Below are positions 1-64,000 of a stretch of 64,000 bases of DNA, piece by piece; position 1 is the first letter of the stretch; each line of letters starts with the position of its first letter. The DNA is from Pseudomonadota bacterium. GTDB lineage: Bacteria; Pseudomonadota; Alphaproteobacteria; Rickettsiales; UBA1997. The notes beneath the pieces were generated by a model. The model saw nothing but the letters and a program-made list of their open reading frames with translations, searched no databases and was not told the origin of the DNA. The translations under genes were made by a program, and so were the position numbers. The stretch covers positions 7,595 through 71,594 of the forward strand of contig JAGWWH010000004.1 in assembly GCA_018970485.1 (NCBI GenBank). The letters run 5' to 3'.

Positions 1-533
1 ATCTGAGAAACAAGGTTGTGATGCGTGAGCTCAACTCCCTTGGGCATTCCGGTACTTCCTGAGGTATAAATTATCGTCGCCAAATCTTGTGGATCAGCAG
101 TAAAATTATATTTATCGATCACCTTTGCGCCCAGAGAAATCAAGTCTTCGAAGGAAATTATTTTTTTGTTTTCGACTATTTCGATTTCGCGTTTTTTGTT
201 AAAAATAAACTTCACTTGCGCATCAGAAATTTCGTAATCCAGATGTTCTTGCGAAATATTTTCAAAAATTGGAACCGTGACTGCGCCCGCTAAAATTGAG
301 CCTAGATCGACTATTAACCAAATTGGATTTTGGTAAGAATGGTTCGCTACAGCATCACCTTTTTGCAGACCAATTTCTTTCAACCCACAAGCAAAGTGGA
401 AAATTTTTTCTCTAAATTCTTGATTAGAAAATGAGCGTAACTCGCCATCATCTTTAAAATTCAGAGCTCGCGGATTATTGAAATTAGTCGCTTGGAACGA
501 AATTAATTCCAAGAGTGTAGAAAAATTTTTCAT
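1..533 (-). CDS. AMP-dependent synthetase/ligase (acyl-CoA synthetase-like), N-terminal part only. The gene runs off the left window edge.
   Basis: My own minus-strand translation from the ATG at 533-531 reads MKNFSTLLELISFQATNF...DLATIIYTSGSTGMPKGVELTHHNLVSQ. It contains the AMP-binding signature TSGSTGxPKG. The ORF is missing from the track because it is truncated. Its start overlaps the stop of the upstream gene (TGATG). Confidence 0.75.
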   Translation of the reverse strand, partial: MKNFSTLLELISFQATNFNNPRALNFKDDGELRSFSNQEFREKIFHFACGLKEIGLQKGDAVANHSYQNPIWLIVDLGSILAGAVTVPIFENISQEHLDYEISDAQVKFIFNKKREIEIVENKKIISFEDLISLGAKVIDKYNFTADPQDLATIIYTSGSTGMPKGVELTHHNLVSQ

Positions 534-1651
534 CAAAAAAACTTACTCATTAGGTGCCACAAAGTCATAACTTTGCGATTAATCGTCTCGTGATTACGAA
601 CATATTCACGCACCATCAAATCAATGTGGGCTTGCTTTGCGAAGTAAAGACAAATGATCGGTAAGAACATCAGAGCAAAATAATTTGCGAGCCCGTCAAA
701 AAATCTGGCATGAATAATGGAGTCAGAAATTTTAATATTTTTAACTCTGTTGATGCGAGATTTTGTGCGAGGATGAGTTGAAAATAATGTAAAATAACCG
801 CTCTCACCAAGCATTGATAGAGCTAAAGCCATGTTTTGTCCGCCGAACGCTTTTGCAGATTGGTGATCGCAACGATATTCAACAAAACGCATAACTCCAC
901 GACGTAAAAATTCGTAAATATTGTAAACAATTAGGCGGTTAAAAGCGGTGATTAGGAAATTGAATAAGGAGTAAATCCAAGAAATAGCATTCACTGTTTG
1001 AGTGCCAATATAGGGAGTAAATCTCGCTAAACTCATGCCTAAAGAAAATAGGTAATGAAATATTTTGGAGATAAAGTTGGTAACTTTTTGATTCACGATA
1101 ATCAAAAAAGTTGGTAAAAAATCTTTGTTGATCAGATGCGACATCTCGTGACCGATAACGCTGCGCAGAGCGTAGAGAAAAATTTTTGGATCGGGCGAAG
1201 AAGCTAAGTAGTGATCGATCAATCCTCGCGTCAAAACAATAGCTTTAGTCCCTAAACTGCTGATTGCATAAGCATTTATTTCGTCGGATTTTTTAATGTA
1301 GAGTCGAACATTCCTTTCACCAAATTTGCTTTTCACCTGATTGAAGAGATCAGTAAGAAAATCATAATCTTTTACTTTTTCGTAAGGGGTGCAGCCCTTG
1401 AGAGAAGAGCGTACAGAGAAGCCAAAAAGGAAATCAAAAACCAGATAGATCAACATCAGAAAGCTGACTAAGAAAATAACAAAGCAGATAGAAAATTTGA
1501 TTCGTTGGTAAGTGTCGTAATCCACACTAACTAATCCGCTTTCGATCGAAATAAATGGAAGGGAAGCAGCAATGATTGGCGACACCAAAATCAATATGTT
1601 GAAAATGGTCAGTATGTAAACGAGCACCAAGCTGAATGGTTTTGCGAACAT
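533..1651 (-). CDS. M48 family zinc metallopeptidase (HtpX-like), membrane-bound
   Basis: 372-aa ORF with an HExxH motif (GHEMSHLINKD), the downstream M48-type motif FSTHPRTKSRI, and several hydrophobic helices. Confidence 0.8.
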   Translation of the reverse strand: MFAKPFSLVLVYILTIFNILILVSPIIAASLPFISIESGLVSVDYDTYQRIKFSICFVIFLVSFLMLIYLVFDFLFGFSVRSSLKGCTPYEKVKDYDFLTDLFNQVKSKFGERNVRLYIKKSDEINAYAISSLGTKAIVLTRGLIDHYLASSPDPKIFLYALRSVIGHEMSHLINKDFLPTFLIIVNQKVTNFISKIFHYLFSLGMSLARFTPYIGTQTVNAISWIYSLFNFLITAFNRLIVYNIYEFLRRGVMRFVEYRCDHQSAKAFGGQNMALALSMLGESGYFTLFSTHPRTKSRINRVKNIKISDSIIHARFFDGLANYFALMFLPIICLYFAKQAHIDLMVREYVRNHETINRKVMTLWHLMSKFF

Positions 1652-1791
1652 TTTTAATTTTTACTTAGAAGGTTTTTATTTTGCATAAGTCGCAAATGGC
1701 TAGGCACTGTAAAATGCCTACGTCATTTGTGATTTTAGATCTTTGATCTATCTTGATGGCCGAGTCTCAAATCTAAAATCCATAATCTAAA

Positions 1792-2616
1792 ATGCGCACT
1801 ATCCAAATTAAGGAGATCAAGATCGCCAACAATCTTCCTTTTACACTAATTGCAGGTCCATGCCAAACTGAATCTTTGGATCACTCACTGATGATGGCAG
1901 TAAATATCAAAAGAATTTGCGACAAACTTGGTATCAATTTTATCTACAAAGCTTCTTTCGATAAAGCCAATAGATCTAGTATTGGCGGCCAACGCGGCGC
2001 TGGTTTGGAAAAAACTTTACCGATCTTTGCTCAAATAAAAAAAGAATTTGGCTGCCCGATTTTAACCGATATTCACAACGAAGAGCATTGTCGAATTTTA
2101 GCAGAACGCGATGAAGTTGATGTTCTTCAAGTGCCGGCATTCCTATGTCGCCAGACTGATTTACTCGAAGCTGCCGCAAAAACTGGTAAGGTGATTAATA
2201 TCAAAAAAGGTCAATTCTTGGCACCTTGGGACGCGGCAAATATCGTTAAAAAAATGGATCACTTCGGAAATCAAAATGTGATGTTAACTGAACGCGGAGT
2301 AAGCTTCGGATATAACACTTTAGTTTCTGACATGCGCGCTTTACCAATCATGGCAAAAACCGGCTGCCCAGTTGTATTTGATGCAACTCACTCGGTTCAA
2401 CAACCTGGGGGCCTGGGCGGCGCAAGCGGTGGACAACGCGAATTTGTCGAAACTCTAGCTTCAGCTGCAGTTGCAGTTGGTGTCGCTGCGTTATTTACCG
2501 AAGTCCATCAAGACCCAGATAACGCACCATCTGACGGCCCTTGCATGCTAAGACTCGACAGCCTCGAAAAGACTTTAACTAAACTTAAAAGATTCGACGA
2601 AATCGCGAAGCTTTAA
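1792..2616 (+). CDS. kdsA: 3-deoxy-8-phosphooctulonate synthase (KDO-8-P synthase)
   Basis: 274 aa. Contains [24 protein letters not shown] and [11 protein letters not shown], all typical of KdsA. Confidence 0.95.
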
Positions 2617-2628
2617 AACTCTTGGCTC

Positions 2629-3309
2629 ATGCTTAAAAATCTTCCTCATCTCTTAGTCATCGACGACGATACTCGCCTGCGCACTTTGCTCGGGCGCTTT
2701 CTTGGTGAAAATAATTTTGAGGTTTCCCTGGCAAAAGACACGGTTGAAGGTCGTCAATTAATCGAAAGCACTAAATTCGATTTGCTTATTGTTGATGTAA
2801 TGATGCCTAACGAAGACGGCGTCAAATTCACATCTTCATTACGCCAAAGCTCTTCGGTTCCAATAATAATGCTAACTGCGCGCGGTGATTTTGATGATCG
2901 CATTAAAGGCCTTGAAGCCGGAGCTGATGATTATTTACCAAAACCTTTTGAACCAAAAGAGTTACTTCTTCGCATCAACAATATCCTCAAACGCTCCAGC
3001 GGAAAGCCTAAACTAGAAAATAACGGCATCTGCACTTTTGGTGATTTCACTTTCAGCTTTGCTGAATTGAGGCTGAAGAAAGCTGATCAAATTATTCACC
3101 TCACTGAAAGCGAAGCAAAAATTCTTAGCATTTTATGCTTCGAAAAAGGCACTCCGGTTGATCGCGAAAAACTTTCGTCACTTTGCAATGTTGATGATCG
3201 TAGTATCGACGTACAAATCACTCGTCTGCGCAAAAAAATCGAACTAAACCCGAAACAGCCTCATTACCTACAAACAGTTAGAAACCTAGGCTACGTAATT
3301 CGCGGTTAA
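2629..3309 (+). CDS. OmpR/PhoB-family DNA-binding response regulator. No histidine kinase gene is adjacent.
   Basis: Receiver domain (LLVIDDD...DLLIVDVMMP...KPF) followed by a winged-helix C-terminus (VDVQITRLRKKIE...LQTVRNLGY). Confidence 0.9.
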   Translation: MLKNLPHLLVIDDDTRLRTLLGRFLGENNFEVSLAKDTVEGRQLIESTKFDLLIVDVMMPNEDGVKFTSSLRQSSSVPIIMLTARGDFDDRIKGLEAGADDYLPKPFEPKELLLRINNILKRSSGKPKLENNGICTFGDFTFSFAELRLKKADQIIHLTESEAKILSILCFEKGTPVDREKLSSLCNVDDRSIDVQITRLRKKIELNPKQPHYLQTVRNLGYVIRG

Positions 3310-3329
3310 CAAACCCAAACTCTTTAAAC

Positions 3330-3749
3330 ATGATAACTTGCACTCGTCGCCTCGAATTTGATGCCGCGCATCGCATTCTAAATCACGAAAGCAAGTGTAA
3401 GTTTTTGCACGGTCATCGTTATGCTTTAGAAGTAAGTTTTGTTGCTGATGATTTAGATAATTTGGGTAGAGTAATTGATTTTGGAATCATCCGCGAATTG
3501 CTTGGGGCTTGGGTTGATGAACATCTTGATCACAACACAATTCTTTGCCGCAAAGATCAAAATCTCGGTGAAAAAATCACCGCCGAAACCGGACAAAAAA
3601 TTTATTATCTCGACGAAAATCCTACCGCTGAAAATATCGCCAAACATCTTCTAGAAGAAATTTGCCCAAAACTTTTCGCCAATAAAAACGTCAAATGCGT
3701 CGCACTAAAACTTTACGAAACGCCAAATTGCTACGTAGATGTTAAATAA
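3330..3749 (+). CDS. queD: 6-carboxy-5,6,7,8-tetrahydropterin synthase (6-pyruvoyl-tetrahydropterin synthase family)
   Basis: 139 aa. Contains FDAAHRILNHESKCKFLHGHRY and a C-terminal YETPNC, as in the QueD/PTPS family. Confidence 0.85.
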   Translation: MITCTRRLEFDAAHRILNHESKCKFLHGHRYALEVSFVADDLDNLGRVIDFGIIRELLGAWVDEHLDHNTILCRKDQNLGEKITAETGQKIYYLDENPTAENIAKHLLEEICPKLFANKNVKCVALKLYETPNCYVDVK

Positions 3750-4137
3750 ATTTTCTTACCGAATTTATTACGAAGATACCGATGCCGGCGGCGTGGTTTA
3801 TTACGCTAATTATTTAAAATTTTTTGAACGCGCCCGCACAGATTTCCTGCGAGCTCTTGGCATTTCACAATCAGATTTAGTGAATAAAGAAAACTTAGTT
3901 TTTGTCGTCAGAAAATGTGCAATCGAATATGTCTCACCGGCAAAGTTGGATGATGTTTTAGAAGTCTCGGTTGCAATAAAAAATATTTCCGCCGCATCAA
4001 TTTTAATGCAGCAAGAAGCAACAAAATCTGGAGTGACATCATCACGCCTCGAAGTAGAGATCGTCTGCGTTGATAGAGTCAGCTTCAAACCAAAAAAAAT
4101 CCCTCAAGAAATAAAATTACTTTTCGATGTTCGATAA
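3739..4137 (+). CDS. ybgC: Tol-Pal associated acyl-CoA thioesterase (4HBT/YbgC family)
   Basis: 132 aa. YRIYYEDTDAGGVVYYANYLKFFERARTDFLRALG is the classic YbgC N-terminus. Confidence 0.85.
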   Translation: MLNKFSYRIYYEDTDAGGVVYYANYLKFFERARTDFLRALGISQSDLVNKENLVFVVRKCAIEYVSPAKLDDVLEVSVAIKNISAASILMQQEATKSGVTSSRLEVEIVCVDRVSFKPKKIPQEIKLLFDVR

Positions 4138-5479
4138 TTTCTCCTCAAAAATTACCCAAATTTTTTCGCAAATTTCCGGAAAAAAATTCATCTCGGAAGA
4201 TGATCTAAACGCGACAATGCGCGAAGTTAGAATCGCACTTTTGGAAGCTGACGTTGCTCTACAAATCACTAAAGATTTCATCGAGCGTGTCAAAGCTGAA
4301 GCCGTCGGAAAGCGTGTGGTTAATAGCGTCGAGCCAGGGCAGATGATCATTAAAATTCTTCACGACGAGTTGGTAAAATTACTCGGCGGCGAAAAAAGTG
4401 AGATCAATTTTAACTCACGTCAGCCGGTAATAATTTTGATGGCCGGATTGCAAGGCGCCGGAAAAACAACTTCTTCCGGAAAGTTGGCGCTGCGTCTTAA
4501 AAATAAAAATCACAAAAAAGTTTTACTCGCCTCACTCGACACTTACAGACCAGCGGCGGCGGAACAATTAAGAATTTTATCAGAAAGAATTTCTGTTGAT
4601 TGCGCGACATTCGATGCAGAAAAAAAACCACTGCAACTCGCCATCGATGCGAAGAAAAAAGCAACCGAAGGTGGTTACGAAGTATTGATTCTAGACAGCG
4701 CAGGACGCACTTCGATCAATGAAGAAATGATGCACGAATTGGTTGATGTGGCAAAGGAAGTCGATCCTACAGAAATCCTACTCGTCGTTGATGCGATGAT
4801 CGGTCAAGATGCAGCAAATGTGGCAAAAAATTTCGGCGAAAGATTGGCTTTAACGGGAATTATCCTAACGCGTTTAGATGGTGATTCTCGAGGTGGCGCG
4901 GCGCTTACGATGAAAGCGGCAACTAACTGTCCGATCAAATTTATTGGCGTTGGTGAAAAGCTAGAAGAGTTCGAGGAATTCAATCCGGACCGCATTGCAT
5001 CACGTATCGTCGGCATGGGCGACGTTGTTTCTCTCGTCGAAAAAGCGCAGGAAATTTTCGACGCCAAAGAAATGGAGAAGGCGACAAAAAGAATGCAAAA
5101 AGGTCAGTTCGATTTTAACGATCTGCTTTCGCAAATTCGTAATATGAAAAAAATGGGCGGGCTGGGAAGCATCGTAAATCTTCTGCCGGGAGCCTCAAAG
5201 ATTAAGGAACATCTCGGAAAAATGTCGGGCTTCGAACAAGAAATAAAACGTCAGGAAGCGATTATTTTATCGATGAATAGAGCAGAAAGAAGTGATCCGG
5301 AACTTCTTAACTCTTCACGCAAACATAGAATTGCCAAAGGCGCTGGAACCACGATTCAAGAGGTTAATCGCCTGATGAAGAAATATAAACAGACACAAAA
5401 AATGATGAAAAAATTCGGCAAAATTGATCCGAAAAAAATGCAAGAAATGATTCAAAATGCCGGCGCTGAAGCAAACTAA
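4127..5479 (+). CDS. ffh: Signal recognition particle protein Ffh
   Basis: 450 aa. GTPase motifs GLQGAGKTT, DSAGR and TRLDGD, plus a Met-rich M domain. Confidence 0.97.
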   Translation: MFDNFSSKITQIFSQISGKKFISEDDLNATMREVRIALLEADVALQITKDFIERVKAEAVGKRVVNSVEPGQMIIKILHDELVKLLGGEKSEINFNSRQPVIILMAGLQGAGKTTSSGKLALRLKNKNHKKVLLASLDTYRPAAAEQLRILSERISVDCATFDAEKKPLQLAIDAKKKATEGGYEVLILDSAGRTSINEEMMHELVDVAKEVDPTEILLVVDAMIGQDAANVAKNFGERLALTGIILTRLDGDSRGGAALTMKAATNCPIKFIGVGEKLEEFEEFNPDRIASRIVGMGDVVSLVEKAQEIFDAKEMEKATKRMQKGQFDFNDLLSQIRNMKKMGGLGSIVNLLPGASKIKEHLGKMSGFEQEIKRQEAIILSMNRAERSDPELLNSSRKHRIAKGAGTTIQEVNRLMKKYKQTQKMMKKFGKIDPKKMQEMIQNAGAEAN

Positions 5480-5900
5480 AACACTGCCCTACTCTGCTCA
5501 AAAAATTTATGAGCTGGTGATGGATATTGAAAAATATCCCGAATTTTTGCCTTGGTGCAAACAGGCAAAAATCATTGAAAAAATTTCTGCAGAAAATTTA
5601 CGCGCTGATTTGTTGATTAATTTTAAGAACTTTTTTGAGAGATATCGTTCTGATGTGAAGCACCGAGAATCAAAGGCTGGTGAATATTTTGTTGATGTGA
5701 TCGCGATTGAAGGTCCTTTCAAAAAACTCGTAAATCAGTGGAAATTTCGCGATTTAGAAAATGGAAAATGTGAGGTGAATTTCTTCATCGAGTTTGAGTT
5801 TAACTCGATCTTTTTGACTAAAATAATCAGTCCAATTTTTGCAAAAGCGGCAGAAAAAATGATGGCGGCTTTTGAAGAAAGGGCGGGAAAACTTTATTAA
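5457..5900 (+). CDS. ratA: SRPBCC/START-domain protein of the RatA / COQ10 ubiquinone-binding family
   Basis: 147 aa. Contains LPYSAQKIYELVMDIEKYPEFLPWCK. It overlaps the ffh 3' end by 23 nt. Confidence 0.8.
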   Translation: MPALKQTKTLPYSAQKIYELVMDIEKYPEFLPWCKQAKIIEKISAENLRADLLINFKNFFERYRSDVKHRESKAGEYFVDVIAIEGPFKKLVNQWKFRDLENGKCEVNFFIEFEFNSIFLTKIISPIFAKAAEKMMAAFEERAGKLY

Positions 5901-5922
5901 TAATCTTAGGGAAATCTGGTTG

Positions 5923-5943
5923 CACCACACTTGATGTGTGGTG
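5923..5943. terminator. Hairpin CACCACAC-TTGAT-GTGTGGTG between the convergent ratA and tRNA-Lys genes. The right arm includes the tRNA 3' CACCA end.
   Basis: 8-bp perfect inverted repeat read directly from the sequence. There is no adjacent T-tract on either strand, so the terminator function is only presumed. Confidence 0.35.
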
Positions 5944-6014
5944 AGCACGGTTGGAATCGAACCAACGACAACCTCATTAAAAGTGAGGTGCTCTACCGAC
6001 TGAGCTACGTGCTC
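5939..6014 (-). tRNA. tRNA-Lys (anticodon UUU) with an encoded CCA end
   Basis: The reverse complement reads GAGCACG-TA-GCTC-AGTCGGTA-GAGC-A-CCTCA-CTTTTAA-TGAGG-TTGTC-GTTGG-TTCGATT-CCAAC-CGTGCTC-A-CCA. It has a 7-bp acceptor stem, D, anticodon and T arms, and a GTTCGATTCC T-loop. Confidence 0.95.
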
Positions 6015-6041
6015 CCAAGTCCTGGGGAAGCGAGGCGGCGC

Positions 6042-6069
6042 ATTAAAGGTACCGATGAAAATAAATCAA
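6042..6069 (-). promoter_or_regulatory. Candidate sigma70-type promoter for tRNA-Lys: TTGATT-N16-TTTAAT followed by the GC-rich discriminator GCGCCGCC
   Basis: Read on the minus strand. The -10 lies about 27 nt upstream of the mature tRNA 5' end. A GC-rich discriminator is typical of stable-RNA promoters. This is a pattern match only. Confidence 0.35.
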
Positions 6070-6145
6070 CAAATTTAGTAGAAATCTGCGAAAGCCCTTC
6101 CTATCTAGCTCGGCCCAGCTGTCAGAAAAAATTTCACTCAGAAAA

Positions 6146-6868
6146 ATGAATCAAAAAATTTTAATAATAATCCCAGCGCGCCTTGCCTCGACTCGCTTAC
6201 CAAACAAACCTCTCGCGGATATTTTGGGCAAAACAATGATTCAAAGAGTTTATGAGCAAGCTGTGGCTGCTGATTTGGGCGATGTTTTAATTGCTTGCGA
6301 TGGAGAAGAAATTGCCGAAGTAGCAAAAAAATTTGGCGCAAAATTTGTGATTACCGATCCAAATCTTCCCTCGGGAACAGATAGAGTTTATGCGGCTTGG
6401 CAAGCTCTTAATAAAGATTTTGAAGTGATCGTAAACCTACAGGGCGATCTACCAAATATTGATCCGAGCGTCATTCGCGCTGCTGCTGAGGCGGCCTTGA
6501 ACAGAGATTGTGATTTCGCGACCGTAGCTTCGAAAATTACTAATCCCGACGAGATCACCAACCCAAATGTTGTAAAAATTGCTCGCGCCGAAAATGGTCG
6601 AGCTCTTTATTTTTCACGCTCTGCGATTCCTCACGGCGAAGGAAATTTCCTTCATCACATCGGAATTTATGCTTACAAAAAATCTGCACTACAAAAGTTT
6701 GTGAAACTTGCGCCATCAGCGCTGGAAAAGCGCGAGAGCCTCGAACAACTTCGCGCTTTAGAAAATGACATGAAAATTATCGTCGAAATTGTTGATGCGC
6801 ATCCACTCTCTGTCGACACTCCAGAAGATCTTGTCGCAGTAACTAGAGAGATCGAAAAACAAAAATGA
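6146..6868 (+). CDS. kdsB: 3-deoxy-manno-octulosonate cytidylyltransferase (CMP-KDO synthetase)
   Basis: 240 aa. Contains IIIPARLASTRLPNKPLADILGKTMIQRVYE and VNLQGDLP. Confidence 0.95.
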   Translation: MNQKILIIIPARLASTRLPNKPLADILGKTMIQRVYEQAVAADLGDVLIACDGEEIAEVAKKFGAKFVITDPNLPSGTDRVYAAWQALNKDFEVIVNLQGDLPNIDPSVIRAAAEAALNRDCDFATVASKITNPDEITNPNVVKIARAENGRALYFSRSAIPHGEGNFLHHIGIYAYKKSALQKFVKLAPSALEKRESLEQLRALENDMKIIVEIVDAHPLSVDTPEDLVAVTREIEKQK

Positions 6869-7359
6869 GAAAAGGAAATATCAAACAGTTAGTGGGTTGG
6901 AAGGAGTGGTTTGAACTCCCTTGTTTAGGCCTTCCAGCCATTAAAGGAAAAATTGATACTGGAGCAAAAACCTCCTCGCTTCACGCCTTTAACATCGAAA
7001 GTTTTTATCTCGAAGATGTTGAGTATGTGAGGTTTGATATTCACCCTCTGCAAAAAAATAAAAGACTTGCTCAGCATTGCGTAGCAAGGGTTGTTGATCA
7101 TCGCATGGTTTCTGATTCTGGCGGAAAAAAGGAAAAAAGAATCGTGATTAAATCCGACTTAAGAATCGGAAAACATAAAGTCAGAATTGAATTAACCCTT
7201 GCCAATCGTGACTCCATGGCTTTTCGAATGCTGCTTGGACGTGAAGCGGTGAAACAAGGAAAAATGTTGGTTGATGTCTCAAAAGCCTTCGTTCAAGGCA
7301 CAAAAAAGAAGGGTGAAATCCTCAAACTCTACAACACAACAAAACCTTGCCATTTATGA
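6865..7359 (+). CDS. RimK-associated retropepsin-like peptidase ('ATP-dependent zinc protease' family, RimB-like)
   Basis: 164 aa. GWKEWFELPCLGLPAIKGKIDTGAKTSSLHA matches the family usually encoded next to rimK. Its start overlaps the kdsB stop and its end overlaps rimK. Confidence 0.75.
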   Translation: MRKGNIKQLVGWKEWFELPCLGLPAIKGKIDTGAKTSSLHAFNIESFYLEDVEYVRFDIHPLQKNKRLAQHCVARVVDHRMVSDSGGKKEKRIVIKSDLRIGKHKVRIELTLANRDSMAFRMLLGREAVKQGKMLVDVSKAFVQGTKKKGEILKLYNTTKPCHL

Positions 7360-8234
7360 AAATTATCCTCCTTGCCTCTAATCCAAAACTTTATTCTAAC
7401 CAACGCATTCTTGAGGCCGCAAAGGTTCGTGGACACGAAATTGAGTTTGCCAATGTTGGGGATTGTTACATCAAAATCGCCCCAGATGCCTGCGAAGTTT
7501 TTTCTGGTGATCGGATAAAATTAGAAAATATTGACTGTGTTATTCCTCGCTTGAAACCCTCGATGACTTTCTACGGAGCTTCAATTGTCCGTCAGTTTGA
7601 GGTGATGGGAATCAAATGCCTCAATGGCTCGCAAGAGATTACGAAATCACGCGATAAGCTGCATACTCTACAAATTCTTTCTCATCATGGGATGGGAGTT
7701 CCGGTTACTTCTTTTGCCAACTCATCTTATGAAACTACCGATCTGATTAAACTTGTTGGTGGCGCGCCTCTGGTCGTCAAATTACTTGAGGGAACAAAGG
7801 GTGTTGGAGTTGTGCTCGCCGAAACAACTAAAGCGGCAGAAAGTGTTGTTAACGCCTTTCGCAGCTTAAAGGCAGATGTCTTGGTTCAGCATTACATTAA
7901 GGAATCGAAAGGTTGTGATCTAAGATGTTTTGTGATTGGAGATGAGGTTGTGGCATCAATAGAAAGGATTGCTCAAGAAGGTGAATTCCGCGCTAATATT
8001 CACCTTGGAGCAACAGCAAGAGCCGTTGAAATTAGTGATGAAGAGAGATCTTTAGCGATCAAGGCTGCAAAAATTATTGGGCTCGAGGTTGCTGGAGTTG
8101 ACATGGTTCGCTCGAATTCCGGACCGAAACTTCTTGAAATCAATTCATCCCCAGGCCTTGAGGGTATTGAAGGAGCAACCGGTATTGATGTCGCGGGAAA
8201 AATGATCGAATACCTAGAGCTAAAAGGACATTAA
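7347..8234 (+). CDS. rimK: Ribosomal protein S6 L-glutamate ligase RimK (ATP-grasp)
   Basis: The N-terminus MKIILLASNPKLYSNQRILEAAKVRGHE and the ATP-grasp core (DLRCFVIGDEVVA, EINSSPGLEG). The likely true start is the ATG at 7356 (MKIILL). Confidence 0.92.
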   Translation: MPFMKIILLASNPKLYSNQRILEAAKVRGHEIEFANVGDCYIKIAPDACEVFSGDRIKLENIDCVIPRLKPSMTFYGASIVRQFEVMGIKCLNGSQEITKSRDKLHTLQILSHHGMGVPVTSFANSSYETTDLIKLVGGAPLVVKLLEGTKGVGVVLAETTKAAESVVNAFRSLKADVLVQHYIKESKGCDLRCFVIGDEVVASIERIAQEGEFRANIHLGATARAVEISDEERSLAIKAAKIIGLEVAGVDMVRSNSGPKLLEINSSPGLEGIEGATGIDVAGKMIEYLELKGH

Positions 8235-8921
8235 GTAACCAACTCGCATCGTTGAATAATCCGAATTGATCAAACCAATCTTGCCTGCGTATCTCTGCCA
8301 AGACAGTCGAATTGTGTCTTTTTCGTTAAGAATAATTTGAAACCCAGCTCCATAAAGACCAACGGTTTGATGACTTGTTTCATTTACAGCCGATCCACCT
8401 GCTGGCGTGTAAGTTAATCTTCCTCGCATATCTGCCACGCCACCTTCCGCAAAAATTTCAAAAAAATTCTCAATTACCGGAACGTAAAAAAGTGCCGAAA
8501 GATTGTATTGATCGAAACTAAACTGCGCTCGCTCTGACAAAGTTCCCATGCCCTGCAACTCAGAATTAACCAACTCGCTCTGCACCCAGTTCGCGTTAAA
8601 TCCTAAATGTTTGTGAACGCGGAAATTACCGCCAAGAGCGATATTTTGCAGATCTCCAACTTGGTGAAAAAGAGCTCCAGAAACTCTGAAACTTGAATTC
8701 GCGCCAGATCTAGAAATGCGCGGCGCATTATATTCAATCGAAAGTGCCGGCTTGAAAAAGAAGTCACCAAAAACAGATTTTTGCTCGATTTTAATATCGT
8801 GAATTGATGGTAAAGATCCCAGTTCTGATGAGGGATAATTTTGATAATTATCCTCATCCAAGCCTGCTGCCAAAGCTTGATTGCTGAGAAGAAAACAAAA
8901 TAAGAAAATTATTTTTTTCAT
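8220..8921 (-). CDS. Outer-membrane beta-barrel protein (OmpA-like/OmpW-like barrel family, otherwise uncharacterised)
   Basis: Signal peptide MKKIIFLFCFLLSNQALAA, an alternating amphipathic strand pattern, and a C-terminal ...RVGYLMSF with terminal Phe. Confidence 0.65.
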   Translation of the reverse strand: MKKIIFLFCFLLSNQALAAGLDEDNYQNYPSSELGSLPSIHDIKIEQKSVFGDFFFKPALSIEYNAPRISRSGANSSFRVSGALFHQVGDLQNIALGGNFRVHKHLGFNANWVQSELVNSELQGMGTLSERAQFSFDQYNLSALFYVPVIENFFEIFAEGGVADMRGRLTYTPAGGSAVNETSHQTVGLYGAGFQIILNEKDTIRLSWQRYAGKIGLINSDYSTMRVGYLMSF

Positions 8922-8983
8922 AAAAATATGTTTGGTTTGAGGACAAAACTAAACTCCGACAAGTTTTAAAATTTAATAAATTT

Positions 8984-9338
8984 ATGCAGGATTTTTCTAA
9001 ATTAATTCGTAATGCCAATGATGAACTCACGAAAGATGGAGAGCCATTTAAATATCTAAGCAGTAGTCGAAATGGCTTCAGCAATAAACAAATAGTTTGG
9101 ATATTCTGAATCTCACTTCATCAACACAAATATTTACAAAAAATATCAGGGCAGAAGTGGGGTCAAAAAGCTCTATTCAAAAAATGAAGAATATGATTCC
9201 GATATCTTTGTAACCGATGAAGTTTGGGAAAGTGCAGAAATTAATGACGATCTCTGCATCGAGGAGAGATCGGGGCTGCTCGGATACAAATGGATCAACA
9301 GATATCACCTTGGAATCTGCGGTAGTACGAAATTTTAG
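8984..9338 (+). pseudogene. Frameshifted ORF of unknown function. It comprises a 41-codon ATG ORF (8984-9109) and an 80-codon Met-less open frame (9096-9338) displaced by +1.
   Basis: My own translation gives MQDFSKLIRNANDELTKDGEPFKYLSSSRNGFSNKQIVWIF* followed, in the +1 frame, by [80 protein letters not shown]. It lies in a 413-bp gap that otherwise has no gene. Confidence 0.4.
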
Positions 9339-9643
9339 GACTTCAAAATCTCCTGCAACTCACCTGACTGAAACATCTCTTTCACGATGTCACAACCACC
9401 AATGAACTCACCTTTAACATAAAGTTGAGGAATTGTCGGCCAGTCAGAAAAATCTTTGATTCCTTGACGAATTTCTGGATCACGAAGCACATCAACATCT
9501 AAAAAATCGACGCCAGAATTCTTTAAAATCTGCACAACAACCGCGGAAAATCCACATTGTGGGAAATCTTTGTTGCCCTTCATGTAAAGAACGACGTTAT
9601 TGCTTGAGATTGTTTCCTGAATTTTTTCTTGAGCGCTAGACAT
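9335..9643 (-). CDS. grxD: Monothiol glutaredoxin (Grx4/GrxD family, CGFS active site)
   Basis: Contains [17 protein letters not shown] and [19 protein letters not shown] chose the start at MSSAQEKI (9643) rather than the ORF-track start at 9685, which would run into bolA. Confidence 0.92.
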
Positions 9644-9869
9644 TAGAAGAAGTTTTGATTTGTAAGGCATGAAGCGTAGTTCCAAGAATTCCTTTTAACG
9701 CTTCATTAACAATTTTGTGCTGTGCAACGCGTGTTTTTCCAGCAAATATTTCATCAGAAATATGAATAGAATAATGATCTGAATCGCCGGCTAAATCAGT
9801 GATTTCGATCTTGGCTTTGGGAAATTTTTCGGCCAGAAGCCTTTGTAAATCTTGTTGTAAAATAGGCAT
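9636..9869 (-). CDS. bolA: BolA family protein
   Basis: 77 aa. Contains [34 protein letters not shown]...LHALQIKT. The bolA-grxD pairing is conserved. Confidence 0.85.
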
Positions 9870-9893
9870 AAAAAAGGGCGGTTTTACCCGCCC
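9870..9893 (-). terminator. Rho-independent terminator downstream of pnp
   Basis: The minus strand reads GGGCGGG-TAAAA-CCGCCC followed by TTTTTT, 36 nt after the pnp stop. Confidence 0.8.
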
Positions 9894-9929
9894 TACTTTT
9901 ACCTCGGAAAAACCAAGGTTATTTAATTA

Positions 9930-12308
9930 TTAACCGAAAAAACCACGGCGTTTTTTTGGAGCACCACCACCATCACGGTCATCGCGATCTCCGCCACTTC
10001 TGCGGTCACCACGATCATCGCGATCACGTCCGCCACCTCTACGGTCGCCGCCGCGGTCATCGCGATCACGACCACCTCTACGATCACCGCCACGGTCATC
10101 GCGATCGCGTCCACCACCTCTACGATCACCACCGCGGTCATCACGACCGCCAGATTCTCTTTCGTCGATCATTTGCGGCTTATTTGGAAGGCGCTCAGTA
10201 ATATCTTCGCCAGTTGTTTGATCAACACAGCGGAAGCTCAATTTTGGACGACCCTTTTTGTCAAAACCAATTACTTTAACTTTTATTACATCGCCCTCGT
10301 TAATGATATCTTCAACGAAATCGACACGATATTCAGCCAGTTCAGAGATATGAACGAATCCGTCGCGATTATTAGAAATGCTAACGAAAGCGCCGGCATC
10401 AATTACTTTTACGACTGGACCTTCGTAGATATCTCCTATCTCTGGTTCGAAAGTAATTTCGTTAATCATCGCGACCGCTTTTTTAACAGCTTCGCTGTTG
10501 CTCGAGGAAATTTTTACCACTCCATTGTCATCAACATCGACCGCGGCTCCAGAAACTGCGCAAATTTCTTTTATTACCGCACCTCGCGCACCAATAACTT
10601 CACGAATTTTCTTTTGAGGAATATTCATTATTTCAACGCGCGGAACATTTCCATTTAGTTCAGCCCTGGACGAGGACATAACTGCACACATTTTATCAAG
10701 AATGTGAAGTCTTCCAACATTAGCTTGCTCAAGAGCTTTTTGCATAATCTCAACGGTAATGCCGTTGATTTTGATATCCATTTGAAGCGATGTAATGCCT
10801 TCTGCAGTTCCAGCTACCTTGAAGTCCATATCACCAAGATGATCTTCATCACCCATGATGTCTGAAAGAATAACATAATCGTTACCTTCTTTGATCAATC
10901 CCATCGCGATTCCAGAGACTGGAGCCTTGATCGGAACGCCGGCATCCATCAAAGCAAGTGAAGCTCCACAAACCGAAGCCATTGATGACGAACCATTTGA
11001 TTCAGTGATTTCAGAGACAACCCGTGCTGCGTAACTAAATTGTTCAGGGGTTGGGAATACTGGGTTCAGAGCTCTCCAAGCCAATTTTCCGTGGCCGATT
11101 TCACGACGTCCTGGAGATTTCAATTGTCCAGTTTCACCTACTGAATAAGGAGGAAAGTTGTAGTGAAGCATGAAAGATTCTTCAGACATGCCTGGATCAA
11201 GATTCTCGATCAATTGTTTATCTTTTCCAGTCGCACCAAGGGTTGCTGTAACAAGAGCTTGTGTTTCACCGCGAGTAAAAAGAGCTGATCCGTGAACTTG
11301 TGGAAGTATTCCGGTTTCGATTTCTATACGACGAACATCAGTTGTTGAGCGACCGTCAATTCTTTTGCCGGTTTTTAACACATCATTGCGCACGATTTCT
11401 TGCGCGAGAGTTTTGAAAATTGATTTAACTTTATTCGCATCAACAGATTCGCTAACGAATTTATTTTTTACGTCACTGAAAATTTCATCTAAATCAGAAG
11501 AGCGAGCTTGTTTCTCTTGTTTCTTGTAAGCAGCGATTAGGCGATCACCTATAAAGATAGAGATTTCATTTTTAACTGAAGAATGATCAGCTTTTGCCAC
11601 TTCAATTTTCTTCTTACCAGCATCCTCTTTTAGGGACTTGATCATCGTGATCACTGGCTGGAAAGATTGGTGAGCGAATGTGATCGCTTCCAACATCTTG
11701 GATTCAGAAAGCTCTTTTGCTTCTGACTCAATCATCAAAACAGATGATTCTGTACCAGCAACAACTAGATCTAAGCTACTAGTCTTAAGCTCTTCAATAC
11801 TTGGATTAATAACGAACTCACCATTTATAATCGCGACCCTAGCTCCAGCAATAGGCTCAAGGAATGGGGCTTCGGAAATCTCTAAAGCAGCAGATGCACC
11901 AATCAATGCAGCAATGTCTGGGGTGCAAGTTGGGTCGTAAGAAAGAACGGTGCAAACAACGTTCACTTCATTGTAAAAATTAGAAGGAAAGAGTGGACGA
12001 ATCGGACGATCAATCAAACGAGAAGTTAGGGTTGCCGCATCGGATGGTTTAGTTTCGCGCTTAAAGAAGCCTCCTGGAATTTTCCCAGCAGCGTAAGATT
12101 TTTCGAGATAGTTTACAGTAAGAGGAAAAAAATCAGCTCCATCCATCGCTTTACTAGCAACAGTTACGGCGCAAAGAACTGTGGTATTGCCATATTTTAC
12201 AACAACAGAGCCGCTAGCTTGACGAGCAATCTTTCCCGTCTCTAAAGAGAGGGGTTTTCCGTTCCAATCAATTTGTTTTTTGATCACATTAAACATAGTT
12301 TCGGACAT
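9930..12308 (-). CDS. pnp: Polyribonucleotide nucleotidyltransferase (PNPase) with an atypical C-terminal R/G/D-rich repeat tail
   Basis: 792 aa. Two RNase PH domains, KH and S1 domains (…GFVHISELA…VIGFDKKGRPKLSFR), then about 90 extra residues ending in the GGRDDRGGDRRGGG... repeats. Confidence 0.97.
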   Translation of the reverse strand: MSETMFNVIKKQIDWNGKPLSLETGKIARQASGSVVVKYGNTTVLCAVTVASKAMDGADFFPLTVNYLEKSYAAGKIPGGFFKRETKPSDAATLTSRLIDRPIRPLFPSNFYNEVNVVCTVLSYDPTCTPDIAALIGASAALEISEAPFLEPIAGARVAIINGEFVINPSIEELKTSSLDLVVAGTESSVLMIESEAKELSESKMLEAITFAHQSFQPVITMIKSLKEDAGKKKIEVAKADHSSVKNEISIFIGDRLIAAYKKQEKQARSSDLDEIFSDVKNKFVSESVDANKVKSIFKTLAQEIVRNDVLKTGKRIDGRSTTDVRRIEIETGILPQVHGSALFTRGETQALVTATLGATGKDKQLIENLDPGMSEESFMLHYNFPPYSVGETGQLKSPGRREIGHGKLAWRALNPVFPTPEQFSYAARVVSEITESNGSSSMASVCGASLALMDAGVPIKAPVSGIAMGLIKEGNDYVILSDIMGDEDHLGDMDFKVAGTAEGITSLQMDIKINGITVEIMQKALEQANVGRLHILDKMCAVMSSSRAELNGNVPRVEIMNIPQKKIREVIGARGAVIKEICAVSGAAVDVDDNGVVKISSSNSEAVKKAVAMINEITFEPEIGDIYEGPVVKVIDAGAFVSISNNRDGFVHISELAEYRVDFVEDIINEGDVIKVKVIGFDKKGRPKLSFRCVDQTTGEDITERLPNKPQMIDERESGGRDDRGGDRRGGGRDRDDRGGDRRGGRDRDDRGGDRRGGGRDRDDRGDRRSGGDRDDRDGGGAPKKRRGFFG
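9963..10151. repeat. Coding tandem repeat of about 4.5 units of 39-42 bp, encoding (R)DRDDRGGDRRGG(G) within the pnp 3' end
   Basis: Protein-level repeats are GRDDRGGDRRGGG / RDRDDRGGDRRGG / RDRDDRGGDRRGGG / RDRDDRGDRRSGG / DRDDRDGGG. The periodicity is also visible in the DNA (…cgcgatcacg[t/a]cc[g/a]ccacctctacg[g/a]tc…). Confidence 0.85.
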
Positions 12309-12441
12309 ATTTTCAGCTTTTTTAAGTTAAGGTTTTAGGTATTAATTAAATGAAGGGTATCACTACAGAGGTAAGAGTAAGTAGCGGTGTTTATAAACAT
12401 CAAACCGAGTCTATTTGGAGACATTGGTTACGAAAGAGGGT

Positions 12442-12711
12442 TTATTTACGGATCTCGAGCTTTTTGATAAGAACTTCGTAACGCTTGGAATTAGAAGACT
12501 TTAGGTAATCAAGTAAACTTCTTCTCTTTCCAACAAGAATGAGTAGGCCGCGACGCGAGGAGAAATCTTTTTTATGAGATTCCAGATGTTTGGATAGATT
12601 TTCGATCTGTTGAGTGATGATCGCGCACTGTACTTCAACCGAACCGCTATCATTTTTAGATTGAGCGAAGTCGGCGATAACTTCTTTTTTTGATTTATTC
12701 AAAAGAGACAT
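12442..12711 (-). CDS. rpsO: 30S ribosomal protein S15
   Basis: 89 aa. Contains GSVEVQCAIITQQIENLSKHLESHKKDFSSRRGLLILVGKRRSLLDYL. Confidence 0.97.
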   Translation of the reverse strand: MSLLNKSKKEVIADFAQSKNDSGSVEVQCAIITQQIENLSKHLESHKKDFSSRRGLLILVGKRRSLLDYLKSSNSKRYEVLIKKLEIRK

Positions 12712-12744
12712 TTTTTGTTTTTGAAATTTTATAGAAACTAGTCA

Positions 12745-13463
12745 CTAGAGCACTTGAAGACATCCTGCGGGAAAAAGCAGCGAGCCATCTGAAAAGCGGG
12801 GCGCGTAATTAGTCGCCGCTTTTAAAGCGTCAAGAGAAATAGTTTTTTCGTAACAAAGATCTCCTACGCTCAAACGCGTTAACTTTGAAACATACCCACA
12901 TACTCCAACTTTTTTACAAATATCTCTAGCTAGAGAGCGAACATAAGTTCCTTTTCCACATTCAATTTTGAAATCAGCGTAATCTCGATTATTCTCGGTT
13001 AGATTGAGTGAAAAAATCTCTACTTCACGCGAAGGTATTTCAAATAATACTTCCTTTCTAGCTAATTCATAAGCGCGCTTTCCAGCGATTTTAATTGCCG
13101 AAAAACGCGAAGGTGATTGAAGAATTTTTCCGATAAAAATTGGTAGGACAGAAATTATTTCCTCAGTAGTTGGTCTCGCAGAACTAGATTCTACGATTTT
13201 TCCTTCGACATCATCAGTATCACGAAATTCGCCAAAAGTGATGCGGAAAAAATATTTTTTTCTTGTCGAAACTAATTTTTCTGTAGTTTTTGTAGCACGA
13301 TTTAAAGCAACCGGAAGTACGCCACAGGCAAATGGATCAAGAGTTCCTCCATGCCCAACTTTTTTGGCTTTGGTAGTTTTTTTGACAATTGTCACTACTT
13401 TAGCCGAGGAGATCCCAGCGGGTTTATTGATATTGATCCAAATATTCTGATCTCGCAGCAACA

Positions 13464-13464
<1 letters not shown>
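12745..13464 (-). CDS. truB: tRNA pseudouridine(55) synthase TruB. Short form, catalytic domain only.
   Basis: Contains KPAGISS...GHGGTLDPFACGVLPVAL (catalytic Asp) and ECGKGTYVRSLARD. At 239 aa there is no room for a C-terminal PUA domain. Confidence 0.9.
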
Positions 13465-14997
<1,533 letters not shown>

Positions 14998-15001
<4 letters not shown>

Positions 15002-16446
15002 ACCGACATCAACACTCGCGCCTTGTTCAGACATTCTTGATATTCTGATTCTGGATCAGAATCGAAGACAACTCCGGCGCCAGTTTGTAAGTGAATTTTG
15101 CCCTCTCTAATCAAAGCCGATCTTAGAGTGATACAAGTCTCCATGTCGCCATTACTAGCAAAATATCCAACACATCCCGCGTAAAAACTACGACGAACTT
15201 TTTCGATTTCTTCGATAATTCCCATCGCGCGAATTTTTGGCGCACCAGAAACTGTACCAGCTGGAAAGCCAGCGACTAGAGCATCGAGCGCGTCAAATTC
15301 CTCGCGCAAAATTCCTTCAACGTTGGAGGAAATGTGCATTACATGTGAATAATTTTCGACAGTCATTTTTTCGGTAACTACTACCGAACCAGAAACAGCA
15401 ACACTTCCGACATCATGTCGACCGAGATCAATTAACATTAAATGCTCCGCAACTTCTTTCTCGTCGTTCAGAAGTTCAGCGGCGATTTTCTTATCCTCGA
15501 CTTCATTTTTACCGCGCTTACGCGTTCCGGCAAGTGGACGAATGGTAACTTTTTTATTTTTTAAAGAGACCATGATCTCAGGACTAGAGCCGGTCAAAAC
15601 GAAATCATCAAACTTCAAATAAAATAAAAATGGCGAAGGATTCACCAAGCGCAGCGAGCGATAAAAAGAAAATTCATCAAAATTTTCGTCGCATTTTGCG
15701 GTAAATCGCTGCGACGGCAAAACCTGAAAAATATCACCGTCCGTAATGTATTTTTTTGCCTGCCTAACCATTCCACAATATTCTTCTTTAGAGCAATTTG
15801 AGGAGAATTGTAAATTGTGTTTAGCAACGATTGGCGAGGTTTCGTGGGTCTTGGTTAGAATCTCTTCAATCGTCTCTATTCTGGCTAAAACAGAAGAATA
15901 ATTTTGCTTCGAAAAAACCGGTGCGCAGATCAAAGCGCAGTCAAAAAGACTATCAAAAACAACAATGATTTGCGGGCGAATGAAGATGCTATCCGGAATT
16001 TTTATTTCGTCGGGAAGGTTGTGATTAGAAATTTTTTCCATCAGACGAATCATGTCGTAGCTCATGTAGCCAAAAATTCCCGAAGCCATTGCTGGCAAGG
16101 CTGAAAGCCCATGAGTAAGATCATCCCAATTAATTTGCGACTCTTTGACCAAATTACGAAAATTGTCCAAAGCTTGGCCATTTTCTTCACGATCATCACG
16201 AAATGATTTTTCACCAACACATCTCCAGATTAGATCTGGCATGCATCCAAGCACTGAAAATCTTCCCTTGTGACTTCCTTTCTCAACTGACTCAAACAAA
16301 AAATGGTGCTCAGGAAAATGTTGAAAAATTTTCAGCGAAGCCAGAACTGGCGTGATCACATCCGCCGGAATTTTTTTAAACAAAACTGTGCGACCAGATT
16401 TTTCTAGTGCAGAATCGAATTCGGCTTCGCTCAGATTGTAACTCAT
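14998..16446 (-). CDS. Chorismate-utilising enzyme: anthranilate synthase component I / aminodeoxychorismate synthase family (TrpE/PabB)
   Basis: 482 aa. Contains RPLAGTRKRG, EHLMLIDLGRHDVG, FPAGTVSGAPKIRAM and GCVGYF. The PLAGT motif looks more TrpE-like. No trpG, trpD or pabA gene is nearby. Confidence 0.8.
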
Positions 16447-16449
16447 TAC

Positions 16450-18372
16450 CTATTCTTCTTGCTTCACCTGTTTACCAAAAACTTTATCGTTGGTTTTGAC
16501 TGGATAGCGCGAGAGTAAGTAGGCGTTGTATTCACTCATCACTTCATTTCTAAATTCATCAGCAGCTTTTGCTTTGACTTGCTCTAATTGAATTTGGTTT
16601 AGAGGTGATTTTTTTATTTCACGCAAAACACCAATCACAAACTGATCCTCAGACTGGCTGGCGACAGAAGTTGCCTCTCCCACTTTAGTCGCAAATAAGT
16701 ATTTCGAGAATTGATCTTGGTAAGGGATTTGGCGTCCTTGAAAATTTAGGTAAAAAATGCGCGGAAACTCTCGAGATTTGTCAAATTTTGCGCGATATTT
16801 TGCGGCAACTTGTGCGATTGAATTAGGATTTTCTTTTAACTCCTCTTCAATTTTTTTAGCTAGATCTAGCAACGCTTCTCGTCTTTTAGCCCCAAGCAAA
16901 TCTTCGATTACTTTGGATTTTGCTTCCACTAACTCGAGCTGTTTTGATGGCAAAATCTCTTCAACGAATAAGGCATAAAATCCTCCAGAAATTTCAGACT
17001 GAAAAATCTTTGAAACCTGCTTCTCTTTTAAAGCAAAAGCGTTGGCGGCGAAATTGGCTAAACTCTTAATTTCGGAAATCTCAGAACCTTTTTCTTCAAC
17101 CAAAACGGGTGCAGATAGTTTTAGATTAAACTTCTTGGCTGCATCAGAAAGTGAGTTGCTAGTCAAAAGAAAATCATCAATTGCAGAAATCTTTTCTTGC
17201 AAAACTTTCTCTTCTCTACCCTGCGCTAGCTTGACTTTGATTGCATTTTTAACTTCCGCAAAAGGCATGAGCTGCGGCTGCTTAATTTCGTTTAGTAAGA
17301 AAACGTGAAAACCGAGCGGACTCTGAATCACTTGGCTTTTCTCATTTAAACCAAGCTTGAAAACCTGATCAGCAATTTGCGCAATCAAGTCTCTTTGCGA
17401 GATATTTAGCATGCTTATCTCTTTTGCGCCTTTTTTTAATAAGCTTTTGGCCAGCTTTTCAAATTCGGGTTTTAACTTTGATTTATCAGCTCCAGAAGAC
17501 GCTTCGAGTTTTTGTAAAAAGTTTTTTGCATCTTCCTCTTTGTCGAAAACAACGTGGTAAAAACTACGCGTCTCAGGCTTGGTGAATTGCTCTTTATCCT
17601 TCTCATATTCAGCAAGAATTTCTTGATCAGAAATTACTAAATCTTTGGCGAAATCTTTTTTTGTAAAACTCAAATAAGAGACCTTACGACGCTCTGGCAG
17701 AATGTATTGCGACTGATTTTCAGCAAAGAATTTCTGTAATTCTTCTTCAGTTGGTTTCGCGATATTTGTGATATTTTTTGCTGAAATTGTAATTACATCC
17801 GCAACACGCTTTTCCTGATTAAAACCTTCAACTCTAGCGACAACTTGATCAGAGATTGGAGCGGCGAGAGAGAAAGACTGAAGTATCATTCTAGCAGAAA
17901 TTCCGCTAGCAATTTCGCTAACATATCTCTCTTCGTTTAAGCCATTTTTCTTCAAGAATTCTTCAAATTTTTTGCGATCAAATTTTCCGCTTTCATTCTT
18001 GAAACTCGGGTCTTTGGCGATTGATTCTAAAATGATTTTTTTACTCGCAGAAATATCGAAATCATCCGACAATTTCTTCACCATCACTTGATTAACTAAA
18101 CGACCCAAAACATCTGATTTGAAACGATCCGATTCGAGATATTTTAGCGCTTCTTCACTATTTCCTGATGAGGCCAAAATAACTTCACGATCTGCGCGCA
18201 GCGCTGAATTGAGTTGATTAGAACTAATTTCATCTCCACCAATTTTTGCTACCCAATTATTTGGACTACCGAGAATAAAACTACTAACGCCAAACAGCAC
18301 AAAGCTTAGAGCGACAAAGGATAGAATGATTTTAAAGAAAATGGTGTTGGCCAGTTTACGGAAGAATTGCAT
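16450..18372 (-). CDS. ppiD: Periplasmic chaperone PpiD-like (SurA N-terminal plus parvulin-like domain), membrane-anchored
   Basis: 640 aa. An N-terminal TM helix followed by VAKIGGDEISSNQL, and an internal rotamase-like segment (SPLGFHVFLLNEI). Confidence 0.8.
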   Translation of the reverse strand: MQFFRKLANTIFFKIILSFVALSFVLFGVSSFILGSPNNWVAKIGGDEISSNQLNSALRADREVILASSGNSEEALKYLESDRFKSDVLGRLVNQVMVKKLSDDFDISASKKIILESIAKDPSFKNESGKFDRKKFEEFLKKNGLNEERYVSEIASGISARMILQSFSLAAPISDQVVARVEGFNQEKRVADVITISAKNITNIAKPTEEELQKFFAENQSQYILPERRKVSYLSFTKKDFAKDLVISDQEILAEYEKDKEQFTKPETRSFYHVVFDKEEDAKNFLQKLEASSGADKSKLKPEFEKLAKSLLKKGAKEISMLNISQRDLIAQIADQVFKLGLNEKSQVIQSPLGFHVFLLNEIKQPQLMPFAEVKNAIKVKLAQGREEKVLQEKISAIDDFLLTSNSLSDAAKKFNLKLSAPVLVEEKGSEISEIKSLANFAANAFALKEKQVSKIFQSEISGGFYALFVEEILPSKQLELVEAKSKVIEDLLGAKRREALLDLAKKIEEELKENPNSIAQVAAKYRAKFDKSREFPRIFYLNFQGRQIPYQDQFSKYLFATKVGEATSVASQSEDQFVIGVLREIKKSPLNQIQLEQVKAKAADEFRNEVMSEYNAYLLSRYPVKTNDKVFGKQVKQEE

Positions 18373-18511
18373 GTGTTTTGTAAGGAAAATTTTAAAAGCA
18401 AAATTAGGGCGCGCCTTAATAGAGAAGGCATTTCACAAATCAATTAATGACTTGCGAAAAATTCACTCACAAAAAATATTCCCGCCCTCCCTTTTCCTTG
18501 ATTAAAAACGC

Positions 18512-19753
18512 ATGCTAATAGTCCAAAAATTTGGCGGCACTTCAGTTGGCGATATTGCGCGCATCAAAAATGTCGCCAAGAAAGTCAAAGCCGAACTCGA
18601 TAAAAAAAATAAAGTGATCGTTGTTGTTTCAGCGATGTCTGGCGTAACCAATCAATTGGTTGATTACTGCAATCAGGTCTCGTCCTTAACCGATGATTCT
18701 TCACTTGGCGAATATGATTCTGTGATTGCCACCGGTGAACAAATTACCTGCGGATTGCTCGCCCTCGAACTGCAATCAATTGGTTACAAAGCTAGGTCTC
18801 TCTTGGGCTGGCAGATTCCAATAAAAACCGATTCCATTCACAGTAAAGCTCGAATCGAATCAATTGATGGCGAATATTTAATAAGTTTGCTCGATCAATT
18901 TGACGTGATTGTGATCGCCGGATTTCAAGGAATTCACGAAGAATCAAATCGCATTACCACCCTCGGACGCGGTGGATCAGACACTTCCGCCGTTGCAATC
19001 GCCGCTGCAGTTAAAGCTGATCTGTGTGACATCTACACCGACGTTAATGGCGTCTACACAACAGATCCGCGCATCACCGACAAAGCTCGTTTGCTGAAAA
19101 AAGTCACCTACGAAGAAATGTTGGAAATGGCTTACAGCGGATCAAAAGTTCTGCAAACCCGCTCAGTTGCAATGGCCATGGCCCACAACGTGCGTGTGCG
19201 CGTGCTCTCAACTTTTGAAGAAGTTAACGAAAATTCAGGAACAGTTTTAGTAAATAATAACGAGGAAATCATGGAACGCAGACTCATTACCGGCATCAGC
19301 TACAGCAAGAACGATGTACGCATTACTTTATTAAACATGCCCGACCATCCGGGTCTTTCGGCAACAATTTTTGGCGCCTTGGCACAGAAGGAAGTTAACG
19401 TCGACATGATTGTGCAAAATATCAGCTCGGACGGAAAATACATCGACATCACATTCACTGCCGGCAAAGACGAACTTGAACGCGCCAAGCTGGCGCTTGA
19501 TTCAATCAAGGACGAGGTAAAATTTTCTGAAGTAAAAATTGACGACAATATTGCCAAAATTTCAGTAATTGGTGTCGGCATGATTAGCCATTCTGGCGTT
19601 GCTCACACAATGTTTAGAACCTTGGCAGAGAAAGGAATTAACCTGCTTTTGATCTCAACTTCAGAAATCAAAATTTCGGTTTTGATCGCCAAAGAATACG
19701 GGGAGCTCGCAGTGAGAATTCTTCACGACGCTTATGGCTTAGGGAAAAAGTAA
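18512..19753 (+). CDS. lysC: Aspartate kinase
   Basis: Contains MLIVQKFGGTSVGD, VVVVSAMSGVTN and GRGGSDTSAV, plus two C-terminal ACT domains. Confidence 0.95.
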   Translation: MLIVQKFGGTSVGDIARIKNVAKKVKAELDKKNKVIVVVSAMSGVTNQLVDYCNQVSSLTDDSSLGEYDSVIATGEQITCGLLALELQSIGYKARSLLGWQIPIKTDSIHSKARIESIDGEYLISLLDQFDVIVIAGFQGIHEESNRITTLGRGGSDTSAVAIAAAVKADLCDIYTDVNGVYTTDPRITDKARLLKKVTYEEMLEMAYSGSKVLQTRSVAMAMAHNVRVRVLSTFEEVNENSGTVLVNNNEEIMERRLITGISYSKNDVRITLLNMPDHPGLSATIFGALAQKEVNVDMIVQNISSDGKYIDITFTAGKDELERAKLALDSIKDEVKFSEVKIDDNIAKISVIGVGMISHSGVAHTMFRTLAEKGINLLLISTSEIKISVLIAKEYGELAVRILHDAYGLGKK

Positions 19754-19780
19754 TCACACCCACTCGACCAACAAAAAACT

Positions 19781-19805
19781 AGATTTTCTCTGCTAGAGAA
19801 AATCT
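19781..19805. terminator. 11-bp stem hairpin AGATTTTCTCT-GCT-AGAGAAAATCT between the convergent lysC and hdaA genes
   Basis: A perfect inverted repeat read directly. It is AT-rich and flanked by an A-run on one side. It is a plausible bidirectional terminator. Confidence 0.5.
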
Positions 19806-19847
19806 CACTTTGACCAATAGCGGAGAGGCTAGAAGAACTACGTTTTT

Positions 19848-20465
19848 TTACACAAATTCCCTTTTCATCCTCTCGTTCAGAGCAGCATAACTTCCTCCAA
19901 CCTCACTCAAAATCGACTTAATCAAACTCTTCGAAGGCCTGATTTGTCTGCGCGCAAAACGATTCATTAGCAACGCTTCTAGCGCCTCCTTGCTTGGATT
20001 TTCAATCGTCACAGTCGGGATATTTTTAAGGCGGGAATTGAGATCTTTGAGTTTGAATTTCTTGTCAGAATTTCTCGCGCTTAACAGCAAAAAAGCACCG
20101 GCTTCACGTAGTGAGTTAAAGAGATGTAGCAAAGCTTCTTCGTCAGCAATTTGGTGAAAATCTTCAAGAATGTAAAAGCGATTAGGCTGAAAAAAATCGG
20201 CGAGATTTTTGGTAAAAATTTCTTCTTTAATTAAAAACTCCGCGGCGAATTTTTCGGCAAAAATGTGAAGTAGATGAGTCTTCCCTGAAGCCTCTTCACC
20301 CTTTAAAATCAACGATTGCAGATGATCAGAAGAAGAATTTTTCTGCGTAAAAAATTTCTGTAAAAAATTTCGTGCCGCAGAATTTTCGGCCAGCGCAAGA
20401 AAATCTTCCTCTAGGTAGGAATTAACTTCGTTTTGGAATTGGAGATTAAGTTGTTTTGTCATCAT
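19848..20465 (-). CDS. hdaA: DnaA regulatory inactivator Hda-like (HdaA)
   Basis: 205 aa. A short AAA-like protein with the P-loop GEEASGKTHLLH and the DnaA-box-VII-like DFHQIADEEALLHLFN. Confidence 0.75.
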   Translation of the reverse strand: MMTKQLNLQFQNEVNSYLEEDFLALAENSAARNFLQKFFTQKNSSSDHLQSLILKGEEASGKTHLLHIFAEKFAAEFLIKEEIFTKNLADFFQPNRFYILEDFHQIADEEALLHLFNSLREAGAFLLLSARNSDKKFKLKDLNSRLKNIPTVTIENPSKEALEALLMNRFARRQIRPSKSLIKSILSEVGGSYAALNERMKREFV

Positions 20466-20472
20466 TCATTAA

Positions 20473-20533
20473 CCCTTCGACAAGCTCAGGGTGACCACCG
20501 AGGAGTGTCATGCTGAGCTTGTCGAAGCATGAC
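20473..20533. repeat. Nested-palindrome repeat element, copy A (intergenic, between gatC and hdaA)
   Basis: Sequence: CCCTTCGACAAGCTCAGGGTGAC-CACCGAGGAGT-GTCATGCTGAGCTTGTCGAAGCATGAC. The 15-bp cores CTTCGACAAGCTCAG and CTGAGCTTGTCGAAG are perfect reverse complements. It is near-identical to 42719-42773. Confidence 0.9.
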
Positions 20534-20538
20534 TCGAA

Positions 20539-20829
20539 TTACTCGAGCACTTTTGGAACTGCGAAATAACCGTATTTCGCGTTTTTGGCATTTTTCAAAA
20601 CATCGTTTGCAATATCGCCGTCATTGATCTCATCGGCATTTAAACGTAGCGACATGTCGTGAACGTTAGTCAAAGGCTCAACATTTTCAGTGTTAACTTC
20701 ATTTAGTTTTTCAACCCAAGCGATGATGCTTCCAACCTGCGCAGCTGTTGTTTCGCTGCCCTCTTTGGGAATTTCAATTCTTGCTAAACGAGAAATTTTT
20801 TTAAAATCTTCCTTACTAACAACTGACAT
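20539..20829 (-). CDS. gatC: Asp/Glu-tRNA amidotransferase subunit C
   Basis: MSVVSKEDFKKISRLARIEIPKE... is a typical GatC N-terminus, so I chose the start at 20829. The ORF-track start at 20931 would overlap ruvX. The true start is only 16 bp from the divergent ruvX start. Confidence 0.88.
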   Translation of the reverse strand: MSVVSKEDFKKISRLARIEIPKEGSETTAAQVGSIIAWVEKLNEVNTENVEPLTNVHDMSLRLNADEINDGDIANDVLKNAKNAKYGYFAVPKVLE

Positions 20830-20845
20830 TTTTGAAAAATTTTGA

Positions 20846-21253
20846 ATGAAAAAAGGTCGCCTGGTGGCACTCGACATTGGCACGAAAAGAATTGGCATCG
20901 CAACTTGCGATGCAACTAGATTAATCACCACTCCACGAATGATTTTAAATCGCCAAAATCACTTGGATGACTTCGCCAAAATTAAGAATTTCGTCGAAGA
21001 AAATGAAGCAGTTGGAATTGTAATTGGGCTACCAATTGGCTCGCCAGAAATGATGTCTGTGATCAAAAGTTTTGCTAAAAAACTCGATGAATTTTTGGAG
21101 AAAAAAATTCCAATTACTCTTTTTGATGAAAGATTAAGCAGCTTCGAAGCCAAGGAAATCCACGCTTCGCCACTGTCGCGCAAAAAAAATAAATTCGTCG
21201 ATGACATTGCTGCCAGCATAATTTTAGAGCACTTTTTGCAAAGCCAAGGCTAG
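20846..21253 (+). CDS. ruvX: Holliday junction resolvase-like / pre-16S rRNA nuclease YqgF
   Basis: 135 aa. Contains [17 protein letters not shown] and [14 protein letters not shown]. Confidence 0.9.
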
Positions 21254-22396
21254 ATCCTCGATCATCTCCTTGCTGTGAAGTGGCGTGACTGTAATGCGCA
21301 AACGCTCATCACCTTTAGCGACAGTTGGGTAATTGATGTGCTGAATGTAAATATTAAAATCTTCCAACAAACGTTTTGAAGCCGCTTTGGCTTTAGCTGC
21401 ATCGCCGATTCTTACTGAAATGATGTGTGAATTATTTTTAATAATTTCGATTCCAGCTTTGGCTAATTCCGCCTTCAGCAGCGCAACATTTTTGTGCAAA
21501 TTTTTACGCGCCGAATCGTCAATTTGCGCCTGACGAATATTTGAAATCGTCGCCGCGGCAATTACTGGTGGCAACGCAGTTGTAAAAATAAATCCAGAAG
21601 CAAGAGAGCGAATTGCATCAATGATTTCATACTTTCCGGCGATGTAGCCACCGATTGTTCCAAAGGCTTTGGCGCAAGTTCCTTGAATGATGTCGATTTG
21701 ATCTGACAGTCCAAACTCTTGACTCAAGCCACCGCCAGTCTTGCCGTAAAGCCCAACAGCATGGACTTCATCAATGTAAGTCAGTGCCGAATATTTTTTG
21801 GCGAGCTCAATAATTTTAGCAATTTCACCAAAGTCTCCGTCCATTGAATAGACCGCTTCGAAGATGATTATTTTTGGCTGGGAGGTGGGATATTTTTTTA
21901 GTAATTCTTCAAGATGTTCGGTGTCGTTGTGACGAAAGACTTCTTTTTGCGCCTTACTGTTTCTAATGCCGGAAATGATTGAGGCGTGATTTTTGGCGTC
22001 AGAAAAAATCACTAAATCCGGTAAAACTTTTGCCAAAGTTTGAATCGTCGCATCATTAGCAACGTAGCCGGAGACAAAGCTCAGGGCTGATTCTTTAGCG
22101 TGCAATTTGGCGATTTCTGTTTCGAGATCGATTAAAATATGGCTATTTCCAGAAATATTTCTTGTTCCTCCAGCGCCAATTCCGTAGGTGTCTAGAGCTT
22201 CTTTCGCTTTGCTAATTGCTTCAATATTTTGTCCAGCACCCAAGTAATCATTTGAACACCAAACAATAATTTTTTTGCCGTTTTGATTGTTGATCGCGTA
22301 AGGAAATTTGCCGCAAATTCGCGAAATATCTAAAAATTCGCGGTAGCGATTTTCTTCTTTCAGCCTTTCTACTGCTTGCTTGAAGTGATTTAACAT
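21224..22396 (-). CDS. hemA: 5-aminolevulinate synthase (C4 haem pathway)
   Basis: 390 aa alpha-oxoamine synthase. Contains [38 protein letters not shown], the PLP-lysine region [11 protein letters not shown] and [10 protein letters not shown], which follow the ALAS pattern rather than Kbl or BioF. Confidence 0.88.
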
Positions 22397-23685
22397 TAAA
22401 GGTTTTTGTAAAATTTTACCGCCGCCGAGTCGGCAAAAATCTTCTCGAAATTAATCGATTTAATAAAAACTCCGTCGAGAGATCTGGCGCGAGAAAGCGC
22501 AACGTAAACTTGTCCGGGACTAAACGCGTCGGATAAATCACAAGAAATTTTGTCGAGGGTCAAGCCTTGTGATTTATGAATCGTCATTGCCCAAGCGAGA
22601 ATTAGCGGAACTTGACTCACTCCAGCTTCGGTCACGACGATTTTCTTCTCGCTGTCGAACTTCTCGATCAGCCATTCTTCCGGCGCGATTGTAAGAATTT
22701 TACCGTTCGCAAACTCAACCACTGGGTAGTTTTTACGCGATGAAAATTCACGAATGATGCCGAGCGAGCCATTGATGATTCCTTCTTTTTGGTAGGTATT
22801 TTTAATCATCATCACCTGCGCTCCGACCTTGAGCGACAAGATTTCCGCTGCTAAACAATTTTTTTTCAGAAACTCAATTCTTGTTGGTTCACCAAAATAT
22901 TCGGCGACGTGAACAACTTCTTCGCGCGGAATTTTTTTCAACTCCAAACTGTTAATTTCTTCAACCTTGAGATTGTGAGTAGTGAGAATTGTTGGACGAA
23001 TCACCCCATTATCGTTAGCGCCAATTCTTGATTCCAAAATCACGCGATCGGATTTTTCGAGATTGCCGATGCGCAAATTATTTAAGACTTTTACGAAATC
23101 ATCGTCACCACTTTGACGGAAGCTACCATCAAGCACGAAGGCTTGTAAATCAAGGTCGTGCCAAGTTTGTGAATTGAAGCAAAAGTTAAAATAATTACTG
23201 CCGCGATTGACAGGTGGAAGCTGCAAAAAGTCGCCAAAAAGTAAGATTTGAATACCGCCCATTGGCTGCTCGTTTTCGCGCACTGCCTGAAAGACTTTGT
23301 TGAGCACCTCAAGAAGTTCGCAAGAAATCATCGAGATTTCATCAATCGCTAAAGCCTTGGCGCGCTTGATTTTGCGGCGTACACGCGCGAATTTTGCGGT
23401 AAAAAGATTTTCGATGATTTGTTCGATTGGTAAATTGGCAAGACCAATGCCAGCCCAAGAATGGATTGTTGAGCCGCCAATATTTACGGAGGCAATTCCA
23501 GTGCTTGCAGTAACTTCTAGGCCTAAATGGCCATATTTTCTTTTAAGGAAATTTAAGAGATATGATTTGCCACTACCGGCACCGCCAGTGACAAAGAGGT
23601 TTTTCCCCTCTTCAAAAGCATCAACAACAGCGAGTTGGCCAAAGGAAAGAAATGACGAGTCGGTGGTGACGATCTCAGAAGTCAT
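22396..23685 (-). CDS. Pif1/RecD-family (SF1B) ATP-dependent DNA helicase
   Basis: 429 aa. Walker [12 protein letters not shown], Walker [22 protein letters not shown], and C-terminal [11 protein letters not shown] and [14 protein letters not shown]. Its stop overlaps the hemA start. Confidence 0.8.
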
Positions 23686-23691
23686 TTTTAG

Positions 23692-24573
23692 TTATTTAGA
23701 AGCTCTAACTGCAGAAACTTTTTGCTTAAGAGAAGGAAGATCTAAAGCGCCAGGAATAAGCTCTTCTCCGATGATAAATCCTGGAGTACCATTGATTCCG
23801 ACTGAATTACCGAGAGCAAGGTTAGCCTGGATTACGGAGTCAATTTTGTCTTTTTGGTTTTTTAAAATTTCTTCAACTTTCGCAGAATTTAAACCGACTG
23901 ATTTAACCGCCTTTAACGCCGCAGCTTTACCACGCTCATTAGTTTTCATCAAAGCATCGTGAAACTTTTTGTAAGACTCTGGATAAGCCATGTTAACAGC
24001 TATCGAAACTTGTGACATCTCTAGTGAAGGCTGTCCGAGAATCGGAAATTCTTTGTAAATGATTTTGATTTTTTTGTCTGATTTTAAAAGTTCATCAACT
24101 GTTGCTTGAGCCTTTTTGCAATATCCACAGGCATAATCAAAAAACTCAACTAACTCAACATCGTAGCCTTCAGGAGAATAGTTGGCAGAAGTCGCGTCAT
24201 TAAAAATTTCGTCTTTTTTGGTAACGATATTTTTTTGGCTATTTTTTAAGCGATCTTCAGCAGCTTTTTTCTGCATGTTGTTAACAGATTGGATAACTAT
24301 GTGCGGATTAGCTTCGATCCATTTTGCTACAACCTTCTCAACATCTTCAACATTCTTAACTCTTTCATCGAGATCCAATCCGCTCGGCTTGACGCCTCCA
24401 CCCATGATATCCAATTCAGATGAATCTTCTTTTTTAACTTCTTCTTTGACTGATTCAGATTTTTTGCTGCCAAAAAATGTGTAAATTCCTCCAACTAAAA
24501 GTAGCACAGCAATAACTGATGCGATTGGCTTAACCAAAGATGGTTTGCCAAGATTTTTATTTACAAATGACAT
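23692..24573 (-). CDS. DsbA-family thiol:disulfide oxidoreductase with an N-terminal membrane anchor (Com1-like)
   Basis: A TM helix, then a thioredoxin fold with the active site FFDYACGYCKK, and GTPGFIIG near the C-terminus. Confidence 0.75.
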   Translation of the reverse strand: MSFVNKNLGKPSLVKPIASVIAVLLLVGGIYTFFGSKKSESVKEEVKKEDSSELDIMGGGVKPSGLDLDERVKNVEDVEKVVAKWIEANPHIVIQSVNNMQKKAAEDRLKNSQKNIVTKKDEIFNDATSANYSPEGYDVELVEFFDYACGYCKKAQATVDELLKSDKKIKIIYKEFPILGQPSLEMSQVSIAVNMAYPESYKKFHDALMKTNERGKAAALKAVKSVGLNSAKVEEILKNQKDKIDSVIQANLALGNSVGINGTPGFIIGEELIPGALDLPSLKQKVSAVRASK

Positions 24574-24637
24574 GGGGATGTAGGTTAAAAGTTTGAACGA
24601 AATTAGGGGCGCGCACTAAACGGAAAAACAACTACAA

Positions 24638-25267
24638 ATGCAACCGAGTTTTTTGATTGAAAATAATTATCCAAACCTACTTGTTTGTGGCTTCGATGAA
24701 GCTGGTCGAGGACCTCTTGCCGGTCCGGTTGTAGCTGCTTGCGCTATTCTCAATCCTAACAATTTTCCAAAGGAAATTAACGACTCAAAAAAACTCTCAA
24801 AATCACTAAGATTTAAGGTTTTTTCTGAACTAAAAAACGTGGCAAAATTTGGAGTTGGAATTGTTGACGAAAAAGTGATCGACAAAATAAATATTCTCGA
24901 GGCAACCAAGCTGGCAATGCTTCAGGCATATTTTAATTTATCCGAGAAATACCAAGTTTTTCCGCAAATAATTTTGGTAGATGGAAATTTTTTACCCTTC
25001 GCTAAACGTGATAAAATCGTAGAAATTTCAGCAATTGTAAAAGGTGATCAAAAAAGTCTCTCCATCGCCGCGGCATCAATAATTGCCAAAGAAACTCGCG
25101 ATCAAATCATGCGTGATTTAGATCAAAAATATCCACAATTTGGCTTCGCAAAACATGCTGGTTATGCAACAAAATTTCATGTCGAACAAATTCACAAATA
25201 CGGATTTTGTGAATTTCATCGGAAGTCTTTCGAACCAATAAAATCAATGTTCAGTGTTAGTTCTTAA
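24638..25267 (+). CDS. rnhB: Ribonuclease HII
   Basis: Contains CGFDEAGRGPLAGPVVAA, ILVDGN and ASIIAKETRD. Confidence 0.95.
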   Translation: MQPSFLIENNYPNLLVCGFDEAGRGPLAGPVVAACAILNPNNFPKEINDSKKLSKSLRFKVFSELKNVAKFGVGIVDEKVIDKINILEATKLAMLQAYFNLSEKYQVFPQIILVDGNFLPFAKRDKIVEISAIVKGDQKSLSIAAASIIAKETRDQIMRDLDQKYPQFGFAKHAGYATKFHVEQIHKYGFCEFHRKSFEPIKSMFSVSS

Positions 25268-25853
25268 TGAGAAAAATGAAAAAGCAGTTGGTCTAGCTTG
25301 CGAGTTTCTGCGAGCTGGAAAAGTGATTTCTTTTCCTACTGATACCATTTACGCATTTGCTGTTGAAGCCTCTAATTCTAAGGCTGTGGAAGATCTTTAT
25401 AAAATAAAAAACCGTGATGAAAAAAAGCCAATCGCAATTTTTGTTCGAGATCTTGATGCGGCAAAAAAGATTTTTGTCTTTGACGAAAAAGCCGAAGAAA
25501 TTGCTAATAAATTTTTACCTGGAGCGCTAACTTTAATTTTAGAAACGCGCAGCGAAGCCTCATATCTATTAGCTCCAAACCTCAATAAAAATCAGGATAA
25601 ATCTCTGGGATTTCGTATCGTGGATAGTTTTTTTGTCAGCGAATTATTCAAAAAATTTTCAGGAATTTTAGCAGTAACAAGCGCCAATCTGAGTGGAGAA
25701 AAATCAGCTACTAGTTCAGATGAAATCAAAAATAATTTTCCTCATCTCGATTTGTTAATTGAAGGCGAATTATTTTATAAATCCGCTTCAACTGTGGCTA
25801 AAATAGCTAATAACGAAGTCACAATTTTACGTTCTGGTCCGATAAATTTATGA
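25254..25853 (+). CDS. tsaC: L-threonylcarbamoyladenylate synthase (YrdC/TsaC/Sua5 family)
   Basis: Contains GKVISFPTDTIYAFAV, IKNRDEKKPIAIFV and TSANLSGE. Confidence 0.85.
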   Translation: MLVLNEKNEKAVGLACEFLRAGKVISFPTDTIYAFAVEASNSKAVEDLYKIKNRDEKKPIAIFVRDLDAAKKIFVFDEKAEEIANKFLPGALTLILETRSEASYLLAPNLNKNQDKSLGFRIVDSFFVSELFKKFSGILAVTSANLSGEKSATSSDEIKNNFPHLDLLIEGELFYKSASTVAKIANNEVTILRSGPINL

Positions 25854-26440
25854 GTAAAATTCTAAACTTTTTAAGTATCCCTTTAGTAAGAATTATTGGT
25901 ATTTTTGTTATTCTTTACTTCGCACTTTTTTCTGAAAAACAAAACCCAAATTCTCTTGGAAATCGCTTATCTAAAGAGGAGGTTAAAAAAAATATCAATG
26001 AAGCTAGGGAGAGAACTCGCTTCATTATTTCCAACGTCAAAACAGCTCAAGAGCTAGAAGTAAAACCAAAAGCTATTCAACAAAACACAGAAGCAAAAAT
26101 AATAATTAACGATCTCGAGATTGGTAAAGGAGATGTTAAAATTTCTTGTGGAAGTAAGGTTGAAATTTCTTACGGAATTTACGTTGAAGGTAACAAACAA
26201 ATAAAAGCTGTCAGCTCTGAAAAACTAGTGATCGGAAACAACTTAAACGAAGTGATCGAAAAAAATATTCTCGATATGAAGATTGGTGGGATCAGGAATA
26301 TCATCATCCCGCGCAACTTCAAAACCGATAATCCCAAAATAAATGAGCTACTAAAATTTTATGATTCCGAACTGCGATATCAGGTTGTGATTATATCTTC
26401 CGAACCTCCAGAAATTAGCAGTCAAAATTCTTGCCAATGA
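25850..26440 (+). CDS. Membrane-anchored protein with a divergent FKBP-like domain (putative peptidyl-prolyl isomerase)
   Basis: An N-terminal TM helix. The segment IINDLEIGKGDVKISCGSKVEISYGIYVEG...VIGNNLNEVIEKNILDMKIGGIRNIIIPRNF loosely follows the FKBP pattern. The match is weak and made by eye. Confidence 0.45.
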   Translation: MSKILNFLSIPLVRIIGIFVILYFALFSEKQNPNSLGNRLSKEEVKKNINEARERTRFIISNVKTAQELEVKPKAIQQNTEAKIIINDLEIGKGDVKISCGSKVEISYGIYVEGNKQIKAVSSEKLVIGNNLNEVIEKNILDMKIGGIRNIIIPRNFKTDNPKINELLKFYDSELRYQVVIISSEPPEISSQNSCQ

Positions 26441-27015
26441 AAAAAAAATCATCCGAAGGGGTAATCAAATTTCTTTATGACTATCTGCCTCTGATAGTTT
26501 TTTTTGCCTGCTACAAATTCGCAAAAACTCCAAACCCTTTAATCACCGCAACTATTTGCATGGTTGTAACAACATTCTTTGCGCTAACTATTTCTTACAT
26601 TCTAACTCAAAAAATTCCTGCGGTGGCGTTAGCTTCGGGAATAATACTGGCAATATTCGGTGGGCTTACCGTGATTCTGAAAGACGACATTTTTATCAAG
26701 ATCAAGCCAACGATCGTCAATCTACTTTTTTCTGTGTTTTTGTTTTATGGATTCTTCACCAAAAAGCCTTTGCTGTCCTATCTCCTTGGCGAGCAAGTGA
26801 AAATCAGCAACGAAGCTTGGATAATTTTATCTGCGCGTTGGGGTTTATTTTTTATCTTCCTAGCAATTCTAAATGAGATTATTTGGCGCACATCTAGCAC
26901 TGATTTTTGGGTGCAGTTTAAAGTTTTTGGAATGATGCCGCTCTCAATGCTTTTCACACTTTCTCAGGTTCCTTTTATGATGAAGGAAATGAAGAAAATC
27001 AGTAAGCAAGAATAG
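26437..27015 (+). CDS. yciB: Intracellular septation protein A (YciB/IspZ)
   Basis: Contains FLYDYLPLIVFFACYKF and five predicted TM helices. I placed the start at the ATG at 26437, which forms an ATGA overlap with the upstream stop. Confidence 0.85.
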   Translation: MKKKSSEGVIKFLYDYLPLIVFFACYKFAKTPNPLITATICMVVTTFFALTISYILTQKIPAVALASGIILAIFGGLTVILKDDIFIKIKPTIVNLLFSVFLFYGFFTKKPLLSYLLGEQVKISNEAWIILSARWGLFFIFLAILNEIIWRTSSTDFWVQFKVFGMMPLSMLFTLSQVPFMMKEMKKISKQE

Positions 27016-27834
27016 TCACTAGATCAGAATTATTAACGTCTTCAACCATCGATACCAAGGCAGAATCCTTGTCAACTTTGCGCACTACTCCAGCAAAAAG
27101 ACCAGATGGTAGAGTATCTCCATCACCAGAAGTAAAAACCATTTCTCCAACTTGAATCGCGTGATTTTTTGGCAAATACAAAATCTCCATCAAGCCACTG
27201 CTATTACCAGCTAAAACACCTCTGGCTCTTGCTTTAGAGGTGATGATTGGAACTCTGGAAGTGGCATCGTTAAGTAAGAGGAGATGAGATTTATCTTCGT
27301 AAACTTCGACAATTCTTCCAAGAACTCCGCGCTTTCCGATAACAATTTCCCCCTCGGTCAAACCACGATTAGAGCCAGCATCAATAAAAACTTTTTGATT
27401 AAAAACTGGTCGAGAACGACCGATTATTTGTGCAACTTTAAAGTCTGTACTCTTAGCTGAAACAAAGTGGAGCATTTCTCGCAACTCTTTATTTTCTTGA
27501 TGGATGTTGAGTGATTTAAAATAAAAAGAGCGCAATTCATCTAGCTCTTTTCTGAGATTTTCATTTTCTTTTTTAGCGTAAATGAGGTCGCCAAAGTTAG
27601 TAACTAAGTTGGATGCGAAGTTAAAAGGAGAGGCAGAAAACTTCGCAACAGGTAAAGAAATATCTACAAAAACAACCGACACATCGCGCGAGAAATCTTT
27701 ATCAACCTTAGATACGATCAGACAAATCACGCATAAAAAGCTAAAAAACACCGTTTCAATTTTGTTAAAAACCAAGCCAAAGCTATGCTTGATGCTGTAG
27801 TTAGCGCGGCTTTTGTTGAAATTGAGATACTGCA

Positions 27835-27835
<1 letters not shown>
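26999..27835 (-). CDS. mreC: Rod shape-determining protein MreC
   Basis: Lies immediately downstream of mreB. It has a coiled-coil region (ENENLRKELDELR) and the beta-barrel motifs GRIVEV and VFTSGDGDTLPSGLFAGVV. Confidence 0.85.
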
Positions 27836-28905
<1,070 letters not shown>

Positions 28906-30417
28906 TTAGATTTTATTAAGCCTGTCGAGGCAGTTGATGTAAGCTATTGCTGATGCCCGAAGCACATCAACATCAGCGCCATTAGCTGAAAAAATTCGGT
29001 TATTTTGTTTGAGACGAACAACGACATTTGCTTGTGCATCAGTTCCTTCTGTGACCGCTTGGACCTGATACAAATCAAGATTTGCATTGTGAGGGATGAG
29101 AGTTTTGATCGCTGTGAATATGGCGTCGACTGGCCCGTCGACTGAGCGCAACCTAGTTTCGACTTCATCGCTGTCAATTTTTATTTTGATGAGAACTTCA
29201 GAAATTCTGCCAGTGCCACATTTTACCTCGAGCTCAAGTAATTGGTAACGCGTTTTACTGTGAACCAAAGAATCATCGATCAAAGAAATCAGATCTTCGT
29301 CGAGAATTTCTTTCTTCTTGTCGGCCAAATCTTTGAATTTTTTAAAAGCAGAATCGATCGCTTCGTCACTTAGTTCGTAACCAATTTCCTTCACTCTATC
29401 TTTGAAAGCAGCGCGGCCAGAAAGTTTGCCGAGACGAAGTTGGGCTTTATCTAAACCAACAGATTGCGGCGTCATAATTTCGTAGGTCTCGCGATTCTTC
29501 AGCATGCCGTCTTGATGAATTCCACTTTCATGCGCAAAGGCATTGGCGCCTACAATCGCCTTGTTTGGCTGCACAGTAAAACCCGTAATCGTCGAAACTA
29601 ATTTTGAAGCACGCGAGATCATTGTGCTGTCGATGCCGGTTTCGATTTGATAAAAATCTCCGCGCGTTTTTATCGCCATTACGATTTCTTCCAAAGCTGC
29701 ATTCCCTGCCCGCTCACCGATGCCATTAATCGTACACTCAATCTGTCTTGCACCCGCGCGCATTCCAGCCAAAGAATTTGCAACCGCCAAACCTAAATCA
29801 TTGTGGCAATGAGTTGAAATTACAGCTTTGTCGATGTTCTTAACTTTGTTTTTAATCGCTGAAATTAGATCAAAATATTCATCGGGAGTTGTGTAACCCA
29901 CAGTGTCTGGAATGTTGATGGTAGTGGCCCCAGCATCAATTGCGGTCTCAATCGCTTTGAATAAGAAATCGCGTTTTGAACGCGTTGCATCTTCTGGCGA
30001 CCAGTCAACTTCTGGGCAAAGATTTCGCGCCAGAGTAACGCTGTCTTTGATCATTGAAATCACCTGTTCTTCTCCCATTTTCAACTTGAACTCCATGTGA
30101 ATTGGCGAAGTTGCAAGGAAAGTATGAATACGTGGGCGAGCCGCGGGGGCTATGGCCTGCGCCGTTCTTTCGATGTCAGATTTTTTAGCGCGCGCTAAGC
30201 CACAGATTGTAGAATTTTTGATCACCGAAGCGATGCGATTTACCGCAGCAAAATCACCGTTAGAAGCAGCAGGAAAACCAGCTTCAATCACATCAACACC
30301 CATTTTTTCTAGAGTCTTAGCAATCAGCAATTTCTCTTCCAAATTCATCGTCGCACCGGGAGCTTGCTCGCCATCACGCAAAGTTGTGTCAAAAATAATA
30401 ACTCGATCTCTCGACAT
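28906..30417 (-). CDS. leuA: 2-isopropylmalate synthase
   Basis: Contains [32 protein letters not shown] and a C-terminal LeuA dimerisation/regulatory domain. Confidence 0.95.
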
Positions 30418-30498
30418 TTTTCTAAATTTTTTGTTGGAAATTTTTCGGCAAACTACAGGTTCAAGCGACTAATTGTAAACTTTTTTATCCGACAAAAA

Positions 30499-31434
30499 AT
30501 GCTTAAAAAAAACGACATTGTTGATGTCATTTCACCAGGAACGGCGTGCACTCGTGACGAGTTAGAAAAAATAAAAAATTACGTAAAAAAAATCGGATTA
30601 ACGCCAAGAATTTTTTTAGAAAAAGAGACGAGTTTAGCAAAATCAACATCTCACGAATTTGCATCAATCGATGCCAAAATACGTTTTGAACAACTTAAAA
30701 AATCAATCGAAAGCGCAGATTCAAAAATAATTTGGTGCACTCGCGGAGGCTACGGCAGCGCAGAAATTCTGCCTCTTTTGCAAAAAATGAAAAAGCCAAA
30801 ACAACAAAAAATCTTCATCGGATTTTCTGACATTTCTGCTTTAAATATTTTTTTAATTCAGCAGTGGGGTTGGCAAGTGATCAGCGCTCCGATGCTTGTC
30901 CAGCTTACCTTCAACAAGGTTTCAAAAAAATCGGAAAAAGGAATTTTGGATTTAATTTTCGGCAAAAAAAAAGAGTTAAAATACCAACTAATCTCAGCAG
31001 CAACAATTAAACAAACTGCTCCAGCCATCGTCACTGGTGGCTGCACCTCTGTTTTATCTTCGCATTTTGGAACCAACAACCAACTCGATTGGCACAATAA
31101 AATTCTTTTCTTGGAAGATGAGGGGGAAGATGGGGAGCGCTTGGATCGCTACTTTCATCAGATCGTCACAATCATTGACGAAACCAAGAAAAAACCGCGC
31201 GCAATAATTTTAGGAAATTTTCTTCAAGCTAATCCGCACGGCACGCCGCGAGCAGAAAATATCAAAATTGCCGTAAGAAAATTTAGTGAAAAGTTAGAAA
31301 AAATCGTTCCTGTTTTTGCAGAAAAAACTCACTGCCTAGGACATGGCGAGGGCATGATGCCATTAGTCCTAGGCGCTAAAGCAGAAATTATTAAGAACGG
31401 ATTTTTAGTTCAAAAAATTAATACCATTTTTTAG
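30499..31434 (+). CDS. ldcA: LD-carboxypeptidase (peptidase S66, LdcA-like)
   Basis: Contains MLKKNDIVDVISPG, WCTRGGYGSAEILP, IGFSDISAL (nucleophile Ser) and LEDEGEDGERLDRY. I chose the start at 30499. The ORF-track start at 30364 overlaps the leuA 5' end. Confidence 0.8.
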   Translation: MLKKNDIVDVISPGTACTRDELEKIKNYVKKIGLTPRIFLEKETSLAKSTSHEFASIDAKIRFEQLKKSIESADSKIIWCTRGGYGSAEILPLLQKMKKPKQQKIFIGFSDISALNIFLIQQWGWQVISAPMLVQLTFNKVSKKSEKGILDLIFGKKKELKYQLISAATIKQTAPAIVTGGCTSVLSSHFGTNNQLDWHNKILFLEDEGEDGERLDRYFHQIVTIIDETKKKPRAIILGNFLQANPHGTPRAENIKIAVRKFSEKLEKIVPVFAEKTHCLGHGEGMMPLVLGAKAEIIKNGFLVQKINTIF

Positions 31435-32020
31435 TTACTGAGCGGATTTTTTCTTGAGCCGCAGCAAGATTTTTTTCTGGCTCAGAACGTAGCGATGTTC
31501 CAATCACTTCCGATTCGTCAAAACCCATGAATCCGAAATTAATTTTCGCTGCCATGGTCAGTGTGTTCCAGTTTGGATAATCGAGACCAAAGCTGTTTTC
31601 TGCGTAGATTCCACCAGCGGTGAAAAGGGTTAGAGATTTTTTTCCAGACATTAATTTTTTACCCATCTCGAAAGTTTCGCCATTAAACATCACTGCATCG
31701 AGATAAGCTTTTATTGAGGCGGGAAAGCCAAAATTGTGCATCGGAGTTGCCAGAACCAAAACATCAGATGATTTTAGTTGCGCGATTAATTGATCATTTT
31801 TTTCCAAAAGTTTTGCTTCATTTGCATCCAATTTTTGTCCGCCGTAATTACGTTTGTAATAGGCTTGAATGCTGGCTTCATCGAAGATTGGCATGTGATC
31901 TTTAAGCAGATCTAAAACCTCGATTTCTTTTCCAGAAATTTCTTCAAGAAAAATATCCAACAACTTTTTGGTGTTAGAGTTTGCTCCGCTTGGTAGGTAT
32001 TTGACGATTAATGTTTTCAT
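31418..32020 (-). CDS. azoR: FMN-dependent NADH-azoreductase / flavodoxin-like quinone reductase
   Basis: 200 aa. Contains MKTLIVKYLPSG..S.T and LVLATPMHNFGFPASIKAYLD, typical of AzoR. Confidence 0.75.
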   Translation of the reverse strand: MKTLIVKYLPSGANSNTKKLLDIFLEEISGKEIEVLDLLKDHMPIFDEASIQAYYKRNYGGQKLDANEAKLLEKNDQLIAQLKSSDVLVLATPMHNFGFPASIKAYLDAVMFNGETFEMGKKLMSGKKSLTLFTAGGIYAENSFGLDYPNWNTLTMAAKINFGFMGFDESEVIGTSLRSEPEKNLAAAQEKIRSVTKKWY

Positions 32021-32096
32021 AAATTTTTTGATTGAGATTAGTTTGGCTCGCCGAACTTAACGCCATTTTCTAATTAAAAAAAGTAACAAAATTTTC

Positions 32097-33161
32097 GTGT
32101 CTAATCTTACTCATTTTACCAAAGACGAATTATTTTCTGAGCTTGCGAAGCTAGGTGAACAAAGCTTTCGTGCTAAACAAATTTGGAATTGGATTTACGC
32201 GCGCGGTGCAAAATCTTTTGAAGAGATGACCAATATTTCAAAAGTAATGCGCGAAAATTTGACGAAAAATTTTTCACTCGAACGACCACAAATTTCCAAA
32301 GATTTTATTTCTCTCGACGGCACTAGAAAATTTTTAGTAAAGTTTTCTGACGGGCGCGAAGTTGAAGCAGTTTTTATTCCAGAAGAAACTCGCGGCACCC
32401 TCTGTATCTCGTCCCAAGTCGGTTGCACTTTATCCTGCAAATTCTGTCACACCGGCACTCAGACCTTGGTTAGAAATTTAGAATTCCACGAAATCGTCGC
32501 GCAAATTTTGCTCGCTAAAGATTTAATTAATGATTGGGATCAAGGAAATCGTAAGCTCACCAACGTAGTATTTATGGGCATGGGTGAGCCATTTTTTAAT
32601 TACGAAAATGTCGCCAAAGCAGTAAAAATTTTAAATGATTCAGAAGGAGTTGGTCTCTCTTCGCGCCGAGTTACCATCTCAACTTCCGGACTCGTTCCCG
32701 AGATTTTACGCAGTTCGACCGAGCTCAGAACAAATCTAGCAATATCGCTTCACGCCACGAATGACGAGCTTCGAACTGACATCATGGCGATTAATAAAAA
32801 ATATCCTCTCAAGGATTTGCTCGCCGCTTGCAAAACTTACAATCGCGAAAATCCAAATCAGAAAATCACCTTCGAATACGTGATGCTAAAAGAGGTCAAT
32901 GATCACGAGGAACATGCGCGCGAATTAATCGATTTGATTAATAAATTTAATCTCAACGTAAAAATTAATTTAATTCCATTTAACCCTTGGGATGGCTGTG
33001 GATATGGTCGCAGCGGCAATGAGAGAATTGAGAAATTCCAAAAAATTCTCAAAAATGCCGGATTAATTTCGCCAATTCGTAAAACTCGCGGCGACGATGT
33101 AATGGCTGCTTGCGGGCAGTTGAAATCACTTTCTGAAAGACAAAAAAATACCAGAAAGTGA
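32097..33161 (+). CDS. rlmN: 23S rRNA/tRNA (adenine-C2)-methyltransferase RlmN (radical SAM)
   Basis: Contains FRAKQIWNWIY, the radical-SAM cluster motif CTLSCKFCHTG, FMGMGEP and a C-terminal AACGQL. GTG start. Confidence 0.95.
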   Translation: MSNLTHFTKDELFSELAKLGEQSFRAKQIWNWIYARGAKSFEEMTNISKVMRENLTKNFSLERPQISKDFISLDGTRKFLVKFSDGREVEAVFIPEETRGTLCISSQVGCTLSCKFCHTGTQTLVRNLEFHEIVAQILLAKDLINDWDQGNRKLTNVVFMGMGEPFFNYENVAKAVKILNDSEGVGLSSRRVTISTSGLVPEILRSSTELRTNLAISLHATNDELRTDIMAINKKYPLKDLLAACKTYNRENPNQKITFEYVMLKEVNDHEEHARELIDLINKFNLNVKINLIPFNPWDGCGYGRSGNERIEKFQKILKNAGLISPIRKTRGDDVMAACGQLKSLSERQKNTRK

Positions 33162-33748
33162 TGTCAGTTTTTTTTATTATTTTAAGGCACGAGCTCAAAA
33201 TTAACTTCCGTCAACTCTCGCGAATTCTGGCGAGTTTTTTGTTCTTCTTAATTTTTCTCTCGAGCTTCTCCTTACTCTCGCAAGGTCAGGACAGCTTGAT
33301 CATTATTTTATTTTCTCTGCTTTCTTGTCTGATTTTTTCTTCTGCGGAATTTTTAAAAAAAGATTTTGAGTCGGGAGCGAGCGAACAAATTCTCATTTCT
33401 TGCGAAAATTTTGAGAGTTTTATTGCTGCAAAAATGTTGGCTAATTGGGTTGTTTGCTGCGTGCCGATCCTTGTCGTTTCTAGCTTCATTCGTCCCGATC
33501 TCGCGACTCTGATTATTTTTGTAAGCTTACTCGTTAACTTTATTTGCTGCTTCTGCGGCACACTTTCAATTTTAGGAAATGCCGCGCCGATGATTGCGGC
33601 TCTTGCTCTGCCGCTAATTATTCCGATTCTGTTAATTGCTCTTGGTGATGCCGTGGTGAGTTTAAAATTACTTGTCGGACTCTGTTTTTTTCTCACTCCG
33701 ATTTTAATTTTTGCGACTACGAAAATCGTTAAAATTGCCCACGAGTAA
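33158..33748 (+). CDS. ccmB: Haem exporter protein CcmB
   Basis: 196 aa polytopic membrane protein. Contains LRHELKINFRQ, FLKKDFESGASEQILIS and AAKMLANW, which follow the CcmB pattern. Confidence 0.7.
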   Translation: MMSVFFIILRHELKINFRQLSRILASFLFFLIFLSSFSLLSQGQDSLIIILFSLLSCLIFSSAEFLKKDFESGASEQILISCENFESFIAAKMLANWVVCCVPILVVSSFIRPDLATLIIFVSLLVNFICCFCGTLSILGNAAPMIAALALPLIIPILLIALGDAVVSLKLLVGLCFFLTPILIFATTKIVKIAHE

Positions 33749-33820
33749 GTCCTGTTTTTGCTAGATTGAAAAAAAAATATTTTTTTGAGCCCAACAGCGC
33801 CAAGGGTTTTAATGGGGAGG

Positions 33821-33844
33821 ATTGTCGCCACCGGTGGCGACAAT
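33821..33844. terminator. Perfect 24-bp GC-rich palindrome ATTGTCGCCACCGGTGGCGACAAT between the convergent ccmB and alr genes
   Basis: Read directly. The sequence is its own reverse complement. It lies 15 nt past the alr stop and 72 nt past the ccmB stop. No T-tracts are present, so it could be a terminator or a protein-binding site. Confidence 0.4.
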
Positions 33845-33859
33845 TGGAGCAAAATCTCG

Positions 33860-34972
33860 TCAAAAAACTATTCTTTTTAGTGCCGAATTTAGCCTAGTTA
33901 CCACTTCGTAATTTGAGGTCTGCGACCAATTTGCCCAATCGTTGGCAGTAACTTCAGCGTCGCCATCTTGACCAATAATTGTTGCAACATCGCCGACCTT
34001 TGCTCGCTCAACATCAGTCACATCAATAACGATTAAATTCATTGTTACTCGACCGATTTGCGGAACTTTTTTACCACACAAAATTACCTGACTTTTTCCT
34101 GAACTGAGGCGCGAGATGCCGTCGTAGTAGCCAATCGGCACGAGCGCAACTTTGGAATCGCGTTCTAAAATGTGAGTACAGCCGTAGGAAATCACACTGC
34201 CTTTTGGCAAAGATTTTATTTCAGTAATTCGCGCCCTCCACGACAGAACTGGCTCGAGCTTAATTGATTTATTTCTTTCTGGTGAAGGCCACAGCCCGTA
34301 AAGCGCAATACCGATTCTGACCATTTCAAAATCAGGATGATTCTTGCCGTAAACCGTGCCGGCGCTTGCTGCATGGTGAAAAAGAGGACAAGCCAATTCT
34401 TTTTTCCAACGCAGTAATTCTTGAATTTGTTTTTTGCTGTAATCGTCAAATTTACTGTCATCAGCAGCGGCGAAATGACCGTAAATTCCGCAGAGTTTGG
34501 CTGAGGTTTTTTTTAGCAGAGAGGCAATTTTTTTGAGATCGGAAGAAACGAAGCCATCCCGCCCCAAACCTGTATCGACGCAGATGTGGATCTTTAAATT
34601 TTTCTTAACTTTTTGCAGAATGTCGAGAGTCGAAACAGTGACTTCGATGTCGTGTTTAATCGCTAAATTTATCTGCTTGGGAAATATTCGAGACTGCACC
34701 AGTAAAGGCTTCTTGACTCCTTGTTCGCGTAACAAAACCGCATCTTCAAAGGAAAAAACTGCCAAATAATCGACTTTATTTTGAATTGCTTCAACCACCT
34801 CTAAAAGCCCGTGCCCGTAGGCATTAGCCTTTACCACCGCCATGAATTTTACTGAGGATTTCAGCTGTTTTTTGATCTGCGAAATATTGTTTAAAAGCGC
34901 TTCTTTGTTGATCTCGATCCAAGTCTGAGATTTAGAGAGATCTCTTTTGTTCAACGACTTCATAACATTCAA
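33860..34972 (-). CDS. alr: Alanine racemase
   Basis: Contains TWIEINKEALLNN, the PLP-lysine region AVVKANAYGHG and GYYDG. The 5' end overlaps the infB 3' end by about 30-40 nt. Confidence 0.92.
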   Translation of the reverse strand: MNVMKSLNKRDLSKSQTWIEINKEALLNNISQIKKQLKSSVKFMAVVKANAYGHGLLEVVEAIQNKVDYLAVFSFEDAVLLREQGVKKPLLVQSRIFPKQINLAIKHDIEVTVSTLDILQKVKKNLKIHICVDTGLGRDGFVSSDLKKIASLLKKTSAKLCGIYGHFAAADDSKFDDYSKKQIQELLRWKKELACPLFHHAASAGTVYGKNHPDFEMVRIGIALYGLWPSPERNKSIKLEPVLSWRARITEIKSLPKGSVISYGCTHILERDSKVALVPIGYYDGISRLSSGKSQVILCGKKVPQIGRVTMNLIVIDVTDVERAKVGDVATIIGQDGDAEVTANDWANWSQTSNYEVVTRLNSALKRIVF

Positions 34973-37436
34973 TCACGTCTTTTTCCTTGATGTCGTCGTA
35001 GTTTTCGAAAGCAATTCCGCACTCAAAACCCATCTTAACTTCTTTTACGTCTTCTTTGAAACGCTTCAGTGTTCTTAGTTCGCCGTCATGAATTACAACA
35101 TTGTCGCGAAGTAGGCGAGCTCTAGCGTTACGTTTGATGATTCCATCAGTAACGTAAGATCCTGCAACTTTTCCAGAGCCAGAAACTTTGAAGACTTGAC
35201 GGATCTCGGCGTGACCCAAGTGCTCTTCATTGTGAACAGGTTTTAGCATGCCGGTTAGAAGCAATTTCAAATCATCAACTAAGTTGTAGATAATTGAGTA
35301 GTAACGAATTTCGATGCCTTTTGTTTGCGACATTTCTTTCGCTGAAGCGTTAGCGCGAACATTAAAACCTACAACCATCGCACCAGATGCAGCAGCAAGA
35401 GAGATGTCAGAATCAGAAATTCCACCAGTTGCCGAATGTACAACTTTGATCGCGACTTCTTCGGTATTTAATTTGGCTACGGTTCCAATGATAGCCTCGA
35501 CAGAGCCGTGAACATCTCCTTTGATGATGATGTTGAGATATTTCAATTTTCCTTTGCCTGATTCTTTAAAAATATCTGAGAAAGATTTGGCTGAATTTTT
35601 TAATGCCTTCACTTCTTTTTCTTTGCGTGAGCGGTAGGAAATGATTTCGCGGGCCTGTCTTTCTTCATCAACCTCAAAAAATTTATCACCCGAATTTGGT
35701 GCGCTATCCAAGCCAAGAACTTCAACAGGAACTGATGGAGTGGCTGATTTTACTGGGTTACCGAGATCGTCAGACATTTTTCTTACACGACCAAAAGCAG
35801 TGCCCACAACGATTAAATCTGAAGTGTTTAGCGTTCCTTTTTGCACAAGTAATGTTGCAACAACACCACGCGAAGGATCGATTCTTGATTCAAGAACTAC
35901 ACCACTTGCTTTACCTTCATATTGTGACTTGAGATCAAGTACTTCCGCTTGCAACAAAATCGCTTCTTCAAGTTTATCTAAGTTTTTTTTCGATTTCGCA
36001 GAAACGGGGATGAACATTACTTCACCACCTAAATCTTCAGAAACTATTTCGTGAGAAAGGAGCTCGTTCTTAACTCGTTCAGGATCAGAACCTGTTTTGT
36101 CAATTTTATTTACAGCTACAATGATTGGCACATTTGCAGCCTTGGCATGATTAATTGCTTCGATTGTTTGCTCTTTAACTCCATCATCAGCGGCAACAAC
36201 AAGGACAACGATGTCAGTGACGTTAGCACCACGGGAACGCATTTCAGTAAATGCTTCGTGACCCGGTGTATCAAGAAAAGTAATAAACTTTCCACCAATG
36301 ACAGTTTTAATGCGTGAAGCGCCAATATGTTGAGTTATCCCACCATGCTCTCGAGCAGCAACATCAGTCTCACGCAAAGCATCAAGCAAAGAAGTTTTGC
36401 CGTGATCGACGTGGCCCATAATTGTCACAATCGGGGCACGAGGCATGAAATCATATTCCTCGCCACCTTCTTCTAAAATATTTTCAACGTCAGAATGCGA
36501 AGTGCGTTTCGCTTTATGTCCAAATTCAGAGATAATGATTTCAGCTGTGTCGGCATCAACAGCTTGGTTGCTAGTTACAACCATTCCCATCGCAAAAAGT
36601 TTTTTGACGACATCACCGACTTTTTCAGACATGCGTTCGGCTAAATCGGCAACAGTTATTAATTCTGGCAAAGCAACTTCACGCTGAATCTTTTTGTATT
36701 CTTTTGAAGTATCTTGCTCTTGATGATGGCGACTATCTCTTGATTTTTTGCGCTTACGGCCCGAGCTGTCGATTTCAGAATCAGTATCGATAATGTATGT
36801 AAGCCTACGTGAATTAACTCGATGCTCCTCTTTAAATGCGGGCTTCTTTTTTGAATCTTCTTCAAACGATTTTTTGGCTAAAGGGAGCTTCTTCTGCTTT
36901 TTTTTATCTCTCTCTTCTCTTTCTTTAGCTAGACGCTGCTGCTCTAGCTTTCTTCTTTCTTCAGCTAATTTTTCGCGCTCTTCTTTTTCTCGATTGGCGA
37001 CTTCAACACTTTGCCTGATTTTACTACGAACATCGAATTGATCTAGTTTGTAATCTGGGATGATGTGTTGTTGTGGCTCGGGCTGAACATGAACAGCCTC
37101 AAATATTTTTTCCTCTTCGACAATGATCTCTTCTTCTTTCTGAACTTTTTTGTTAGCCTTACTAAGGATCTCATGAGTTTTTATTTCACTTTCTACATCC
37201 TTACCACTTGAAACAGCCCTAATCCTAGCCTCCATCTCGTTTCTACTTAGACCTCCTTCAGCTTTTTCGCTAGGGCCTGATTCTTTCTTGCGACCTTTAA
37301 TCGTAACTTGGACAGAAGAGCTACTTAGCTTCTTCTTGGCACCTGTTTTCAGGACAAGATTTTGTGTATTAACGGAGGTTGGTAGCTTAAGAGTAAGTCT
37401 AGAGCGTGTTGTGTTTTGGTTATTATCTTCGGTCAT
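34932..37436 (-). CDS. infB: Translation initiation factor IF-2
   Basis: 834 aa. A K/E-rich N-terminal region, the G-domain motifs [20 protein letters not shown] and NKID, and C-terminal beta-barrel domains. Confidence 0.97.
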
Positions 37437-37443
37437 TCAAATT

Positions 37444-38730
37444 TTATGAATTTTTTTGCAAATATTCCTCTGCTCTACGCTTGATTTCTCCAGCGATATC
37501 TTCATCGAAACCTTCGATTGAAGCAATTTCAGAAATTTCAGATTGTGCTAGAGATTCAACGCTTAGGAAACCTTCAGATGCGAGAAGATTTGCGATCATT
37601 TCTTCGACATCCAGAGCTTCAATGAAAGCTTTAGAGGCTTGATTGAATTCAGCGGTGCGACGTGCAGATTCTTGCTCTTCGGTCATCACATCGATTTTGT
37701 AACCAACTAATTTTGAAGCGAGCTTAACATTTTGACCACCCCTGCCGATAGCTAGACTCAATTGATCTTCGGCAACCACAGCTTCGATCAAATTATTTTC
37801 TTCATCGACAACAACTTTGCTAATTTTTGCTGGAGTAAGAGCGCTTATTACTAGCTCAGCTACATTTGAAGACCATTTGATGATGTCGATTTTCTCACCC
37901 CTTAATTCAGAGCTAACTGATTGAACACGAGAACCACGAATACCGATGAAAGAGCCGATGATATCGATGTCGTCGCGACGTGAGTAAATCGCAATTTTAG
38001 CACGCGAACCTGGATCGCGAGAAACCGCTTTTACCTCGATATTTCCTTCGTAAAGCTCGGGAACTTCTTGTTCAAAAAGTCTAACTAAAAATTGTGGATG
38101 GGTACGGGATAAGAAAATTTGTGCGCCGAATGGCTCTTTACGAACATCTTCAATGTAGCAACGAATGCGATCGCCAACGCGAAAATTTTCTTTTGGGATT
38201 AAACCGCTTTCATGAATAACTGCTTCGTATCCATCAACTTCCATCACGATATTCTTGAGGCCAATCTTTTTGACTGAAGCACTGACGATATCTGCAATGC
38301 GGTCTTTGAACTCGTTATATTCTTTGTTTTTCTCAGCTTCTTTGACTTTGCGAATTATTTCATTCCTAGCCACTTGCGCGACAACTCTATTTAGATCAAT
38401 CGGTGGCAATTCTTGCACAACAAAATCTCCAATATCGGCATCAGAATTTTCTTGTTTAGCGTGCTTCAAAGTGATGTGGGTACGGACATCAAAATCTTCG
38501 ATATCATTGGCAACAACTTGCAACTTATTGAAAAGTTTTATTTGACCACTCTTCTTATCAATTTTGCACTCGATATCAAGGTGAGTACCGTATTTTTTCT
38601 TTGCAGCAAGCTTTATGCCTTCTTCCATCGCCTCAATAATCTCTTGAGGTGAAATTCCTTTTTCATGCGCAATATTTTCAGCAACAAGTAAAATTTCTTT
38701 ATTGCCCATGATAGTCAAATTACTAGCCAT
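37444..38730 (-). CDS. nusA: Transcription termination/antitermination factor NusA
   Basis: Contains ILLVAENIAHEKGI, an S1 domain and two KH domains (LAIGRGGQNVKLASKL). No ORF for rimP lies upstream. Confidence 0.95.
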   Translation of the reverse strand: MASNLTIMGNKEILLVAENIAHEKGISPQEIIEAMEEGIKLAAKKKYGTHLDIECKIDKKSGQIKLFNKLQVVANDIEDFDVRTHITLKHAKQENSDADIGDFVVQELPPIDLNRVVAQVARNEIIRKVKEAEKNKEYNEFKDRIADIVSASVKKIGLKNIVMEVDGYEAVIHESGLIPKENFRVGDRIRCYIEDVRKEPFGAQIFLSRTHPQFLVRLFEQEVPELYEGNIEVKAVSRDPGSRAKIAIYSRRDDIDIIGSFIGIRGSRVQSVSSELRGEKIDIIKWSSNVAELVISALTPAKISKVVVDEENNLIEAVVAEDQLSLAIGRGGQNVKLASKLVGYKIDVMTEEQESARRTAEFNQASKAFIEALDVEEMIANLLASEGFLSVESLAQSEISEIASIEGFDEDIAGEIKRRAEEYLQKNS

Positions 38731-38849
38731 GCCGTGTATTATTTGTTAAGTTTAAATGAAGAAGAGAAGTAAGTGGAGATGCAGCTTTAAATATGTGGGA
38801 TCAGTGCTGGCGCAACTTATTTGGCGAAAAATTGAAAGCAACTGCTCAA

Positions 38850-39140
38850 TTAATTTCCTAACTGCTTTTCAAGTTTTTTAATTTTATTTCGATCGCGAAG
38901 ACGTCTGAAAAAATTTTGGATTATGGTCGGAGAGCAACTCAAAATTCCAAAAATAAGACCAAGAACGAAGCAGAAAATCATTACCACAAAAACTCTAGTT
39001 TGGATCTCAAAAGGTAGTGGATTTGTGTTAATCGTAATCACATCGCGATTATCAACCATGAATACAACCATGCAGATTAAGAGCAGTAATAATATTGTTG
39101 AGCGAAGCGTGCGTAAAATTGATTTGACAGTGTTCATCAT
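38850..39140 (-). CDS. LapA-domain (DUF1049) small inner-membrane protein
   Basis: 96 aa with two TM helices and a basic coiled C-terminus (RRLRDRNKIKKLEKQL), as in LapA-family proteins. Confidence 0.6.
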   Translation of the reverse strand: MMNTVKSILRTLRSTILLLLLICMVVFMVDNRDVITINTNPLPFEIQTRVFVVMIFCFVLGLIFGILSCSPTIIQNFFRRLRDRNKIKKLEKQLGN

Positions 39141-39664
39141 CTGTTTTTCTCCAAAAACATTATTACGTCGGCACGATCTTGAGGCTTCTTCAAGCCTGGA
39201 AAGGCCATTTTTGTTCCTGGAACGTAATCCTTTGGTTTGGTAATAAATTGATTGATTGATTCAATATCCCAAGAGCCTCCTTTTGCTCTCATCGCGTCGG
39301 AATAAGAAAACGAGGTGAAGGCTTTTTTTCTACCTACGATTCCATGAAGATTTGGTCCAACTTTCGCTGCCTCGCCCTTAGCAATTGTGTGACAAGTTGC
39401 GCATTTTTTAAAAATCTTTTCACCACGATTCAAGTCTGCCAATTTCATCATCGAAGCTAGATCTACCGGCTTCTCCTCCTTCTTTACAACTGGCCTACCA
39501 TCAGAAGAAAGCTCAATTTGAAAACCTCTTTTGATCATTTTTTTTGGTTGATAAAGAATGTCGGCAAAAAAGATCGCGAATAAAGTGATTAAGAGCGCCA
39601 GCCCGATTGAAGGACCAAAAGACGCAAGTTTTGATTTAAAGAAATCAGTAATTTTTTCCTTCAT
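39137..39664 (-). CDS. Membrane-anchored c-type cytochrome (CycM-like)
   Basis: An N-terminal TM helix, the haem-binding site CATCH (KKCATCHTI) and a distal Met region (GTKMAFPGLKK). Confidence 0.8.
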   Translation of the reverse strand: MKEKITDFFKSKLASFGPSIGLALLITLFAIFFADILYQPKKMIKRGFQIELSSDGRPVVKKEEKPVDLASMMKLADLNRGEKIFKKCATCHTIAKGEAAKVGPNLHGIVGRKKAFTSFSYSDAMRAKGGSWDIESINQFITKPKDYVPGTKMAFPGLKKPQDRADVIMFLEKNR

Positions 39665-39666
39665 GA

Positions 39667-40599
39667 TTAATCGAACAAAGTAGAAACCGATTTTTCTTGG
39701 GATATGTTGCGAATAGCCTCACCAAGCAAGTCGGAAATGTTAATTATTTTGATATTTTTTACCGACAAAGTTTCTTTTGAAGGTTCAATCGAGTTAGTAA
39801 TTACGAGATGTTTCAGTTTTGAATTAGCAATTCTTTCGTGGGCTTTTCCTGATAAAATTCCGTGAGTAATGTAAGCTGAAACTGATCTACAACCCTTCGC
39901 TAAAAGAGCGTCCGCAGCATTGCACAGAGTTCCTCCCGAATCCACCATATCGTCAACAATAACGCAGTTTTTTCCTTCAACTTCACCAATTATATTCATC
40001 ACTTCGCTTACTCCTGCGCGCGGGCGACGTTTATCAACAATCGCTAATTCAGCGCCGATTTTTCCGGCGATTGCTCGTGCACGCACAAGTCCACCAACGT
40101 CTGGTGAAACTACGACTAAATTTTCCAAGTCGAAATTAGCTTTAATGTCTCGGATAAAAACCGGTGCGGCGTAAAGATTGTCGAGAGGAATATCAAAAAA
40201 TCCCTGAATTTGCCCAGCATGAAGATCGATCGTAAGCACACGATCTGCGCCAGCTGAGGTGATAATATTAGCAACTAATTTTGCTGAAATAGGAGTGCGT
40301 GGAGCGGCTTTACGATCTTGTCTTGCGTAACCAAAATAAGGAATAACTGCGGTGATTCTTTTTGCCGAAGCACGACGCAGCGCATCAATCGTGACAAGTA
40401 ATTCCATGATGTTGTCATTCGCCGGAAATGATGTTGATTGAATCACAAAAATATCTTCGCCACGCACGTTTTCTTTGATCTCAACAAAAATCTCCATATC
40501 GGAAAATCGCTTAATATCAGCCTCAACCAACTTAAGACCCAAATAGCTCGCGATATTTTGCGACAGGGATGGATTGCTATTGCAAGCGATGAGTTTCAT
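39667..40599 (-). CDS. prs: Ribose-phosphate pyrophosphokinase
   Basis: Contains [27 protein letters not shown] and [12 protein letters not shown] chose the start at 40599. The ORF-track start at 40662 adds 21 unsupported residues. Confidence 0.95.
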
Positions 40600-40687
40600 T
40601 TTTATTTTTTGTTTGTGAAAAGGCCTTAGAGCAAGGCGGCGCAAGATAAAAACAGACTCCAATTAATCAACTTACTTCTTTTTAAAA

Positions 40688-41122
40688 ATGACCGAGATCG
40701 AGCTTTACGACGTGATCAAAATTTTACATATTGTCGCTGTAATTTCATGGCTCGCCGGACTTTTATACTTACCAAGAATATTTGTTTATCATACTCAAGT
40801 TGCCGCAGGATCAGAGACTGATAAAATTTTTCAGATAATGGAGAGAAAGCTTCTGCGCTATATCATGAATCCTGCGATGATTTTGGTTTTTATTTTTGGA
40901 TTTTATCTCGCATCGGAAATCGGTTTTGAGTTCATCTGGCTCCACATCAAGATAACCTTGGTTTTAATACTCGCTTTTTATCACCACTTACTCGGCCGCT
41001 GGAGAAAATCTTTTGAAAAAGGTGAAAATAAACACAGTCAAAAATTTTATCGCATCATCAACGAACTCCCGATTTTATTGGTGATAGCGATTGTAGCTTT
41101 AGTAGTTTTAAAACCTTTCTAA
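40688..41122 (+). CDS. hemJ: Protoporphyrinogen IX oxidase HemJ
   Basis: 144 aa with four TM helices. Contains KILHIVAVISWLAGLLYLPRIFVYH, which includes the conserved His. Confidence 0.8.
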   Translation: MTEIELYDVIKILHIVAVISWLAGLLYLPRIFVYHTQVAAGSETDKIFQIMERKLLRYIMNPAMILVFIFGFYLASEIGFEFIWLHIKITLVLILAFYHHLLGRWRKSFEKGENKHSQKFYRIINELPILLVIAIVALVVLKPF

Positions 41123-41683
41123 GTGCAAAATCTTATCGAGATCAGCGCAGAAAAATTCGACGTAATTTTCGATTTGCGCTACGCTTCAAAAAACAATGTT
41201 TGTGGTCATAAACTCTATTCTCGACCTTTCGCTTACTTGCACGAAGCCGCTATCGAACCACTTCAAAAGGCGATCAAGTCCGCGAAAAATTTAGGACTAA
41301 AGCTAAAAATTTTTGACACCTTTCGTCCGATCGAAGTGCAAAAATACATGTTCGATAAATTTCCCGGCGATTTTGTTTCTAATCCTGAAGATGGCACAAT
41401 CCCGCATTGTCGTGGTGTGGCGATTGATTTAACCCTGACCGATCTTTCCGGAAATGAGCTAGATATGGGCACAGATTTCGACGAATTTTCCGATCTTGCT
41501 TTTCACAATTGTGAAAAAATTTCTGTCGAAGCTCAACGTAATCGCTTACTCTTTCTTGGCTTGATGACTTCTGCTGGTTTTGATTTCTACTCGAAAGAAT
41601 GGTGGCATTACCAACTTTTTAAACCGCGTGAATATCAAGTTGTGAAGTCTTCACCGGAACTAATTCATGACTCGTTGCGCTAA
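41123..41683 (+). CDS. ddpX: D-alanyl-D-alanine dipeptidase (M15D, VanX/DdpX family)
   Basis: Contains FDLRYASKNNV, SNPEDGTIPHCRGVAIDLTL and EWWHYQL. GTG start. The 3' end overlaps the convergent recF by 65 nt. Confidence 0.8.
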   Translation: MQNLIEISAEKFDVIFDLRYASKNNVCGHKLYSRPFAYLHEAAIEPLQKAIKSAKNLGLKLKIFDTFRPIEVQKYMFDKFPGDFVSNPEDGTIPHCRGVAIDLTLTDLSGNELDMGTDFDEFSDLAFHNCEKISVEAQRNRLLFLGLMTSAGFDFYSKEWWHYQLFKPREYQVVKSSPELIHDSLR

Positions 41684-42707
41684 AAAATGCCTGCAAATTC
41701 GCTGCAGAAATTTCCTCAAATAAATTCTTTTTTCGCTCTTCGTCCAAATGCGAAACCACTTCGTCAAAAATCAGAATTGTCGGCTGATTTTTGTAAGAAG
41801 ATGAAATCCGCGCGCGCGCTAGAGTAATGCCAAGCATAATCGCTTTTTGTTCACCCGTAGAAGACAGTTTTGCCGAAATATTTTTTGCCAAAAAAATCGC
41901 ATCAAAATCAGCGCGATGCACACCAAATTCAGTTTTAAAACTAACCAAATCACGCTCGCGATTTTCTTTCATTTTAATTTTGTAAAGCTCTTCAAGTTGC
42001 GCTGCGCTTTGCTGCATAATCATCTCTTCAACTTCACCAAGCGCGCAAAGTTTTGTTTGCGGAAAATTTGAAGAAAAAGACGAAATAGCTTTATTAAAAA
42101 AATCTATCGCCTCGATCCGCGCCGCCGCGATTGAAACGCCAAGCTCAACGATTTTATTTTCCACCGCATTCAGCCATTTATCGTCGCGATGTTTTTGCAA
42201 AATCAACAACCTTTCTCGCAGTAATTTCTGGTAATTGTTAATGCGTCCGGAGTGCTCGTGATCTAGATCAGAGACTATTTTATCCATGTAATCACGACGC
42301 TCACTTTTGCCGGAAATAAAAAGCTGCTCAAGCTGCGGAGTAAGAAAAACAAAATTAATTAGATGGCTTCGAAGATCGCTTTGGCGCTTAGAACTAACTG
42401 GCTCGCCGTTGATTAGTAAAATCTTTTTTTTCTGAGTTGCATCAAATGAAACCGCAATTTTATCGATGAATTCGTGATTAGAAATTTCGGCGTAAATCGT
42501 GAAATTTTTCTCTTCAATTTTAACCATTTCATCAAAATCACTTCCACGTAAAGAAGCGCTGCGACCAAGCAAAGTAAGGCTTTCTAGGATATTAGTTTTT
42601 CCCGCACCATTTGCGCCAACAAGTAAAACTGATGGAGAAGAAAGTTCGATTCGACGCGAGGAAAAATTACGAAAATTTGTGAGAAGAAGTTTTTTGATCT
42701 GGATCAT
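41619..42707 (-). CDS. recF: DNA replication and repair protein RecF
   Basis: Contains MIQIKKLLLTNFRNF, GANGAGKTNILE, LSSTGEQKA and LIFDEV. I chose the start at 42707. The ORF-track start at 42734 (MSKGDLTSL) is read out of the palindromic repeat. Confidence 0.9.
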   Translation of the reverse strand: MIQIKKLLLTNFRNFSSRRIELSSPSVLLVGANGAGKTNILESLTLLGRSASLRGSDFDEMVKIEEKNFTIYAEISNHEFIDKIAVSFDATQKKKILLINGEPVSSKRQSDLRSHLINFVFLTPQLEQLFISGKSERRDYMDKIVSDLDHEHSGRINNYQKLLRERLLILQKHRDDKWLNAVENKIVELGVSIAAARIEAIDFFNKAISSFSSNFPQTKLCALGEVEEMIMQQSAAQLEELYKIKMKENRERDLVSFKTEFGVHRADFDAIFLAKNISAKLSSTGEQKAIMLGITLARARISSSYKNQPTILIFDEVVSHLDEERKKNLFEEISAANLQAFFSATSHELVPVKTSQLDIHAV

Positions 42708-42718
42708 GAGAGAGGTAA

Positions 42719-42773
42719 GGTCACCCTTCGACAAGCTCAGGGTGACTAGTCATGCTGAGCTTGTCGAAGCATG
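42719..42773. repeat. Nested-palindrome repeat element, copy B (intergenic, between dnaN and recF)
   Basis: Sequence: GGTCACCCTTCGACAAGCTCAGGGTGAC-TA-GTCATGCTGAGCTTGTCGAAGCATGG. The arms are mutual inverted repeats, and each arm also has its own 7-bp terminal inverted repeat (GTCACCC/GGGTGAC and GTCATGC/GCATG). Confidence 0.9.
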
Positions 42774-42783
42774 GATCTCAGAA

Positions 42784-43884
42784 CTAAATTCTAACCGGCA
42801 TGATGACAAACACCGCGCTCATATTTTTTGCTTCAATTAAGGCGGGAGAAGCTCCGTCTCTGAAGCGCATTAATAGTTCGTCATTATCGATTTGGCCGAT
42901 GATGTCTAAAAGATAACGTGAGTTGAAACCAGTTTCGATGCGCTCTCCGGTGTAGTTTGCGTCCATCTCTTCGTAAGCAAAAGATCCGTCATTTGTGTTA
43001 ACTTGCAGACTTAATTTTCCGTTCTCCAAAATCATCTTAACCAAGCGATGCTTGTCTGTAGCGACAGTTGAAACACGGTCGACGCAATCGAAAAAATTCT
43101 TTTTATTAATCACCGCAACATGCGAATTATTTTTCGGCAGAACTTTGTCGTAATCAGGAAATTCACCGTCGATTAACTTAGAAATGATTGTCGTTTGATC
43201 GGCGATAACTTTGATTTTCACGCGCGAAATCGCGAAGCGAACATTCTTTGCTGAGTCGATAATTTTACGAATTTCTGCGACAGATTTTTTCGGCAAAATC
43301 ACACCGAAATGATTTTTTACTTCAAAATCATTGAAGGCGAGAGCGAGTCTGTGGCCATCAGTTGCAACAGTACGAAGACCCTGTGTACCAGCGTGCAAGT
43401 AAAGTCCATTTAGATAATAACGAGTTTCATCGCTAGAAATTGCAAAGCGCGTTTTGTCAATCATGCGCGCTAAATCTTCTGATTTAATTTGGACTTCTTC
43501 GCCCAGCTCACCTTCGGATAAATTCGGAAATTCAGAAGCGTCGATGCAAGGTAGGCTGTATTTCGATTTACCTGATTTGATCTGCAAAATCGTCGCACTT
43601 TCTTGCGTGATCATGATCGCACCTTCCGGAATTTTACGCACAATATCAAAAAACATTTGCGCCGGAACTGTAGTCACGCCGCTCTTTTTGATATCAGCTT
43701 CGAAAGTAGCGGTAACAAGAATATCCATGTCAGTTGCTGACAAAATTATCTTGTCGCCATCTTTTGTTTTCTCTGCTTCGATTTTGATATTTTGAAGAAC
43801 AGGAATTGTATTTTTTCTCTCCACCGCGCCACTCACGTTTGAGATAGCTTTTAGTAGCGACTGTTTTGCTGCTTCGAACTGCAT
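42784..43884 (-). CDS. dnaN: DNA polymerase III beta sliding clamp
   Basis: MQFEAAKQSLLKAISNVSGAVERKNTIPVLQNIKIEA is a typical DnaN N-terminus, and the C-terminus reads VFVIMPVRI. I chose the start at 43884. The ORF-track start at 43998 would overlap ftsH. Confidence 0.93.
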   Translation of the reverse strand: MQFEAAKQSLLKAISNVSGAVERKNTIPVLQNIKIEAEKTKDGDKIILSATDMDILVTATFEADIKKSGVTTVPAQMFFDIVRKIPEGAIMITQESATILQIKSGKSKYSLPCIDASEFPNLSEGELGEEVQIKSEDLARMIDKTRFAISSDETRYYLNGLYLHAGTQGLRTVATDGHRLALAFNDFEVKNHFGVILPKKSVAEIRKIIDSAKNVRFAISRVKIKVIADQTTIISKLIDGEFPDYDKVLPKNNSHVAVINKKNFFDCVDRVSTVATDKHRLVKMILENGKLSLQVNTNDGSFAYEEMDANYTGERIETGFNSRYLLDIIGQIDNDELLMRFRDGASPALIEAKNMSAVFVIMPVRI

Positions 43885-43909
43885 TTGTGTTTGTGTTTTT
43901 TGTTTAAGA

Positions 43910-45778
43910 TTAGCTGACTTTTGGAATGAACCCACCGCTAATCGAGCTAGCTGCTGAGCTATTCTGGACCGATGGTTTTCTAATTTCTTTGCCAGCAAGT
44001 AAATCTTTAATTTCCTCTCCGCTCAAAGTTTCGTATTCAAGCAAAGCTCTGGCCAATTTTTCTAAATCGTCTTTTTTCTCGTTAAGAATTTTTTTAGCTT
44101 CGGCCAAGCCTTCATTGATGATACGCTTAACTTCTTCATCGATGATTTTTCCAGTTTCGTCAGAGTAAGGCTTATTAGCCGCGTAAAATCTCGAACCTTC
44201 ATCTTCGCCGTAATCAACAGCTCCAACTTTGTCGCTCAAACCCCATCTAGTAACCATGCTGCGCGCCATCGCGGTTGCTTGTTGGATATCGGAAGAAGCG
44301 CCGGTTGTGACTTGTTCGTAACCGAAAATTAATTCCTCAGCCGCGCGCCCGCCGAAAGCGACGATGAGATCATCTTTGAGTTTGGCGCGAGTAACCGAAA
44401 AGCGATCATTTTCCGGCAAGCGCATAACCAGTCCCAGAGCACGACCACGCGGGATGATTGTTGCTTTGTGAATTGGATCAGAATTTGGGCAATTAAGTGC
44501 AGTAATGGCGTGACCAGCTTCGTGATAGGCGGTGAGCTCTTTTTCTGATTTTTGCATCACCATCGATTTGCGCTCTGCGCCCATCATAATCTTATCTTTG
44601 GCATATTCGAAGTTACTCATTGTCACCATTTTCTGACTGAAACGCGCTGCGGTTAAAGCGGCTTCGTTAACTAGATTGGCGAGATCTGCGCCGGCAAAAC
44701 CTGGGGTTCCGCGGGCTAAAGTTTTTACGTCAATATCAGCGGCGGCGACAATCTTTTTGATGTGAACATTAAGAATTTGTTCGCGGCCAACGATGTCAGG
44801 ATTTGGCACAGTAACTTGACGATCAAAACGTCCCGGACGAAGCAAGGCGCGATCCAAAACATCGGGGCGATTTGTTGCAGCAATGATTACCACACCTTCA
44901 TTGTCAGAAAATCCGTCCATCTCAACCAACATCTGGTTAAGAGTTTGCTCACGCTCATCATTTCCCCCACCAACACCAGAGCCGCGATGGCGCCCAACCG
45001 CATCAATTTCGTCGATAAAAACAATACAAGGAGCTGATTTTTTCGCTTGCTCAAACATGTCACGAACTCTGCTCGCACCGACACCGACAAACATTTCAAC
45101 GAAATCAGAACCAGAAATTGAGAAAAATGGAACTCCTGCCTCACCAGCAATAGCGCGGGCCAACAAGGTTTTACCGGTTCCTGGGGAACCAATTAATAAA
45201 CAACCGCGCGGAATTTTTGCTCCGACATCAACGTATTTTTTAGCGTCTTTAAGGAAGTCAACAATTTCGCTGAGCTCCTGCTTTGCCTCGTCAATCCCCG
45301 CAACATCGCCAAAGGTAACTTTTCCTTTGTTTTCCTGTAAAAGTTTAGCGCGAGATTTTCCGAATCCAAAAGCGCCACCACGCCCACCTGCTCCTGAAGC
45401 GCCACGCGCAAAATAAATCCACAGACCAACCATTACGATGAGAGGAAGCCAGCCGAGAAATCCTGCGACAATTTTGTCAGACTTACTAACCAAAGGCACG
45501 GCGTTGATCTCCACTCCCTTCTCCTGCAACTTCGAAACGAGGTCAGGATATTCCGGAAGGTAAGTGTAAAACTGCGAATTATCTTTGAGTTTGCCGTTCA
45601 AATCACTGCCTTTGATATCAACAGAAACTACTTCTCCCGCATCGACCTTCTTCATGAAATCACTAAAGACCATTTTGCTTCCCGATGCACTGTTAGGGTT
45701 GTTAATCAGGCTAGATAAAAGCATCACTCCAGCAAAAATAATTAGCCAAGTTAGGAAGTTTTTTCCGGAATTTTTCAT
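43910..45778 (-). CDS. ftsH: ATP-dependent zinc metalloprotease FtsH
   Basis: Two TM helices, the AAA motifs [11 protein letters not shown] and IVFIDEIDA, and the HEAGH zinc site. Confidence 0.97.
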
Positions 45779-45910
45779 TAGAGATTTTTTGAAATTTTGA
45801 AGAGCGATCTAGATAGAAATTAAGCCAATAGATTCAAGCTAAGTAAGGAATAGAAATATTGCGCTCTCATCAAAATTTAGTAGATAATTTCTGATTAAGA
45901 CCACGCGCAC

Positions 45911-46705
45911 TTAACCGATCAATCTTTTCATCAATTCTTCGCTGGGCTCAGGCTTTTTACCAAACCAAGCTTCAAACCCTACCAAAGCTTGCTCGACAAG
46001 CATGCCGATTCCGGTAACGATTTTATTTCCGCGCATCTCGGCAGATTTAAGCAGCTCGGTTTTGAGTGGTTTGTAAACGATATCGTAAACGATCGCAGAT
46101 TTCTTTAAGGCCGAAAGATCAAGCTCTAAAGGCTCTTGGCCAATCATTCCAAGCGAAGTTGTATTCACCAACAGATCACATTCAGCGAGTTTTTGTTCGA
46201 AATTTTTTCTGCCCAAAAATTCCACATCAGCAAAATTTTTTTCCGTACGGTTAGTTAAGTAAATTTTTTTTACTCCTGATTTGAGAAGTCCGTAAAACAC
46301 CGCCCGAGCAGCTCCACCAGCACCAATAACAAAAATATTTTTTTCAAAAAGATCAAAATTTGGCTGAGAATTTTTAAGATTTTGTAAGAAGCCAAAAACA
46401 TCAGAGTTAAGTCCACGCAACTTTTTTTCAGGAGTAATAACAACAGTGTTCACTGCGCCAGTTAGTTGAGCAGTTTCATCAAGTTCGTCACAAATTTCAA
46501 AAATTTTTTCTTTGTGCGGAATAGTAACGTTAAAACCTGCAAAACCTTGATTTACAAGATTCCAAACCACTTCGCTTAGCTCATTTTTTTGCACAAGAAT
46601 CGCTTCGTAACTTCCTGCAATTTTAAGTTTTTGTAGAAAAAAATTATGAATTTTTGGTGAGAGTGAATGCGAAATTGGATCTCCGATTACAGCAGACTTG
46701 ATCAC
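45911..46705 (-). CDS. aroE: Shikimate dehydrogenase
   Basis: Contains VIGDPISHSLSPKIHN, GFNVTIPHK, GAGGAARA and NTTSLGM. Confidence 0.9.
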   Translation of the reverse strand: MIKSAVIGDPISHSLSPKIHNFFLQKLKIAGSYEAILVQKNELSEVVWNLVNQGFAGFNVTIPHKEKIFEICDELDETAQLTGAVNTVVITPEKKLRGLNSDVFGFLQNLKNSQPNFDLFEKNIFVIGAGGAARAVFYGLLKSGVKKIYLTNRTEKNFADVEFLGRKNFEQKLAECDLLVNTTSLGMIGQEPLELDLSALKKSAIVYDIVYKPLKTELLKSAEMRGNKIVTGIGMLVEQALVGFEAWFGKKPEPSEELMKRLIG

Positions 46706-48534
46706 TCTTTTTCTCCTTCAATCGAACCTTCTTTTTTAGTATTTTCGGCATCTTGTTTGTTCGATTTATTCTTAGAGTAATCAGGCATGTAAGGCTCTTG
46801 TTTCGGAATTTTAGTTTTTGGCAAGAGGCGCGAAGTGAACATTTTGTCTTTGAAATAAAATATTTTTTTCGCGCGAATTGGTGGCTGAGATTCAATCAAA
46901 ATAATTTCTTCTTCGCGCGGTAATTGGATAACCTCTTGTGGTAACAACAAAGCGCGCTGCACATCAGAAAGATGTAGAGAACGCGCACCAGGATTGAGAT
47001 CGAGATATTTTGGCTTGTTGTAAGAAATTTGTGTCGCGGTTTTATTGCCAAGAAGTTGTGAGATCAGATTTGCCGTCTCCATGTTGTTGGCAGCGAAAGT
47101 TACGCGATAAGTTGAGTTGGAAAGGAATGAGTTCATTCCACTTTCTTCGTAAATTCCTTTGAGCTGCTCGGTATCTTGAATGATTAGAAACAAACGAACG
47201 CGATATCCGCGGAAGTAAGCAATACCTGCCTGAAACTGCTCCATTTTGCCTAGAGTTGGAAACTCATCCATCAGCATCAATACGCCAAATTTCTCATTGG
47301 GACGCGGCATATGTGCGGTGAAAAATGCTGCAGCTTGTTGATAAAACATATTCATCAAGGGCTTGAGGCGCGTGATGTTATCTGGTGTTAAACCAACGTA
47401 ACAAGTGTGCGGAGAGAGTTTGAATTCATGCAAATTAAAATCAGAAGTGGCAGTTGTGGTATCAATCAAAGGGTTGGCCCATAATTCGAGAGATGAGTTG
47501 GCTGTAGATGTCACCGAGCCCCGCTCTTTATCAGGCTTCTGCAAATATGAAGCGATATTCATGTAAGAAACTGGGTGAATTTTTTTGCCCATCGTGTCGA
47601 GAACCACAGCAAGATTATAAACCACGTCATCATTTCTAAGGGTTCGCACAACCTCGCCGAGAGTTGCCGGCTTATCTTCCGCGGCAACGAGATAAAGCAT
47701 AACTCCTGTCAATAAAGCGCGCGCTTCGTTCTGCCAAAATTCCTGTTCGGGCAAAAGAAAATTACAGAGCTTCTGCACGTCATCGACCATTTTTCCCGGC
47801 TTGTTACTGATCCAATCCATCGGATTGTAGCAATGTGAAATTCCGTCAGGATCTGCCGGATTCCACAAAAATACTTTTTGTTTCAGATGCTTGCGACGCC
47901 AGCCAGAAGTGAGTTCGTAGTTTTCTAACTTGATATCGTGAACGATAACTGACTCAGCCCAAAACAACAAATTCGGAATTACAAAACCCACACCTTTACC
48001 AGAACCCGTAGGTGCAAAAAGCAAAATATGTTGAAAGCCTTCAGCAATCAGAAGTTTATGTTTGTAGGTGCCAAGCAAAACTCCGGTTTTTGAGCGCAAA
48101 CCCATTTTCTTAACTTCCTTTGAAGTTGCCCAATGAGAATCGCCGTGGATTGATTCTTTTTTCTTGAAAGGACGCCAATCCATTATTGGTGCGCGGAATT
48201 TCCAGCCGCCTGCTAGCAAAATTAAGTAAGGTATAACTGTCGTTATCCAAAGTTTCCAAACGAAGCCGTTATAGCTTGAGATATTGAGCTTAGAGGAGTT
48301 GGCAAAATAGAATTTCCAGTAAGTGGCAAGAGTTTTGTAAATATAAATAAACTGCTTGGGCAGTGATAAATCTAGGTAGCTTTTGATGATGTCCCACTTC
48401 CCTGTAACAGCAAAAATGACGAGAGTTCCTGTGATGTAAAAGCAACTAGCAAGAACTAGGGCGAGCAAAAAACTAATGATTACAAAATTGCGTAAACTTT
48501 GTACCGCTGGATTTTCGTCTGCTATTGATGCCAT
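46702..48534 (-). CDS. virD4: Type IV secretion system coupling protein VirD4/TraG family
   Basis: 610 aa. N-terminal TM helices, HGDSHWAT, Walker A FAPTGSGKGVGFVIPNLL and Walker B LMLMDEFPTLG. The start and stop overlap recN and aroE. Confidence 0.9.
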   Translation of the reverse strand: MASIADENPAVQSLRNFVIISFLLALVLASCFYITGTLVIFAVTGKWDIIKSYLDLSLPKQFIYIYKTLATYWKFYFANSSKLNISSYNGFVWKLWITTVIPYLILLAGGWKFRAPIMDWRPFKKKESIHGDSHWATSKEVKKMGLRSKTGVLLGTYKHKLLIAEGFQHILLFAPTGSGKGVGFVIPNLLFWAESVIVHDIKLENYELTSGWRRKHLKQKVFLWNPADPDGISHCYNPMDWISNKPGKMVDDVQKLCNFLLPEQEFWQNEARALLTGVMLYLVAAEDKPATLGEVVRTLRNDDVVYNLAVVLDTMGKKIHPVSYMNIASYLQKPDKERGSVTSTANSSLELWANPLIDTTTATSDFNLHEFKLSPHTCYVGLTPDNITRLKPLMNMFYQQAAAFFTAHMPRPNEKFGVLMLMDEFPTLGKMEQFQAGIAYFRGYRVRLFLIIQDTEQLKGIYEESGMNSFLSNSTYRVTFAANNMETANLISQLLGNKTATQISYNKPKYLDLNPGARSLHLSDVQRALLLPQEVIQLPREEEIILIESQPPIRAKKIFYFKDKMFTSRLLPKTKIPKQEPYMPDYSKNKSNKQDAENTKKEGSIEGEKE

Positions 48535-50246
48535 TAATTTTCGATTAAACTTTTTGCTGCTAAAACCGCTTCCACGCTGATTTCTTCGCCTGATAACATT
48601 CTTGCAATTTCTTGCTCACGATCTTTTTTGTCGAGCTTTTTAATTTCAGTTTTCGCTTTGTTTTCAGAAAAAACTTTACTGATTTTAAAATGAGTTTTTG
48701 CTTTTGCGGCAATTTGTGGTTGATGAGTAACTACTAGAATTTGCAATTTTTCCGACAGGGTCTTGAGACGCTTTCCAACCGCATCAGCTGTACTTCCACC
48801 AATTCCAGTATCTATTTCATCAAAAATCATTGTTGGCACTGATTTCACATCAAGCAGCGCAACTTTAAGCGCGAGCATGAAGCGAGAAAGCTCGCCACCA
48901 GAAGCGATTTTAGAAATGTCGTCGAAGCCGTTTTTATTCAGAGAGGCGGTGAAGCGAACGCGGTCGTAGCCAGCGGGAGAACATGCTTCGACAGGCTCAG
49001 CATGACCAAGATCGTCACCCTGACCCTTCGACAAGCTCACGGTTCGAAGGCTGTCGCGAGCAATATCTATTAAAAATTTTGTTTCACCCATCTTCAAAAA
49101 TTTCAGCTCTGCCTCAACTTTTTCTGACAAAATTTTTGCCGATTTTTTGCGACGCTCCGAAAGTTCGTCGGCAATTTTCTTGTAATCTTTATTTAGCTCC
49201 AAGCGTTGTTTCTCAAGCTCTCCGACGAACTCCTCTTCATTTGAAAGTAGTTTTAATTTTTCTTGTGCATCCAAAATTATTTGCGGCAAGGAATCGATTG
49301 GAACATTGAATTTTCTAGCAAGAGCGCGAATGAAAAAAAGCCTCTCTTCAATTTCATCAAGATTATTTTCATCAGCAGAAATTTTTCTAACTAAGGCTTC
49401 GATGCTTGAAATTGCTGAATCGAGCTCATCATTTTGTCGATCAATTTTTTCGCTTAAGCCATCAAAATCTTCGCCAAGATTTTGATTTCTGATTAAAATT
49501 TTCTGCGCCAAAAGCAGTTGCGAGTTCGCTTCAAGCAAGTGTGATTTTAGGTCGCTAGAAAAATTTAGAATTTTTTCTTTGCTGATTAAAAAATCTTTTT
49601 TGGCGATTAATTCATTTTCTTCATCTGCTTTTAGCTCAGCATTTTCTAGCTCTTGCACCACATGTTCGAGATAATCTTTCTCTCTTGCTGCTGCTTCTTT
49701 TTTTGCAGAAATATCAGAAATTTTTTCCTCAACGACGCGTAAATTTTCGTAAATTTTTTTGAGATTTTTTAGCAAATTTTCGTTGCCAGCAAATTCATCT
49801 AGAATCGCCAAATGAGCGCTTGGATTAAGGAGTCCGCGCTGATCGTGTTGCCCGTGAATTTCCACCAAAGTTTCCCCAACTTTTGCTAAAAGATTCACAC
49901 CAATTGCGTTATCATTAACGAAAATTTTATTGACTGAATTTTCATTAATAGTTCTACGAATCCTTAACAGGCTTGGATTCTCGCTATCTAACAGATCATT
50001 TTCTGTAAGAAATTTTTTACATATTTCGTTTTGCGAAATATCAAATTCTGCTGCGACTTGTGCTTTATTTTCATCGCCACCAATCAAACGAAAATTAGCG
50101 CGAAAACCAATAGCAAGACCAAGAGCATCAAGCAAAATCGACTTACCCGAACCGGTCTCGCCACTTAGAATACAAAGACCCGGCGCAAGCTCGATTTCTG
50201 CTTTGTCGATTAGAACAATATTGTGAATTGAAAGAGAGGTAAGCAT
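48534..50246 (-). CDS. recN: DNA repair protein RecN, carrying a 23-codon repeat-derived insert
   Basis: Contains MLTSLSIHNIVLIDKAEIE, GETGSGKSILLDAL, a long coiled coil, the ABC signature ASGGELSRFMLALK and Walker B MIFDEIDTGIGG. Confidence 0.93.
   Translation of the reverse strand: MLTSLSIHNIVLIDKAEIELAPGLCILSGETGSGKSILLDALGLAIGFRANFRLIGGDENKAQVAAEFDISQNEICKKFLTENDLLDSENPSLLRIRRTINENSVNKIFVNDNAIGVNLLAKVGETLVEIHGQHDQRGLLNPSAHLAILDEFAGNENLLKNLKKIYENLRVVEEKISDISAKKEAAAREKDYLEHVVQELENAELKADEENELIAKKDFLISKEKILNFSSDLKSHLLEANSQLLLAQKILIRNQNLGEDFDGLSEKIDRQNDELDSAISSIEALVRKISADENNLDEIEERLFFIRALARKFNVPIDSLPQIILDAQEKLKLLSNEEEFVGELEKQRLELNKDYKKIADELSERRKKSAKILSEKVEAELKFLKMGETKFLIDIARDSLRTVSLSKGQGDDLGHAEPVEACSPAGYDRVRFTASLNKNGFDDISKIASGGELSRFMLALKVALLDVKSVPTMIFDEIDTGIGGSTADAVGKRLKTLSEKLQILVVTHQPQIAAKAKTHFKISKVFSENKAKTEIKKLDKKDREQEIARMLSGEEISVEAVLAAKSLIEN
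48982..49050. repeat. Nested-palindrome repeat element, copy C (rearranged, inverted orientation, in-frame inside recN)
   Basis: Sequence: CATGCTTCGACAGGCTCAGCATGAC-CAAGATC-GTCACCCTGA-CCCTTCGACAAGCTCACGG-TTCGAAGG. The first arm is the reverse complement of the right arm of copies A and B, with one mismatch. It is 69 bp, or 23 codons, translated as LRTVSLSKGQGDDLGHAEPVEA. Confidence 0.85.
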
Positions 50247-50284
50247 CTTCTCAGAGATAAATCGGAAATTTAAAATTTAAAATC

Positions 50285-50692
50285 ATGTTCGCACTTCATC
50301 CTCAATTAAAAGCAGACACTCACTTTGTTTGCGACTTACCGATTTCCTCTCTGCTTTTGATGAATGACTCGAATTATTCTTGGCTCATTCTAGTGCCAAG
50401 AAAGCCTGATTTAACTGAGTTAACCGACCTTTCCTTCGACGAACAAACTAAAATTTTGCGCGAAATAAATTTGGTCGCAGAAATTTTACAGAAAGAATTT
50501 GGCGCCGAAAAATTAAATATTGCTGCACTTGGAAATGTTGTTTCGCAACTCCACATTCACGTCATTGGTCGCAAAAAAAATGACGCGACTTTTCCAAAAC
50601 CAGTTTGGGGAAACGCCCCTGCAAAACCTTACGAATCAGCAGAAGCCGCAGCTCTAGTTCAAAAACTAAAATCACTTTTACCAAATGAATAA
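50285..50692 (+). CDS. HIT (histidine triad) family protein
   Basis: 135 aa. Histidine triad motif VSQLHIHVIGR. Confidence 0.85.
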   Translation: MFALHPQLKADTHFVCDLPISSLLLMNDSNYSWLILVPRKPDLTELTDLSFDEQTKILREINLVAEILQKEFGAEKLNIAALGNVVSQLHIHVIGRKKNDATFPKPVWGNAPAKPYESAEAAALVQKLKSLLPNE

Positions 50693-50930
50693 TGAGAATT
50701 TGACTAAGCAATTACTCTACCGCTCGATTCACCGCGGCTGCAAAGAAACTGATTTTTTGATTGGAGGATTTGCTCAAGCAAAACTAAGCGAGATCGAGGA
50801 TCCCGAGCTATTCGGAAGATTCTTGGAAGAAGATGACTTGAAAATTTACGACTGGATTTTGGATAAAGAAAACACTCCTGAGCACTACAGAAATCTAGTT
50901 CAACAGATTAGAGAATTTCACAAAATATAG
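50685..50930 (+). CDS. sdhE: Succinate dehydrogenase flavinylation factor SdhE/SDHAF2 (DUF339)
   Basis: 81 aa. Contains YRSIHRGCKETDFLIGGFA and DDLKIYDWI, which follow the family pattern RGxxE.D. Confidence 0.8.
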   Translation: MNNENLTKQLLYRSIHRGCKETDFLIGGFAQAKLSEIEDPELFGRFLEEDDLKIYDWILDKENTPEHYRNLVQQIREFHKI

Positions 50931-50960
50931 ATTTTGAGCACCGTGCTCAAAATCTTTTTT

Positions 50961-51710
50961 TTACTCCACCACGATACAATCCGCACTACTCTTTCTAGTC
51001 TGCGAGACATATCGGCCACAGAATGTTTCTGCCGAGATTTGATCTGGGAAATTACCAATTTGTAGTCGGTAAAAAATTCCCCTCTTGCCCAAATCAACCT
51101 TTTCAACAAAAGGCTTCAAACCGGAAAAAAGTGATGAGTTTCTATTTTCCAACTTGCGCCAACTCTCCAGTGCAGCTTCCTGCGAAGACATGGCTGCGAT
51201 CTGAACCTTGACCGATCTTTTGCCGCTAGATTTAGGCTGTGGTGGAGCTGCGCTATTATCTCTCTTTTCCACATCTCTTGTTAATATTTGCTTTGTCGGC
51301 TCTTTTTTATCTGTGGAATATACTAAAATTTTTTGCTCCTCTTTTACTAACTCCTTCTCGTCCTGAGACTTATTTTTGCTTGGTAGAGCTGGCTCTGAAT
51401 GAGCACGAATCTTTACGCTTTTTTGTTTCAAAGAGCCTTGCTTATTGCCAAAAATATCTTCGTAAATTCCACGATTGACCTGCATCTCGTCTTTAACTTC
51501 TTCCTCCTCAACAATCTTGATCGGACCTTCTGGCGACTTGATTGTCTCAATATCTGAATCTTTGTCTTGATGAACAAAATAATAAGCGCTGATGGTGATG
51601 TAGATAAAGGTAGCGAGAGAAAACATGGTCGCGCAAGCAAGCAGAACGCGCTTCGCCGTTCCAGGCATTTGGGGTTTGTCTTCTGTTTTTTTGTAGCCGA
51701 AATCTTCCAT
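50961..51710 (-). CDS. SPOR domain-containing membrane protein
   Basis: A single TM helix, a low-complexity linker and a C-terminal SPOR-like repeat (VKVQIAAMSSQEAALESWRKL...GIFYRLQIGNF). Confidence 0.75.
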   Translation of the reverse strand: MEDFGYKKTEDKPQMPGTAKRVLLACATMFSLATFIYITISAYYFVHQDKDSDIETIKSPEGPIKIVEEEEVKDEMQVNRGIYEDIFGNKQGSLKQKSVKIRAHSEPALPSKNKSQDEKELVKEEQKILVYSTDKKEPTKQILTRDVEKRDNSAAPPQPKSSGKRSVKVQIAAMSSQEAALESWRKLENRNSSLFSGLKPFVEKVDLGKRGIFYRLQIGNFPDQISAETFCGRYVSQTRKSSADCIVVE

Positions 51711-52159
51711 TATTTGAGATTTTTACTGCGTTGCTCAATGCCAAACAAAACTTTTTCGATCTGTAAAAACTGATCTAGAGCCATCTTAATTCCAGCTAAA
51801 ACACTCTCCTCATTTTGTGGATATTCATGGGTTAGTTCATTTCTTTTTTTACGAAATTCCATCCATTCATCTGCACTTGGAATGATCTCTAATTTCTCCA
51901 GCCGATCTAGCATATCTAGCACTGACATATTGCCGCAATTCTCTCCCAAGGCATTGAGTAGAAACTTAAATATCTTCGCGCCCATAACATCCTGCAACTT
52001 CACAAAACGAAGCATGAAGGCATCGACCATGTTCATGTTTTTTTGATCCAACAATTCTGCGTCGCTGAAATTTTTCAGCTGATCGTAATTAAATTTAGCT
52101 CGCTTCAGGTGAATTTTAGCAGCCTCTAAAGCCTCGATTAACAACGTCTTATCACTCAT
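51710..52159 (-). CDS. HEPN-domain protein, HepT-like toxin candidate (type VII TA)
   Basis: 149 aa, all-helical in appearance. It contains the HEPN Rx4H motif in the HepT form RNxxxHxY (KKRNELTHEYPQ). It overlaps the upstream nucleotidyltransferase gene by 4 nt. Confidence 0.7.
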   Translation of the reverse strand: MSDKTLLIEALEAAKIHLKRAKFNYDQLKNFSDAELLDQKNMNMVDAFMLRFVKLQDVMGAKIFKFLLNALGENCGNMSVLDMLDRLEKLEIIPSADEWMEFRKKRNELTHEYPQNEESVLAGIKMALDQFLQIEKVLFGIEQRSKNLK

Positions 52160-52446
52160 AAAAAAATCCCAGTTTGTTTTGCAGTTTCAAAGATTGGCTC
52201 AAATTTAGAGCTTGGAGATTGCACGATTAAATCAACTTTTCTCTCAATCCCCGCCTTCTCCAATTTAACCAAAAAATTTATTTTTTGCTGCAGAGAGACA
52301 TCTGTTTTTGTTTCGATAAAAAGATCAATATCTCCACCCTTTTTAACATCATCAACCCTACTGCCAAATAATCTTACCGGCACATCTCCGTAAATCTCCT
52401 TAGCAGTATTTTTGATGATGTTGATGTGATCTTGCGAGAGTCTCAT
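52156..52446 (-). CDS. Minimal nucleotidyltransferase (MNT/MntA-like antitoxin candidate)
   Basis: 96 aa. Pol-beta superfamily motif LFGSRVDDVKKGGDIDLFIE (GS...DxD). The start overlaps the argS stop (ATGA). Confidence 0.8.
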   Translation of the reverse strand: MRLSQDHINIIKNTAKEIYGDVPVRLFGSRVDDVKKGGDIDLFIETKTDVSLQQKINFLVKLEKAGIERKVDLIVQSPSSKFEPIFETAKQTGIFL

Positions 52447-54188
52447 CGCATCTCCTCCAAAGGCTTGATGTTAAAAATTCCCAAACCTTCGGCGATTATT
52501 TTTTTAGTCGCTAAAATCATGCCGAGCCTTGCCTGAGTTAGCTCTGGCCTATCTTGAATGATGAATTTCAACTCGTGATTTTCCATGCCCTTATTCCACA
52601 AAGAGTGAAATTCCGCCGCCAATTCTTGTAAATAAAATGCAATGCGATGCGGCTCAAAATGCGTTGCTGACATCTCAATCATGCGCGGAAAATTTGAGAT
52701 TTTTTTGATTAACTCGATCTCAGATTCATCCTTCAACTCACTAAGCACAAAGCGCGAAGCATCGAGCGCAACTCCCGAATTTCGTAGCACCGAGCAACAT
52801 CTCGCATGTGCATATTGCACGTAAAAAATCGGATTATCTTTTGACTGCTCAATCACCTTCGCCAAATCAAAATCGAAAGGCGCGTCGTTCTTGCGAGTGA
52901 GCATGATGAAGCGCAAAACATCGGCACCAACCTCGTCAATCACTTCACGCGCAGTAATAAAATTTCCCGCACGTTTTGACATTTTTAACGGCTCGCCATT
53001 TTTGATGAATTTCACCATCTGACACAAAATCACTTTCACCTGCGCTTGACCATTTGAAATCGCACTAACCACGGCGCTTAAACGTTTGACGTAACCAGAA
53101 TGATCAAAGCCCAGCGGCATAATAAATTTTTTTGCGCCGCGCTCAAATTTACTTAAAGAATAGGCAATATCTCCGGCTAAATAAGTTGGAGTTCCGTCAG
53201 ATTTTTTAACAACGCGATCTTGATCATCGCCAAAATTTGTTGAGCGAAAAAGAGTTTGCTCTTTGTCATCGTAGCCTTCTGGTAAAGCTCCCACGCCCTT
53301 TTCAGTTTTTGGCGCTTCAAGCCTTCCTTCAAAAATCAAACCTTTGTCACGCAGAATTTGAATCGCTGATTCGATTTTATTTTTGTCGTGAAGTTCTTTT
53401 TTTTCTGAGAAGTAGCTATCATGTTTTATGCCTAGAGCGAGTAAGTCGCGCTTGATTAACTCAATCATCGAATCAACAACAAAATCACGAATTTCTGAAG
53501 AATTTTCCGCTAAATTTTCACCGAACTTTTCTTTGAGCGAAACACCGATCGGAATCAAATATTCGCCCGGATAAAGACCTTCACCAATCTCGATTTTTTC
53601 TCCACAAGCTTGGCGATAACGCGCGTAGGCCGACTTGATTAAATTCCCAATCTGCGCGCCCGCGTCATTGATGTAATATTCTTTTAAAACGTCGTATCCG
53701 GTTTTTTGTAAAAGAGTTGCGAGCACATCGCCGTAGATTGCACCACGGGTGTGACCAACGTGAATTGGCCCAGTGGGATTTGGCGAAGCATATTCCAAAT
53801 TTATTTTTTCTCTCTGGCCATTTTCGTCTCGACCAAGATTTGGAAATTCAAATTTTTCTGCGCCAAGAAGTTGCTCGAGTAATCGATAAAAAATTTGCGA
53901 CTTCAGAGAAATATTGATGAATCCCGGGCCGGCGATTTCAAACTTCTCCACATCTTCGTTCGCAATTCTTTTGATCAATTCTTGCGCTAACTCGCGTGGA
54001 TTCATCGCAAATTTTTTGCTCAAAACCATCGCTGCATTACAAGCGAGATCTCCGTGCGACTTCTCTTTTGTAGGCTCTACGGTGAAGTTGTCGTAATCTT
54101 TTTTCGAAATCACAATCGAGCGCTCCAAAGCAATTTGGTCAAGAGTGGCGGAAAAAATTTCCTTAAAAGAGGAGTAAATATTGAACAT
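52443..54188 (-). CDS. argS: Arginine--tRNA ligase
   Basis: 581 aa. HIGH-type motif PNPTGPIHVGHTR, a KMSK-like motif (LKMSKRAGN) and a C-terminal DALR anticodon-binding domain ending in EEMR. Confidence 0.97.
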   Translation of the reverse strand: MFNIYSSFKEIFSATLDQIALERSIVISKKDYDNFTVEPTKEKSHGDLACNAAMVLSKKFAMNPRELAQELIKRIANEDVEKFEIAGPGFINISLKSQIFYRLLEQLLGAEKFEFPNLGRDENGQREKINLEYASPNPTGPIHVGHTRGAIYGDVLATLLQKTGYDVLKEYYINDAGAQIGNLIKSAYARYRQACGEKIEIGEGLYPGEYLIPIGVSLKEKFGENLAENSSEIRDFVVDSMIELIKRDLLALGIKHDSYFSEKKELHDKNKIESAIQILRDKGLIFEGRLEAPKTEKGVGALPEGYDDKEQTLFRSTNFGDDQDRVVKKSDGTPTYLAGDIAYSLSKFERGAKKFIMPLGFDHSGYVKRLSAVVSAISNGQAQVKVILCQMVKFIKNGEPLKMSKRAGNFITAREVIDEVGADVLRFIMLTRKNDAPFDFDLAKVIEQSKDNPIFYVQYAHARCCSVLRNSGVALDASRFVLSELKDESEIELIKKISNFPRMIEMSATHFEPHRIAFYLQELAAEFHSLWNKGMENHELKFIIQDRPELTQARLGMILATKKIIAEGLGIFNIKPLEEMR

Positions 54189-54304
54189 GGAAGTTTTTGA
54201 TTTTTGATCTCAGAGTGCAGGGTACGTCTTGAAATGTAAAATCACAAACGACGTAGGCGTGGCTTACACCAATATAAAATCGCAACTCAAAAAAAATCTA
54301 ACTA

Positions 54305-56062
54305 ATGCAGAATTACAACAGCACCCCTTATCTCATAAAAAGAATTGTTCGAGAAAACGTAATTCCACACTTAAAAACACTCCTGATTTCAATATCTTTG
54401 ATGCTTGTTATTGCTGGAACTACCGCACTTCACGCCTGGTTGATTAAGCCAGCACTCGATTCAGTTTTTGTTGATAAAAATACCTCGGCTTTGTGGATAA
54501 TTCCTTTGGTGGTTTTGTTGGTTACAATTGTGAAAGGATTCGCGACCTACTTCCAACTTTTGACGATGAATGTTTTGTCGCTGCGCATCACTTGCGACAT
54601 GCGCATTAAACTTTACGAACATTACATAAACTCAGACATCTCTAAGCTGCACAGCAAATCTTCTGGTGACATGATCGCGGCAATAATCGGTGAAATTGGC
54701 GCGGTTGTTGGAGTGATTAACACTGCGATTAATGGCTTCGTAAAACAATTTTTTACCCTAGGAGCCCTGATTGTAGTGATGTTTATGCAAAGCGTTGAGC
54801 TCTCGCTCGTCGCCTTCATCGGCTTTCCTCTGGCGGCTTATCCAATCTACAAACTCGGACGCAAATTGCGCGCCCTCTCCTACAAAAACCAAGAAATGGC
54901 CGGGAAATTTAATACGCAAATGAGCGACACGCTGCAATATTCAAAATTAGTTAAAGCCTACGCCTGCGAGGATTTTGAGGTGAAGAGAATGGCAACAATC
55001 ACCGAAGCTATTTTCAAAATGGGGAAAAAAATTTCGCGCATTTCTCTAATCGCCTCACCTTTTGTTGAAAGCTTGGCGGGCATTGGAATCGCTGCAGTGA
55101 TTTGGTATGGAGGTCATCAAGTAATCACCGGCCAAACCACGCCAGGCGCGTTCTTTTCATTTTTTGGCGCGATGATGATGGCTTATCGACCACTAAAATC
55201 TTTATCGAACATGAATTCAGGAGTGCAGATGGGCCTAGCTGCGGCAACTCGTCTTTACACTCTTCTCGACGAAAAACCAACGATCGCTGACAACGCAAAT
55301 TCAATCGAAATTAAAAATACCAAAGGCGATCTAGAATTCGAAAATGTGAAGTTCAGCTACATCGATGACAAGCTCGCGCTTAACGATATAAATCTAAAAA
55401 TTCCTGCCGGAAAAACCGTGGCACTTGTTGGACATTCTGGCGGCGGAAAATCGACAATCATGAGCATGATTTTGCGTTTTTACGATCCGAATTCTGGGTT
55501 GATAAAACTAGATGGTCACAACCTTCGCGACCTCACTCTAAAATCATTGCGCCGATCAATGTCGGTGGTGAATCAAGAAGTGATGCTTTTTGACGACACA
55601 GTTCTCGAAAATATTCGCTACGGCAAAGAAGATGCGACTGAAGAAGAAATTATTAACGCCGCAAAAATGGCGGAGGCCGACGAATTCATCCAAGAACTTC
55701 CCGGGAAATATCATTCTCACGTTGGCCAAAATGGCATCCGTCTTTCGGGCGGACAACGTCAGCGTATCGCGATCGCCCGCGCCATTCTTTACAACGCACC
55801 AATTTTGCTTTTGGACGAAGCCACTTCCGCGCTCGATCCAATCTCGGAAAAATTAATCAAAGATGCTTTGGCGAAATTGATGAAAGGACGCACCTGTATC
55901 GTTATCGCGCACCGCCTCACTACCGTAATGCATGCCGATAAAATCGTAGTTATTGCCCATGGAAAAGTTGTTGAGGAAGGAACTCACAAAGAATTATTAG
56001 AGCGCAACGGGGCTTACGCGAATCTTTACCTAAAACAATTTGAGATTGCGCAGGATTTATGA
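54305..56062 (+). CDS. msbA: ABC transporter, fused permease/ATPase of the MsbA/lipid A export type
   Basis: 585 aa. A six-helix TMD, Walker A GHSGGGKST, the signature LSGGQRQRIAIARA and Walker B ILLLDEATSALD. The substrate assignment is inferred from family resemblance only. Confidence 0.85.
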   Translation: MQNYNSTPYLIKRIVRENVIPHLKTLLISISLMLVIAGTTALHAWLIKPALDSVFVDKNTSALWIIPLVVLLVTIVKGFATYFQLLTMNVLSLRITCDMRIKLYEHYINSDISKLHSKSSGDMIAAIIGEIGAVVGVINTAINGFVKQFFTLGALIVVMFMQSVELSLVAFIGFPLAAYPIYKLGRKLRALSYKNQEMAGKFNTQMSDTLQYSKLVKAYACEDFEVKRMATITEAIFKMGKKISRISLIASPFVESLAGIGIAAVIWYGGHQVITGQTTPGAFFSFFGAMMMAYRPLKSLSNMNSGVQMGLAAATRLYTLLDEKPTIADNANSIEIKNTKGDLEFENVKFSYIDDKLALNDINLKIPAGKTVALVGHSGGGKSTIMSMILRFYDPNSGLIKLDGHNLRDLTLKSLRRSMSVVNQEVMLFDDTVLENIRYGKEDATEEEIINAAKMAEADEFIQELPGKYHSHVGQNGIRLSGGQRQRIAIARAILYNAPILLLDEATSALDPISEKLIKDALAKLMKGRTCIVIAHRLTTVMHADKIVVIAHGKVVEEGTHKELLERNGAYANLYLKQFEIAQDL

Positions 56063-58362
56063 GACTTGGCTTAAAATATTTGTTTTCGTGTTTGGTTCTT
56101 TTTGCTTGGTGCTTTGCTGCGCCTGTAAAAGCTAAAGAGGTTAAAGCTTGCCTGAATTCGCACTGCACAAAAATAGACAGCGACACTTTTGAAAAATCTA
56201 AAACAAAAAATACGCAGAAGAAAAAAACAGCTGAAAAAACCAAATCGAAATCAACAAAAAAGCCAAAAGAAGAAATAAAAAAAGTGACCGAAGAAGAAGT
56301 TAAAGAGGAGTCAGAAGAAGAAATAAAAAAGCCAGAAATACCACAGCCGAAAACTTCAAAAAAAACACCAATCTCACAAAAACTTTGGCAGGGAATTACC
56401 TCATCTGATTTAGAAATTCTGAAAAAAACCACGCTCGCCATCGAACATAAAAACTATGATGAAGCCTTGCGTCTCGCTAACGAAATGAAATCGCATCATG
56501 CAGATGATAAAAAATCATCCTTGGCTGAATCTTTGATCGATGTGATTTTTTGGAATAAATTCAGCGATAAAATCGATCCAAAAAAAGTTTCATTTAGCGA
56601 TATTTCTCGATTCGCGATCGACAATCCATTTTATCCAAACATCGAGAATCTTCATAAAAATGTCGAGCGCGTGGCGATTGCGAATGAAATTCCTTACAAT
56701 GCCTCTGAGCAATATTTTAAGAGCAATCCAGCCGAAACTAAGGACTCAAAAATCTATCTCCTTAATTCAAAAATTAGCGCACTTACTCGCGGAAAATTGA
56801 GCGAAGAAGAAAAAGAAAAAGAGCGTAAAATTATTCAGGAGCTGTTGGTTAAAATTTGGGTAAAAGAGAATTTTACCGCCTCAGAAGAGCAAAGTTTCTT
56901 AGAAAAATATCGTAACCAACTAAACGAGATTGATCACATTAATCGCATCAAAAGATTGCTTTGGGATAATAAATCCGAAGATGCGGAACGAATCATGGGT
57001 TTTGTCGAAGAAGATTACCAAAAACTATTCAGAGCTGTTAACGAACTTGAAAAAAACCCTCCAAAACATCTCGACAAATTATACCACTCCGTACCTTGGA
57101 AACTGCGCCTAGACGAACTCTTAACCCATCGAAGAATTCTTTGGTATCGAGCCAAAGATAAAATCGACGATGTGATCGATTTAATGCTCGACCTGCCAAA
57201 AGATTCACAATTTCCAGAAAAGTGGTGGAGTCTCCGTCGTCTTTACGGCCGCGAAATGATTAAGCAGAAAAAATATAAACAGGCTTACAAGCTGATTTCT
57301 GAACATAATCTACCAAAAAATTCTTCAGATTTCTGGGAGGCTGAATGGACTTCGGGTTGGATTGCGCTGCGCTTTTTAGATAAGCCAAAAGATGGATATT
57401 CTCACTTTGCCAACCTTTATCGTAACGTTTCTCAACCCGTCACTTTATCGCGCGCCGCTTACTGGCTAGGGATGGCAGCTGAGGCTTCTGGCAATAGAGA
57501 TCAAGCAATTGAATGGTATAAAACTGGAACGAAATATCCGATTTTCTTTTACGGACAATTAGCAATTCATAAACATCGCGTCATTGATCCGCTTGGCGCG
57601 AAGAACGATATCATCTTGCCAAAAGATCCAGAAATAACTGCCGCTGATTTTAGCGAAATTTCAAAATCTCGTGCTGCGAGAGCCGCCTTCCTTCTCTCCG
57701 TAACTGGAGATAAATCTAGCTCTACGAAAATTTTTGAATGGATCGTAAATAATGCCAAGACGGACGGACAGATCTCCGTGATTATGCAACTAGTAAATGA
57801 AATTGGAGATCGCCAACTCGACGCCAGAATTTCTCGTATCGCCGCCAAAAGAAATGTCTTCTTCATCAAAGACAAATTCCAAATCGTGAAAGAGATATCA
57901 GATGACGAATATGCTCCTTTAGTGCATGCGATCGTTAAACAAGAAAGTGGTTTCGCACCTACGGCAGTAAGCCAAGTTGGTGCAATCGGATTTATGCAAT
58001 TAATGCCAGGAACCGCAAAACTGGTCGCCAAAGAACTTGGGGTCAGTTACAATAAAACTAAACTTGCGACAGACATTCACTACAACGTTCGCCTTGGCTC
58101 ATTCTACATCAAAAAATTGATCAATCGCTTCAATGGATCAGAAATGTTAGCGATCGCCGCTTACAACGCTGGACCTAACGCCGTACAGCGCTGGATCAAT
58201 GAATTCTACGATCCGCGCCAAGAGCAAGACATCGATAAAGTGGTTGATTGGATTGAGCTCATCACCTATTCTGAAACCAGAAATTACGTGCAGCGCATCA
58301 TGGAAAACTTGATCGTTTACAAATATTTGATGTCGCGATCCAACTACGATTCAGTTCAATAA
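56059..58362 (+). CDS. slt: Soluble lytic murein transglycosylase (Slt70-like) with a K/E-rich N-terminal low-complexity segment
   Basis: A signal peptide, a superhelical repeat region and the C-terminal SLT catalytic motif AIVKQESGFAPTAVSQVGAIGFMQLMPGTA...AAYNAGP. Confidence 0.85.
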   Translation: MRLGLKYLFSCLVLFAWCFAAPVKAKEVKACLNSHCTKIDSDTFEKSKTKNTQKKKTAEKTKSKSTKKPKEEIKKVTEEEVKEESEEEIKKPEIPQPKTSKKTPISQKLWQGITSSDLEILKKTTLAIEHKNYDEALRLANEMKSHHADDKKSSLAESLIDVIFWNKFSDKIDPKKVSFSDISRFAIDNPFYPNIENLHKNVERVAIANEIPYNASEQYFKSNPAETKDSKIYLLNSKISALTRGKLSEEEKEKERKIIQELLVKIWVKENFTASEEQSFLEKYRNQLNEIDHINRIKRLLWDNKSEDAERIMGFVEEDYQKLFRAVNELEKNPPKHLDKLYHSVPWKLRLDELLTHRRILWYRAKDKIDDVIDLMLDLPKDSQFPEKWWSLRRLYGREMIKQKKYKQAYKLISEHNLPKNSSDFWEAEWTSGWIALRFLDKPKDGYSHFANLYRNVSQPVTLSRAAYWLGMAAEASGNRDQAIEWYKTGTKYPIFFYGQLAIHKHRVIDPLGAKNDIILPKDPEITAADFSEISKSRAARAAFLLSVTGDKSSSTKIFEWIVNNAKTDGQISVIMQLVNEIGDRQLDARISRIAAKRNVFFIKDKFQIVKEISDDEYAPLVHAIVKQESGFAPTAVSQVGAIGFMQLMPGTAKLVAKELGVSYNKTKLATDIHYNVRLGSFYIKKLINRFNGSEMLAIAAYNAGPNAVQRWINEFYDPRQEQDIDKVVDWIELITYSETRNYVQRIMENLIVYKYLMSRSNYDSVQ

Positions 58363-59781
58363 ATGACATACGACCATTTCAAAGATGAATGCGGAATTTT
58401 CGCGATTTTCGGATCTCCTGATGCCGCAGTTAATACCGCTCTCGGTCTTCACGCCTTGCAACATCGTGGTCAAGAAGCAGCAGGAATTGTCACGATGGAC
58501 GGAGATATTCACAGCGCACATTTCGCTGATGGCTTGGTTGCAGATAATTTCACCTCTAGTCGTGTCGTGAAAAAACTCGAAGGAAGTTCAGCGATCGGCC
58601 ATGTTCGTTACTCAACAGCTGGCAAAAAAAACGCACGAAATTTTCAGCCAATTTATGCCGAACTTAGTTTGGGATTTTTAGCACTCGCGCACAATGGAAA
58701 CCTTACCAACGCTCAAACATTGCGTCGTCGCTTGATTAACAAAGGCGCGATTTTTCAATCGACGATGGATACTGAGGTCATCATTCACCTCATCGCACTT
58801 AGTCACAAAGCCACACTTCACGAAAAAATAATCGATGCCGTTTCGCAAATCGAAGGCGCGTTTTCACTCGTCATTATTCACAAAGATGGAATCATCGCGC
58901 TTCGCGATCCACATGGCGTAAGGCCACTTTCGCTTGGCAAACTTGGTGATGCTTGGGTTATCGCTTCCGAAACCTGCGCCTTCGATATTATCGGCGCGAA
59001 ATTTGAGCGTGACATCAAACATGGCGAGATGATTTCGATCGACAAAAATAGCGTAAAATCTGCGACACCTTTCGCTCAACATTCGTCAAAATTCTGCATC
59101 TTCGAATATGTTTATTTCGCACGTCCCGACAGTATTGTTGAAGGCAAACCAGTTTACGAAATGCGCAAAAATATCGGCATCGAGCTCGCCCGCGAAATAA
59201 AAATTGATGCTGATGTGATCGTGCCAGTTCCTGATTCTGGAGTGCCGGCGGCGATTGGTTACGCGCTTGAATCAAAAATTCCTTTCGAGCTTGGCATCAT
59301 CAGAAATCACTACGTTGGTCGCACTTTTATCGAGCCCACCGACAAAATTCGTCACTTCGGAGTTAAACTTAAACACAACGCCAATCTCGCTGTTGTAAAG
59401 GGCAAAAGAGTTGTGCTTGTCGATGACAGTTTGGTGCGCGGAACGACTTCGAAAAAAATTGTTCAACTAATTCGTGACGCCGGCGCGAAAGAAGTTCACA
59501 TGCTTATCGCCTGCCCGCCGACAATATCTCCGTGCTTTTACGGCGTAGACACTCCTGACAAAAAAGATCTCGTTGCTTCACATCTTTCTTGCGAAGAAAT
59601 CAGAAAAATGATCGGCGCTGATACGCTTTCTTACATCTCAATCGACGGTCTTTATCGCGCGATTACTCAGAGCAAACGCAATAATGAGAATGCGCAATAT
59701 TGCGACGCTTGCTTCACTGACCAATATCCAATTCGCTTGACTGACAAAGTCGGCGAAGAGGCTCCTTTATTCGATAAATAA
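58363..59781 (+). CDS. purF: Amidophosphoribosyltransferase
   Basis: An N-terminal nucleophile Cys after the propeptide (KDECGIFAIFG), the PRTase motif VVLVDDSLVRGTT and Cys residues for the Fe-S cluster near the C-terminus. Confidence 0.95.
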   Translation: MTYDHFKDECGIFAIFGSPDAAVNTALGLHALQHRGQEAAGIVTMDGDIHSAHFADGLVADNFTSSRVVKKLEGSSAIGHVRYSTAGKKNARNFQPIYAELSLGFLALAHNGNLTNAQTLRRRLINKGAIFQSTMDTEVIIHLIALSHKATLHEKIIDAVSQIEGAFSLVIIHKDGIIALRDPHGVRPLSLGKLGDAWVIASETCAFDIIGAKFERDIKHGEMISIDKNSVKSATPFAQHSSKFCIFEYVYFARPDSIVEGKPVYEMRKNIGIELAREIKIDADVIVPVPDSGVPAAIGYALESKIPFELGIIRNHYVGRTFIEPTDKIRHFGVKLKHNANLAVVKGKRVVLVDDSLVRGTTSKKIVQLIRDAGAKEVHMLIACPPTISPCFYGVDTPDKKDLVASHLSCEEIRKMIGADTLSYISIDGLYRAITQSKRNNENAQYCDACFTDQYPIRLTDKVGEEAPLFDK

Positions 59782-59783
59782 TC

Positions 59784-60542
59784 ATGGAACAGATTCTCGG
59801 AATTTTATTTGCTGGCGCTTTTGGCGCGATTTTTGGCTCTTACGCAACTTTATTTGCTTATCGCTTGCCGCGAGGCGAATCCTGCTTCGGACGCTACTTC
59901 GGCCAAAAATCCCGCTGCCCAAAATGTCATACGATAATTCGCACGCGCGATCTCATTCCTTTGCTCAACTGGATCTTCACGCTTGGCAAATGCAGCAAAT
60001 GCCACGCAAAAATTCCGCGCACTCACCTTTTCATTGAATTCGCAACAACGGCGTTCTTCGTTTTATTCTACATAAAATTTTCCTTCTCGCAGGAATTCAT
60101 GATTTACGCGCTTATTTCCGTTGGCGCTGTAATTCTCCTAGTGTGCGACTTCACTCACAAACATTTCCCTCAGCCAATTTTGATTTTTATTTTAATGATC
60201 AGTTTGGCAGGTCGCGTTTTGCATGATGGAAACGTAATTGACGTAATTTTTTCTGCTTCAATTGGCGTAATTTTTGCGACAATTTTTTATCAAGTTTTCT
60301 ACAAAAAAACCGCCGGACTTTTTGCCACTCAGTCCCAATCTTTTGATTACACAAAATTCATTTTGATCAGCTCTGTTCAATTCGGCCTGCAGTCATTTTT
60401 ACTCTATTTCTTCGCAGTGATGTTGATATTTACAACCCTCCTCATCTTAAAAATTCCAAACAAAAAAAATCGCGACAGCTTTGGTTATTCTTTGCTCGTG
60501 CCCTTCTTGTGGATGATGCTTTTCTACCCTTCATTTAACTAA
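59784..60542 (+). CDS. pilD: Prepilin peptidase (A24 family, PilD-like) with a divergent second active-site motif
   Basis: An N-terminal zinc-ribbon DiS domain (CPKCHTIIRTRDLIPLLNW...CSKCHAKI), the first Asp region LLVCDF, and SQSFDYTKF at the position of the GxGD(V/A)K motif. It has eight or so TM helices. Confidence 0.8.
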   Translation: MEQILGILFAGAFGAIFGSYATLFAYRLPRGESCFGRYFGQKSRCPKCHTIIRTRDLIPLLNWIFTLGKCSKCHAKIPRTHLFIEFATTAFFVLFYIKFSFSQEFMIYALISVGAVILLVCDFTHKHFPQPILIFILMISLAGRVLHDGNVIDVIFSASIGVIFATIFYQVFYKKTAGLFATQSQSFDYTKFILISSVQFGLQSFLLYFFAVMLIFTTLLILKIPNKKNRDSFGYSLLVPFLWMMLFYPSFN

Positions 60543-60550
60543 ATTTCTAA

Positions 60551-61849
<1,299 letters not shown>

Positions 61850-61852
61850 AAT

Positions 61853-62326
61853 ATGGAAAAGTTTCAAATCACCGATCAAGGCTATAAGAAATTTAAAGCC
61901 GAAATCGAAAATCTAAAAAATGTCGAAAGGCCCAATATCATCAAACAAATCGCCGCCGCGCGCGAACTTGGCGATTTAAAAGAAAATGCCGAATACCACA
62001 CCGCAAAAGATCGCCAAGGCTTTATCGAAGCGCAAATCGCTGACTTTGAAGAAAAACTGTCACGAGTTGAAATTGTCGATGTCGCAAAAATTGTGAGCGA
62101 TAAAATTCTTTTTGGCGCAACCGTAAAATTAGAAGATTTAGATAGCGGAAAAAAAATCACTTACAAAATCGTTAGTGAGTTCGAAGCAAATATCGATGAC
62201 GGGCTAATATCAAGTGGATCACCAGTCGCGAGAGCTTTGCTTGGTAAAAAAGTTAATGATGAAGTCGAAGTAATAACTCCTGGCGGAATCATTAATTACG
62301 AAATTCTAGAAGTAGCCTTTGTCTAA
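61853..62326 (+). CDS. greA: Transcription elongation factor GreA
   Basis: Contains GDLKENAEYHTAKDRQGFIEAQIADFE and ISSGSPVARALLGKKVNDEVEV. Confidence 0.95.
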   Translation: MEKFQITDQGYKKFKAEIENLKNVERPNIIKQIAAARELGDLKENAEYHTAKDRQGFIEAQIADFEEKLSRVEIVDVAKIVSDKILFGATVKLEDLDSGKKITYKIVSEFEANIDDGLISSGSPVARALLGKKVNDEVEVITPGGIINYEILEVAFV

Positions 62327-62344
62327 AAATGAGGCAGTTTCTAG

Positions 62345-62372
62345 TTAGTAAAAAATCATACTAATTTTTTTT
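62345..62372 (+). terminator. Weak AT-rich hairpin TTAGTA-N8-TACTAA followed by T8, downstream of greA
   Basis: Read directly. The stem is only 6 bp, so the call is tentative. Confidence 0.4.
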
Positions 62373-62383
62373 ACAAAAATTAT

Positions 62384-62412
62384 TTGACACCACAAAAAGG
62401 CCTATCTAGTTA
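62384..62412 (+). promoter_or_regulatory. Candidate promoter for the pilin gene: TTGACA-N17-TAGTTA
   Basis: A perfect -35 hexamer with 17-nt spacing but a poor -10. It would give a leader of roughly 65-70 nt before the ATG at 62485. This is a pattern match only. Confidence 0.3.
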
Positions 62413-62484
62413 CCCGCCACCCGAAGTGCACGGTCTTCACTTAACTACTTCCTCAACTCTATTTAAACAAACTTGTTCACAAAT

Positions 62485-63321
62485 ATGAAAAAAACTTTTT
62501 CTTCAAAAAAATCAGCGTTTTCACTGATTGAGTTATCTATTGTATTGATAATTATCGGCTTGTTGATCGCTGGTGTAACTGGTGGTGCAAGTTTGATTAA
62601 AAGCTCGGAATTGCGCGCAGCAATTTCTGAAGCAAGAGGTTGGTCAACTGCTGTCAACGGCTTTTACAACCAATTCAACGCATTCCCAGGAGATTATATC
62701 AACCCACTTGGTGGTCAAAATGGCGGAGTTGGCAACGGAAACTCACAAATTAACGCTTACACGGTTCTGGCAAATCCTGGTGGAGATGCTTCTGCTGCCG
62801 CAAACTGCGTAACAGCTGGTGTTGCTGGTTCCGTTACAGGAACTTTCAGAGGATGTATGTATGAAGATAACGTAGCTTGGCACCAACTTAGATCTGCTGG
62901 TGTACTCGATACTAATACCGTTTCAGACCCTTCAACCGGACCATTTAATGCTACAACTACTTGGAGCGTAGCAGACAACGCAACATTTGGTACTACTAAC
63001 CCAGGGTCAAAAATCAAATCCTCTGGATGGGTCTTTGATTACAATACGACATCTCTTCAAAACGTTGTTATTCTAACTGGTGCTATCACTACCGCTCCTG
63101 CAACTGTATCAGCCTATGCTGACGGAACTAGAACGACCGGAGCTATCGCACCAGCTGACGCCCTATCAATCGACACTAAAGTCGATGACGGAGTAGCAAA
63201 TACTGGAAGAGTTCAAGCTGTTGAGCCATCAGGCAACACCTGCTTCACAACAACTAGATACGACACCGGTACTACTACCAAAACTTGCGCCCTTGCCTAC
63301 CAAGTTGATCTTAACTCATAG
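62485..63321 (+). CDS. Type IV pilin-like protein with a prepilin N-terminal cleavage/methylation domain
   Basis: The N-terminus MKKTFSSKKSA|FSLIELSIVLIIIGLLIAGV is a class III signal with Glu at +5. It is followed by a G/T/A/N-rich globular part of about 250 aa with two Cys pairs, including a C-terminal NTCFTTTRYDTGTTTKTC. I used the ATG at 62485 rather than the TTG at 62473. Confidence 0.8.
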   Translation: MKKTFSSKKSAFSLIELSIVLIIIGLLIAGVTGGASLIKSSELRAAISEARGWSTAVNGFYNQFNAFPGDYINPLGGQNGGVGNGNSQINAYTVLANPGGDASAAANCVTAGVAGSVTGTFRGCMYEDNVAWHQLRSAGVLDTNTVSDPSTGPFNATTTWSVADNATFGTTNPGSKIKSSGWVFDYNTTSLQNVVILTGAITTAPATVSAYADGTRTTGAIAPADALSIDTKVDDGVANTGRVQAVEPSGNTCFTTTRYDTGTTTKTCALAYQVDLNS

Positions 63322-63349
63322 TCTGAGCTAAAATCCTCTTAAGAAAAAC

Positions 63350-63381
63350 CCCGCCATTCGAAAGAGTGGCGGGGTTTTTTA
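63350..63381 (+). terminator. Rho-independent terminator downstream of the pilin gene
   Basis: CCCCGCCA-TTCGAAAGAG-TGGCGGGG followed by TTTTTT. Confidence 0.85.
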
Positions 63382-63442
63382 TTGCTTAAAAATCCTCTTT
63401 AAAGACCTCTCGTCATTAACCGAAGAAATAAAAAAGGAGCTT

Positions 63443-63727
63443 ATGAAAAGTGACCAAATTATTAATGCTTTGATCAACTTTTTAGTGCCGGTTATTTTTC
63501 TTTACGGATTTTTTTTTCTTGCTGGATTTTTTTCGGAGGGATTTTTTGCACTTATTTACTCAGCAACCCTTTTTTTAAGCGGCTTTGTAGTGCTTTCGGT
63601 TAAGTCTTCGGAGAGAAAAACAATTCCAATATCTTGGTTGGAATTTCTTTCCTTCTTTATTGTGCTGCTTTTGATATCTTACCTGACTTCTGTCTTGATG
63701 TTAATTACTAATCTCTTCTCAATTTAG
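63443..63727 (+). CDS. Small hydrophobic membrane protein, function unknown
   Basis: 94 aa with three predicted TM helices rich in Phe and Leu. I recognise no motif. It is preceded by AAGGAG 7 nt upstream of the ATG. Confidence 0.4.
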   Translation: MKSDQIINALINFLVPVIFLYGFFFLAGFFSEGFFALIYSATLFLSGFVVLSVKSSERKTIPISWLEFLSFFIVLLLISYLTSVLMLITNLFSI

Positions 63728-64000
63728 CTGCTTCCACAAAGGCTTTAAAGATCTTTTTATCAGCCTCTGAAACTGAAAATTCTGGATGCCACTGCACACC
63801 CAAACAAAATGGATGACTGGGATTCTCAATCGCCTCAATAACACCATCCAAAGCATGTCCAGAAGCAATTAGTCCACCACCAACTCTTTTTGCCGCCTGA
63901 TGGTGTGAGGAGTTAGTTTTGATTTTCTTTTCTCCGACAATTCCAAAAAGCTTCGAACCTTCTTCGATCTGCACTTCGTGGTAAGGAGTACAATAATTGC
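63708..64000 (-). CDS. Class I glutamine amidotransferase of the peptidase C26 / gamma-glutamyl-GABA hydrolase (PuuD-like) family, C-terminal part. The gene runs off the right window edge.
   Basis: Contains NSSHHQAAKRVGGGLIASGHALDGVIEAIE...LGVQWHPEF. The frame stays open upstream of the track's GTG to position 64000 (…NYCTPYHEVQIEEG). Confidence 0.8.
   Translation of the reverse strand, partial: NYCTPYHEVQIEEGSKLFGIVGEKKIKTNSSHHQAAKRVGGGLIASGHALDGVIEAIENPSHPFCLGVQWHPEFSVSEADKKIFKAFVEAAKLRRD

What the first reader, a model, noticed from the sequence alone, without database searches (positions are those of the whole stretch)
42719..42773. GC-rich nested-palindrome repeat family: best-preserved copy, in the dnaN-recF spacer
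The sequence is GGTCACCCTTCGACAAGCTCAGGGTGAC-TA-GTCATGCTGAGCTTGTCGAAGCATGG.
- The two arms are inverted repeats of each other, with a 15-bp perfect core (CTTCGACAAGCTCAG / CTGAGCTTGTCGAAG).
- Each arm also carries its own 7-bp terminal inverted repeat (GTCACCC...GGGTGAC and GTCATGC...GCATG).
- The RNA or DNA could therefore fold as one long hairpin or as two tandem stem-loops.
- The element is markedly more GC-rich than its surroundings.
- It recurs at 20473-20533 and, rearranged, at 48982-49050, giving three copies in 64 kb.
- It creates a spurious N-terminal extension on recF (MSKGDLTSL) and a spurious plus-strand ORF (...SPFDKLRVTSHAELVEA...).

This looks like a REP/RPE/MITE-like dispersed element. 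I do not know whether this family has been described for this lineage.
Basis: seen in the sequence. Interest (0 to 1): 0.6.

Follow-up and report, generated by a model that had tools for sequence, protein, structure and literature searches.

The report
Tiny REP-like hairpin repeat family
A 27-base hairpin-forming repeat sits at three places in this window (twice between genes, once in frame inside recN); it is an ordinary kind of small REP-like palindrome, unusual only in keeping the same 15-base core across many bacterial phyla and in having no known enzyme that moves it.

Summary
The window holds six modules or module fragments at three sites: 20472-20533, 42720-42773 and 48982-49050.

**The unit.** It is a 27-nt hairpin, (T/C)GTC-A-NN-CTGAGCYTGTCGAAG-NN-T. 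The core is fixed and the stem pairs covary.

**The three sites.**
- Sites 1 and 2 are inverted doublets. They fill the gatC-hda-like and dnaN-recF spacers.
- Site 3 is a 57-nt in-frame insertion in recN. Related genomes carry empty, partial or decayed versions of it.

**Distribution.**
- The module occurs in about 16 phylum-level groups.
- It occurs on plasmids of cultured Hymenobacter, Novosphingobium, Sinorhizobium and Comamonas.
- It is absent from 5,426 E. coli genomes.
- It matches no Rfam family at threshold.
- Its sequence strings matched no relevant paper in the library.

**Classification.** Its architecture is a tag, an 8-"pair" stem, a 5-nt loop and dimers. It lies near 3' gene ends and sometimes inside repair genes, and no transposase is linked to it. 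This fits the CGTC/TGTC-tagged REP superfamily of Di Nocera et al. 2013, which includes Neisseria dRS3 and Rickettsia RPE-4 and RPE-6.

**Verdict.** It is a new member of a known kind: a non-autonomous selfish hairpin. How it moves is unknown. Any effect on dnaN-recF expression is inferred.

The parts
42720..42746 (-). Site 2, module A. On the minus strand it reads GTCACCCTGAGCTTGTCGAAGGGTGAC (stem variant CC/GG). It is a complete 27-nt module.
42747..42748 (.). Site 2 spacer, TA, between the two tag ends. With the tags facing inwards this is a tail-to-tail (TT) doublet.
   Evidence: Dimer nomenclature from PMC3733652.
42749..42773 (+). Site 2, module B: GTCATGCTGAGCTTGTCGAAGCATG (stem variant TG/CA). 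The 3' complement of the GTC tag is missing.
20472..20495 (-). Site 1, module A (CC/GG stem). It is identical over 24 nt to 42723-46. The complement of the GTC tag is missing.
   Evidence: (family D4).
20496..20506 (.). Site 1 spacer, CACCGAGGAGT (11 nt).
20507..20533 (+). Site 1, module B: GTCATGCTGAGCTTGTCGAAGCATGAC (TG/CA stem), preceded by T, which gives a TGTC tag.
48990..49046 (-). The 57-nt (19-codon) in-frame insertion in recN, measured against the empty allele of L122. It encodes ...RTVSLSKGQGDDLGHAEPV...
48982..49006 (-). Site 3 module with the TG/CA stem and a C-variant core (GTCATGCTGAGCCTGTCGAAGCATG on the minus strand). Its last 8 nt overlap sequence already present in the empty allele.
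49014..49050 (-). Site 3, rearranged part. It consists of a half-module (TCAGGGTGAC on the minus strand), a module-like core ACCGTGAGCTTGTCGAAGGG, and CCTTCGA. Compared with the decayed doublet in L120, it looks like a CC/GG module whose loop received about 15 extra nt (a nested insertion or an inversion).
   Evidence: The nested-insertion reading is an inference.
41619..42707 (-). recF with its likely true start (ATGATCCAG..., 362 aa). The ORF extension back to 42734 is an artefact of the repeat.
42784..43998 (-). The dnaN ORF. Its stop codon is at 42784-42786, 10 nt upstream of the doublet. The true start is probably internal to this ORF, because the relatives' proteins are 370 aa.
48534..50246 (-). 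recN (570 aa), the host of the site 3 insertion. It is identical to MBU6140303.1.
19848..20465 (-). Hda-like ORF. Its Bac_DnaA match falls just below the Pfam cut-off. It starts 7 nt downstream of the site 1 doublet.
20539..20931 (-). The gatC ORF. Its stop codon is at 20539-20541, 5 nt upstream of the site 1 doublet.

Best explanation
The element is a non-autonomous, selfish REP-type repeat.

**The unit**
- The unit is a 27-nt module with three parts:
  - an unpaired 5' tag, (T/C)GTC;
  - a stem whose outer pairs are free to covary;
  - a fixed inner part, CU-GA-G / C-GA-AG, closing a 5-nt loop, CYUGU.
- I infer two sheared G.A pairs in the inner part.
- In this genome the modules occur as tail-to-tail heterodimers: a CC/GG-stem module plus a TG/CA-stem module.

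**How I think it spreads (inferred)**
- It is probably copied as a folded single strand of DNA by a trans-acting enzyme encoded elsewhere.
- That enzyme has not been identified.
- New copies land preferentially next to or inside existing copies.
- They survive only where they do little harm: short spacers at 3' gene ends and permissive protein loops such as the one in RecN.

**Likely side effects here (inferred, not shown)**
- Once transcribed, the 25-bp hairpin lies 5-10 nt after the gatC and dnaN stop codons.
- There it probably acts as a barrier to 3' exonucleases and to ribosomes, or as an RNase III target. This would partly uncouple the downstream genes, hda-like and recF.
- The recN copy simply adds 19 residues to a variable loop.
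For: **Shown**
- The repeat is real and non-random.
- The two free stem positions are Watson-Crick complementary in 124 of 142 instances, using 11 different dinucleotide pairs. The covariation score is 0.282 against 0.059 in shuffles, with 0 of 500 shuffles as high. Core positions 1 and 15 also covary.
- Flanks beyond the unit are not conserved, apart from T (62%) or C (20%) at position -1.
- In a scan constrained only by the loop, the 5' GTCA is present without its 3' complement, so it behaves as a tag.
- Syntenic relatives differ in presence or absence:
  - The dnaN-recF spacer is 4 nt in L122 and 77 nt here.
  - recN alleles run from empty (551 aa) through a decayed single-module remnant (557 aa) and a decayed doublet (564 aa) to this window's 570 aa.
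- The modules at sites 1 and 2 are identical to each other, although the relatives' remnants at the recN site and the module-like fragments in the dnaN-recF spacer are decayed.
- No intact modules occur in about 90 kb of syntenic DNA from relatives.
- The window encodes only housekeeping genes.
- No gene family recurs next to modules across 119 loci.
- There is no orientation bias relative to neighbouring genes (24 against 19). Modules favour convergent (33) and tandem (43) spacers over divergent ones (16).
- The module is found in about 16 phylum-level groups and on plasmids of cultured bacteria.
- The same heterodimer occurs in metagenome contigs of 31-73% GC.

**From the literature**
- The architecture and biology match the CGTC/TGTC-tagged REPs (PMC3733652).
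Against: - No mobilising enzyme was found.
  - There is no Y1/RAYT homologue in the window or in 2.16 Mb of module-bearing loci, apart from one fragment in a relative.
  - Di Nocera et al. likewise found no transposase linked to CGTC repeats.
  - This test has little power, because a trans-acting gene need not lie near its repeats.
- Transposition was never observed. Presence/absence differences between lineages about 85% identical in RecN could also come from deletions.
- An identical core across phyla is unusual for REPs, which normally diverge between lineages (PMC12306157, section heading seen). It could instead point to a conserved host function.
- The tandem G.A pairs are inferred from conservation only. 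Nearest-neighbour folding leaves an 11-nt loop.
- The CCA tail and the A-T second pair reported for CGTC families are not clearly present.
Confidence: 0.6

Rival explanations
1. The element is primarily a functional RNA element. The hairpin would be kept because, in transcripts, it does one of the following: stabilises the upstream mRNA, stalls terminating ribosomes, is cut by RNase III, or acts as an sRNA. Dispersal would be secondary.
For: - The folds are very stable.
- Both intergenic doublets begin 5-10 nt after a stop codon in co-directional gene pairs. REPs within 15 nt of an ORF end have been linked to translational control (PMC12306157 abstract).
- Some G.U-type pairs are tolerated in the stems.
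- Module doublets in other genomes give sub-threshold matches to Rfam RF02901, an Aggregatibacter sRNA. Its consensus contains GCUGAgCUUGcCGAAGCAUc...gAUGgUUCGgCAAGcUCAgC, so at least one relative is transcribed.
- Modules favour 3' gene ends.
Against: - There is no sense/antisense bias relative to neighbouring genes (24 against 19).
- There is no U tract, and the terminator scan does not flag the element.
- Copies lie inside coding sequence.
- The spacer is empty in a close relative with the same gene order, so the element is dispensable there.
- G.T-type mismatches show no significant strand preference: 9 on one strand against 4 on the other, my own classification of the non-Watson-Crick rows.
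Confidence: 0.2
2. The element is a double-stranded DNA binding site for a conserved host protein, such as a nucleoid-associated protein, gyrase or a replication/repair factor. This would explain the fixed 15-nt core across phyla.
For: - The core is identical in many phyla.
- All three sites in the window touch replication or repair genes: hda-like, dnaN/recF and recN.
- In other genomes, half-modules GTCANNCTGAGC are reiterated like iterons.
Against: - Covariation in the stem argues for recognition of a folded single strand rather than a duplex.
- The core is not palindromic.
- The element is absent from relatives with the same genes and from all E. coli genomes searched, so no universal factor requires it.
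Confidence: 0.07
3. The element is a MITE: an internally deleted insertion sequence moved by a DDE transposase acting on its terminal inverted repeats.
For: - The inverted doublet superficially resembles terminal inverted repeats.
- In some metagenome contigs and in L018, modules bound or sit inside repeats of 125-300 nt.
Against: - The unit is 27 nt, and single modules are common.
- Flanks are not conserved, and no target-site duplication is seen at the two sites that can be compared with an empty allele.
- No transposase gene lies between or beside modules.
Confidence: 0.03
4. There is no mobility at all. On this view the palindromes arise and are perfected locally by template switching (quasi-palindrome correction), and the similarity between sites is convergent.
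For: - Stem complementarity could be maintained by a mutational process as well as by selection.
- The outer stems at the recN site partly coincide with sequence already in the empty allele: GAAACATG against GAAGCATG.
Against: A non-palindromic 15-nt core identical at unrelated sites, in genomes of 31-73% GC, cannot arise repeatedly by local correction.
Confidence: 0.02

Closest known systems
CGTC/TGTC-tagged REP superfamily (Di Nocera et al. 2013, PMC3733652). It includes Neisseria dRS3 (CGTC-1) and Rickettsia RPE-6 and RPE-4 (CGTC-1 and CGTC-4).
   Same: - It has a 5' tag, (C/T)GTC, followed by a stem that starts with an A-T pair.
- The stem is 8-9 pairs and the loop 4-5 nt, if the G.A/A.G/G-C positions are counted as stem.
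- The loop CYTGT resembles a loop I back-translated from a listed CGTC-3 peptide (VIAGLDPAI, giving CTTGA). This back-translation is my own and is ambiguous.
- It forms dimers that can fold as one long hairpin.
- It lies between convergent or co-directional genes.
- Some copies are in frame inside DNA-repair genes.
- The taxonomic spread includes Alphaproteobacteria, Bacteroidetes, Chlorobi-like groups and Spirochaetes.
- No transposase gene is linked to it.
- The Sulfurovum CGTC-2 peptide RHSELVSGS parallels the HPELVEG reading frame of our module.
   Different: - The inner stem carries two invariant non-Watson-Crick positions (G.A and A.G).
- The 15-nt core is fixed across phyla.
- The second stem pair is not consistently A-T.
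- No CCA tail is seen.
- The doublets here are tail-to-tail, which that paper calls rare for CGTC repeats.
- This sequence was not found in that paper's text or supplements. I could not see its Figure 2.
Classical REP/BIME and REPIN elements with RAYT (TnpA-REP) transposases, in E. coli and Pseudomonas
   Same: - They are short extragenic hairpins with a 5' tetranucleotide.
- They form inverted doublets that fold as one long hairpin (REPIN).
- They occur in clusters and lie at 3' gene ends.
- They can affect mRNA stability and translation.
   Different: - Their tag is GT[AG]G and their sequences are lineage-specific.
- A RAYT gene flanked by REPs is normally present. None was found here.
- This family is absent from E. 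coli.
Rickettsia palindromic elements (RPE), in the sense of in-frame insertions in protein genes
   Same: - The palindromic insert is in frame in recN, with no stop codon, in a length-variable loop.
- The host appears to be an alphaproteobacterium. This rests on source labels of relatives and on my reading of the gene content.
   Different: - RPE-1 and similar elements are 100-150 bp and AT-rich.
- Here the insert is built from GC-rich 27-nt modules. I did not compare it with RPE consensus sequences.
Cyanobacterial small dispersed repeats (SDR; Elhai et al. 2008, cited from my own knowledge and not checked here)
   Same: They are very small (21-27 nt) mobile hairpin repeats that insert into one another and into genes. 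No transposase is known for them.
   Different: The sequences are different and the family is restricted to cyanobacteria. I made no direct comparison.
Rfam RF02901, AaHKsRNA41 (an Aggregatibacter sRNA)
   Same: Its consensus contains a head-to-head pair of closely related modules, with core CUGAGCUUGCCGAAG.
   Different: - Matches reach only 25-45 bits against a gathering score of 97, and they come from other genomes.
- The window's doublets do not match at E <= 10.
- The family was defined as one sRNA locus, not as a dispersed repeat.

Membership tests
CGTC/TGTC-tagged REP superfamily (PMC3733652) | A terminal tetranucleotide tag, CGTC (or the variants TGTC or CCTC), at one end of the stem-loop. 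| tested here: met
   - GTC is fixed, and position -1 is T in 87 and C in 28 of 140 instances.
- In the loop-only scan, every hit that carries the 5' GTCA lacks the 3' TGAC.
CGTC/TGTC-tagged REP superfamily (PMC3733652) | A stem of 8-9 bp and a loop of 4-5 nt. | tested here: inconclusive
   - The feature is met only if G3.A13, A4.G12 and G5-C11 of the core count as stem. These positions are 89-98% conserved in the 61 non-exact copies.
- Folding programs leave an 11-nt loop.
CGTC/TGTC-tagged REP superfamily (PMC3733652) | The first and second stem pairs are A-T. | tested here: inconclusive
   - The first pair is always A-T, but the search pattern fixed it.
- The 5' base of the second pair is T in 78 of 140 instances, C in 45, G in 15 and A in 2.
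CGTC/TGTC-tagged REP superfamily (PMC3733652) | A short unpaired tail, consensus CCA, at the other end. | tested here: not met
   There is no CCA after the 3' stem in the window or in the unconstrained viral-contig hits.
CGTC/TGTC-tagged REP superfamily (PMC3733652) | The elements form dimers and are mostly intergenic between convergent or co-directional genes. Some are intragenic, often in DNA-repair genes. | tested here: met
   - Doublets are seen.
- Spacer types are convergent 33, tandem 43 and divergent 16.
- One copy is an in-frame insert in recN.
- The doublets here are tail-to-tail rather than the usual head-to-head.
CGTC/TGTC-tagged REP superfamily (PMC3733652) | No linked tyrosine transposase or other transposase. 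| tested here: met
   This is a low-power test, limited to 2.16 Mb around the modules.
REP/REPIN-RAYT systems | A 5' GT[AG]G guide tetranucleotide. | tested here: not met
   The tag is (T/C)GTC.
REP/REPIN-RAYT systems | A cognate RAYT gene in the genome, flanked by the repeats (a REPtron). | tested here: inconclusive
   - None is present in the window or in the loci.
- The full source genome was not available.
MITE | Terminal inverted repeats of a parent IS, plus a target-site duplication. | tested here: not met
Rickettsia RPE families | Sequence similarity to an RPE consensus. | not tested
   - No RPE consensus sequences were available in the tools.
- Only the behaviour (in-frame insertion) is shared.
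Rfam RF02901, AaHKsRNA41 | A score at or above the gathering threshold of 97 bits. | tested here: not met
   - The window gives no match.
- Other loci reach 25-45 bits.
Intrinsic terminator | A GC-rich hairpin followed by a T tract. | tested here: not met
   The sequence after the hairpin is CCTTACCTCTCTC.

The most novel reading that the evidence does not exclude
The fixed core CUGAGCYUGUCGAAG, with its inferred tandem G.A pairs, defines a pan-bacterial family of ultra-small mobile hairpins. They would be moved by a shared machinery that is not RAYT and has not been identified, possibly a widespread replication or repair enzyme acting on folded single-stranded DNA. This would explain three things: the identical core in about 16 phylum-level groups, the stepwise build-up and nesting of modules at single sites, and the recurrent association with replication and repair genes. 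Identifying that machinery would answer how CGTC-type REPs, dRS3 and small RPEs move.
Probability: 0.25. Interest if true: 0.75.

Novelty: new member of a known kind. Interest (0 to 1): 0.45.

Why it matters
**For annotation**
- The repeat creates a false recF start and false ORFs.
- It adds 19 residues to RecN. Such artefacts will recur wherever the family is present.

**For biology**
- Tagged REPs of the CGTC type have no known mobilising enzyme.
- This member has an invariant 15-nt core, covarying stems, a stepwise series of recN alleles in related genomes, and presence in cultured Hymenobacter, Novosphingobium and Sinorhizobium.
- That makes it a convenient handle for finding the enzyme. 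One route is phylogenetic profiling of copy number against gene content. Another is biochemistry on a 27-nt substrate.

Tried and rejected
**Searches and tests that led nowhere**
- Rfam, at gathering and at permissive thresholds on the window, gave only chance miRNA-like hits.
- Full-text searches for the DNA strings and for the peptides the repeat encodes returned only unrelated primer or peptide hits.
- The Aggregatibacter sRNA paper does not mention repeats.
- Clustering ORFs around 119 loci to find a linked enzyme gave only common housekeeping families.
- tblastn with IS200 TnpA, E. coli RAYT and nine RAYT/TIRYT sequences from PMC3733652 gave nothing in the window. The only hit was a fragment at L124:8995-9222.
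- The exact-protein lookup for the window's RecN found no contig on record, so the rest of the source genome could not be read.
- A generic scan of the window for other tag-stem-loop repeats stayed at chance level.
- There were no matches in E. coli genomes or GenBank phages.

**Ideas I considered and rejected**
- A hammerhead-like core: G8 is not present.
- Origin from a tRNA T-arm or D-arm: only loose resemblance.
- A CRISPR repeat: there is no regular spacing.
- A dif/Xer site: the core is not palindromic.
- An intrinsic terminator: there is no T tract.

Full report
**1. The observation**

The quoted sequence is at 42719-42773. The claimed relatives are at 20472-20533 and 48982-49050.

- The 15-mer core, or its complement, occurs six times with at most one mismatch. 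With up to 3 mismatches there are 12 hits, against 1.79 +/- 1.37 expected, and 0 of 100 shuffles reach 12.
- The repeat finder recovers the family (D4, I22 and I23).
- The elements are 55-57% GC in a setting of 39-40% GC.
- The doublet folds into one long hairpin:
  - as RNA, -37.1 kcal/mol, z = -7.1;
  - as DNA, -20.1 kcal/mol, z = -6.6.
- Each module alone also forms an 8-bp stem.

**2. Anatomy**

The unit is not the 55-nt pair. It is a 27-nt module, GTCA-NN-CT-GAGCYTGTCGA-AG-NN-TGAC.

- Sites 1 and 2 each hold two modules in inverted orientation. One has a CC/GG stem and the other a TG/CA stem. The spacers are 11 nt and 2 nt.
- The modules at the two sites are identical to each other.
- All neighbouring genes are on the minus strand.
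- Site 1 fills the gap between the gatC stop codon and the start of an Hda-like ORF.
- Site 2 lies between the dnaN stop codon and recF.
- The true recF start is the conserved ATGATCCAG. The 9-codon extension that begins inside the repeat is an artefact.
- The gene upstream of dnaN is ftsH.
- Site 3 lies inside recN.

**3. Comparison with relatives**

RecN of the window is identical to MBU6140303.1, labelled "MAG: Proteobacteria bacterium". I fetched syntenic loci from relatives whose RecN is 69-87% identical.

*The dnaN-recF spacer*
- It is 4 nt in L122 and 77 nt here.
- L120 and L124 carry short, decayed, module-like fragments.

*The recN site*
- L122 (551 aa) is empty: GACGGTCTT|GAAACATGTTCC.
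- The window carries a 57-nt in-frame insert, 48990-49046.
- L249 (557 aa) has a decayed single module.
- L120 (564 aa) has a decayed CC/GG + TG/CA doublet.
- The window (570 aa) has about 15 further nt inside the loop of the CC/GG module. I read this as a nested insertion or a rearrangement.
- L245 and L246 carry module-derived sequence with other stems (TC/GA and CT/AG) at the same loop.
- L247 carries an unrelated 45-nt palindrome there, while its close relative L250 is empty.

This RecN loop is therefore a recurrent, permissive landing site. About 90 kb of relatives' DNA holds no intact module. The intact, mutually identical copies in the window point to recent activity or homogenisation in this lineage.

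**4. Distribution**

By record title they come from about 16 phylum-level groups:
- Bacteroidota, Ignavibacteriota, Calditrichota and Eremiobacterota;
- Armatimonadota, Nitrospinota, Nitrospirota and Acidobacteriota;
- Chloroflexota, Peribacteria, Zixibacteria and Spirochaetota;
- Desulfobacterota, Dependentiae and Binatia;
- Alpha-, Beta- and Gammaproteobacteria.

Most of these are MAGs, so some assignments may be wrong.

*Cultured bacteria.* Genomes of cultured Hymenobacter and Joostella strains and complete plasmids of Hymenobacter, Novosphingobium, Sinorhizobium, Comamonas and Sulfuricella confirm at least two phyla. The plasmid copies are unannotated.

*Other collections.*
- The core also occurs in IMG/VR viral contigs.
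- There is no match in 5,426 E. coli genomes or 50,697 GenBank phage records.
- The exact CC/GG-spacer-TG/CA heterodimer occurs in 34 metagenome stretches of 31-73% GC. In some of them it forms the core of 125-180-nt composite repeats.

**5. Structure**

- In 142 instances, the two stem positions left free by the search pattern are complementary in 124, using 11 different dinucleotide pairs.
- On distinct rows the covariation score is 0.282, against 0.059 +/- 0.016 in shuffles (0 of 500 as high). Shifted registers collapse to 25-45% pairing.
- Flanks beyond the unit are random, except for T or C at position -1.
- With only the core imposed, three things emerge:
  - the 2-3 bases on each side still pair;
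  - the 5' flank falls into sub-families TGTCA, CCGTTCG and CCGCTCA;
  - the 5' GTC often has no 3' partner, so it is a tag and not part of the stem.
- In 61 non-exact copies:
  - core positions 1 and 15 covary (C-G, G-C and T-A);
  - G3, A4, G12 and A13 are nearly invariant;
  - G5 and C11 are conserved;
  - positions 6-8 vary.
- I infer an 8-"pair" stem containing two sheared G.A pairs and a 5-nt loop, CYUGU. This can form only on the tag-first strand.
- Folding programs do not predict this structure, so it remains an inference.

**6. Context and linked genes**

- Across the loci, modules lie in convergent (33) and tandem (43) spacers more often than in divergent ones (16).
- Few are truly intragenic.
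- There is no sense/antisense bias: 24 against 19.
- No protein family recurs next to modules.
- The window holds only housekeeping genes.
- No Y1/RAYT homologue was found, apart from a fragment in the relative L124.
- The doublets are not terminator-like.

**7. What is known**

*Databases and text searches.*
- The window matches no Rfam family.
- Doublets in other genomes give sub-threshold hits to RF02901, an Aggregatibacter sRNA whose consensus contains a related module pair.
- Searches for the sequence strings and for the encoded peptides found no relevant paper.

*Di Nocera et al. 2013 (PMC3733652).* They describe a CGTC-tagged REP superfamily with these properties:
- The tag is often TGTC.
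- Stems are 8-9 bp and loops 4-5 nt.
- Dimers can fold as one hairpin.
- The elements are found mainly in Alphaproteobacteria, and also in Chlorobi, Bacteroidetes, Spirochaetes and Thermotogae.
- The superfamily includes Neisseria dRS3 and Rickettsia RPE-4 and RPE-6.
- Intragenic copies are often in DNA synthesis and repair genes.
- No transposase is associated.

A Sulfurovum CGTC-2 peptide, RHSELVSGS, parallels our HPELVEG reading frame.

Our module fits on tag, size, dimers, location and the lack of a transposase. It does not fit on the CCA tail or on the A-T second pair. I could not see their Figure 2, so I cannot exclude that this family is already listed there.

*Other literature.*
- Quentin et al. 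2018 (PMC6006769) report Y1 HuH subclasses with "atypical" hairpins, in Bacteroidetes (subclass 2.6) and Acidobacteria (class 3). These are candidates worth testing.
- REP motifs are generally reported to show low similarity across taxa (PMC12306157). That makes the fixed core here notable.

**8. Verdict**

The MITE label is not.
- It is best filed as a new, or at least unlabelled, member of the tagged-REP kind.
- The most likely mechanism is selfish, trans-mobilised spread as a folded single strand. Copies accumulate next to or inside earlier copies and survive by passive filtering for harmless sites. I put this at about 0.6.
- Effects on gatC/hda-like and dnaN/recF expression are plausible but untested.
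- The open and more interesting question is what moves these elements and why the core is the same in so many phyla.

Noticed in passing
window 9968-10146 (minus strand, the 3' end of the PNPase gene 9930-12308): A 39-42-nt tandem repeat (about 4.5 copies) encodes an arginine/glycine/aspartate-rich C-terminal tail on polynucleotide phosphorylase: ...GGRDDRGGDRRGGGRDRDDRGGDRRGG... The protein is 792 aa.
   Followed up: partly
L247:3772-5499 compared with L250:10001-11683 (recN of two close relatives): The RecN loop that holds the module insert here carries an unrelated 45-nt imperfect palindrome in L247 (CGAAAAATGACAGAGGCCGCAGGCCGAGTAATTTTCCCGAAGGAA). It is empty in L250. The loop is therefore a general landing site for palindromic inserts.
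   Followed up: partly
window sites 20472-20533, 42720-42773 and 48982-49050: All three repeat sites touch replication or repair genes: hda-like (with ruvX and a Pif1-like helicase nearby), dnaN/recF and recN. Di Nocera et al. also noted REPs inside DNA synthesis and repair genes. This is a post-hoc observation with no explanation.
   Followed up: no
L014:6980-7100, L029:6480-7030 and L039:1440-1620: Next to full modules there are arrays of truncated modules (GTCANNCTGAGC or GTCANNCTGAGCCTGTCG) repeated every 17-25 nt. The junction CCGCATT (CCGGATT in one copy) is shared between an acidobacterial MAG and an eremiobacterial MAG.
   Followed up: partly
L251, L252, L255, L258, L268, L270 and L280; also L261, L269, L275, L278 and L279: In low-GC (31-36%) metagenome contigs, the same CC/GG + TG/CA heterodimer has a conserved spacer (AGTCGTAGTACGTAT or TATGTAATTAG) and conserved flanks. 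Together these form composite repeats of 125-180 nt.
   Followed up: partly
L018:230-575 and L018:2390-2745: A roughly 350-nt composite unit is duplicated on both sides of a lipoprotein-like gene. It consists of a module, then about 180 nt of conserved non-coding sequence, then two modules about 100 nt apart. No Rfam family matches the inner part.
   Followed up: partly
L124:8995-9222 (minus strand): A relative's locus has an unannotated fragment similar to a Y1 (RAYT/TIRYT-type) transposase: 35% identity over 78 aa to Geobacter GSU2396, E = 2e-4. It lies just upstream of recN. No counterpart exists in the window.
   Followed up: no
window 46702-48534 (minus strand): A VirD4/TraG-type coupling protein gene overlaps the recN stop codon. 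It is conserved in that position in all the relatives examined, and no other type IV secretion genes are nearby.
   Followed up: no
window 19848-20465 (minus strand): The ORF downstream of site 1 reaches only 22.5 bits on Bac_DnaA, against a cut-off of 23. The Hda-like assignment is therefore tentative.
   Followed up: partly

Follow-up and report, generated by a model that had tools for sequence, protein, structure and literature searches.

The closest described counterparts of the element analyzed here are the CGTC REPs of Di Nocera, De Gregorio and Rocco (2013, BMC Genomics 14:522), which are short stem-loops with a CGTC/TGTC tag that occur mostly as head-to-head dimers (PMC3733652). Their published format consists of an unpaired tag (CGTC, or TGTC/CCTC), a stem of 8-9 bp starting A-T, a loop of 4-5 nt, and a 3-nt unpaired tail that is mostly CCA (PMC3733652). 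CGTC REPs are commonest in alphaproteobacteria, with further occurrences in Bacteroidetes, Chlorobi, and Spirochaetes, and no associated transposase is known (PMC3733652). Most are intergenic, where they are assumed to act on mRNA, while a minority lie in-frame within genes, many of them for DNA replication or repair; the authors speculate that insertions in repair genes may alter the activity of these genes (PMC3733652). Two CGTC REP families have been equated with RPE-4 and RPE-6 of Rickettsia conorii (PMC3733652).

Three other kinds of element are relevant. As reviewed in two sources (PMC2229807, PMC10969869), the RPEs (Ogata et al. 2000) are palindromic repeats that occur in intergenic spacers as well as in-frame within conserved protein genes; their host proteins stay functional, as tested for guanylate kinase, and the classical members are 105-146 bp long and Rickettsia-specific. 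REPINs are GTAG-tagged REP doublets that are mobilised by RAYT transposases (PMC8049555). Finally, MITEs with ORFs, such as ERIC and Correia/NEMIS, are small non-autonomous repeats of 100-200 bp that have terminal inverted repeats, duplicate a TA target, and can fuse in-frame to host ORFs (PMC2229807).

The window analyzed here is a single 64-kb stretch of DNA, which contains no rRNA gene. The host bacterium is uncultured and AT-rich, and its relatives are labelled Alphaproteobacteria. Within these 64 kb of genome we observe three copies of a palindromic repeat, two filling intergenic spacers and one inside recN:

recN, 48534..50246, minus strand: single intact ORF of 570 aa
Intergenic copy A, 20472..20533, unstranded: head-to-head hairpin pair filling the 73-nt spacer between gatC and an hda-like gene
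Intergenic copy B, 42720..42773, unstranded: head-to-head pair filling the 76-nt dnaN-recF spacer

Judged by its sequence, the host gene is an intact RecN that keeps all catalytic motifs. The protein scores 441 bits against the NCBIfam recN equivalog TIGR00634 (cutoff 407.85), with residues 1-569 aligning to model positions 1-562 of 563, and it also matches Pfam SMC_N. The Walker A (GETGSGKS), signature (ASGGELSR), and Walker B (IFDEID) motifs are invariant or nearly so across RecN alignments. An AlphaFold model built with 77 sequences (mean pLDDT 82.8, compared to 70 in a 29-sequence run) predicts an SMC-like fold with a split ATPase head and an intervening coiled coil, and its best Foldseek match is the solved RecN 4AD8 (target-normalised TM-score 0.83). 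The recN copy itself is composed of the following parts:

Net insertion, 48990..49046, minus strand: 57 nt, 19 codons R401-V419 (RTVSLSKGQGDDLGHAEPV), defined by 551-aa orthologues without these residues
Repeat unit 2, 48982..49006, minus strand: coding strand GTCATGCTGAGCCTGTCGAAGCATG = GHAEPVEAC, with 24/25 bases as in the intergenic units
Spacer between the two head-to-head units, 49007..49013, minus strand: 7 nt (11 nt in copy A, 2 nt in copy B)
Rearranged unit 1, 49014..49050, minus strand: outer halves (+ strand GTCACCCTGA ... TTCGAAGG) around a complete opposite-orientation unit, CCCTTCGACAAGCTCACGG, at 49024-49042

The matches to the intergenic copies demonstrate that this tract originates from the repeat. 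On the + strand, CATGCTTCGACAGGCTCAGCATGAC (48982-49006) matches 20507-20531 and 42749-42773 on the opposite strand with one mismatch each, a 25-mer match whose like was found in 0/100 dinucleotide-preserving shuffles. The 16-mer core CCCTTCGACAAGCTCA is exact at 49024-49039, 20473-20488, and 42724-42739 (chance mean 0.01), directly behind GTCACCCTGA at 49014-49023. The G+C content of the tract is 57-60%, compared to about 35-40% for the recN gene. A preliminary description of this DNA had identified 48982-49050 as a rearranged third copy of the element that fills the gatC-hdaA and dnaN-recF spacers, with a first arm that is the reverse complement of the right arm of copies A and B and that is followed by GTCACCCTGA and a second core. 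Our matches bear this out in each detail, and the similarity lies far beyond chance, with 0 matches of this kind expected. Its count of 23 in-frame codons holds in that the frame is kept and free of stops, but it overstates the insertion: the 551-aa orthologues lack 19 residues (about 22 had been foreseen). The 57-nt size is thus the net extra DNA relative to these insert-free genes, whereas the 69 nt of 48982-49050 give the extent of similarity; the edges of the tract, CTT and GAA-GCA-TG, have their counterpart in CTT|GAA ACA TGT of the insert-free genes. Around the tract, the protein reads ...FLIDIARDSLRTVSLSKGQGDDLGHAEPVEACSPAGYDRVRF..., as had been proposed, and the ASGGELSR signature follows 29 residues downstream.

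Several features of the recN copy bear on its reading frame. Each canonical repeat pair is open in only 1/6 frames, and recN reads its copy in an open frame. In unit 2, TGTT stands in place of the canonical terminal TGAC; the canonical end would in this frame give GCA TGA, a stop codon. The length of the spacer determines how the reading frames of the two units relate to each other. The nested rearrangement of unit 1 adds a net 15 nt over a plain unit, and lineage L001 shows a 15-nt alignment gap relative to the window. The nested part belongs to direct-repeat family D4 within the window. The recN copy also has private substitutions when compared to the intergenic copies (CACGG for CAGGG, GCCTGTC for GCTTGTC). 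The preliminary description had seen a palindrome within recN, a view that does not survive folding: copies A (-36.9 kcal/mol on the mRNA strand, z = -5.4) and B (-33.9 kcal/mol, z = -6.3) form stable structures, whereas the recN copy (z = -1.4) has lost the long hairpin of its family because the second unit is nested inverted inside the first.

The basic unit of the family is a hairpin of ~27 nt, GTCA-NN-CTGAGCTTGTCGAAG-NN-TGAC, which pairs head to head across a short spacer such that the two units fold as one long hairpin. Hallmarks of the family are an 8-bp stem that covaries and a (T/C)GTC tag. Among 129 unique matches from many phyla, both free stem positions are Watson-Crick paired in 112 (at least 11 pair types; chance ~8), and T or C precedes GTC in 108 (84%). 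Many of the cross-phylum matches have an inverted partner 3-25 nt away, and the tails behind the unit are heterogeneous. The median open frame through the hairpin is 77 aa versus 368 aa at random positions, which points to an intergenic bias. True intragenic hairpins are found in an SMC gene (L027) and in type IX secretion sorting domains (Pfam Por_Secre_tail; L106 and L113). The presence of the family in many phyla rules out a derivation of the intergenic copies from recN. We also rejected two candidates in ArgS: the length differences in L128 reflect inserts that do not look repeat-derived, and the extension in L129 comes from a wrongly called start, with the predicted ORF crossing a repeat pair upstream. 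Searches of Rfam gave no match at the gathering threshold except a tRNA, and thus the hairpin corresponds to no described RNA family; permissive E-values returned only weak matches far below gathering scores, mostly to microRNA precursors and a few snoRNA/sRNA models. In a full-text literature search, we found no paper with the DNA core or the encoded peptides (LRQAQDD, LSLSKHD, others), and recN and these peptides are likewise absent from the published table of intragenic CGTC REPs (PMC3733652).

Orthologues of 551 aa that are 84-87% identical to the window RecN are without the 19 residues, and the sequence of Deinococcus radiodurans RecN has a gap opposite the insert; together with the shuffles, these rule out chance similarity and an ancestral loop. 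In the AlphaFold model, residues 400-419 are the sole segment below pLDDT 50 and sit between strands 390-397 and 428-435. Taken together with the 4AD8 match and the Deinococcus gap, this placement agrees with the earlier proposal of a tolerated surface loop, and the model shows that a disordered passenger of 19 residues is compatible with a RecN predicted to fold normally. Related inserts at the same site occur in 12 database clusters of a 564-aa group (ENA, JGI, NCBI, and Logan assemblies), in which the insert region is 77.5% identical and the rest of RecN 96.5%. This difference suggests that the insert is relaxed in constraint and is consistent with its presumed neutrality.

We therefore favor, with a probability of roughly 0.8, the explanation that the segment descends from a non-coding REP-type repeat and is now a passenger linker in a RecN loop rather than a functional module. 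Repeat pairs of this kind occupy tiny spacers between genes in the genome, and in this scenario one pair became part of recN, within the loop that joins two beta strands in the C-terminal half of the ATPase head. It would persist because its net length is a multiple of three, the frame used is free of stops, and the loop tolerates extra disordered residues. The window copy was later rearranged, with the second unit inverted inside the first. In-frame insertion of REP/RPE-type repeats is already known as a kind of event; what appears to be new, from the comparison of sequences, is that at least four types lie in one RecN loop across lineages:

CTGAGCTTGTCGAAG type: RecN loop of the window, L001, and L143
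CTGAACTTGTTTCAG type: RecN loop of L005 and L129
CTGAGCGTAGCGAAG type: RecN loop of L006
Fourth palindrome type: RecN loop of L142

Among the 120 closest homologues, 24 have an enlarged loop, and all inserts fall within one stretch of ~15 residues. The insertion points shift by a few residues between lineages, and the inserted peptides are unrelated and read in different frames. In 3/4 lineages checked, the type found in the RecN loop is also present in spacers of that genome. The state of the site varies even among near relatives (P0031 and P0032 versus P0037 and P0040; P0044 versus P0050 and P0071), and the recN locus is otherwise identical in insert-free relatives. L141 retains a remnant of an insert. 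In our tree, the insert-free L003 is sister to L001, which has a decayed copy, and the window is the outgroup of both; this takes either a single old gain followed by clean loss or two separate gains at this position. The prospect raised earlier of a datable insertion consequently does not hold in its simple form. The dnaN-recF spacer also differs in these relatives, being 4 nt long in L003 and holding a decayed unit in L001. Intact copies of the repeat are present in the window and L128 and absent from L001 and L003.

Tolerance alone may not explain why all inserts among the 120 homologues fall in one ~15-residue loop. The window copy, at 24/25 bases, is far better kept than the L001 copy and is a poor fit to a single old neutral insertion; its good preservation calls for recent re-insertion or gene conversion from other copies. 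One extension of the main explanation, which we consider possible but tentative, accepts the same origin and adds that the loop is a targeted or re-seeded landing site, recognized through a short sequence resembling a repeat end, which copies would enter by insertion or gene conversion and from which clean excision could occur. Scars or repeat-end-like host sequence would attract new copies of whichever type is active, and clean loss would restore the short loop. The diversity of types in one loop and their patchy presence are in line with this proposal, as is the fact that the recN copies of L005 and the window show little or no decay even though the site looks old, given the L141 remnant. 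Moreover, empty alleles carry 7-10 nt resembling a repeat end (TTGAAACATG in L003 versus TCGAAGCATG; AGATCCT in L127 versus GAGATCCTGAA), which could be either deletion scars or preferred targets. However, insertion points that differ by a few residues are as expected of a permissive loop rather than of one precise target, and the scars, at 7-10 nt, fall short of what ordinary homologous recombination needs. Self-complementary tetramers and hexamers of the palindrome (TCGA, GGATCC) inevitably recur as direct repeats in both arms, and slippage deletion could leave the same scars. No transposase or other machinery was found among the 20 window ORFs scanned, which are all housekeeping genes and include no RAYT-type gene. 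That REPs without a known transposase repeatedly enter and leave the RecN loop under the guidance of sequence is, in our estimation, doubtful.

The other alternatives depart further from a passenger linker. Co-option of the peptide, in which selection would keep it for a new interaction or regulatory property of RecN, might be suspected from the enlarged loops in 24/120 homologues and from the speculation of Di Nocera et al. that REP insertions modify the activity of repair genes (PMC3733652). We regard it as unlikely, as the insert changes at about six times the rate seen elsewhere in RecN (22.5% versus 3.5% differences), is predicted to be disordered, comes and goes among close relatives, and encodes peptides that are unrelated between lineages and read in different frames. 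Even less probable is a role of the insert at the RNA level, with an mRNA hairpin inside recN that controls stability, processing, or translation. An action on mRNA is assumed for intergenic REPs (PMC3733652), and very stable coding hairpins are indeed kept in recN of L005, L006, and L129 (-51.6, -39.3, and -29.6 kcal/mol; z = -7.5, -9.5, and -6.3, respectively), yet the window and L001 copies fold no better than shuffled sequences (z = +0.35 for L001), no Rfam family matches, and insert-free relatives have an otherwise identical locus. Least credible is an assembly artefact, in which palindromes mis-traversed in a de Bruijn graph gave the nested arrangement or the whole tract: this is a metagenome-assembled genome with no second assembly of the species found, the window RecN forms a cluster of its own and has no encoding contig on record, and scanning metagenomes for the nested junction peculiar to the window gave 0 matches, but the flanks are colinear with orthologues, the tract is in frame without a stop and has private substitutions, related inserts occur at the same site in the 12 clusters of the 564-aa group, and the L005 insert holds a similar nested unit.

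With a passenger linker as the preferred reading, recN joins the published repair genes that carry in-frame REP/RPE-type repeats, and one loop of one protein appears to have been colonised repeatedly by different repeat types in a clade of uncultured alphaproteobacteria. The filled, decayed, and empty alleles of recN can be compared as a natural experiment on insertion, decay, loss, and tolerance, in which coding hairpins of -30 to -50 kcal/mol persist in some lineages. The loop also marks a site in RecN that could probably accept foreign peptides. For annotation, these hairpins call for caution, as they give rise to spurious ORFs and falsely extended N-termini in many phyla. If the loop were in fact a landing site, the filled and empty recN pairs would represent the first junction data on the movement of CGTC-type REPs, and the published excess of REPs in DNA-repair genes would be non-random.

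Like MITEs, the recN insert is a small repeat fused in-frame to a host ORF. A 5-nt TCGAA flanks both sides of the window insert and GGATCC flanks that of L005, but these need not be duplications because they are self-complementary parts of the repeat arms. Like REPINs, which have many copies per genome that are mostly intergenic, the repeat consists of two inverted units with a short spacer that form one long hairpin. Unlike REPINs, no window unit has GTAG or CTAC at either end. REPIN populations are lineage-specific, whereas the loop sequence of the window hairpin is common to many phyla.

The repeat resembles RPEs in that it lies in-frame in a conserved gene whose protein is predicted to remain folded with the insert on its surface. 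It differs in size, with ~27 nt per unit, 54-65 nt per pair, and a net insert of 57 nt. In addition, the recN copy has no significant fold, and the window hairpin type is spread over many phyla. The RPE-like label of the preliminary description is nonetheless apt, in that the CGTC/TGTC REP superfamily, which is the best fit, includes RPE-4 and RPE-6 and has in-frame members in DNA-repair genes.

With CGTC REPs, the repeat shares the head-to-head dimers, in which GTCA heads face each other across 11 (A), 2 (B), or 7 nt (recN), and the mostly intergenic hairpins with an in-frame intragenic minority. The window type deviates in detail. TGTC is present only in unit 2 of copy A, while copy B has AGTC and the recN copy GGTC; GTC pairs with the terminal GAC, and there is no CCA tail. 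The stem, ATGCTGAG/CTTGT/CGAAGCAT, reaches 8 bp only with a tandem G-A/A-G mismatch and otherwise encloses an 11-nt loop, and window unit 1 begins AC, not AT. In contrast, the units of L005, CGTC-ATCCTGAA-CTTGT-TTCAGGAT-CCA, are an exact fit to the published format. At the level above the families CGTC-1 to CGTC-4, the window repeat is of REP type and fits best with the CGTC-tagged REP superfamily.

The recN gene of the window is a single 570-aa ORF (48534-50246, minus strand), which confirms the translation in the preliminary description. Against the curated recN equivalog model, its product aligns over the full length and scores 441 bits, above the cutoff of 407.85; it contains the Pfam SMC_N domain, and its Walker A, signature and Walker B residues do not vary among 77 orthologues. 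RecN is an SMC-like ATPase of double-strand-break repair; its initial description as an "essential-type SMC-like repair ATPase" holds for the SMC-like part, whereas RecN is not known to be generally essential. Repeat-like DNA is found within this gene and in two spacers:

48982-49050: tract inside recN
20472-20533: intergenic copy A, filling the spacer of 73 nt that separates gatC from an hda-like gene
42720-42773: intergenic copy B, filling the 76-nt dnaN-recF spacer

On the opposite strand, 20507-20531 and 42749-42773 each differ from the 25-mer at 48982-49006 by a single mismatch, and 0/100 shuffles gave a comparable match. Exact copies of the 16-mer CCCTTCGACAAGCTCA lie at 49024, 20473 and 42724. 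The recN tract is thus a relative of both intergenic palindromes, as had been proposed, and its G+C content is 57-60% versus ~35-40% for surrounding recN. A 108-aa antisense ORF (48983-49309, plus strand) that begins within the repeat (MLRQAQHDQDRHPDPSTSS...) is almost certainly spurious, a typical false ORF of such repeats.

When compared to close, insert-free RecNs of 551 aa (84-87% identical), which read DGL/ETCS where the window reads DSL/RTVSLSKGQGDDLGHAEPV/EACS, the DNA alignment (GAC GGT CTT/GAA ACA TGT versus GAC AGC CTT/57 nt/GAA GCA TGT) leaves 57 extra nucleotides. The net insertion is therefore 19 codons (R401-V419, window 48990-49046) and not the 23 first counted, and the bases at either end of the 69-nt tract have aligned counterparts in insert-free recN genes. 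All 19 residues are missing from the 551-aa orthologues. A gap lies opposite the insert in Deinococcus radiodurans RecN (4AD8), and the KF-to-GYD stretch, usually 12-19 residues among the 120 closest homologues, has 34 in the window. In an AlphaFold model built on a 77-sequence alignment (mean pLDDT 82.8, pTM 0.63), for which the best solved match is RecN 4AD8 (target-normalised TM-score 0.83), residues 400-419 are the sole segment with pLDDT <50 and lie between strands 390-397 and 428-435. The insert is therefore predicted to lengthen, as a disordered segment, a beta-hairpin loop that belongs to the C-terminal half of the head, with the signature motif 29 residues downstream. This low-confidence loop lends model-based support to the suggestion of a tolerated surface loop.

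Each intergenic copy is a pair of ~27-nt hairpin units arranged head to head; copy B consists of GTCACCCTTCGACAAGCTCAGGGTGAC, a short spacer and GTCATGCTGAGCTTGTCGAAGCATG. Pairs A and B each fold into one long hairpin on the mRNA strand (A: -36.9 kcal/mol, z = -5.4; B: -33.9 kcal/mol, z = -6.3), and an Rfam search gave no family match for the repeat. A scan for GTCANNCTGAGCTTGTCGAAGNNTGAC in one genome per species yielded at least 120 stretches, the matches listed including Bacteroidota, Ignavibacteria, Eremiobacterota, Nitrospirota, Nitrospinota, Babeliales, Peribacteria, Spirochaetota, Verrucomicrobia, Chloroflexi and Alphaproteobacteria. Viral contigs hold 11 stretches. Because both free stem positions are Watson-Crick paired in 112 of the 129 unique matches listed, with at least 11 pair types, covariation support for the stem is strong. 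T or C precedes the hairpin in 108 of these 129, and many of the matches listed have an inverted partner unit with a different stem 3-25 nt away. Two units placed back to back without a spacer form perfect 54-nt palindromes (L133 7962-8015, L137 3521-3574 and L139 2062-2115; viral).

The hairpins avoid genes, as the open frame across the matches listed has a median of 77 aa versus 368 aa at random positions. A few of them are truly protein-internal:

L027, 217-2466, minus strand: hairpin in-frame at residue 509 of an SMC chromosome-segregation protein, from a bacterium that is unrelated and uncultured
L106 and L113, Ignavibacteria-type contigs: hairpin inside a type IX secretion C-terminal sorting domain (Pfam Por_Secre_tail)

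The C-terminal sequence of a further locus, L119, resembles L106/L113 but has no Pfam match, and the hairpin reads VILRQAQDD or VTLSLSKSD. Gene calls that extend upstream across hairpin pairs (L129 4505-4612, L026, L034, L105 and L033) create false N-terminal extensions, such as ...RHPELVSEP... on ArgS, a mis-annotation of which Di Nocera et al. have warned (PMC3733652).

On the coding strand, the recN copy reads CCTTCGA-[ACCGTGAGCTTGTCGAAGGGT]-CAGGGTGAC gatcttg GTCATGCTGAGCCTGTCGAAGCATG, where ACCGTGAGCTTGTCGAAGGGT (21 nt) is a complete inverted unit that has displaced 6 bases from the centre of unit 1, the first of the pair, for a net +15 nt relative to the decayed copy of L001. As a consequence of this replacement, the tract folds no better than shuffled sequence (z = -1.4; 23/200 shuffles as stable), so that the palindrome described in recN is one by repeat origin and not by folding as a hairpin. 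Nested units with a CCC...CACGG stem inside another unit's loop occur at window 49024-49042 (inverted) and L005 ~2255-2278 (direct); their origin might lie in template switching at a quasi-palindrome or in the entry of one unit into the loop of another, both of them guesses. Whereas 1/6 frames is open in canonical pairs A and B, three are open in the recN copy, including the one used, in which canonical unit 2 would finish GCA TGA and the recN copy has GCA TGT. The recN frame is thus preserved across the 19 inserted codons, as claimed. Among the 564-aa RecNs with related inserts, identity is 77.5% in the insert region versus 96.5% elsewhere, which, with the unrelated peptides in other lineages, argues for a passenger linker and not an acquired function.

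The loop is enlarged in 24/120 of the closest RecN homologues, and the DNA recovered for several of these shows repeats of several types.

Repeats in the RecN loop at other loci (RecN protein or length in parentheses)
L001 (564 aa): plain pair of the window's type, decayed
L143 (P0025): two window-type units, decayed, in direct order
L141 (P0024): remnant of unit 2
L005 (P0044): pair, core CTGAACTTGTTTCAG
L129 (P0115): pair, core CTGAACTTGTTTCAG
L006 (P0113): pair, core CTGAGCGTAGCGAAG
L142 (P0031): palindrome of a fourth type, 42 nt

The recN repeat type also occupies spacers of the same genome in the window, L005 and L129; within the 21.7 kb of L006, no second copy of its type was found. Very stable hairpins are kept within the recN ORFs of L005 (z = -7.5), L006 (z = -9.5) and L129 (z = -6.3). 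Loci L127 and L128 have spacer copies and an empty recN loop, and L128 contains three intact intergenic head-to-head window-type pairs (7172-7230, 12491-12551 and 16933-16993); the window's type is therefore common to lineages with RecNs ~71-74% identical. Insertion points differ by a few residues between lineages, and the insertions in different lineages are independent events. That several repeat types have repeatedly colonised the same RecN loop is the most interesting side result of the analysis.

In five concatenated proteins (2229 columns), L001 and the insert-free L003 are sisters (91.8% identity; 31 shared derived sites versus 3 and 2), with the window as outgroup (~84.5% identity). 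The same three states, intact in the window, decayed in L001 and empty in L003, are seen in recN and again in the dnaN-recF spacer. They fit an old insertion that the L003 lineage lost cleanly and the window lineage refreshed, and they also fit independent gains in both lineages at the identical two sites. The empty alleles look like the repeat's end (TTGAAACATG versus TCGAAGCATG; AGATCCT in L127), as would be expected if deletions ran from the self-complementary TCGA or GGATCC motif of one arm to that of the other, and also under a target preference. The insertion, presented earlier as a datable event, is therefore not simply datable.

Other lineage-specific or repetitive sequences were observed. 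Two small ORFs between argS and a SPOR-domain gene (window 51710-52446, minus strand), one with a nucleotidyltransferase domain (96 aa) and one without a Pfam match (149 aa), are both missing at the syntenic loci L001 and L003 and may be a toxin-antitoxin-like insertion. The argS of L128 (4403-6289) has two lineage-specific inserts, of ~13 and ~20 residues, with no apparent repeat origin. The polynucleotide phosphorylase gene (9930-12308, minus strand) ends in a 3' tandem array (9968-10146, ~4.5 copies of a 42/39-nt unit) coding for an Arg/Gly/Asp-rich tail in which DRGGDRRGGGRDRD is repeated.

Overall, the data support an RPE-like, selfish palindrome carried in-frame within a tolerated loop. 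The closest published format is that of the CGTC-tagged REPs, which have a CGTC or TGTC tag, an 8-9 bp stem starting A-T, a 4-5 nt loop and a 3-nt tail, mostly CCA, occur predominantly as head-to-head dimers, and lack an associated transposase (PMC3733652). They are commonest in alphaproteobacteria and also occur in Bacteroidetes, Chlorobi and Spirochaetes, and two correspond to Rickettsia conorii elements (CGTC-1 = RPE-6, CGTC-4 = RPE-4) (PMC3733652). The L005 units, CGTC-ATCCTGAA-CTTGT-TTCAGGAT-CCA, fit this format exactly. The window type shares the CTTGT centre but differs in a tandem G-A/A-G mismatch within its 8-bp stem, a GTC paired with a GAC tail, and the missing CCA tail; on these grounds, and by comparison with text descriptions, we file it as a REP in the style of the CGTC superfamily, not as a proven member of any one of its four families. 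In-frame intragenic CGTC REPs are a minority, many of them in uvrABCD, recBCD, polA and dnaE2, and recN is absent from the table of intragenic cases in Di Nocera et al. 2013 (PMC3733652). In-frame selfish repeats are already known as a phenomenon (PMC3733652, PMC2229807, PMC10969869), and the recN case adds to them.
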